Positions 1 through 43,630 of a DNA stretch of 43,630 bases are shown here, piece after piece; position 1 is the stretch's first letter; every line of letters starts with the position of its first letter. Origin of the DNA: Shigella phage Buco. The notes below the pieces were generated by a model. The model saw only the letters and a program-made list of their open reading frames with translations, had not been told where the DNA came from and did no database searches. Where the stretch lies: sequence record MK562503; one strand, given 5' to 3'. The translations under genes and the position numbers were made by a program.

Positions 1-127
1 CCCGGGATATCCCGGGTTGACTTATCTGTTTTCGATTAAACACTAAGAAATAATCTCTTGTAGAATAGCTACTTAGAACCACTTGATAAAATACTTGAAA
101 AATAAGTTTGCAATCCCTGTAGTGGGA
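1..127. repeat. Direct terminal repeat, left copy; begins with a perfect 16-bp palindrome cccgggatatcccggg
   Basis: Bases 1..127 are identical to 43504..43630 (read directly from the sequence). The right copy is cut by the window edge, so the true repeat may be longer. Confidence 0.85.
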
Positions 128-136
128 ACCTAATAT
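108..136 (+). promoter_or_regulatory. Candidate host sigma70 promoter (TTGCAA, 17-nt spacer, TAATAT)
   Basis: -35-like hexamer 108..113 and -10-like hexamer 131..136 with 17-nt spacing, straddling the repeat boundary. Weak match, by eye only. Confidence 0.25.
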
Positions 137-265
137 GATTTCACCGGGCAGCAATACATCGCTGAACGGGGTAGTAAAGATAGCCACTGTAGTAACCCTC
201 CGGGGCGAAACAAGCTAGACGGGCCACACGGGAACAGTGGACGTGACCAATCATACGTTAACTGA

Positions 266-293
266 TTGGCAAGCTGGGTTATGGGACTAGTAT
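266..293 (+). promoter_or_regulatory. Candidate host sigma70 promoter (TTGGCA, 16-nt spacer, TAGTAT)
   Basis: Hexamers at 266..271 and 288..293; a 7-bp inverted repeat ccaatca/tgattgg (249..255 and 264..270) overlaps the -35 element. Confidence 0.2.
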
Positions 294-851
294 TTGAGTC
301 ACCGGGAGGCAAGAGGTTAGCCAAACGGGATAAGCAGTAAGACGTCGCTACGGAATGGTGACAGGTACACTCTACACTGATCAGCTAAGAGTAAATTGCG
401 GATTGAGAACCTTAACTCAGATAAGGGGCCGATTCCTACGGCACAAGTCACTACACATTTCGCGGTGACGTTAAGGCGCGAGGGCGATTGCGAAGTAAAG
501 CCAAAGAGTCAACGCTTAAAAATTTTCGTAATAAGTGTTGACAGCTACGAAGTGCTAGTCCAGACTGAATGGCAACAAAGCAGTACAGCGAGGTGAGGTG
601 AACCGCAGTACCCACGGGTACAATGACCGGGAATCCAAGATACTAGCTGGTAGTAGCAAGGCCGCCGGGCAGCACATAGTGCGACACGGTAGCGGGGAGG
701 CTGAGACTCTCTCCCCTGAAAGAATAGAGTCGAGGCCAGGACCACTGGCTACCCGGTTGTGCAGGGTGATACAAGGTTAGCTAAATAGTAAATTTAACAT
801 AGCTGGAGCTAACAAAGGCCAGCTAGATTAAATTAACTAGGAGAGCTTAAA

Positions 852-956
852 ATGCTGAGCTACGAGGAGTATTTCGACAACCTACCAGAAGGCGCTGAGG
901 CGCTGTCTGAGGCTGAGTACAACGAAGCAATAGGAGACAGCAATGGGGTACGCTAA
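852..956 (+). CDS. Small acidic hypothetical protein (34 aa)
   Basis: ATG preceded by aggagagc; below the ORF-track size cutoff; overlaps the 943..1164 ORF in another frame. Confidence 0.25.
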   Translation: MLSYEEYFDNLPEGAEALSEAEYNEAIGDSNGVR

Positions 957-1164
957 ACGCTTACAGAAGCGCTTTGACGGGCTTATAGACCTATCCGGCG
1001 GGGAGTTGCAGAAGCGCCGGGACAAGCTCAATGGCGCAGGGGTGCACCGGGGTAAGCAAAGCGCCACCTTCTCGACCTCTGTAAAGGGCAAGGAGAAGCG
1101 CAAAGGCAGCAGCAGACAGCCTATGGGTTACCCTAGCTGTAACAGCCAATTCAAGGGCAGATGA
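943..1164 (+). CDS. Hypothetical basic protein (73 aa)
   Basis: ORF-track entry; aggaga lies 7 nt upstream of the ATG; composition is low-complexity (K/R/G/S), so the coding status is doubtful. Confidence 0.25.
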   Translation: MGYAKRLQKRFDGLIDLSGGELQKRRDKLNGAGVHRGKQSATFSTSVKGKEKRKGSSRQPMGYPSCNSQFKGR

Positions 1165-1231
1165 CAGCCTACAGCGTCTCACGGGGCGCTGTGTGAAGTT
1201 ATTAATCCAATCCAAAACAAAGAGGTGTATC

Positions 1232-1789
1232 ATGGCTACTTTCAAACTCATTGCAGTAAATAGCCTTCAGAAGGCTCTTAAGGCTGCTGTAGACGCTAAG
1301 CGCAACGTCACTATCAGTGCGCTGTTCCACGGTCTGGTTAGCAGCAACGTGGCATTCGCTGCGGATATGCGTAAAGAGGATGCCGCTGATTTCGACGTCG
1401 TATTACGTGTTTTGCTCCCTATCCGCTACAACAAGGAAGCGCGTCAGTACCAGTTCGACCAGAAGAAAGCATTCGCCAGCGCTGAGAAGCTGGGGCTGAT
1501 GCTTGAAGCGGTGCGTGCTGAGTACCGCAACGCTGACAAGGCGGCGCGCGAGCAGATTGTGCAGGACTTCTATAGCCTGTGCATGAGCTACTACGACGAC
1601 AAGGCTACTGAGGCTAAGAGTAACTCTCTGGATGCTGATGCACTCCGTGATAGCGCCTTCAACCGCGTTAAGAGCAGCATCAAAAATGCCAAAGAGAAGG
1701 GCGTAACTGACGCCGCGCTGGTAGAATTGTTGATTGCTCAGGGCGTGGACGTCCGCGGCATCCTGAATGCTGAGAAAGCCACCGCATAA
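1232..1789 (+). CDS. Early hypothetical protein (185 aa)
   Basis: Internal ATG of ORF 1193..1789 preceded by agaggtg; first substantial ORF after the leader. Confidence 0.6.
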   Translation: MATFKLIAVNSLQKALKAAVDAKRNVTISALFHGLVSSNVAFAADMRKEDAADFDVVLRVLLPIRYNKEARQYQFDQKKAFASAEKLGLMLEAVRAEYRNADKAAREQIVQDFYSLCMSYYDDKATEAKSNSLDADALRDSAFNRVKSSIKNAKEKGVTDAALVELLIAQGVDVRGILNAEKATA

Positions 1790-1873
1790 GCGTGGTTTAG
1801 CGTGGTTTCTGTTAGCGCCTACATCGTGGGCGCTATAGGGCAATCATGCCGTATAGGTATTGAGGGTTTAATC

Positions 1874-2113
1874 ATGGTACAGACAATCACTATCATCGTG
1901 AAGTCGGCGCTGCTACTAATCAGCAGCAGCGTCTCCGAGCCTATCCCGTTCTGTACTATGGAAGTGCAGGGACAGCCGGGATATGAGTTGTTTGAAAACC
2001 CCGAGGGCGGCTGCAAGCAACTCGGGGCGACTTATAAACGTAACGCCGAAATTGCCTACCCGGATGCCGCGGTAGTGCTGGTGGTGGACGGTGTAAGCAA
2101 CCAGAATATGTGA
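1874..2113 (+). CDS. Early hypothetical protein (79 aa)
   Basis: Internal ATG of ORF 1802..2113 preceded by gaggg. Confidence 0.5.
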   Translation: MVQTITIIVKSALLLISSSVSEPIPFCTMEVQGQPGYELFENPEGGCKQLGATYKRNAEIAYPDAAVVLVVDGVSNQNM

Positions 2114-2120
2114 GGTTATT

Positions 2121-2300
2121 ATGTCAACCAAAACAATCGAAGTAGAACGCAATCGAGAGCAGCAGATATTCGAGCTGTTCTCGTTTCTGTTTAAACGTCC
2201 AGACCTCCCGGCTAATGACCCGGAAGGTGGGGATAACCAGCGGGTGCAAGCCCAGCAGTATCAGCACAGTGGGGCGTACGACGATGATAAAGTGGTTTAA
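2121..2300 (+). CDS. Early hypothetical protein (59 aa)
   Basis: ATG preceded by tgaggt; not in the track because it is 59 aa; reads MSTKTIEVERNREQQIFELF... Confidence 0.5.
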   Translation: MSTKTIEVERNREQQIFELFSFLFKRPDLPANDPEGGDNQRVQAQQYQHSGAYDDDKVV

Positions 2301-2439
2301 GAACAAGCTCGCTGCATGGGAGCTTAACGCCTTGCTCAAAGAGATTGAAGAGAATCTGGAGTATCAGGTGTGGTTGCAGCAGGAGCTAGAACGCGCCCAG
2401 TTCCGGCGCATTGAGCTGTTGCACCTGACCAAGAAGTAG
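2284..2439 (+). CDS. Small hypothetical helical protein (51 aa)
   Basis: Internal ATG of ORF 2215..2439; weak ribosome-binding site; overlaps the previous gene. Confidence 0.3.
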   Translation: MIKWFKNKLAAWELNALLKEIEENLEYQVWLQQELERAQFRRIELLHLTKK

Positions 2440-2446
2440 CATACTC

Positions 2447-2467
2447 AAGGGCATTCTGTGCCCTTTA
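2447..2467 (+). terminator. Stem-loop, possible early terminator
   Basis: aagggca / tgccctt 7-bp stem (2447..2453 and 2459..2465) with a 5-nt loop, followed by a T-containing tract. Confidence 0.35.
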
Positions 2468-2508
2468 TGAATGTTATTTGTTAGTTACTTACAGAGGAGA
2501 TAAGCACT

Positions 2509-2688
2509 ATGGCTCTAACAATCAACCCAGCTACGGTACTGGAGAGGCAGCAGCGGTCCAGTATTCAGGGGCTGGCAAGGGAGTACAGCGCTAAGGCAGC
2601 GCTGCGTACTATGTATGAACAACGGGCGGCCAAGCTGGGTATGACACTGGCCGGTTACTGTCAACGTTTTAATATCCGAGGTGTGTAA
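2509..2688 (+). CDS. Early hypothetical protein (59 aa)
   Basis: ATG preceded by gaggagat; stop overlaps the next start (TAATG). Confidence 0.5.
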   Translation: MALTINPATVLERQQRSSIQGLAREYSAKAALRTMYEQRAAKLGMTLAGYCQRFNIRGV

Positions 2689-2891
2689 TGGGTAATGTTT
2701 ACGCAGTAAAGGTTTACCGTAGCGATATAACCGGCAGTCTGCGGCGTGTACGGTTGAATGGCAGTGTTGAAAGATTCTCCCGTTTGAATAAATGCTGGGA
2801 ACCCTCGGCAGTTACAGCTACCGGCATGGCTAGGGAGTCTAGCGTCTTCAAGCTGATTGCTGTGCATGCGGTGTTCAAATGCCAAGCTTAA
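2688..2891 (+). CDS. Early hypothetical protein (67 aa)
   Basis: ORF-track entry; start coupled to the previous stop. Confidence 0.5.
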   Translation: MGNVYAVKVYRSDITGSLRRVRLNGSVERFSRLNKCWEPSAVTATGMARESSVFKLIAVHAVFKCQA

Positions 2892-3244
2892 CGCAAGACC
2901 TAACCCCGCTCACAGTATCGGAGGTAGCGGCGCTGTACTGGCGCATGCTTGAAACCGAGAGCAACGCTGGTTTAACCTGGGATAGCTACAGGAGAATTCC
3001 CGATGAACTCAAACCGCTCTGTCCTTGTGAGCGCCGACTTCGCCACGTTAGAAGAGAGGATGTTGTCTTGCTTGACACCCTCAGAACCTATTCTCCGGAG
3101 TGCGCAGCGCAGTCTCTGGCAAAGCTCCAGTTTCCCATCGTTGCAGAACTTACCACGAGAGGGTACGCCGGAGCATTCAAGGCTTTCAGCAGCGTTCTCA
3201 GACAGTACTACCGGGAGGCGTGCGCAATCCATTATTATGGATGA
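2879..3244 (+). CDS. Early hypothetical protein (121 aa)
   Basis: ORF-track entry; its translation looks more protein-like than the overlapping N-terminal extension of ORF 3003..4961. Confidence 0.55.
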   Translation: MPSLTQDLTPLTVSEVAALYWRMLETESNAGLTWDSYRRIPDELKPLCPCERRLRHVRREDVVLLDTLRTYSPECAAQSLAKLQFPIVAELTTRGYAGAFKAFSSVLRQYYREACAIHYYG

Positions 3245-4961
3245 GCCAGCGTATATCCTCCCCGGGCGAACTATAATCAAAGAGATACTCAACAACCACA
3301 AACAAGAAGAGGTGAAACCAATGCAACTTGAAATTAATGCTAACGCAATCTCTATGTCACTGGTTACCGGTGGCTATCACGATGGGAATGTTTACTACTT
3401 AACTCACGAACTCCCCCTTGAGGAGCTGGCTGATGAGCTGGGCAAGTGGATTAAATCTGAGCACACGCCCGAAGAGGTTATCCTGCGTATGCATCGCACC
3501 TTCTGGTACAGCTACATCGGCCCGGAAATTCTCTTGAGCAGAGACAACCATCCTCGCGGCAGCACAATAGGGCTGCACTGGGAAGATCTAACCGGGGGCA
3601 CGGCCTCAGCAATTCTTACCAAGCTAGGCTGGAAATCAGCTGGTTGGGATCAAGAGATCACTGCTACTAGTCCAGCCGGGCTGGTGCAGGCTGCTCAATC
3701 TCTGCTGCTGGGACATTTTAATCTGGTGCTGCATAAGGATGCGAGTGCTTTTGCTAATGCATTCATTGACGACTACAAGGAGGTAGTCCAAAAAACCGCC
3801 GGGGATATGGGGGTCTACTACAACACAAGCACTGGTCTCTACTCAGTAAAGAAGGTAGATTTAGTTAAGTTGCTTATGAACTTGAACGGGATCTTTGCAA
3901 ACCGGGGTGCAGTGCTGGTTGGCGAAGGCTTCAAAGATGGGAACCCTATGGCTATCCTTGCCCAACCAGTGTTTCGTGATGGGCAGTTGCAGGGCGTGAA
4001 GCTGCAAGAGCAGCGCATGGGGCGCTTCTTGACCAGCATCTTCGGCAACGCGAAAGACTTCCGCCCAGCCATTGATGACCTCAAGGTATACAACAAGAAG
4101 CCCCAGAGCTACCTTTGTGTAACAGAGGAGGAGTGGTATAATGCTTACGAGCAAGGCCCGGGCAGCTGCATGACCGATTATAAGTTTGACTGCTCCCCGG
4201 TGCGCGTCTACGCTACTACATCGCACGGGCTTCCTGATAACGGCCTGCGCCTGTGTATCAACTACACAGGGGAGTTGTTTGGTAAGGGATTCAGGGTGCT
4301 TAATCGCGCCATTGTCAATATTAACACCAAGGAATACGTCCGGGCATACGGTGAAAACGGTGATGCGGTCATGCGCAGCCTGGGTTATGAGCGCGATACT
4401 GGCGCAACCGACGGTGCTATCCTTGCCAAGATTCCGCATCCCCGTAACAACGGTGCGTATCTGATGCCGTATCTGGACGGGTCTGATGATGAAGTTGATG
4501 ACAACGACGATCACTGGGTCATCACATGCAGCGGGGATTATGGCGCTACGGATGCCAACGGATATATCTATGCGGGTGGCCGCTGCTGTGATTGCTGTGA
4601 TGAAAGAGTAGATGAGGATTCACTGACTGAGACAGCAGGTGGGGATGAGGTGTGTGGGGATTGCCTTGCGGAGAACTATGTGGTTCCCTTAGACAGGGAG
4701 GAATACTACCACCGGTGTGATTGCACCCATTCAGAATATGAGGGTGGTTGGGTATATGATAGTGACGTAGTGGATTGCCCAGTGTATGGCTGTGTATATT
4801 ATGGTAATACCATCTTTGCCCAGGGCCAGCGTGTACATGAAGACGCCACTGAGTGGTGCGAGGCGTTAGGTGACCACATCCTGACCGAAGAGGCGGCGGC
4901 CAATCTGGACGAACCTTACTTAGGCAGGGATGAAGAAGATACAGAAGAGGAAGCAGCATAA
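3237..4961 (+). CDS. Large early protein with a Cys-rich, acidic C-terminal region; function unknown
   Basis: In-frame ATG at 3237 overlaps the stop of the previous gene; an alternative start at 3321 has a strong site (gaggtga). C-terminal part carries clustered cysteines (CCDCC, CGDC, CDC, CPVYGC) and an acidic tail. Confidence 0.65.
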   Translation: MDEPAYILPGRTIIKEILNNHKQEEVKPMQLEINANAISMSLVTGGYHDGNVYYLTHELPLEELADELGKWIKSEHTPEEVILRMHRTFWYSYIGPEILLSRDNHPRGSTIGLHWEDLTGGTASAILTKLGWKSAGWDQEITATSPAGLVQAAQSLLLGHFNLVLHKDASAFANAFIDDYKEVVQKTAGDMGVYYNTSTGLYSVKKVDLVKLLMNLNGIFANRGAVLVGEGFKDGNPMAILAQPVFRDGQLQGVKLQEQRMGRFLTSIFGNAKDFRPAIDDLKVYNKKPQSYLCVTEEEWYNAYEQGPGSCMTDYKFDCSPVRVYATTSHGLPDNGLRLCINYTGELFGKGFRVLNRAIVNINTKEYVRAYGENGDAVMRSLGYERDTGATDGAILAKIPHPRNNGAYLMPYLDGSDDEVDDNDDHWVITCSGDYGATDANGYIYAGGRCCDCCDERVDEDSLTETAGGDEVCGDCLAENYVVPLDREEYYHRCDCTHSEYEGGWVYDSDVVDCPVYGCVYYGNTIFAQGQRVHEDATEWCEALGDHILTEEAAANLDEPYLGRDEEDTEEEAA

Positions 4962-5971
4962 TGTTAAACATCAGATTACTCAAGCAGTTACTGGAAATGC
5001 ACCGCCCGAGCTACGACTCGAATGCGTGGTTGCACGAGTTCCTGGACCCGCGTTTGCCAGCGGGTGCACAGAAGGTGCAGGACGATTACGGGAACGTGTT
5101 CGTTCTGGTGGGGGATAGCGAGCAAAGCGACGTGGCCTTTACCTGCCACACCGACACAGTGGCGCGCCGCAGTAGCCAGCCCCCGAAGGTGAAGATGTCT
5201 ACGTCCGGTATCATGTACGTCGGCAACCCTGACGTAGCTGACTGCCTCGGGGCTGATGATGCAGCGGGTATTTACCTGATGCTGGAGATGCTGGAGCACG
5301 GCGTGCATGGCCGTTACTGTTTCTTCCGGGATGAAGAAGTAGGCTGTGAAGGCAGTGGCTGGTCCGCAGCTGACAAGACCGGGTTCTGGACCGGGGTCAA
5401 AGCAATGATTAGTTTCGACCGCCGGGGTGATGGCATCATCACGAGCCAGCGCTTCCAGGAGTGCTGCTCCCACACCTTCGCACTGGAACTGGCCGAGCGC
5501 CTGGGCCGTACACCTGCACATCTTCAATCCGGTATCTACACGGACTCAGCGGAATTCATGGGTATCATCCCTGAGTGCACCAACATCGGGGTGGGTTATA
5601 AGTACGAGCACACCCCGGACGAGATTCTGGACATCGACATCCTGAGCTCGTTGCTGGAGCGCGTACTGGCTCCTGGTACATTCGCGAACCTGCCGATTGT
5701 ACGTGACCCGGCCCAGTCCCCTGCCAACCGTATCACTTCGTTGAGTGACTGGATGCAAGCAGCTCCGGTAGACGAGGACCCACTGCTGCTGGCCCGCTTC
5801 CGGGAATTGTCACAGCTGGGTATGCCGGAACTGGCACAGTGGGTAGTATCAAACCCGGAGGCGGCAGCGCAGTACATTGCAATTTACTCCGACTACGGAT
5901 TCAAATCAGAGCTGATTGAAGTAGGCACCAAGGTTGTGAAGGACTGGGGCGGCTTTGACAGCATGTTCTAA
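4961..5971 (+). CDS. Zn-dependent hydrolase-fold protein (M20/M28/M42 peptidase-like)
   Basis: Ordered motifs CHTDTV (about 5146), GADDAAG (about 5250), RDEEVG (about 5326) and a later His match the metal-ligand order of co-catalytic zinc peptidases. Start overlaps the upstream stop (TAATG). Confidence 0.6.
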   Translation: MLNIRLLKQLLEMHRPSYDSNAWLHEFLDPRLPAGAQKVQDDYGNVFVLVGDSEQSDVAFTCHTDTVARRSSQPPKVKMSTSGIMYVGNPDVADCLGADDAAGIYLMLEMLEHGVHGRYCFFRDEEVGCEGSGWSAADKTGFWTGVKAMISFDRRGDGIITSQRFQECCSHTFALELAERLGRTPAHLQSGIYTDSAEFMGIIPECTNIGVGYKYEHTPDEILDIDILSSLLERVLAPGTFANLPIVRDPAQSPANRITSLSDWMQAAPVDEDPLLLARFRELSQLGMPELAQWVVSNPEAAAQYIAIYSDYGFKSELIEVGTKVVKDWGGFDSMF

Positions 5972-6003
5972 GCAGTAACGAGCGACAATTCAACCATAAA
6001 CAA

Positions 6004-6024
6004 AATGAGGTTACACGGTATGGC
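6004..6024 (+). promoter_or_regulatory. Phage-promoter-like motif P1 (aatgagGTTACACGGTATgg)
   Basis: 12 of 14 match to the motif repeated at 21378, 42762 and 13102; overlaps the start of the next ORF, so its function here is uncertain. Confidence 0.35.
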
Positions 6025-6655
6025 AAAGGCAATCACTGTTAAGGTTACTGACAAGACTGATTTTGAAGCACACACTGCGTTGAAGCTCGGAGATATCTTG
6101 GTATTCAATGAGGATGGTGTTTATAAATATCCGAATGGTACCAACGGTACTTACAACGACCCCTGGCTTGAGAAGATGCTGAGCAACGGCTCATTCGCGG
6201 AGGTCCTGAGTGAGCGTAAATTCAGAGATACAGAAGCCCCTGAGTGGGCTACTGCCGTCGGGTGCTTCCAGGGCGGGTGGTACTGGGAGGAGGACATCAA
6301 CCAACGTAATGGGGCGCGCTTCCAGAACATAACAGGGACGAAGGCGTACGAGTACGACAACCACACTGTCAAAGGTTGGGACCAGTACAAAGTCCTGCCG
6401 GCGTTCGTGGAGGAGCAGCTACCGCCGGCACCGACTGCTGTCATGTACCTGAATGACACACCTACTGCCCACAGAGAACTTAAGTTACAAGGGGCCAAGG
6501 GATACCCCGGGCACTTGGTACTGAACGTAGGGGATGGTAAGGGTAACTCTAAGTCAATCGTGCTCAGTCCTGAATCAGCACTGCAACTGGCCCATGACCT
6601 GAATCGCATGGGTATGGCCGGTAAACGTAAACTAAAGGAGCAAGCTAATGGCTAA
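6020..6655 (+). CDS. Early hypothetical protein (211 aa)
   Basis: Second in-frame ATG of ORF 6005..6655, with gagg upstream. Confidence 0.55.
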   Translation: MAKAITVKVTDKTDFEAHTALKLGDILVFNEDGVYKYPNGTNGTYNDPWLEKMLSNGSFAEVLSERKFRDTEAPEWATAVGCFQGGWYWEEDINQRNGARFQNITGTKAYEYDNHTVKGWDQYKVLPAFVEEQLPPAPTAVMYLNDTPTAHRELKLQGAKGYPGHLVLNVGDGKGNSKSIVLSPESALQLAHDLNRMGMAGKRKLKEQANG

Positions 6656-6857
6656 GATTGAATATACAAGCGCACACCCTACTGTACAGGTAGGTATCCC
6701 GTTTACTTGGGGAATCAACGCTTACTGGTACATCCAAAGCTCCAATGGGTATTTTCTGTGTTTAAATGATGGTAAAGACGTAACGCAATCAATCGATCCG
6801 TACGAAATATTAAGTGAGCGTGGCTTCCGCTACGCTACGAGCATGGAGCTTAAGTAA
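6648..6857 (+). CDS. Hypothetical protein (69 aa)
   Basis: ORF-track entry; ggagc upstream. Confidence 0.5.
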   Translation: MAKIEYTSAHPTVQVGIPFTWGINAYWYIQSSNGYFLCLNDGKDVTQSIDPYEILSERGFRYATSMELK

Positions 6858-7720
6858 TGGCAGACGCCCCGTGGTTAGTAGCGTGCAAGCGCCTTGCCGT
6901 GGGGCAGACGGCCCGGTTCCGGTGCTGCGGCAGGACCCCTGCCGCGGTACTGTACAACAAGCCAGACAGCTGGGGCATGTTCTGCCACCGCTGCAAGAGC
7001 AGCCCGTACGAGAGGAAACAATACGTATCCCTGGTACAGCCCGAGATACTCCCGCGGGTGCTCCCTGCACCTGCACATCTAATCCGCGTTAGCCAGGCGA
7101 CCCCGGAGACGCGGGCACACGTATACAGTTTCATGGTCAGCAAAGGCTTGATGCCGGATATGCTGGAGGATGCATTATGGTCGGAAGAATTGAAGCGCCT
7201 GGTATTTCAAACCGGGCAAGGGACTTATCTAGCCAGGGCGATGTACGAGCATCAGCAGCCGAAGTGGTTGATGCTGGGCGGGGCGCAGAGCTATGCAATA
7301 GCACCTGCCCGGGTTGGAATTGCACAGACGAATGCACACACAACGCATTCAGCCCAAACCGCTGTCGCGGCACCTGCCAAGACACTGGATGCAGCTGCGG
7401 ACGCCGGATTGGTGGTGCTGACCGAGGATTACCTCAGCGCCCGGAAGGTGCAATGGACCAGCGAAAGGTACTCACCACAGGCTACGGTGTTAGCCGTGGC
7501 CTTACTTGGGACGAGGTTACAGCTCGCGTTAAAGAGCAAACTAGTGCAGGCAAACAAGCCCGTATTGTTGATGCTAGACGGGGATGCAGCCGGGGATGCC
7601 GGGACTGCAAGAATAAGTAAGGAGCTGCGCCCGTTCGTGCCGGTGCGGTCATATCAACTCCCTGGGCTAGACCCCAAGGATATGCAGGTACACCAGATTC
7701 TGGAGGGGTTAAATGTTTAA
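6857..7720 (+). CDS. DNA primase (zinc-binding plus TOPRIM-like)
   Basis: N-terminal Cys cluster CCGRTP...CHRC and acidic LMLDGDAAGDAG motif; sits immediately upstream of the helicase. Confidence 0.7.
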   Translation: MADAPWLVACKRLAVGQTARFRCCGRTPAAVLYNKPDSWGMFCHRCKSSPYERKQYVSLVQPEILPRVLPAPAHLIRVSQATPETRAHVYSFMVSKGLMPDMLEDALWSEELKRLVFQTGQGTYLARAMYEHQQPKWLMLGGAQSYAIAPARVGIAQTNAHTTHSAQTAVAAPAKTLDAAADAGLVVLTEDYLSARKVQWTSERYSPQATVLAVALLGTRLQLALKSKLVQANKPVLLMLDGDAAGDAGTARISKELRPFVPVRSYQLPGLDPKDMQVHQILEGLNV

Positions 7721-7910
7721 GAAAGAACCGGGCCTTACATTGGTCGGTCGTAAACTGTATCGTGGGGTGTTCGGGAATTTATATACGGTTAATAGTTTTG
7801 GTGTAGTTTGCGTTCAGACAGAGGGCTCAGAAAAGTGGGAGCCCTCCCACTACAGCTTAAAGGGTTTTAATGATGCTGTAGAAAAAGGGTATCTCAAAGA
7901 GGAGAACTAA
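7713..7910 (+). CDS. Hypothetical protein (65 aa)
   Basis: ORF-track entry between primase and helicase. Confidence 0.45.
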   Translation: MFKKEPGLTLVGRKLYRGVFGNLYTVNSFGVVCVQTEGSEKWEPSHYSLKGFNDAVEKGYLKEEN

Positions 7911-9194
7911 TTGGACTATATCGTAGTTAAGGCCATGTGTACCCGGAAGATATGGCACAGGCTGCGAGAGCAGATACCATCCAGTATGCTGGCACCAGAC
8001 ACGGTGTCTCTGCTGGGCTGGGTGGACCTGTACTGGTCAACGTACCAGGAGCATGCTGAGGTACACGCTGACGCATTCGAGAGCATGCTGAACCTCCGGG
8101 CCGGGGCAGCGCCGAAGGAGCAGATGGATATCCTGCGGCACATGTTCCGAACGGTGCAGCAGGTGCCAGATGATTCAGTGGTGGGTGTAGTACGCACCCT
8201 GAATGAGCTGGCCTACAGTGGGGAGGTGGCGGCGCTAACCCGTAGCTATCAGGACGGGGAGGAAGTAGACTTCATTGCGGAGATGAAGCGGCTTAACCGG
8301 AAGTACGGTGATGGCGCAGCAGTGCAAGACTCCTTGATGGAGTGGGAGTCTGGTTCAGTAGATGATATACTGGCGCAGACAGATGAATCAGGCGGGTTAA
8401 AGCTGAACGTGTTCGGCCAAACCCAGAGGAACATACGAGGTGCTAGAGGTGGTGACTGTATCGCTGTGGCTGCTCCTGTGGATGCTGGTAAAACTAGTCT
8501 CCTCGCTAGTATTGTTGTGGGTTTTGCTGAGCAGATGCAGCAACAGCCCGAGGTCTACGGAAGCCGCCCAATACTATGGCTGGTCAACGAATCCCTTGCG
8601 GCTCGCACTGTGCCGCGTATTTACCAAGCTGCAACGCACTGGACTCTACAGGAGATTCGAGAGCAGCATCAGCACGGTAAGTTTGCCCCGGCCTACCTTA
8701 ACAAGGTGGGTGCGTATGACCGTATTCGCGTTAAGAATGCGCACAGTCTCACTATGGCACAGATTGCAACCCTGATTGAGGAGATGAACCCTGCGGTGCT
8801 GGTCATCGACATGGTTGCAAACGTCCGGGGAGGAACCATGGAGACTGAGCACCAGAACCTGGAGGCGAAGTGGCAGGAGCTGCGCGTGCTTGGCTGTGAG
8901 CACGACTGCGTAATGCTCGGCACCATGCAGTTGTCTGCGGAGGGGTATGACATGCTGTACCCACCGCTGACCGCTATGAAGCAAAGCAAGATTGGCGTGC
9001 AGGGTGCGCTGGACTTAGCCCTGATGATGGGCCGGTTAGACCCGAGCACTAGGCCAGAGATGGTGAACGTACGCGGCATCAGTACACCTAAGAACAAGAT
9101 GGGCTTGTCTGGGTGCGAGTCGTACCTGCAATTCCAAGTGGACTTTCAGGGTGGGCGTTGTAAATTTGACGAAGGGGTAAGTGCTCATGGCTAA
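7911..9194 (+). CDS. Replicative DNA helicase (DnaB/T7 gp4 helicase-like)
   Basis: Walker A-like AAPVDAGKTS and Walker B-like LVIDMV; TTG start at 7911 after aaagaggag (alternative ATG at 7935). Confidence 0.75.
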   Translation: MDYIVVKAMCTRKIWHRLREQIPSSMLAPDTVSLLGWVDLYWSTYQEHAEVHADAFESMLNLRAGAAPKEQMDILRHMFRTVQQVPDDSVVGVVRTLNELAYSGEVAALTRSYQDGEEVDFIAEMKRLNRKYGDGAAVQDSLMEWESGSVDDILAQTDESGGLKLNVFGQTQRNIRGARGGDCIAVAAPVDAGKTSLLASIVVGFAEQMQQQPEVYGSRPILWLVNESLAARTVPRIYQAATHWTLQEIREQHQHGKFAPAYLNKVGAYDRIRVKNAHSLTMAQIATLIEEMNPAVLVIDMVANVRGGTMETEHQNLEAKWQELRVLGCEHDCVMLGTMQLSAEGYDMLYPPLTAMKQSKIGVQGALDLALMMGRLDPSTRPEMVNVRGISTPKNKMGLSGCESYLQFQVDFQGGRCKFDEGVSAHG

Positions 9195-9512
9195 CAAATT
9201 TAAAGTAGGTGACTTCGTGGTACGTACTGCTGACAACTGGGGGGTTGGTGCGCAAAGGCGACGTGTGGCAGGTCAGTGAGGTGGGGGGTATTCGGTAGCG
9301 GTATCAAACTCAAGGGTGATGCAGAGTGTACGTACGACCCGGCTAATTTCAGGTTGGCATATGACGGGGAACTATGCTCGGTCGTCGGTATGAGCTGGGA
9401 CTATGCGGAAGCACAGCGCCTACAGGACATTGCTAAGGCCGCAGTCAAAGCGTATAACGATTACGTCGGGCGTAAACCTGAAACGGTGTTCTTGAAGCTG
9501 GCTGATTACTAG
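9187..9512 (+). pseudogene. Frame-disrupted small gene (about 107 aa if two G6 tracts are read as G5)
   Basis: ATG at 9187 reads MANKFKVGDFVVRTADNWG, then the frame changes at GGGGGG 9239..9244 and again at GGGGGG 9283..9288. All three frames are protein-like in succession and the last runs to 9512. Confidence 0.45.
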
Positions 9513-9568
9513 GTACTTTTACAGGGCATCTCAGGGTGCCCTGTGTAGGTACATAGTGCGGAGGTTGT

Positions 9569-9727
9569 ATGTTACGAGCAAAAGATTTAACCATCGAGGA
9601 TGCCCAGGTTATTGGGTGGTACAGGGGCAAGCCCAGCTACATAGACCTGGCTAGGCTGACAGCATTTCACCTGGAGAGCTCGCACCTGATTGCTCTCCGG
9701 GCCATCGACAAAGCGCGGAGGGCTTGA
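9569..9727 (+). CDS. Hypothetical protein (52 aa)
   Basis: ATG preceded by gcggaggt; stop overlaps the start of the HNH gene. Confidence 0.45.
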   Translation: MLRAKDLTIEDAQVIGWYRGKPSYIDLARLTAFHLESSHLIALRAIDKARRA

Positions 9728-10161
9728 TGGAAGATTGCATTGACCACGGCCAATTGGGCGGGGTTGGCGGGTACGGAAGAGTGCGCATGGGTGGCCGGGT
9801 TACTGGTGCCCACCGCAGAGCTTATTGTGAGGCTAACGGTGTTTCGTTGGACGATATAAAGGGGAAGGTTGTGCGCCACCTTTGCGACAACCCACGGTGC
9901 ATTAATGCGGAGCATCTCGCCTTAGGCACCGCAAGCGACAACATGCAAGACCGCAACCGCGGAGTTAATAATCTGCTTGGAGAAAGGAACCCATCAGCCA
10001 AGTTAACAGCCTCGGATGTTGTGGCGATTAGGGCGGCATATAAATCAGGAGAGACTCAAGTATCTATAGCGCGCCGCCTGGGTTTACGTCAGGGCTACAT
10101 CTCAAAAATTATAACGGGGAGAATCTGGAATGAGCAGCAGCATTCTAATCACAGATTATGA
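9727..10161 (+). CDS. Free-standing HNH homing endonuclease with C-terminal helix-turn-helix
   Basis: HNH signature RHLCDNPRCINAEHLALGTASDNMQD, then a DNA-binding-like helical region (SAKLTASDVVAIRAAYKSGETQVSIARRLG). Confidence 0.75.
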   Translation: MEDCIDHGQLGGVGGYGRVRMGGRVTGAHRRAYCEANGVSLDDIKGKVVRHLCDNPRCINAEHLALGTASDNMQDRNRGVNNLLGERNPSAKLTASDVVAIRAAYKSGETQVSIARRLGLRQGYISKIITGRIWNEQQHSNHRL

Positions 10162-12505
10162 AACAGAAAATCATCCATACTATGGAGGGGTAGCTTCCCC
10201 ATACTGTCCTGACAATTACATCGTAGAATCCGCTTGGCGTATTGACCGCACAAATGATGATGGTACGGTCAACGTCGGGGACGTTGGGAGCGTTCGCTAC
10301 AATAGTCGTGAACAGTTCCTCGCTGCACCACCCTCTGAGTGGCTACCGATACCAAGCGATTGCTGGTTAATAGTGGCCCATAACGCGGCTTACGAAATCA
10401 GTTGGTTTTTATCCTTTGCCCGTAAAGAATTTGAGGACTTCTTAAAGAGGGGTGGGCGTGTCTTTGACACAATGCACGGAGAGTACATTGCCACGGACTT
10501 CCAGAGTATGTATCCGAGCTTGGATGAGACGGCTCCTAAGTATGGTGGTACGCACAAGGTAGACGGGGTAAAGATTCTGTGGGAACAGGGTGTGCTCACC
10601 TCGCAGATTGACCCGATGCTATTGCATGACTACCTGGTGAACGGGGATATCCCGAACACCGCGCTGTGCTTCTACGGCCAGTGTGCTATCTTTGCTGAGC
10701 GCGGGCAGATGCAAATGGTCTGGGAGCGTATGGACGCTGTGCTGGCCTGGGCCTACTGTGAGTTCTTCGGATTGTATGTGAACATGCCGGTAGCCCGGGC
10801 GAACCAGGCGGAGCAGGAGCAGCGCATTCAGGAGCTGAAAGAGGAGCTGGGTAAGTACCTGCCGGAACTGCCGGAGACGTTCGAGTTCAACTGGGGTAGT
10901 AACTTCCATATGTCAGCGCTGGTATACGGCGGACCTATCCGGTACAAGCGCAAGGTCCCGTATGACCCGCCGCAGTATGTAAAAGCCGACTATTATAAGC
11001 TCAATAACGGAGAGCTTATAGAGGTAGATGATTGGGACATAGAGGCGTTGGATACTCGGCTAGTGCAGGAGGGCCTGTACCGCGAGGTTTATAGGGCAGG
11101 TAAGAACAAGGGTCGGCCTAAAGTCTTCCGCGCCGACACCGAGGAGGAGAAGCTTAAGTGGGACGACGCTATCTACACCTTCCCGGGCATCGTCAAGATA
11201 GCAGAGTTGCCAGAGCACATCCGGGAGAAGTACAGCGACCGTGGCGAGTTCAGAGGGGCCCAGACACTACCCGACGGCAGTCCGATATACAGTACCAGCG
11301 GGGACGCCATGAACGGCCTGGCGGCCCAGGGGCACGCCTTCGCTAAGTTGGTGAACGAGCTGGCCGGGTTAGAGAAAGACACCGGCACCTACTACCTACG
11401 CACGGAGTACAACAAAGATGGCTCAGTCAAGAAAGTGTCCGGAATGCTCCAGTACGTTATCCCTCAGTCAGGAGACGGGAGCGGCATTATCCATCACAGA
11501 CTCAACACTTGCAGCACTGTCACTGGACGTCTCTCTGCTTCTAACCCAAATCTCCAGAACCTCCCACGAGACGGCACGAGTCGAGTTAAACAAATGTTTA
11601 CTAGCCGTTTCGGCGACGAGGGGCGGATTACAGAAGTCGACTACTCGGCTCTTGAAGTTGTTATGTCCTGTGTGCACACCGGGGACCTCAAGCTCCTAGG
11701 TCTGCTGCTGGATGGTACGGACATGCACTGTTACCGGTTAGCCTTTAAGGAGGGCAAGACCTATGATGAAGTGTACCACCTCTGTCACTCGGATGAGGTT
11801 CCGGTTGAGGTCCATAAACTTTGGAAAGCCATGCGTACCGAGATTAAACCTCCTAGCTTTGCTGCTCAGTACGGCGCTACGGCTAAAGGTATCGCATTCG
11901 CTACCGGATGTACCGTGGAGTATGCCCAGTCATTCCTTGATAATGAAGCCGCACTATTCCCTACCACCATTGGCTTTCGTGATGTAGTCCGGGAGGAAGT
12001 AGAGCGGACCGGGGCAGAGGGGCCAATGTACCGAGAACAGGGTGATGATGGGCAGTGGAGACTGTACCGCATCGGGCACTGGCGTAGCCCCGCCGGTACA
12101 CGCTACAGCTTCCGTCAGAAGCTGCAATGGAAAGCCCCGCCGGGAGGTGGCCGCAAGGTTCAGGTAATGGACTACAAGGGCACAGAGATTGCAAACTACT
12201 GGTGCCAGGGGGAGGCGTTCTTCCTGATGCTGGTGGCCGCCGGGCAGGTTATGCGGGCAATGGTGCAGCGCGACTGGTTCGATGGGCAGGTGTGTCTGAT
12301 TACGAACGTGCACGATGCGTTGTATCTGGACAGCGCCAATCCGGAGGTAGGCCGGGAAGCGAGCCTGTTGGTTAAGCAGTGTATGGAGGATGCGCCTAAA
12401 CGTATCCATGCCCTGTGGCCGGACTACGGCATCATTGGGCAGGTCCCGTTCCCGGCGGAAGCTGAGATGGGTTTGAGCATGTACAGTAAGGAGAAGATTC
12501 AATGA
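10130..12505 (+). CDS. Family A DNA polymerase with N-terminal 3'-5' exonuclease domain
   Basis: 791 aa; exo motif ILITDYETE, then DYSALEVV, RTEIKPPSFAAQYG and VHDALYLD polymerase motifs; ggggaga upstream. Confidence 0.9.
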   Translation: MSSSILITDYETENHPYYGGVASPYCPDNYIVESAWRIDRTNDDGTVNVGDVGSVRYNSREQFLAAPPSEWLPIPSDCWLIVAHNAAYEISWFLSFARKEFEDFLKRGGRVFDTMHGEYIATDFQSMYPSLDETAPKYGGTHKVDGVKILWEQGVLTSQIDPMLLHDYLVNGDIPNTALCFYGQCAIFAERGQMQMVWERMDAVLAWAYCEFFGLYVNMPVARANQAEQEQRIQELKEELGKYLPELPETFEFNWGSNFHMSALVYGGPIRYKRKVPYDPPQYVKADYYKLNNGELIEVDDWDIEALDTRLVQEGLYREVYRAGKNKGRPKVFRADTEEEKLKWDDAIYTFPGIVKIAELPEHIREKYSDRGEFRGAQTLPDGSPIYSTSGDAMNGLAAQGHAFAKLVNELAGLEKDTGTYYLRTEYNKDGSVKKVSGMLQYVIPQSGDGSGIIHHRLNTCSTVTGRLSASNPNLQNLPRDGTSRVKQMFTSRFGDEGRITEVDYSALEVVMSCVHTGDLKLLGLLLDGTDMHCYRLAFKEGKTYDEVYHLCHSDEVPVEVHKLWKAMRTEIKPPSFAAQYGATAKGIAFATGCTVEYAQSFLDNEAALFPTTIGFRDVVREEVERTGAEGPMYREQGDDGQWRLYRIGHWRSPAGTRYSFRQKLQWKAPPGGGRKVQVMDYKGTEIANYWCQGEAFFLMLVAAGQVMRAMVQRDWFDGQVCLITNVHDALYLDSANPEVGREASLLVKQCMEDAPKRIHALWPDYGIIGQVPFPAEAEMGLSMYSKEKIQ

Positions 12506-12714
12506 GCAATAAATCAAACGGTATTGGCCTGGCTAGTGTACTCGGCGTAGTGTTCGTGACCCTGAAACTGTGCGGGGTTATCAACTGGTCCTGGGTGTGG
12601 GTGCTTGCACCCTGGTGGCTCCCCCTGGTATTAGCTGTATCGCTCATGGCTAGCCTGGGCGCTGTATGGGCTGTACTGTACAGCATAAAACATCTAATGA
12701 GGAATACTAAGTGA
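12502..12714 (+). CDS. Small membrane protein (two predicted transmembrane helices)
   Basis: 70 aa, strongly hydrophobic (VFVTLKLCGVINWSWVWVLAPWWLPLVLAVSL...). Confidence 0.5.
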   Translation: MSNKSNGIGLASVLGVVFVTLKLCGVINWSWVWVLAPWWLPLVLAVSLMASLGAVWAVLYSIKHLMRNTK

Positions 12715-12917
12715 GCGAGATTAAAGTGGGTGACAAAGTTAAGATAATCCGGCACAAAGACTATCCTAATGAAATTTGGGACAAGGGTCACTTTGCTATC
12801 GGTAGCGTCCATACGGTTAAAGGCATAGACCTACACGACCACCTAGGAGTGTATCTCCGGGATGAAGAGGGGGATGATTATCTGATTCTCTGGGCAGAGA
12901 TTGAGAAGGTACAGTGA
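12711..12917 (+). CDS. Small hypothetical protein (68 aa)
   Basis: GTG start after gagga; sequence MSEIKVGDKVKIIRHKDYP... Confidence 0.5.
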   Translation: MSEIKVGDKVKIIRHKDYPNEIWDKGHFAIGSVHTVKGIDLHDHLGVYLRDEEGDDYLILWAEIEKVQ

Positions 12918-12977
12918 GTGTAGGTTTACCCCGGGCGGCACAGGGTGTTAGGGTATCACACAAAACGAGGTGGGTCA

Positions 12978-13073
12978 ATGAATTCTTTTAAAGTATTTGC
13001 ATTGCGTGTCCAAGTTTACATCCTGGCCGCAGTTTCTATCATTATCTTCATGGCACTGTTGACATACGCTTGA
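12978..13073 (+). CDS. Small hydrophobic peptide (31 aa, single transmembrane segment)
   Basis: ATG preceded by acgaggtg; MNSFKVFALRVQVYILAAVSIIIFMALLTYA; below the track cutoff. Confidence 0.35.
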   Translation: MNSFKVFALRVQVYILAAVSIIIFMALLTYA

Positions 13074-13095
13074 ATCTGTGAAACAGGCCCTAATA

Positions 13096-13115
13096 GAATT
13101 CCACGGTATAGTACG
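13096..13115 (+). promoter_or_regulatory. Phage-promoter-like motif P2 (ttcCACGGTATAGtacgac)
   Basis: Shares the CACGGTATAG core (13102..13111) with P1, P3 and P4; followed by aggaga at 13120..13125 and a TTG start at 13132. Confidence 0.5.
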
Positions 13116-13131
13116 ACACAGGAGAACTACC

Positions 13132-14118
13132 TTGGCAAAGACCAGTCTAATTAAGTTGTGGACCAAAGAGCAGCACCAGGCAATCCTGGGTCGCTATTTA
13201 AACAATGAACGGGCAGCAGAAGAGTACAACAGCACCTACGTTGTACACGGCTGCGGCAACCCGGTATCCAGGCAGCTGGTGCGCTACTGGCGCAGCATCT
13301 TCATCGACAATGGCGGCAGCAAAGCGAAGGCTAATCATGGCTTACAAGAAGCGCGCAAACTCATTCAGCCAAGTCCCACTGATGATATTGGAGCTACTCT
13401 GGTTCCTGATGTTTGTCATCGGATTCTCGTCGTTGGGGATTTGCATGCTCCTTATACCCACGCTGATGCTCTTGAGTTTCTAAAGTCCGTCCGGGATGAA
13501 TACTGCCCGGACATGGTTATTCAGGTGGGTGACGAAACGGACGGACACGCAATCAGCTTCCATGACTCCGACCCGAACCTGGACAGCGCCGGGGTGGAGC
13601 TGGAGAAGGCTAAGGTAATTCTGGAGGACGTGCATGCGCTCTTCCCGAATCTACTCGTGTGCGACTCAAATCACGGGAGTCTTGTGTATCGTCGCGCCAA
13701 GGCTCACGGTCTACCGGTACAATTCATCAAGAAGTACCGGGATATTCTGTTTCCTGAGCACGGGGCACCGTCATGGAGTTGGGCGGATGCGTGGGTGCTC
13801 AACACGCCTCTTGGTCCGGTACGCTTCCAGCACCAAGTGTCAGGCGACTTTATGCTTAATGCGTCGCATGAGCGGACCAGTCTGGTTCTTGGTCACGAGC
13901 ACGGGCGATTCGAGGTACAGTACGCCGCTTCCAGCACCGCGCTGTATTTTGGCGCTTACGCAGGGTGCCTTATTGACCGCAAATCGCTTGCATTCGCATA
14001 CGGTAAGTTAACCCGTAAGAAACCAATCCTGGGCGTGATGGTTATCACTGAGGGTTGTCCACAATTAATTCCCATGCTACTCGACGATTCCGGTAGGTGG
14101 GTTGGGAGGGCTAAGTAA
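13132..14118 (+). CDS. Calcineurin-like metallophosphoesterase (possible DNA repair exonuclease or phosphatase)
   Basis: Motifs GDLHAPY, GDETDGH, CDSNHGS, GHEHG. No in-frame ATG precedes the first motif, so the TTG at 13132 is taken as start (alternative GTG at 13078). Confidence 0.7.
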   Translation: MAKTSLIKLWTKEQHQAILGRYLNNERAAEEYNSTYVVHGCGNPVSRQLVRYWRSIFIDNGGSKAKANHGLQEARKLIQPSPTDDIGATLVPDVCHRILVVGDLHAPYTHADALEFLKSVRDEYCPDMVIQVGDETDGHAISFHDSDPNLDSAGVELEKAKVILEDVHALFPNLLVCDSNHGSLVYRRAKAHGLPVQFIKKYRDILFPEHGAPSWSWADAWVLNTPLGPVRFQHQVSGDFMLNASHERTSLVLGHEHGRFEVQYAASSTALYFGAYAGCLIDRKSLAFAYGKLTRKKPILGVMVITEGCPQLIPMLLDDSGRWVGRAK

Positions 14119-14309
14119 TGGCGACGTATCAAGTTAAAGAAGAGTACCGCGAGGTGGTAACGGGTATCCGCACCTACACCGTGGAGGCCAACTCTACGGA
14201 GGAGGCCTGGAATAAGGTGGACAGCGGGGATGTAACACCGGACTCGGAGACCAAAGAGTACAAGGATTCTGACTACAGTATGATTAGCGCATTCATAGTA
14301 GTGCCCTAA
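14118..14309 (+). CDS. Hypothetical acidic protein (63 aa)
   Basis: ORF-track entry; start overlaps the upstream stop (TAATG). Confidence 0.5.
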   Translation: MATYQVKEEYREVVTGIRTYTVEANSTEEAWNKVDSGDVTPDSETKEYKDSDYSMISAFIVVP

Positions 14310-14368
14310 TCCGTTGCGCTCTGCATCTGCACGTAAATTTTATTTAATCTAAACGAGGACGTAATTAT

Positions 14369-15208
14369 ATGACTACTGCTTTTAACCCACTGGCTAACCT
14401 TGGTTCCCTGGTAGACGCTGCTATCGCCACTCAGTCTGTGGATATGACCCAGACCGGGGCAGGTGGCTTCGAGGATGTGCTGCTGCCGAAAGGTGAATAC
14501 TACGGCCACTTTGTTGAGTACGTAGAGTACGGTAAGCGTATTCCGACCAACAAGGGTAAGCCGACTGGTAAACCGGCAGTGCTGAATACCCGCGTATGCT
14601 TCATTGTATACGGCCCTGACGGTGTTAAGAAGCGCATTCGCTCCTGGTATTTGCCAGTGTTCAACTCTGAGCGCGCCAACTTCAAGAAGCTGTTTGACCG
14701 CCTGAACTGCGGTGGGGACATTCAACATGCCGCGCAGAAACTGGGTACGGCCTGGGTTATCCCGGTGGACCAGCATACTTCTGCAACTGGCAATACCATC
14801 AATATCATCGACTACGCAACCATCCGACCGCTGCCGAAATTTGACCCGAACACCGGACAGCCTATCGCTATCCCGGACCTGGACCCGGAGGACGTACGTA
14901 TCTTCCTGTGGAACAATCCGACTAAGGAGACCTGGGATAGCCTCTTCATTGACGGTAAGAAGGATGACGGCACCAGCAAGAACTTCATTCAGGAAGATAT
15001 CATGAAGGCTGTGGACTTCGAAGGTTCACCGTTGCAGCAGATGCTGACCGGGGGTATCCCATCACCGGAAAGTATGGCACCGGTGGCACCCGCAGCACAG
15101 GTAGCTCCGACGGCTCCAGCAGCTCCGGTCAGCCCGGTGGCCCCGGCTGCGCCTGCCGCACCAGTGGCACCACAGGCTCCGCAAGCCCCGGCAGCACCGA
15201 CTGCCTGA
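14369..15208 (+). CDS. Hypothetical protein with Pro/Ala-rich low-complexity C-terminal tail
   Basis: 279 aa; acgaggac upstream; the last roughly 45 residues are APVAPAAQVAPTAPAAPVSPVAPAAPAAPVAPQAPQAPAAPTA. Confidence 0.65.
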   Translation: MTTAFNPLANLGSLVDAAIATQSVDMTQTGAGGFEDVLLPKGEYYGHFVEYVEYGKRIPTNKGKPTGKPAVLNTRVCFIVYGPDGVKKRIRSWYLPVFNSERANFKKLFDRLNCGGDIQHAAQKLGTAWVIPVDQHTSATGNTINIIDYATIRPLPKFDPNTGQPIAIPDLDPEDVRIFLWNNPTKETWDSLFIDGKKDDGTSKNFIQEDIMKAVDFEGSPLQQMLTGGIPSPESMAPVAPAAQVAPTAPAAPVSPVAPAAPAAPVAPQAPQAPAAPTA

Positions 15209-15279
15209 ACTCCTGACGACTACTGGTCTGATGATTGCCCCTTCTAATTAAAGGGCCCCACGGGGTCCCTGGAGATTAT

Positions 15280-15534
15280 ATGAACCTGATTAAGATTTTA
15301 GTTAAGCTGCTGGACAAAGCCTACCATGCGGAAGCCCGTAAACATCAGAGGGCAGCAGATAAGCACGCTGCCGATTCCCAACGCCACCACCAGGCGGCGG
15401 AGCAACTGCGTGCACAAGCAGCTGCCGCTGTAGGTGCCGGGGTTTCCAGCGCGCGTAGCTCTGAGCTCGCGTATAATCGGGCCAAGAAGATCCAGGCCAA
15501 AGCCGCCCAAGTATCCCAGTTCTTCACTGTGTAA
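15280..15534 (+). CDS. Hypothetical helical basic protein (84 aa)
   Basis: Internal ATG of ORF 15235..15534 preceded by ggaga. Confidence 0.5.
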   Translation: MNLIKILVKLLDKAYHAEARKHQRAADKHAADSQRHHQAAEQLRAQAAAAVGAGVSSARSSELAYNRAKKIQAKAAQVSQFFTV

Positions 15535-15543
15535 GGAGTAATA

Positions 15544-15903
15544 ATGACTGATAAACTACTGCATGCATACCTCCGGGTAGCCGAGGCTATTGGTAATTAT
15601 GTAGCCATGAACAGGGAGGTGGCCGGAGTAAAGGTGGCGCTATATGACCTGGCTGCTCTGTACGGCATTGACCTGGCTGCGTACGAGAAAGAAATCCTGG
15701 AGCGCAACGATATCCCGGGGCAGGCGGACAGCCTACGTGGTGACCCGCTGGTAGAGGTGCGTATGACCGGCACCCTGGCGCAGGGCCTGGCAGATATCGC
15801 CAGCTGTGTCTATGACCCGGAGACAGGTCTGCAAATGGCCGAAATTACCGGGCAAGTTCTGGGCACTGTATTAATTATTCAGGAGTATGAGAATGCGCTC
15901 TAA
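15544..15903 (+). CDS. Hypothetical all-helical protein (119 aa)
   Basis: ORF-track entry; aggag upstream; faint, unverified MazG-like helical pattern. Confidence 0.55.
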   Translation: MTDKLLHAYLRVAEAIGNYVAMNREVAGVKVALYDLAALYGIDLAAYEKEILERNDIPGQADSLRGDPLVEVRMTGTLAQGLADIASCVYDPETGLQMAEITGQVLGTVLIIQEYENAL

Positions 15904-16084
15904 ACTATCTATTCTTTTTGCTGCTCCAGCAGGGCTGCTTATGGCCACCGGTATTGTTCTACTGGGCCTGGGCGGCCTGATTGCTGGGCAAGGTTTCTTA
16001 CGCCCCACTCGTATCCTTTCAGAAGAATTCCGAGATGCCTTGGTCACAGCCAAGGCGCGCCTCCTGGCGAGTAGGCGCAAATGA
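15893..16084 (+). CDS. Small membrane protein (63 aa)
   Basis: ATG at 15893 after caggag; hydrophobic core LSILFAAPAGLLMATGIVLLGLGGLIAG. Confidence 0.45.
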   Translation: MRSKLSILFAAPAGLLMATGIVLLGLGGLIAGQGFLRPTRILSEEFRDALVTAKARLLASRRK

Positions 16085-17025
16085 TTATCCGGGGGCTGGA
16101 CCTAGCGAATCTGGGGGAACAGCTAGCCCCCGCCAACCCCGGTAAGGTATTGCTGCTGGACGGGGACTTCCTGGTGTACAAGGCAGCGGCAACTGTCAAG
16201 ACCCTGCCTACCGCTATCCGGCGCTTCTACCAGCTGGTGCTGGAGGAGATGTTTCTGGTTGGGGTGCAAGAGTGCTTCGTGTATCTGACTCCCACTGGGT
16301 GTGCTAAGTGCAACCGCTGGCATCTGCCGACGGTGAAGCCCTACCAGGGACAGCGGGCTAATCGCGTGGAGCTGCCCCTTAAGGGACCTCTGAAAACGCA
16401 CCTATTGAATAACCCGGACGAGTACAGCAGCCAGAATATTCAGGTAGTCGGGAGCATGTTCTATGAAGCTGATGACCTGATAGTAATGGACTCCTACGCT
16501 TTCAAGGAGCGCTGCATCGTTAGCTCCGGGGATAAGGACCTATGGTTAAGTCCCTGGGCCAGGATGAATGCGGAGACCGGAGAGGTCTGGGCACCGCTGG
16601 AGGACTCCTACGGCTGGATTGAGTGGGATGAGACCAAGGCTATGCCTGTGCGTGGGCACGGTCTGAAGTTCTTCTGGTGGCAAATGCTGGCTGGGGATGA
16701 GGCAGATAACATCAAAGGCATCCGTACGCTGCATGGGCGGCTCTGTGGCAAGGCTACGGCCTTCCAGGCTATCAACCCTATGGCTACAGCGGACGAGGCC
16801 GCAGAGCTCGTTATAGGAGCTTACGCAGCAATCAATCAAGACCCCTTAGCTGAGGCTGAGGCACTGTTTCTGAGACGGCATGAGCGGGACTCTGGTTATG
16901 AGTACATTATGTCGGTGCTGGCTAATCCTGCTTACAGGGACTGGCTCACCAGTCTCAGGGATTATCACACACAGCACATTCAGTATGTGCAGGAGCTTTC
17001 GCTTTATGGCATCGAAGAAACGTAG
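16081..17025 (+). CDS. 5'-3' exonuclease (FEN/T7 gene 6-like)
   Basis: N-terminal LLDGDFLVYKAA, acidic GDKDL, and GDEADNIKGI helix-hairpin-helix-like motif. Confidence 0.75.
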   Translation: MIIRGLDLANLGEQLAPANPGKVLLLDGDFLVYKAAATVKTLPTAIRRFYQLVLEEMFLVGVQECFVYLTPTGCAKCNRWHLPTVKPYQGQRANRVELPLKGPLKTHLLNNPDEYSSQNIQVVGSMFYEADDLIVMDSYAFKERCIVSSGDKDLWLSPWARMNAETGEVWAPLEDSYGWIEWDETKAMPVRGHGLKFFWWQMLAGDEADNIKGIRTLHGRLCGKATAFQAINPMATADEAAELVIGAYAAINQDPLAEAEALFLRRHERDSGYEYIMSVLANPAYRDWLTSLRDYHTQHIQYVQELSLYGIEET

Positions 17026-17212
17026 TGCAAAGGAGCTGCGGCTCCTGGCCCTGGAACTCTACTTTACGGAGAAGCATGATGAACTCGAATTGGTTATGTC
17101 TGAAATGGCTGAACGGTTCCCAAGAACACATCGAAGCACGGTTAAAGAGCTGGATTCTATCATTCACGAACAACATGACCTGGATTGCGTAGGGGAGATT
17201 AAACTATGCTGA
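17006..17212 (+). CDS. Hypothetical protein (68 aa)
   Basis: Internal ATG of ORF 16880..17212 preceded by aggagc; overlaps the end of the exonuclease gene. Confidence 0.4.
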   Translation: MASKKRSAKELRLLALELYFTEKHDELELVMSEMAERFPRTHRSTVKELDSIIHEQHDLDCVGEIKLC

Positions 17213-17457
17213 TTAAGCACGGCGACACCTATCGAGTAGATATTGTACGTCCTTACATAGCAAAACCTAATGCACCTGGAATCTCCTATGCAGGTGACTT
17301 TCCTTACTGGTGGCCGCACTCCTGGTCTGTAAACTATGGCGGATATGTACTCTTCTTTGCAGCCAAACCTACGCGTAAGCAAATTCGTAAGATGGTGAGA
17401 TGGGTGCGGGACAGTTTACCATATGATAAACATCCGGAGGATGCGCCGTGGCATTAA
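17206..17457 (+). CDS. Hypothetical protein (83 aa)
   Basis: ORF-track entry; ggggaga upstream. Confidence 0.5.
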   Translation: MLIKHGDTYRVDIVRPYIAKPNAPGISYAGDFPYWWPHSWSVNYGGYVLFFAAKPTRKQIRKMVRWVRDSLPYDKHPEDAPWH

Positions 17458-17879
17458 GGAAGGTTACCCGGGGTCAAATCCGGGCCGTAGCAATGCGCCT
17501 GGCAAAGGAGCAGGGTGGGGTGTGCCCCCTCTGCTTTGAGCCTTTGGACTTCTCAATCAAGGGGGTGACTGGTGATTCAGTTGTCGTCGACCACTGCCAT
17601 ATCACGGGCAGAATCCGAGGTGCTCTGCACCGCTCATGTAATGGCGGGGAGGGTAAAGTGGCCTCCGCCGCTGGGCGGTGGGTGGTGGGTAGTATGCAGT
17701 CTACTGCTGCTATTGCTACTGCGCTACGTCGTATCGCTGACTACCTAGACAAGGAACCGTCGGACCTGGTATACTATACGCATAAAACGCCGGAAGAAGC
17801 TGCTGCCGCATTGAAGATGCGCGCGCGCCGCCGCCGAGTCCAACGTAAGGCAAGAGAGGTTATCAAGAGTGTTCAATAA
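17448..17879 (+). CDS. Endonuclease VII-family resolvase
   Basis: CPLC...DHCHITGRIRGALHRSCNGGEG matches the T4 endonuclease VII zinc/His-Me signature; GTG start after ggagga. Confidence 0.75.
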   Translation: MALRKVTRGQIRAVAMRLAKEQGGVCPLCFEPLDFSIKGVTGDSVVVDHCHITGRIRGALHRSCNGGEGKVASAAGRWVVGSMQSTAAIATALRRIADYLDKEPSDLVYYTHKTPEEAAAALKMRARRRRVQRKAREVIKSVQ

Positions 17880-18354
17880 ACCTATCATAGTATTTGACCT
17901 GGATGGTACGCTGGCAGACGGGCGTCATCGCCTGCATCTTCTGCCAAAGAAGGATTACCACCTTACCGAATCCTGGACGGAGTTTAATCTCGCTGCGGTG
18001 GATGACCTCCCTATTAGGGATAACATCGTGCTTTGTAATGCACTGTACCAGCATTACTACATCATTATCCTAACCGGTCGCAGCGATGTTGCTGGGCAAG
18101 TTACTCGCCAGTGGCTGCAAAAACACGGTGTGATGTATAGTGAGTTGATTATGCGTAAGCAGACGGATAATCGGAAGGATGTACAGATTAAAGAGGAAGA
18201 GCTGCGTAGAATTGGATTAGACCAGATTCTGTGCTGCTTCGACGACTTACCGCACGTAGCCTATCACATGCGTGGCCTGGGACTGACCTGTCATCTGGTC
18301 ACCCACTACGAAGAGCTGCGTACTGACCTAGTGTCACATGGAGAAGATAAATGA
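17869..18354 (+). CDS. HAD-superfamily phosphatase (nucleotidase or 3'-phosphatase-like)
   Basis: N-terminal FDLDGTL motif and later aspartates; 161 aa. Confidence 0.6.
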   Translation: MFNKPIIVFDLDGTLADGRHRLHLLPKKDYHLTESWTEFNLAAVDDLPIRDNIVLCNALYQHYYIIILTGRSDVAGQVTRQWLQKHGVMYSELIMRKQTDNRKDVQIKEEELRRIGLDQILCCFDDLPHVAYHMRGLGLTCHLVTHYEELRTDLVSHGEDK

Positions 18355-18821
18355 AAGCTATCTGTATAGAGCCAGTTCGCAATCTCACCAAAGGTGCGGT
18401 GTATGATATCCGTCCTGTAGATGCAACGTATGTAAAATTAATTATGGATGATGGCTCAGAGAGAGAGTTGTTTGCCCGCCGCTTCCAACCTTTCACTGAG
18501 GCGGTAGCGTCTCCGCAGCCAGATCTGAAGTACGACCAAGGCAAACCTCGCATGTCCTTGCTGTTAAGTGGCTGCCCGCTGGCCCTGGAGGCGGTGGGGC
18601 AGGTGCTGACCTTCGGCGCGCAGAAGTACGAGGCCCATTCCTGGCAGACGGTGGACAACGGACGGGAGCGCTACGAGAGCGCACTCATGCGGCATCTGCT
18701 CGCTATCGGTAAAGGTGAGGACAGAGATAGTGAATCCGGCCTGCATCACCTGGCGCACGCCGCCTGCAATGCCCTGTTTATTCTGGAACTTGAACTTCGT
18801 AAGCAGCAAGCAAAACAATAA
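18351..18821 (+). CDS. Hypothetical protein, possible nucleotide pyrophosphohydrolase-like helical domain
   Basis: Pattern KYDQGKPRMSLL...FGAQKYEAHSWQ...RYESALMRHLLA...GLHHLAHAACNALFILE; family assignment is from memory and tentative. Confidence 0.5.
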   Translation: MKAICIEPVRNLTKGAVYDIRPVDATYVKLIMDDGSERELFARRFQPFTEAVASPQPDLKYDQGKPRMSLLLSGCPLALEAVGQVLTFGAQKYEAHSWQTVDNGRERYESALMRHLLAIGKGEDRDSESGLHHLAHAACNALFILELELRKQQAKQ

Positions 18822-18826
18822 CTATT

Positions 18827-18835
18827 TGATATAAT
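18827..18835 (+). promoter_or_regulatory. Extended -10 element (TGaTATAAT) just upstream of the RNAP start
   Basis: Perfect TATAAT at 18830..18835 preceded by TG at 18827..18828; no good -35 hexamer. Confidence 0.25.
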
Positions 18836-18851
18836 GGGAGAATATGCGCCT

Positions 18852-21332
18852 ATGACTAGCGCCCCGCTGTTCACTTATCAGTTCCACGGCACTGACGTTA
18901 CAGAAGCACAGGTACAGCGCCAGGCTCAGCTGGAGCAGGACTACCGCACCCGCGGCCTTGACCGCTCCCGGAGACTGGTACGCGAAGCTATTGAGTCCGG
19001 CAGAGTATCGACGCTACCGGCGGCACAGCGTCTGATTGCTGCCGCTTATGATACGGTAGCGCTCCAGCTGGATCGTATCAAAGCAGAGAAGGCCCCGGGG
19101 GTCGGTGGCCGCTACCGCGCGCTGCTTCGACAGGTGCCGACCACGGTGCTTGCCGCGCTGTCCCTGACTAAGTGCATTGACCTCATGGCGTGTGGGAACG
19201 GGCACAGCACCAACAGCTCTGCGCAGTCGGTTATGTCCGCACTGGGCCGACTGGTGGAATCTGAGCTGCTGAGCATTCAGCTGAAGGCCGTGGCTCCGGC
19301 GTACATGAACAGGGTGCACGAGTATCTGAAAGAGCGCCACACTAAGAACTCGTCGCATATTCTCCAGACCTACCGGGCGTCAGCAGAGAACGTACACTTC
19401 AACCACGAGAACTGGAGCAATGCCCAGTGCATCTCCGTTGGCCGGTTGCTGATGCAGGCAGTATACAGCACTGGCATGTTCCAGTGGCGCAAGGGTTCTG
19501 ATGCTAGCCAGCTTACGTACCTGGAACCCTCTGAGGAGGTGCAGGGGGTGCTAACGGACCTGGTACAGAATGCAGACTCAGTGACATACAAGCCGCCGAT
19601 GCTGGTGCCGCCGCTGGCGCATGAGACAATCTTCTCTGGCGGGTACATTACGGACATTGACCGGCGCGGTACTTACAAGAACACCCAAATAACGCGCAGG
19701 CAGCTCCGTGACGTGGCGAACAGCTTCAAGGAAGCCCAGGGTATTAAAGACGCTCTGAACCGCGCACAGAGCGTCCCATACCGTATAAACAAGGGTATGC
19801 TGGAACTGGTGCGAGAGGCTCAGCGCCTCGGGGTGGCTGTAGGTATGCCCAGCACTAACCCAGCACCGAAGCCGCAGTGGTATCTGGACGGGGTGCCAAA
19901 GGAGACCTACAGTGAGCGCCAGCTTGACGACTTCAATGAGTGGAAGCTCATGATGCGCGAGTGGTACAACGAGGACCGTACCCGTATCAGCCAGCTCCGC
20001 CAAGTGGCCCGTACCCTGCAAATGTCTGAGGAGTTTAAAGATGAGCCAGCCCTGTACTTCCCGACCTGTGTGGACTGGCGATATCGCGTCTACTTCAAAT
20101 CCTCCCTGCATCCCCAGGGTTCTGATTTGCAGAAAGCCCTGCTGTGTTTTGGGCGCGGAAAGGCCCTTGGCGCACGCGGGTTATTCTGGCTTAAGGTACA
20201 CGTCGCTACATGCTTTGGTTATGACAAAGCCTTATTCGAGCAGCGTGCAGCTTGGGCTGATGCAAACTATGCAATCATTGAACAGGTTGCAGATAACCCC
20301 TTTGATTCTGAGTCTTTTAAACTTGCCGATTCGCCGTGGTGTTTCCTTGCGGCATGTATCGACCTGGTTAATGCTACCCGCTCTGGCAGCCCGGAGCAGT
20401 ATGTATCGCACATCCCAGTCGCTATGGACGCTACAAACTCTGGTGGGCAGCACTTCTCCGGAATGCTCCGAGACCCGGTAGGCGGACGCTTAACGAACCT
20501 GTTCTGGGAAGGCAACGAGGAGAAGGCGGACCTGTACATGGACGTGAAGCAGCGTACAGACTCCAAGGTTATCATGGATTTAGCTAATCCAGACTTCGTG
20601 GTACAGGCGCACTACTGGATGGAGAATAGCATCACCCGTACCATGACCAAGCGCCCGAGCATGACCTACTTCTACAGCGCCACGGTGCGCTCCTGTAGCG
20701 ACTACATCGTTACCGGCGCTAAGGGGGAGGGCTATGAGGGCACGGAGGAATACAGTCTCTGGAAGCTGGCAGGTTATCTGGCCCCGCGTATGCGCAACGC
20801 TATCGAGGAGGCCAACCCGGCAGCGGCGGCAGCTATGCATTACTTGCAGCAGGTGGCCCGACGGGTCCCGGTGAAGCTGCATCTGCAATGGAAAACCCCG
20901 TTAGGTGGGCTCGTTATCAATCGTTATACCGAGTCTAAGGAGACCCGTGTCCGCATCGACAGCATGAACCTGACGTCTCTGCTGGCATACAACCGGGACT
21001 ACGAAATTAATAACAGGAAGAAGGCCGCTTCCGGCATCGCTCCGAACTTTGTGCATAGTCTGGATGGTACGCATCTTATGATGGTTATCACTGCATTTAG
21101 CGGCGATATCGTGCCTATTCACGACTCGTTGGCGACACATGCTTGTGACGTTGATGAGATGCACCGGGTAATCCGTGAGCAGTTCGTGAAGCTGTATACC
21201 GAGAACGACCCTCTGCAAACCGTAGCTGATGCAGCAGTAGCAGTAGGCGCTGACCTATCAGGTATCGAAATGCCGGAACATGGCAGACTGGACCTGCGGC
21301 AAGTGCTTGATTCGCCCTTCTTTTTCTGCTAA
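18852..21332 (+). CDS. Single-subunit DNA-dependent RNA polymerase (T7 RNAP-like)
   Basis: About 826 aa; catalytic motifs PVAMDATNSGGQHFSGMLRD and IHDSLATHA. Start taken at the ATG with gggagaa upstream; ORF opens at 18834. Confidence 0.9.
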   Translation: MTSAPLFTYQFHGTDVTEAQVQRQAQLEQDYRTRGLDRSRRLVREAIESGRVSTLPAAQRLIAAAYDTVALQLDRIKAEKAPGVGGRYRALLRQVPTTVLAALSLTKCIDLMACGNGHSTNSSAQSVMSALGRLVESELLSIQLKAVAPAYMNRVHEYLKERHTKNSSHILQTYRASAENVHFNHENWSNAQCISVGRLLMQAVYSTGMFQWRKGSDASQLTYLEPSEEVQGVLTDLVQNADSVTYKPPMLVPPLAHETIFSGGYITDIDRRGTYKNTQITRRQLRDVANSFKEAQGIKDALNRAQSVPYRINKGMLELVREAQRLGVAVGMPSTNPAPKPQWYLDGVPKETYSERQLDDFNEWKLMMREWYNEDRTRISQLRQVARTLQMSEEFKDEPALYFPTCVDWRYRVYFKSSLHPQGSDLQKALLCFGRGKALGARGLFWLKVHVATCFGYDKALFEQRAAWADANYAIIEQVADNPFDSESFKLADSPWCFLAACIDLVNATRSGSPEQYVSHIPVAMDATNSGGQHFSGMLRDPVGGRLTNLFWEGNEEKADLYMDVKQRTDSKVIMDLANPDFVVQAHYWMENSITRTMTKRPSMTYFYSATVRSCSDYIVTGAKGEGYEGTEEYSLWKLAGYLAPRMRNAIEEANPAAAAAMHYLQQVARRVPVKLHLQWKTPLGGLVINRYTESKETRVRIDSMNLTSLLAYNRDYEINNRKKAASGIAPNFVHSLDGTHLMMVITAFSGDIVPIHDSLATHACDVDEMHRVIREQFVKLYTENDPLQTVADAAVAVGADLSGIEMPEHGRLDLRQVLDSPFFFC

Positions 21333-21338
21333 CTAAGT

Positions 21339-21369
21339 GGGTGGTTTTACGACCTAAAATCACCCTTTT
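21339..21369 (+). terminator. Stem-loop plus T4 tract after the RNAP gene
   Basis: gggtggtttta / taaaatcaccc 11-bp stem (one G-U pair), 5-nt loop, then tttt at 21366..21369. Confidence 0.45.
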
Positions 21370-21371
21370 CA

Positions 21372-21395
21372 AATGGTGTTACACGGTATAGTAGG
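21372..21395 (+). promoter_or_regulatory. Phage-promoter-like motif P3 (aatggtGTTACACGGTATAGtag)
   Basis: Core GTTACACGGTATAG at 21378..21391, followed by gggaga and the ATG at 21407. Confidence 0.55.
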
Positions 21396-21406
21396 GAGAA
21401 CCCCCG

Positions 21407-21814
21407 ATGACCTATTCAGTTAAACTATATAACTGGTCAACACATTCTGACTATATAAAAACCCTTATTCAAGAGTTCCATATCTATGGTCATGGTATAG
21501 AGCTAGGTATGGACCCTAGTGAACATTTAGAGAGGGTATTAAACTGGTCAGTTAACAATTCTGTTATAGTGCTATACTCTGGTGATATCCCTGTAGGTAT
21601 TGTAGGGGTAGTGCCACAGCTACAGAGAGACCCGCACTTCCCGGGGTTGAGCATGCACACCAGCTTCACAGTGGTTCTACCGGGGTATCCGGGAGCTGCG
21701 CTGAAACTGTACCGGGCATTGCGAACCGTGGCTAAGTTAAATGGAGCTGACTGGCTATGTACCAGCAAGCGCACTGATAACCTAACTTACACGTTAAGAG
21801 GACACCCACTATGA
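21407..21814 (+). CDS. Hypothetical protein in an AT-rich segment (possible small acyltransferase-like fold)
   Basis: 135 aa; own promoter-like motif and ribosome-binding site; first roughly 200 nt visibly AT-rich relative to flanks; the acyltransferase resemblance is weak. Confidence 0.6.
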   Translation: MTYSVKLYNWSTHSDYIKTLIQEFHIYGHGIELGMDPSEHLERVLNWSVNNSVIVLYSGDIPVGIVGVVPQLQRDPHFPGLSMHTSFTVVLPGYPGAALKLYRALRTVAKLNGADWLCTSKRTDNLTYTLRGHPL

Positions 21815-22071
21815 GTGGAGTTAAAAACATTCTGAGCGACGCCACTGACCTGGTAGGGCTCACTAACACAGACGCCCTGGAGGCTCAGCAGAAGGCTGCT
21901 AAAGAGCAGCAGCGCGCTATGGAGAACGAAGCTGCCCTGCAAGCTAACGGCGCAGCAGACAATATTACATCGGTAAGCTCAGGTGGCGCTGCATCAGCAT
22001 CCTCTGATGCAATCACCGCATCCCAGAAGAAGCGCCGCGCTGGTAGCATGAGCAACGTGCTGGGCATCTAA
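21811..22071 (+). CDS. Small hypothetical protein upstream of portal (86 aa)
   Basis: ORF-track entry; Ala/Ser/Gln-rich. Confidence 0.5.
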   Translation: MSGVKNILSDATDLVGLTNTDALEAQQKAAKEQQRAMENEAALQANGAADNITSVSSGGAASASSDAITASQKKRRAGSMSNVLGI

Positions 22072-22080
22072 GGAGATACA

Positions 22081-23634
22081 ATGCAAGGGCAGCAGAAAGA
22101 ATCACTGGAGTCCCTGTTTACTAAGGACTCGGACCCGACTGTATTAGACGCTGCCGAGCAATTTGCCCAGTGGACACTACCTACAGTGCTCACCCGGGAT
22201 ATCTCCGGAATGGACGGTAAGCGCACCTCCCTGCACCGCGACTATCAGAGTACGGGTGCGGTACTGGTGAACTCGGCATCGACCAAAGTTACTAATGCAC
22301 TGTTCCCACAAGGAGCCCCGTTCTTCCGGTTCGTGGACTCGCCAGACATGGCTGCTGCGGTAGCAGAGCTAGGTATCAATGGCACCGTGCAGTCACAGCA
22401 ATCACAAATTGAGTTATCAGCATCCAGCCTGGTGTTCTCTCGGGATAACTACGCCGCATCTCTCCGTGCCGTGAAATTACTCATGGTGACCGGGAATGCG
22501 TTGGAGTATTTCGACGAGGGCACCGGGCGTTCTCACATTTACAGTGTCCGAGAATACACGGTCCGCCGGGATGGTTCCGGGAATATCCTCCGGGTTGTGC
22601 TCAAAGAGCGCATCGCGGCTATGGACTTACCACAAGAGTTCCGGAGTGCACACCTGGGTCAGAAAGATGACTACGACGACGTAACGCTGTACACTGGTAT
22701 CTGTCTTGAAGATAACAAGTTCAAGATTTACCAGGAGGTGCAGCAGCAGCAGATTGGTGATGCCAGTACCTACCCCATTGACGAGTGCCCGTATACGGTG
22801 CTTGTGTGGAATCTGGTCAACGGAGAGCATTACGGTCGCGGCCTGGTTGAGGATTACGCGGGTGACTTTGCACGCTTGTCTGTGCTGAGCCAGGCCCTGA
22901 CCTTGTACGAGGTTGAGGCTGCGCGGCTGTACAACGCTGTGAGCGCAGGGGCGGGCATTGATGTAGACGCGGCACAGGCTGCTGAGACCGGCGATTATGT
23001 GCAGACCAGCGCAGCGCCGGGAACTAACCCGGGTATCTGGGCGGTTGAGAATGGTTCCGATAGGAAGATTATGTCTCTCCAGAGCGAAATCAGTATGATT
23101 GAGCAAAAGCTGGCGCGCGCATTCATGTACGCCGGGAACACTCGCCAAGGCGAGCGTGTTACAGCTTATGAGATTCGTACTAATGCTCAAGAGGCTCAGA
23201 ACTCTCTTGGAGATGCGTACAGCATCCTGAGTGACCACTGGCTGCGTAAGCGCGCTTATCTGTACACCGTGTACCAGTACCCTCCGATGCGTGCTATGTT
23301 TACACTTGGGGCTACCACCATTCAGATTCTGGTGGGTACAGCCTCGTTGAACAAGGCGGCGCAGGCAGACAGGTTACTGGAAGCGTCACAGAGTATTCAG
23401 CTTGTACTGCCAGTGCTGCAAGGGGCTACGAAGCGCACCAATCCGGACGCGGTCGTAGACTTTATTCTGGATGCATTCGGCGTAGTGAGCAGCAAGCTCA
23501 TGTACACCGAGGAGCAGCTTAAGCAGATTCAGGACCAGCAGGACCAGCAGCAGGCGGACCAGCAACGTAATCTGGAATTGGCACAGGCCAACCCAGAAGT
23601 CGCCGGGCAGCAGCTCGGTTTAATTCCATCATAA
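22081..23634 (+). CDS. Portal (head-tail connector) protein
   Basis: 517 aa; aaggag upstream; first large gene of the structural block, at the position of T7 gp8; Gln-rich C-terminus. Confidence 0.75.
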   Translation: MQGQQKESLESLFTKDSDPTVLDAAEQFAQWTLPTVLTRDISGMDGKRTSLHRDYQSTGAVLVNSASTKVTNALFPQGAPFFRFVDSPDMAAAVAELGINGTVQSQQSQIELSASSLVFSRDNYAASLRAVKLLMVTGNALEYFDEGTGRSHIYSVREYTVRRDGSGNILRVVLKERIAAMDLPQEFRSAHLGQKDDYDDVTLYTGICLEDNKFKIYQEVQQQQIGDASTYPIDECPYTVLVWNLVNGEHYGRGLVEDYAGDFARLSVLSQALTLYEVEAARLYNAVSAGAGIDVDAAQAAETGDYVQTSAAPGTNPGIWAVENGSDRKIMSLQSEISMIEQKLARAFMYAGNTRQGERVTAYEIRTNAQEAQNSLGDAYSILSDHWLRKRAYLYTVYQYPPMRAMFTLGATTIQILVGTASLNKAAQADRLLEASQSIQLVLPVLQGATKRTNPDAVVDFILDAFGVVSSKLMYTEEQLKQIQDQQDQQQADQQRNLELAQANPEVAGQQLGLIPS

Positions 23635-23644
23635 GAGGTGAGTT

Positions 23645-24481
23645 TTGGATAATACCAATACAGACATTACACACGTAGAGAACAGCGGCGGTCCGGTTAT
23701 CCCTGGTGCAGGGAAACCGCCCGCTCAAGCATCTAATCCGCAGTCTGTTCCTACGGATGCACCTGTCCCCGGTGACGCGAAGAACCCGCAAACCGGTGCA
23801 CAGGGTCTGGATATTGAGGCACTAGCCGCCGCCCTTAAGGGCAAGACCGGCACTGAGGCTGCACCCGCCGCTAGCACACAAGAACTGGCCCAGACGGGCA
23901 ACCCCGCTATTGATGCGGGCGTAGCTATGCTCACCAAAGTATCCGGTCTTAATGACGGGGATATGCAGCGAGCGATTGGCAAAGCAATTGAGTACGGTGA
24001 TAAGAACCTGATTGACAAGGCCTTTATCAAAGAGCGTTTCGGTGAGCATGCTGCGTATGCAGAGTTGCTTGCGGAGGCGTATCTCGATGATCAAGTAGGC
24101 CAGGCACAGCGGGCAGTAACTGCTGCTTACGACGTAGCCGGGGGTAAAGAGAGCTGGGATGTAGCTGCACAGGTATTCAAGGGCAAAGCCCCCGAGCACC
24201 TCCAGGCCGCTGCTCGCGCTCTCGCTAACTCTGGTGACCTCGCAGGCGCAGCTAAACTGGTTGTTGAAACCTGTCAGAGCATGGGCTTAATCCCAAATGT
24301 GAATCCACAGCTTAAAGGCGGTGCCGGTAACTATGGCGCGCTCTCAGCTGAGGCATTCTCGAAGGAGTACCAAGCTCTCCGCAAGGAGGCTGGAAATCGT
24401 AGTCTTGAATCTCATCAGTTCAAGCAACGATACGACAACCTGTTACAACGCCGTGCCGCTGGTAAGCGTCAGGGTATCTAA
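23645..24481 (+). CDS. Scaffolding protein
   Basis: 278 aa between portal and capsid; Ala-rich; TTG start after aagaggtgag. Assignment is positional. Confidence 0.55.
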   Translation: MDNTNTDITHVENSGGPVIPGAGKPPAQASNPQSVPTDAPVPGDAKNPQTGAQGLDIEALAAALKGKTGTEAAPAASTQELAQTGNPAIDAGVAMLTKVSGLNDGDMQRAIGKAIEYGDKNLIDKAFIKERFGEHAAYAELLAEAYLDDQVGQAQRAVTAAYDVAGGKESWDVAAQVFKGKAPEHLQAAARALANSGDLAGAAKLVVETCQSMGLIPNVNPQLKGGAGNYGALSAEAFSKEYQALRKEAGNRSLESHQFKQRYDNLLQRRAAGKRQGI

Positions 24482-24502
24482 TCTTAAATAAGGAAATAGT
24501 AA

Positions 24503-25498
24503 ATGGCTAATACAGATTACGCTGGCAACCTCACTCGTCCGCACTGGGGTGGTGCTGCCTCCGACGTAGATATCCATCTGGAAGTCTACCAGAATGAAGT
24601 GGATACCCGCTTCCAGTACCAGGCGATGTTCCTGGGTCTCAGCTCTCAGCGCTCCGTGGCTGACCGCTCCAACACCTACCGTATTGACCGCCTGAACACC
24701 TCTTCAGTGAAAGGCCGTACCTCTGGCGTGGCGCTGGAACCGACCCCGGTACGCAACGACAAGATGCTGATCGTCGTGGATACGGTGCTGTACATCCGTA
24801 ACCCAATCGACTACCAGGATGACTGGACTGCTCCGGACTTCCTGACCGAGATGGGCCAGAACAACGGCTCTGAGTTCGCGGAGGTGTTTGACCAGGCGCA
24901 CCTGATTCAGCTCATCAAGGGCCGTTCCTGGGTTGCCCCGGCGCACCTGAAACCTGCGTTCTCCGACGGTATCGAAATCGAAGCGACTATCGACTCCGAT
25001 GTGACTACTCAGGCAGGTATGGAAGCTAACGCTATCGCCATCAACCAGGCTCACAAGGCTGGTATCGACGAGCTGATTAAGCGTAAGGTTCCGCTGAACG
25101 ACATGATCACTCTGGTCAGCACCGAGATTTATTCTCTGCTGCTGGAGCATCCGAAGCTGTTCAACAAGGACTGGGGTGATGCTAACGCCAACGGCTACAA
25201 AGAGCGTCGTGCTGTGCTCATGAACGGTATTCCGGTCGTCGAGTGCACCGAGTTCCCGGACGCAGGTACGCACCCACTGGGTAGCGCCTACACCGTGACC
25301 GCCGACGATGCCAAGTGCCGTATGGTGACTTTCAGCAAGTCCCGTACCCTGGTTACCGTAGAGGCGAAACCGTTCACCTCCCGCATCTGGGACGATGAGC
25401 AGAACTTCGCGAACGTGCTGGACTGCTACGCGATGTACCAGGTCGGGGAACGCCGTCCGGATACCGCCGCTGTAGTTAAGTTCAACGAAGCACCATAA
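24503..25498 (+). CDS. Major capsid protein
   Basis: 331 aa; aaggaa upstream; at the T7 gp10 position and followed by a strong terminator. Confidence 0.8.
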   Translation: MANTDYAGNLTRPHWGGAASDVDIHLEVYQNEVDTRFQYQAMFLGLSSQRSVADRSNTYRIDRLNTSSVKGRTSGVALEPTPVRNDKMLIVVDTVLYIRNPIDYQDDWTAPDFLTEMGQNNGSEFAEVFDQAHLIQLIKGRSWVAPAHLKPAFSDGIEIEATIDSDVTTQAGMEANAIAINQAHKAGIDELIKRKVPLNDMITLVSTEIYSLLLEHPKLFNKDWGDANANGYKERRAVLMNGIPVVECTEFPDAGTHPLGSAYTVTADDAKCRMVTFSKSRTLVTVEAKPFTSRIWDDEQNFANVLDCYAMYQVGERRPDTAAVVKFNEAP

Positions 25499-25509
25499 TA
25501 GGAGGCCCC

Positions 25510-25794
25510 GTGGCATTACTAAAATCCTTCGGGGCTGACGTTCTGGCTGCTAACGTAGCCAAACGCCAAGCCTATCATGACGTGCGTCTGGGTATTGCCC
25601 AGATGGACAATGGTGAGCCGGTAGTACCGGGTAAGCAGAGCAAGAGCAAACGCGCTCAGAAAGCTAGTAAGAGCCCGGCTACTGAGAAAGTACCTGATAA
25701 GGTAATCGAAGTACCTGAGGAAGATATCAAGCCGGATGAGTCGGCTAAGGATATTGAAGTAGACAAGAACCCGGAACCGGGTAAAGCAGAGTAA
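25510..25794 (+). CDS. Lys/Glu/Pro-rich small protein downstream of capsid
   Basis: GTG start 4 nt after aggagg; its frame is -1 relative to the capsid gene and is open from 25480. Confidence 0.4.
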   Translation: MALLKSFGADVLAANVAKRQAYHDVRLGIAQMDNGEPVVPGKQSKSKRAQKASKSPATEKVPDKVIEVPEEDIKPDESAKDIEVDKNPEPGKAE

Positions 25795-25799
25795 ACAGA

Positions 25800-25837
25800 G
25801 GCCCTGTCCATTCGTTTGGGCGGGGCCTTTTTTTTTT
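25800..25837 (+). terminator. Rho-independent terminator downstream of the capsid region
   Basis: 10-bp GC-rich stem (ggccctgtcc / ggacggggcc, two G-U pairs), 8-nt loop, then T10 at 25828..25837. Confidence 0.7.
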
Positions 25838-25883
25838 GGCTCCTGATTTATGGGCCTTTCGGACCTATAACTGAGGAACTAAA

Positions 25884-43630: not shown

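Follow-up and report, generated by a model that had tools for sequence, protein, structure and literature searches.

Does the short motif directly behind the RNA polymerase (RNAP) gene of Shigella phage Buco serve as the promoter of that polymerase, and if so, how many such elements does the genome carry and what do they transcribe? The question was raised by a sequence-only reading of the window, by which we mean the whole stretch of 43,630 nucleotides that was analysed (record MK562503), in which a four-member family with a 14-nt core had been described and interpreted as the cognate promoter of the encoded single-subunit RNAP. The features on which the answer turns are the following.

18834..21332, + strand: single-subunit RNAP gene, 832 aa, T7-type; the putative reader of the motif
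21371..21394, + strand: predicted promoter copy behind the RNAP gene, AAATGgtGTTACACGGTATAGTA, with the exact 14-mer; predicted +1 at G 21391
42755..42778, + strand: predicted left-end promoter copy, AAATGaaGTTACACGGTATAGGA, with the exact 14-mer; predicted +1 at G 42775
6003..6026, + strand: copy with TATGG lying over a gene start, 13/14; predicted +1 at G 6023
32873..32891, + strand: intragenic copy, GTGTTACAGGGTATAGTAA, 13/14; predicted +1 at G 32888
13098..13114, + strand: weaker 'middle' copy, ATTCCACGGTATAGTAC, 12/14, without AAATG; predicted +1 at G 13111

The motif family and its members

A whole-genome motif search recovers the 14-mer GTTACACGGTATAG exactly at 21378..21391 and 42762..42775, with one mismatch at 6010..6023 (TATGG for TATAG) and 32875..32888 (GTTACAGGGTATAG, with ACAGGG), and with two mismatches at 13098..13111 (ATTCCAC...), where the exact core is reduced to the 10 nt of 13102..13111. 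Expected counts were derived from base composition (iid) and from 300 dinucleotide shuffles. At up to two mismatches 0.23 copies are expected and five are found, all on the + strand; at up to one mismatch there are four, against an expectation of 0.011 (iid) to 0.02 (shuffles). A position weight matrix (PWM) spanning -20 to +3 around the predicted start scores the five sites at 30.9-38.5 bits, while the next-best position on either strand reaches only 5.0 bits, and in a leave-one-out scheme every omitted site is the best hit outside the training set. Given this gap and the mismatch counts, the motif family is real and has exactly five members.

Thus, the family described earlier exists well beyond chance, but the count of four overlooked the copy at 32875. 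The placement of all copies on the + strand extends to this fifth member, whereas the statement that every copy is intergenic or at a gene start does not, since 32875 lies inside the 1279-aa gp16-like ORF 32089..35928. Two other members had been delimited too narrowly: the copy given as 6010..6021 with 12 of 14 matches runs to 6023 and matches at 13, and the one given as a shorter core at 13102..13111 is indeed exact over those 10 nt but matches the full 14-mer at 12 positions. The repeated element itself comprises 21 bases, and its conserved block runs through 21 nt without a break. The AAATG extension, seven bases upstream of the core, had been ascribed to the family at large; it is present at three of the five copies (6003..6007, 21371..21375 and 42755..42759) and absent at 13098 and 32875. 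The motif is non-palindromic and all five copies are oriented with transcription, all long ORFs of the Buco genome being on the + strand.

A scan of IMG/VR with the exact 14-mer matched 82 stretches, among which two copies occur only in Buco's own contig, the others being single chance matches. Rfam holds no family matching the motif, and neither the 14-mer nor Buco promoters were found in any paper of the literature searched. A near-match on the minus strand (19776..19789, TTTATACGGTATGG), which recurs in the relatives L096 and L097, was rejected as a promoter: on the opposite strand these bases are the codons of PYRIN, a conserved RNAP peptide, and the match is hence a coding coincidence.

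A T7-type polymerase and a probable KP34-type promoter

The peptidase encoded in the window is 100% identical to that of Buco, which belongs to the genus Bucovirus within the Slopekvirinae, and the gene order matches that of KP34. The Buco RNAP aligns to T7 RNAP in a single alignment over residues 26-831 (E = 3.7e-67) and is 65% identical to the RNAP of KP34 and 78% identical to that of Cronobacter phage Peggy; the Buco ORF carries a 19-residue N-terminal extension that is missing in the relatives. In KP34, in vitro transcription with purified RNAP together with 5'-RACE defined a strong promoter, T(A/G)ATGTTACAGGAGTA, with the start at the next base, and 5'-RACE mapped transcript 5' ends at the copy behind the RNAP gene (Lu et al., 2019; PMC6834552). 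The strong-promoter copies of KP34 lie at 22197-22212 (S1, directly behind the RNAP gene), at 33721-33736 and at 475-490 (S2) (PMC6834552).

The Buco motif shares with this promoter the TGTTACA core, a G-rich middle, a start at the G that follows ..TA and a purine-rich initial transcript. In a by-eye alignment, which needs a 1-base insertion, about 13 of 18 aligned columns are identical (ACACGGTATA versus ACAGGAGTA). The two differ in the -4/-3 region, which reads TATAG in Buco and AGTAG in KP34, and in the position of AAATG, which lies 3 bases further upstream in Buco. Moreover, KP34 and T7 transcripts begin with GG, whereas the +2 base is T in four of the five Buco copies. Both phages use the same three settings, with copies directly after the RNAP gene, within the gp16 linker and a short way in from the left end. 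The corresponding sites are as follows.

Behind the RNAP gene: Buco 21378; KP34 S1 22197
Left end: Buco 42727..42778; KP34 444..494, containing S2 (blastn alignment)
gp16-like linker: Buco 32875; KP34 33721, the exact strong-promoter sequence
Middle region: Buco 13098; KP34 12983, degenerate copy TAATGTGATACGAGTAGGA

The fifth Buco copy, over a gene start at 6010, has no counterpart in KP34 or Peggy. The KP34 element at 12983..13001 (TAATGTGATACGAGTAGGA) is intergenic before gp22, has 3 mismatches in 19 and is among only four hits in the KP34 genome at up to 4 mismatches. It amounts to a fourth KP34 copy, Lu et al. giving three strong-promoter copies only (PMC6834552).

Because core and settings are shared with a proven KP34 promoter and the two polymerases are 65% identical, we read the motif as the promoter of the Buco RNAP. 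The earlier interpretation as a cognate promoter is thus well supported, by the T7-type RNAP, by homology to KP34, by the shared settings and by conservation in relatives with diverged flanks. Judged from homology, position and conservation, it is very likely that the five + strand copies of (AAATGnn)GTTACACGGTATAG are promoters of Buco's own single-subunit RNAP. The motif is probably a clear relative of the KP34 strong promoter with a distinct specificity. The motif is longer than those of KP34 and the Koutsouroviruses, by 1 base between GTTACA and the start and by about 4 bases when counted from AATG, which leaves both the predicted start site and any function of AAATG tentative.

It could be argued that TATAGT is instead a -10 box and that the motif forms all or part of a host sigma70 promoter. 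TATAGT does resemble TATAAT, and sigma70-like boxes occur near the middle copy (TTGAAT-18-TAGAAT at 13070..13099 and TTTACA-16-TATCAT at 13015..13042). However, a sigma70 scan (-35 and -10 hexamers 16-18 nt apart) calls none of the five motif sites, and no -35 box is shared 16-18 nt upstream of the copies. GTTACA itself cannot be that box, since it stands merely 3 nt from TATAG, and a conserved block running unbroken over its whole length is not what a sigma70 promoter predicts. Together with the KP34 homologue being read by the phage RNAP in vitro (PMC6834552), these points bring the sigma70 reading close to untenable.

Nor does a role other than transcription by the phage RNAP appear attractive. 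The motif might be the operator of a phage regulator, might signal replication or packaging, or might be nicked site-specifically as happens in phiKMV-like phages; nick sites have been weighed as an alternative function for another conserved KP34 motif (Eriksson et al.). The left-end copy does lie near a terminus. In T7, the promoter phiOL is associated with a secondary origin. However, a search of Buco with the phiKMV nick consensus gave no match, and the lack of a palindrome also speaks against such roles. The copies are strictly oriented with transcription, and two of them stand a short leader upstream of a gene start, while the KP34 homologue is a proven promoter (PMC6834552). Replication priming by the left copy would in any case add to a promoter function rather than replace it. 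We consider a site unrelated to the RNAP very improbable and retain the promoter reading.

Two further KP34-related elements deserve mention. The 3' end of the Buco RNAP gene (21286..21305, AGACTGGACCTGCGGCAAGT) corresponds to the KP34 'weak promoter' ACTTTGGACATCCGTCAAGT, with 14 of 20 positions matching, although this likeness may merely reflect the conserved coding sequence for LDxRQV. Buco also carries, at 1166..1197, one exact copy of the hairpin-containing motif AGCCTAnAGCGTCnnACGGGGCGCTnTGTGAA, which was proposed as the 'Kp34likevirus' phage promoter (Eriksson et al., 2015); the KP34 promoter proven later is a different, unrelated sequence.

The copy behind the RNA polymerase gene

The copy at 21378 lies 46 nt past the RNAP stop codon, and the leader from its predicted +1 to the ATG (21407) of the first late gene would be 16 nt, with GGGAGA at 21394..21399 preceding this ATG. 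In closer relatives, which were found by protein searches, contig look-ups and one metagenome pattern scan, the copy behind the RNAP gene (AAATGnnGTTACACGGTATAGTA) keeps its 21 specified bases plus TA invariant, both in L096 (RNAP 90% identical) and in L094 (74% nt). The differences fall solely at the two nn positions, while the flanks have diverged. A hairpin (GGGTGGTTTT..AAAATCACCC, 21339..21365; -13.5 kcal/mol, z = -3.1) followed by TTTTC lies between the RNAP stop and the promoter copy. It is retained in L094 with altered stem bases (-17.6 kcal/mol, z = -4.0) and may be a terminator or stabiliser of a host-RNAP transcript that ends with the RNAP gene.

Downstream, the capsid gene is followed by a second structure.

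25797..25830, + strand: strong hairpin and T-run terminator after the capsid gene, a 14-bp stem followed by T10

With a folding energy of -26.1 kcal/mol (z = -4.5), it occupies the same place as the annotated KP34 terminator at 26623-26660.

The left-end copy and the genome ends

The copy at 42762 had been placed at the right end, from where it would transcribe into the terminal repeat in the manner of the rightmost T7 promoter. This depends on where the physical ends of the genome lie.

42388..42424, + strand: inferred physical left terminus and start of the true terminal repeat; aligns to KP34 1..37 and phiKDA1 1..36
1..127 and 43504..43630, no strand: exact 127-bp repeat, about 1.1 kb from the terminus inferred by homology

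The records of KP34, phiKDA1 and Peggy all start with (C)CCTCACCCT, which corresponds to Buco 42388/9, and in those of KP34 and phiKDA1 direct repeats are annotated both on the left and on the right. The bases just before 42388 in Buco (AAAATTTATTATATTCACGAGAGGCAGT) match the unique sequence that precedes the KP34 right repeat as well as the end of the Peggy record, and the junction at 42388 is nearly invariant in L102-L104. From these record starts and junction matches it follows that the Buco sequence is circularly permuted; the shift would be about 1.1 kb, and the true repeat would be present once. The deposited 127-bp repeat follows a GIY-YIG ORF and is surrounded by early sigma70-like boxes. 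Assemblers commonly have 127 as their largest k-mer, and the repeat is probably an assembly overlap rather than a phage terminal repeat.

With the left end at about 42388, the copy at 42762 becomes the leftmost promoter, like S2 of KP34 and phiOL of T7. It would thus read rightward into the early genes, and the proposal of a right-end copy falls with the permutation. On the T7 map its analogue is not phiOR but phiOL, the leftmost copy, which has the terminal repeat on one side and the host early promoters on the other. The analogy with phiOR rests on arbitrary sequence ends. The copy lies about 375 nt inside the inferred left end, which places its predicted +1 about 388 nt from the end, compared to 491 in KP34. 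It is kept in L104, L102 and L103, where it follows the terminus motif CCTCACCCT by 384-492 nt, and in L102 and L103 the flanks are unrelated and the distance is different.

Three copies had been said to be followed by GGAGA-type ribosome-binding sites (RBS). This holds for two, GGGAGA at 21394..21399 and AGGAGA at 13120..13125, but after the copy at 42762 the corresponding GGAGAGAGG is followed by no start codon or ORF. GGAGAGAGG is thus not an RBS; it looks like a purine-rich initially transcribed sequence, resembling GGAGGG and GGAGAGGGAGAGG after the S2 and intragenic copies of KP34. A 5' hairpin in the transcript from the left promoter was considered as well and dropped, being inconsistent between Buco and L104 by eye.

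Two observations concern the surroundings of this copy. Between the inferred terminus and the left promoter, 42560..42720 contains short imperfect repeats (GTGGCTCTG, GGTGGCTATGG); similar arrays are present in the relatives, and they recall the repeat arrays that adjoin the T7 terminal repeats. Past the left-end promoter, in the leader that extends to the early sigma70-like boxes, lies a 109-aa GIY-YIG ORF (43167..43496; Pfam E = 9.4e-05), found at the same place in L104 and not there in Peggy or KP34. This ORF is probably a mobile insert resembling a homing endonuclease.

The divergent copies

It is less evident that all five copies work. Possibly only the three with AAATG, or only those at 21378 and 42762, are active, with 13098 and 32875 being weak or decayed relics and 6010 being mainly a translation-initiation region derived from a promoter copy. 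The copies at 13098 and 32875 lack AAATG and have mismatches in the core, and in KP34 deletion of the two 5' bases of the 16-nt promoter greatly lowers activity (PMC6834552). The following comparison of the three sites in relatives speaks mostly against this possibility, since each deviant copy is kept there with its own deviations.

The middle copy is intergenic and precedes a metallophosphoesterase gene (TTG 13132), AGGAGA lying just ahead of this TTG. It has orthologues in L096, L101, L099, Peggy and SDFMU_Pec, and its -4/-3 bases follow the main promoter of each lineage: AG in KP34, and TA in Buco, Peggy and the Koutsouroviruses. That the site follows each promoter flavour, KP34 included, is not expected of a relic, although the Koutsourovirus orthologues are variably degenerate. 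We had also considered a GG-versus-G covariation at this site, which is weakened by the degenerate versions in phiKDA1 and KKP 3828, and use the -4/-3 covariation instead. Conservation as such discriminates less here because the whole region is conserved, including a TTGACA box at 13060. Four lineages share this box (13060..13065) unchanged; it stands about 41 nt ahead of TATAGT in the 13098 copy, and no -10 box accompanies it at the distance expected for sigma70. The intergenic stretch leading up to the phosphoesterase gene has, as a whole, the look of a conserved regulatory region, and in the Koutsouroviruses it includes a palindrome (TTGCAGCAG..CTGCTGCAA).

The gp16-like protein is an internal virion protein, and the intragenic copy falls within its variable N-terminal linker, where it encodes V-T-G-Y-S. 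The 17-mer TGTTACAGGGTATAGTA is invariant in L100 amid a diverged, indel-bearing linker, and such invariance within a hypervariable linker again argues against decay, although coding constraint is also acting on the site. Peggy has TTACAGGGTATAGT in its gp16 linker. Relative to the FDPDAPT block, the Buco copy is 51 nt upstream, whereas those of KP34 and Peggy begin about 40-50 nt downstream of the block start. Strict column-level orthology with KP34 and Peggy was therefore rejected, even though the copies share the same variable linker. The listed gp16-like ORF begins 18 codons upstream of the MAQFLN/MAEFLN start used in all relatives (32089..32142), and on this comparison the true start of the gene is probably ATG 32143.

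The copy at 6010 overlaps the GAGG RBS and the ATG (6020) of a KP34-gp12-like gene (6020..6655), so that GAGG-N9-ATG is contained within the motif, which also has G at -1. Its perfect conservation could thus reflect translation signals: the 24-nt AAAATGAGGTTACACGGTATGGCA is invariant in L101, L103 and L104, whose peptidases are 77-80% identical to that of Buco and whose flanks differ, and in L104 the N-terminus downstream of the copy differs too. However, the spacer and AAAATG are invariant as well, which is more than an RBS alone requires. An analogous motif also covers the ATG of an early gene in the Koutsouroviruses. Transcription from 6023 would leave out the ATG of the 6020..6655 gene, and the 6010 copy may not be active. 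Taken together, we consider it less likely than not that the activity is confined to two or three copies, and keep all five as predicted promoters.

Lineage flavours and other promoter systems

Sixteen motif instances yield the consensus cAAATGanGTTACACGGTATAGtA, in which each positional class keeps its own deviations. Peggy has ..GGTATAGG where KP34 has ..GGAGTAG. The Koutsouroviruses (phiKDA1, SDFMU_Pec and KKP 3828) carry GGTTGCACGTATAGA, a motif absent from the papers searched, which shares with Buco the GTTnCACG..TATAG core and its sites following the RNAP gene, at the left end, on the ATG of an early gene and ahead of the phosphoesterase gene; no convincing gp16 copy was found in these phages. 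The Koutsourovirus motif departs from that of Buco at the fourth core base, which is G and not A; it also lacks one G ahead of TATAG and has AGAGG upstream in place of AAATGnn. The polymerases differ accordingly by lineage: where the T7 specificity loop aligns, Buco has RVRIDSMNLTS, KP34 RVRIDCMNLSA, Peggy RVHIMSMNLTA and Koutsourovirus RVKVQSMNLTY, the RVRID of Buco thus contrasting with RVKVQ. These parallel differences in loop and promoter sequences fit a co-evolution of polymerase and promoter, short of proof. The RNAP-based search of IMG/VR returned no relative above 62% identity, and the metagenome scan with a pattern of 19 specified bases gave three hits, of which L094 is a true relative. 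L093 and L095 were rejected as relatives, since they show no protein-level similarity to Buco and fit the chance expectation.

The promoters of T7 are, like those of Buco, short, multi-copy and oriented on a single strand, are read by a single-subunit RNAP, and have TATAG with +1 G and an A/T-rich upstream part. The T7 consensus is TAATACGACTCACTATAGGGAGA, with 17 copies in T7 versus five in Buco. However, the sequence from -5 to -12 is unrelated, and the homology of the polymerases is distant. Compared with the T7 group (T7, T3, SP6 and K11), which is defined by a 23-bp consensus with a -8..+1 core of the CACTATAG type, the Buco motif has only TATAG in common, and its core ACACGGTATAG has two extra bases relative to ACACTATAG of SP6. 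The Buco motif is therefore a functional analogue, not a member, of the T7-group promoters. The phage-specific promoters of LUZ19 and phiKMV (GgtTATGTCACacACAnnGG), with an antisense copy in the early region of LUZ19 (PMC10914365), are also unrelated in sequence. Long-range transcription from few promoters is common to them and Buco, in which, however, all copies are on the sense strand.

A bolder proposal is that the Buco polymerase and promoter are orthogonal to those of KP34, with a core-to-start distance one base longer and a T7-like TATAG that bridges the KP34 type and the T7/SP6 type, and that 6003..6026 is a conserved dual-use element combining promoter, RBS and start codon. We regard this proposal as tentative, its chances being somewhat short of even.

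A proposed transcription map

By analogy with T7 and KP34, the polymerase would bind the upstream part of the motif as duplex, with the specificity loop contacting GTTACAC and the N-terminal recognition loop contacting the A/T-rich AAATG. It would then melt the TATA segment and start transcription at the G of TATAG, that is at the predicted positions 42775, 6023, 13111, 21391 and 32888. The leftmost promoter (42762), just inside the left terminal repeat, would read the GIY-YIG ORF and the early region, re-transcribing the early and middle regions once polymerase has been made, and the copies at 6010 and 13098 would reinforce the replication genes. The copy at 21378 would act as the main late promoter driving the head genes, in a unit bounded or attenuated by the terminator at 25797..25830, while 32875, within the gp16-like gene, would boost transcription of the tail, terminase and lysis genes. 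A layout with few promoters has been demonstrated for KP34 and also emerges from mapping of transcription start sites in LUZ19, where one promoter follows the RNAP gene and another lies within the structural region (Putzeys et al., 2024; PMC10914365). The Buco copies would similarly set up a few transcription units, organised as in phiKMV/KP34. Polymerase binding, start sites, the relative strengths of the copies and the activity of the two divergent ones are all inferred from such analogies.

The predicted Buco promoter is a known kind of element that is undescribed for Buco in the papers searched, and it leaves the understanding of these phages unchanged. What Buco and its Bucovirus-like metagenomic relatives gain is a transcription map with five predicted starts and one terminator, along with a corrected genome orientation in which the deposited ends are not the physical ends. 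The KP34 promoter class, which is experimentally anchored, is extended to a second and a third flavour, those of Bucovirus and Koutsourovirus, and such polymerase/promoter pairs could be orthogonal reagents for in vitro transcription.

Follow-up and report, generated by a model that had tools for sequence, protein, structure and literature searches.

Buco gp38, a small late gene downstream of the capsid gene, is probably translated separately and not as a frameshift extension of the capsid protein

In phage T7, the extension that forms gp10B lies between the 10A stop codon and the terminator Tphi, which precedes gene 11; it is translated through -1 frameshifting at G GUU UUC and has no separate start of its own. 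A T7-like capsid frameshift was speculated upon for KP34 in 2011, without mass spectrometry, when SDS-PAGE displayed an extra band of about 42 kDa (PMC3082699). The slot that the T7 extension occupies is not organised alike in all related phages; in phiKMV the terminator stands directly after the capsid gene, whereas Buco and KP34 have a small gene in between, which in Shigella phage Buco is gp38.

Two other sets of small proteins bear comparison with the product of this gene. The proteins known as alpha-claw and alpha-paw (gp48 and gp47 in Buco, gp44 and gp43 in PhiM1, gp55 and gp54 in Ar-KM) are, like gp38, small, helical and found in the same phage group; they are helix-turn-helix dimers (PMC11440229) on the T=7 capsid, and the Buco pair, of which gp48 has 60 aa, are the decoration proteins of that phage according to the literature. 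T7 gp6.7 and gp7.3, which are Lys-rich and ejected, resemble gp38 in being small, charged, largely disordered and virion-associated (the last, for gp38, through a homologue only), a comparison that draws on the annotation of the T7 record and on work on Ar-KM gp34. Profile comparison found no similarity between them and gp38 (hhalign probability of about 0.1%). Their genes lie upstream of the portal gene, while gp38 follows the capsid gene, and work on Ar-KM gp34 places the gp7.3-like gene of this phage group just before the portal gene, which is not gp38.

We analysed a stretch of 43,630 nt of Shigella phage Buco, formerly named HRP29 (record MK562503; hereafter the window), in which an earlier note made from the sequence had drawn attention to a 94-codon, GTG-initiated open reading frame in the -1 frame after the capsid stop. 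That reading frame is present (Table 1). It is a 100% match to 'gp38 [Shigella phage Buco]', and is therefore already annotated as a Buco gene, without an assigned function. On its upstream side, the capsid gene matches the major head protein family in PHROGs with an E-value of 8.6e-90, its product is identical to the 331-aa chain 'Gp37' of PDB entries 8ELD and 8EM6, and its TAA stop codon is followed by an in-frame TAG. On the downstream side, the gp39 product is identical to chain 'Gp39' of PDB entry 8ES4. Our essential contention is that gp38 is a small late gene that is, with good probability, translated separately, and that it does not extend the capsid protein through frameshifting in the manner of T7.

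Table 1. Features of the gp38 locus of Shigella phage Buco, in coordinates of the window.
Feature	Position	Strand	Basis
Buco gp37, encoding the major capsid protein (331 aa)	24503..25498	+	ORF list; phrog_267 major head protein
Open part of the gp38 frame ahead of the start (VQRSTIIGGP)	25480..25509	+	Translation of the frame
Shine-Dalgarno sequence GGAGG for gp38	25501..25505	+	Sequence; conserved in relatives
Hairpin at the gp38 start	25504..25536	+	Predicted fold, dG -17.6 kcal/mol, z -2.4
gp38, GTG start, 94 codons, 10.1 kDa	25510..25794	+	ORF list; match to Buco gp38
Predicted intrinsic terminator (stem of 14 bp, G+C-rich; loop of 6 nt; T10)	25797..25837	+	Fold, dG -25.8 kcal/mol
gp39, tail tubular protein A / head-to-tail adaptor (T7 gp11 homologue)	25884..26441	+	phrog_446

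The signals for independent initiation, which the earlier note had also recognised, are conserved. The start codon lies 11 nt past the capsid stop and is separated by 4 nt from a GGAGG that is retained in all 12 aligned junctions of the Buco clade and also occurs in Drulisvirus; in five aligned close relatives an ATG occupies the position that is GTG in Buco. Purifying selection acts on the N-terminal codons from codon 2 onward. In two clades, the N-terminal part has dN/dS values of 0.135 and 0.158 and the C-terminal part values of 0.24 and 0.22 (0.135 and 0.24, respectively, being the values for Buco gp38), compared with 0.08 and 0.10 for the capsid gene in the two clades. Length variants range from 53 to 98 aa, and the reading frame is preserved in all of them across many indels. 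These observations, together with homologues that stand alone and the detection of one of them by mass spectrometry (see below), are why we regard gp38 as an independent cistron.

The family to which gp38 belongs is restricted to KP34-like phages (Slopekvirinae), where its place is always behind the capsid stop codon and ahead of the late terminator, and its members are without exception small, stand-alone proteins of 42-98 aa. They include KP34 gp43, fHe-Kpn01 g43, KpV71 gp39 and Peggy gp400, which share with gp38 a position before the late terminator and the tail tubular protein A gene. The KP34 gp43-type proteins also have in common with gp38 an N-terminal MA-[VLI]-[LI]-x-x-[FY] motif and helix, a Lys/Arg-rich patch and an acidic end. 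Buco gp38 is accordingly a stand-alone frame within the 40-100 aa expected of the slot, homologous to the others in its N-terminal helix motif and basic patch, although it is among the longest members and is extended by about 40 aa of acidic, Pro-rich tail. It starts with GTG, is alone within its clade in having an 11-nt spacer, and falls below the PHROG threshold when taken by itself.

Because the family diverges quickly and is of low complexity, a tblastn search with gp38 of 50,697 phage records found Peggy only, and related loci were gathered by synteny instead. Function is not assigned to phrog_7403, which 12 of the 37 family members match; Buco gp38 alone has no match in PHROGs, Pfam or PDB, and the family yields nothing useful in Pfam and no match in PDB by sequence or by profile. 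A family profile, built with Buco gp38 included, retrieved essentially small gp38-type proteins. There were only 19 matches among 1.84 billion representatives, 18 of which stand alone, measure 46-77 aa and align from residue 1; the remaining one is a weak match to a repetitive 522-aa protein.

The predicted architecture of gp38 is tripartite. AlphaFold2 (AF2) places a helix at residues 3-30 (pLDDT of about 75) and leaves the remainder disordered; the helix is weakly amphipathic and coincides with the conserved N-terminal pattern of MA followed by two hydrophobic residues, any two residues and F. It is succeeded by a Lys/Arg-rich basic patch at residues 34-56 (net charge +5), and then by an acidic, Pro-rich, disordered tail at residues 57-94 (net charge -7). 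Tail length varies among near-identical relatives from absent to about 45 aa, and the tail appears, on this comparison, to be dispensable. The description of the product as Lys/Glu/Pro-rich was a fair one (K13, E9 and P8 of 94 residues), but it leaves out Ala, Val and Asp, which occur just as often (A12, V9 and D8).

With regard to transcription, the block ends, as the earlier note held, in the strongest terminator predicted in the whole 43.6-kb window. Its stem spans 25797..25830, with 8 of the 14 pairs being G-C, and the T10 tract runs on to 25837; in the second-best candidate (43497..43526) a stem of 13 pairs is followed by a poor T tail. The position of the terminator is conserved while stem sequences differ in Drulisvirus and Koutsourovirus, and it stands 3' of the small gene, not 5', in Buco, Peggy, KpV71, KP34 and KKP 3828. 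A terminator is annotated in this slot in the KP34 and phiKMV records, and Tphi of T7 is its positional equivalent, both being G+C-rich hairpins with a U-run between the capsid block and the tail genes. The gp38 frame would be transcribed on the abundant capsid mRNA, which would end at this terminator.

The interval between the terminator and gp39 contains a separate structure that adjoins gp38 without being part of it. This is a conserved stem-loop (25836..25882, + strand), unique as a motif within the window, which pairs with the gp39 Shine-Dalgarno sequence GAGGA at 25873-25877; RNAalifold gives it 17 pairs, three of which show compensatory changes when the Buco clade is compared with Drulisvirus. 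A search of Rfam with positions 25300..26000 returned sub-threshold chance matches only.

Translation of gp38 would proceed from its own GGAGG and GTG beyond the capsid stop, but the start is embedded in a predicted hairpin that pairs the 3' end of the Shine-Dalgarno sequence and the G of the GTG with codons 7-9 (TTC GGG GCT). The hairpin is kept in relatives of the Buco clade, at -14.8 to -23.7 kcal/mol, and is specific to that clade, being absent in Drulisvirus. Between GTG-type and ATG-type starts a G..C pair changes to A..T, and the GGG glycine codon is invariant. Part of this conservation may reflect the protein, since the 3' arm falls in conserved codons; moreover, the hairpin was judged by folding each sequence and not by counting pairs, MAFFT having put GTG-type and ATG-type sequences out of register. 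Given that the start is enclosed in a hairpin of about -17 kcal/mol, initiation on gp38 is probably coupled to the termination of ribosomes on the capsid gene; in the Buco clade this hairpin is a likely basis of such coupling to the capsid stop. The 3' arm of the terminator (CGGGGCCU) is also complementary to the gp38 start region (AGGCCCCG); we considered a long-range pairing of the two and take their complementarity as a coincidence of two G+C-rich hairpins, because the minimum free energy fold pairs each of them locally and Drulisvirus lacks the complementarity.

Evidence for expression comes from a homologue. In the Drulisvirus fHe-Kpn01, the 60-aa g43, encoded directly after the capsid gene g42, is listed among the particle-associated proteins identified by LC-MS/MS of purified particles (PMC7291057 Table S2), where detection meant at least two unique peptides (PMC7291057). 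Considered as a whole, an explanation that comprises a free-standing gp38 gene, its expression, its architecture and an accessory role is one that we hold with considerable confidence; the component of it that makes gp38 a particle-associated accessory protein is advanced tentatively, and falls short of being probable by itself. That the gene is separate and under selection, that its product has the architecture described, and that a homologue is produced and co-purifies with particles may be taken as shown, whereas the coupling, the partner bound and the role itself are inferred. In such a role, the N-terminal helix would dock on a conserved component of the virion or procapsid, the basic patch would make electrostatic contacts, and the protein would sit at a site, or at an occupancy, that is missed by symmetric cryo-EM.

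Co-purification of g43 does not prove a structural role, because the same preparation, in which 29 of 56 proteins were identified, included the scaffolding protein and several non-structural proteins, with g12, g13, g14 and g24 among those found (PMC7291057). A serious alternative, which we regard as possible without thinking it the likely outcome, is that gp38 is a late non-structural protein that co-purifies through its abundance; it could help assembly on procapsids and then depart, bind nucleic acid, act in regulation, or be directed against the host. Its absence from all solved virion models is consistent with this, as is the carry-over of scaffolding protein and several enzymes in the fHe-Kpn01 preparation, and the Lys/Arg-rich patch could bind nucleic acid or an acidic scaffolding protein. 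Furthermore, the gene is absent at this position in phiKMV, where the capsid gene runs into the terminator, and in those more distant relatives whose terminator comes directly behind the capsid stop, which means that gp38 is not a core morphogenetic component. Against this alternative, most of the small early proteins, the DNA polymerase, the primase and the helicase were not detected in the fHe-Kpn01 preparation, so that the carry-over was selective, and a role linked to head assembly is suggested by the strict position of the gene and by its being expressed together with the capsid gene.

A more specific form of the accessory role is that, in KP34-like phages, the family of gp38 and KP34 gp43 does form part of the virion but is invisible to structure determination, with the helix as a docking address, the Lys/Arg patch contacting DNA or an acidic surface, and the acidic tail disposable. 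The docking site of the helix would then be the procapsid, the portal or core, or, with low occupancy, the shell. We consider this particular version rather unlikely as it stands.

The earlier note had offered an independent, decoration-like protein as one of two readings, and it is the independence that survives and not the decoration. That gp38 should be an ordered, stoichiometric decoration or cement protein of the outer capsid is very unlikely, notwithstanding that it is co-transcribed and co-terminated with the capsid gene, that its homologue was detected in purified particles, and that a conserved N-terminus with a variable, disordered tail would fit an anchor bearing a surface-exposed extension. 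The solved Buco chains are gp37, gp47 and gp48 (8ELD, the capsid) and gp39 (8ES4); gp38 was found neither among these nor in other PDB entries, and is therefore not an ordered icosahedral component. Likewise, the Drulisvirus homologue is not found in the related 23sf and 23sh entries, the phage of 23sf having gp17 as capsid protein and gp5 and gp6 as decoration proteins. Decoration of Buco is assigned to gp47 and gp48, which are encoded elsewhere (38869..39436 of the window) and are seen in the cryo-EM maps from which gp38 is absent. Neither has any profile similarity to gp38 (hhalign probability of at most 0.2%), leading us to reject paralogy, and AF2 predicts for gp38 a single helix with disorder, and no hairpin, in place of the helix-turn-helix of the 'alpha-claw' (PMC11440229).

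Returning to gp38 as a separate cistron, we also need to account for the frame relationship that suggested a T7-like extension in the first place. Under that proposal a programmed -1 frameshift would fuse about 326 capsid residues to the gp38 frame, producing, like T7 gp10B, a minor species of about 47 kDa with the junction peptide ...VVKF / VQRSTIIGGPVALLK, alongside the unextended capsid protein of 36.9 kDa. The gp38 frame is indeed -1 relative to the capsid gene. As the earlier note had claimed, it is open from 25480; a TAA at 25477-79 closes it upstream, and its overlap with the end of the capsid gene therefore amounts to 19 nt. The T7 10B tail occupies the same slot and is, like gp38, charged, of low complexity and not essential-looking, and the KP34 gel has been mentioned; moreover, the -1 frame overlaps the capsid 3' end in 49 related loci. 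Nevertheless, a frameshift product of this kind is extremely improbable, for reasons that concern both the Buco junction and its relatives.

Within Buco, where the earlier note had seen no canonical slippery heptamer, the whole capsid frame is devoid of X_XXY_YYZ heptamers, and for the 19-nt overlap (pairs taken from 25477..25498) re-pairing after a -1 slip is possible at none of the six candidate P/A-site pairs; gp38 instead has its own conserved Shine-Dalgarno sequence and start. In all 13 nearest relatives the spacer is 12 nt and the gp38 gene is in frame 0, behind two stops (TAA TAG or TAA TAA). The 11-nt spacer is found in the Buco clade in Buco only, and the -1 relation is thus the result of a Buco-specific difference of a single nucleotide. 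No such overlap exists in the 13 relatives because their spacer is 12 nt, and the open stretch upstream of gp38 is not conserved and is incidental. Stop-codon read-through in the frame-0 relatives was also considered, and is rejected because two stops stand in tandem.

Among the 86 (about 90) related loci, the small gene is in frame -1 relative to the capsid gene in 67, in frame 0 in 16 and in frame +1 in three, and 18 of the -1 loci have a stop directly before the ATG. Two loci (L007 and L008) encode nearly the same 72-aa protein after spacers of 11 and 12 nt, respectively. The frame relationship is therefore not maintained among relatives, as would be expected if gp38 were a T7-type extension. 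No slippery heptamer occurs in any of the 49 overlapping loci, KP34 (L085) included, nor across the 86 loci scanned. The profile search of 1.84 billion representatives recovered no natural fusion of a gp38 homologue to a capsid protein, gp38 has no homology to the T7 10B tail, and the Buco gp37 chain in the PDB is the unextended protein of 331 aa, a model that nonetheless leaves room for a minor species.

That the frame is simply the untranslated 3' region of the capsid mRNA before the terminator is barely credible, for although there is no database domain match, the C-terminal half is of low complexity and the GTG start has a 4-nt spacer, dN/dS is well below 1 in two clades, the frame survives many indels, the Shine-Dalgarno sequence and start are conserved, and a homologue has been seen by LC-MS/MS with at least two unique peptides.

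The recognition of gp38 as a probable separate cistron matters little beyond correct annotation. It removes Buco and the KP34-like phages from the T7-type capsid frameshifters, an idea raised for KP34 in 2011, and it identifies in gp38 and its relatives a small protein that is conserved, expressed and made together with the capsid protein, within a group of phages that is widely used for Klebsiella and Shigella therapy and has recently been solved by cryo-EM. If the family were indeed a structurally invisible virion component, gp38 would correspond in function to the T7 10B tail (or to small ejected proteins such as gp6.7), achieved through a coupled, separate cistron and not by frameshifting. 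Should it prove to be a virion component that symmetric reconstructions have missed, it would add one more part to structural atlases and may offer a possible site for display or engineering.

gp38, the small ORF directly behind the capsid gene of Buco, is an already annotated, conserved and expressed small gene that is followed by the late terminator. A database entry named 'gp38 [Shigella phage Buco]' matches its 94-aa product at 100% identity; Buco itself (MK562503), formerly named HRP29 (PMC11522302), is the type of the genus Bucovirus in the subfamily Slopekvirinae, and its capsid region matches KP34-like podophages, with Cronobacter phage Peggy (85% nucleotide identity) as the closest record. 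The earlier note described this block accurately. The ORF occupies the -1 frame of the capsid gene; a TAA at 25477-25479 is the last stop before it, and the frame is open from 25480. The GGAGG site is present at 25501-25505, and the capsid frame contains no canonical slippery heptamer (X_XXY_YYZ). The terminator (-25.8 kcal/mol) is, with both strands of the window considered, the top terminator-like site; the second-best such hairpin (43497..43526, 13 pairs, weak T tail) lies directly 3' of a 109-aa ORF (43167..43496) near the right end.

Positions of the genes and the terminator discussed here
Feature	Position	Remark
Portal gene	22081..23634	
Scaffold gene	23645..24481	
Capsid gene, gp37	24503..25498	
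gp38 ORF	25510..25794	GTG start, 94 codons
Terminator	25797..25830 + T10 to 25837	between gp38 and gp39
gp39, tail tubular A/adaptor	25884..26441	ATG at 25884
gp40, nozzle		next after gp39
gp47, decoration protein	38869..39243	chain of 8ELD
gp48, decoration protein	39254..39436	chain of 8ELD

Whether gp38 is a frameshifted capsid extension or a separate gene is decided by comparative data, drawn from 80 IMG/VR loci found through the capsid protein and 12 metagenomic contigs found through close gp38 homologues. Peggy (56 aa), Salmonella phage KKP 3828 (72 aa), KpV71 (60 aa) and KP34 (gp43, 60 aa) all have the same small gene behind the capsid gene. Among the 86 loci with a callable small ORF, the frame relative to the capsid gene is -1 in 67, 0 in 16 and +1 in three, and a TAA or TGA stands immediately 5' of the ATG in 18 of the 67. 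Buco's own clade has a 331-aa capsid protein and a small-protein N-terminus of MALLKSFGAD or MAVLKVFGAD; here all 13 relatives have a 12-nt spacer (TAA TAG/TAA ..GGAGG.. GTG/ATG), so that two stop codons precede the small gene, which is then in frame 0, and only Buco has 11 nt. Two further loci, L007 and L008, encode nearly the same 72-aa protein behind spacers of 11 and 12 nt respectively. The frame relation varies freely between near-identical phages, which makes a role for it in fusion impossible. In one Drulisvirus locus (L059) the capsid frame continues beyond its usual stop to a TAA overlapping the small-gene ATG (TTTAATG, spacer -1), a further sign of a freely varying junction.

In 49 loci, KP34 among them, the -1 frame reaches back into the capsid 3' end, and not one of these has a canonical slippery heptamer; in Buco, the 19-nt overlap offers six possible P/A-site pairs, and none would re-pair after a -1 slip. 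Searched with the family profile, 1.84 billion representative proteins gave 19 matches, none of them a fusion to a capsid protein: 18 were stand-alone, 46-77 aa long and aligned from residue 1, and the other was a weak match to a repetitive 522-aa protein. The Buco capsid chain as deposited ('Gp37' in 8ELD/8EM6) has 331 aa and no extension. Given the variable frame, the tandem stops and the want of heptamers, fusions or an extended chain, the suggestion of a T7-like frameshift extension was wrong. For KP34, an extra 42-kDa gel band led to speculation, without mass spectrometry, about a T7-like frameshift (PMC3082699), an idea to which comparison of the loci lends no support. T7 itself differs in having a G GTT TTC slippery site and a 10B extension with no start codon of its own (T7 record). 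The 10B-specific tail (...PAQEAARTRAANKARKEAELAAATAEQ, 5690..5863 in the T7 locus, L098) resembles the end of the Drulisvirus small protein (GRKATKKTRKAADVAADTTEE) in composition and genomic slot; hhalign found no profile similarity between this tail and the small-protein family alignment, and we regard the likeness as an analogy of position and composition only.

gp38 is a real gene. Pairwise Nei-Gojobori dN/dS over codons 2-33 is 0.135 in the Buco clade and 0.158 in Drulisvirus, against 0.24 and 0.22 for the remaining ORF and 0.08 and 0.10 for the capsid gene. Homologues span 53 to 98 aa with tail indels that are all in-frame, and the Shine-Dalgarno sequence and start codon are kept, ATG replacing Buco's GTG in 5 of 12 aligned Buco-clade junctions. 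The family has a constant N-terminus (MA-[VLI]-[LI]-x-x-[FY]) and a helix of about 25 residues, then a linker containing Pro and a tract of Lys/Arg (KAKAKAK, KKAKKAAK, RKATKKTRK), and its members end in acidic residues; a long acidic tail is found in part of the Buco clade only, Peggy and others being without it. For gp38 (10.1 kDa), the AF2 prediction from an alignment of 37 sequences has a single helix, at residues 3-30 (pLDDT ~75), and no other structure; residues 34-56 (PGKQSKSKRAQKASK) carry a net charge of +5, and residues 57-94, with five prolines, of -7. Neither Pfam nor the PDB yielded a match for gp38 or its family, part of which is phrog_7403 in PHROGs, with no function assigned. 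L036, the 45,135-bp genome of a Klebsiella phage in its IMG/VR copy, has an unrelated ORF of 87 aa (MMVKVDFGAALAALASGHKVSRSGWNGKG...) immediately after the capsid gene, in the place of the MAVIATFG-type small protein of other loci.

The terminator was 3' of the small gene in all clades examined, never between it and the capsid gene, which places gp38 on the abundant capsid mRNA. The gp38 start site is itself enclosed in a hairpin (25504..25536, -17.6 kcal/mol), whose 5' arm, 25504..25510, spans the end of the Shine-Dalgarno sequence to the G of GTG and whose 3' arm, 25530..25536, falls in codons 7-9. Changes in Buco-clade relatives leave this stem intact: they are G-U-compatible, or switch G..C to A..T where GTG-type and ATG-type starts differ, and all 12 sequences use GGG for Gly8; the hairpin is absent in Drulisvirus. 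A closed start site 11-12 nt past a heavily translated stop is the classic arrangement for translational coupling, and the hairpin suggests that initiation of gp38 would be coupled in this way to translation of the capsid gene in the Buco clade.

Immediately 3' of the terminator is a conserved stem-loop (25836..25882), unique in the Buco genome, in which CCU in the 5' arm is paired to AGG in the gp39 Shine-Dalgarno sequence; RNAalifold across the Buco clade and Drulisvirus gives 17 pairs, three with compensatory changes. Its possible roles are regulation of gp39 translation on transcripts that read through the terminator, or RNase III cleavage. The gap between terminator and tail tubular A is also an insertion hot spot, holding HNH endonuclease genes in two Buco-like contigs (L089, 2387..2860; L097, 1752..2225), in both of which tail tubular A is called at only 111 aa, and inserts of ~550 nt in many Drulisvirus loci (e.g., L015, L021, L024 and L031).

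Regarding its role, we tentatively prefer to see gp38 as an accessory protein that associates with the particle, its N-terminal helix serving as the anchor. In the Drulisvirus fHe-Kpn01, the 60-aa g43, directly 3' of the capsid gene g42 and 93% identical to KP34 gp43, was particle-associated by LC-MS/MS of purified particles (PMC7291057 Table S2), the criterion being at least two unique peptides and >5% coverage. Since scaffolding protein and several enzymes were also present in that preparation, these data prove translation and abundance and suggest, rather than prove, a structural role. DNA polymerase, primase and helicase were not detected in the preparation, nor were most of the small early proteins (PMC7291057). 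Only a little less probable is that gp38 is a non-structural late protein that merely co-purifies with particles. An ordered decoration protein of the capsid it is not: the earlier note's alternative of an independent, decoration-like protein stands as to independence only, as gp38 is missing from the solved structures, including 8ELD, whereas its neighbours gp37 and gp39 are both present, and has no profile similarity to gp47 or gp48, which are of the alpha-claw/alpha-paw helix-turn-helix type described for PhiM1 and Ar-KM. For the related 23sf/23sh phage, capsid, both decoration proteins and adaptor are solved, and the small-protein homologue is not among the chains.

Four loci with 67-70% capsid identity (L074, L075, L077 and L079) have a terminator-like hairpin directly 3' of the capsid stop; the small ORF that they carry, placed later and ahead of the tail gene, is a different one, 65-68 aa long, beginning MATIDLTGVW and lacking a basic patch. 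In phiKMV the capsid gene is followed at once by the terminator and a gp38-like ORF is missing, and several loci in this identity range share that arrangement. Being missing from the slot in these phages, the small gene is a lineage-specific addition and not a core component of the head.
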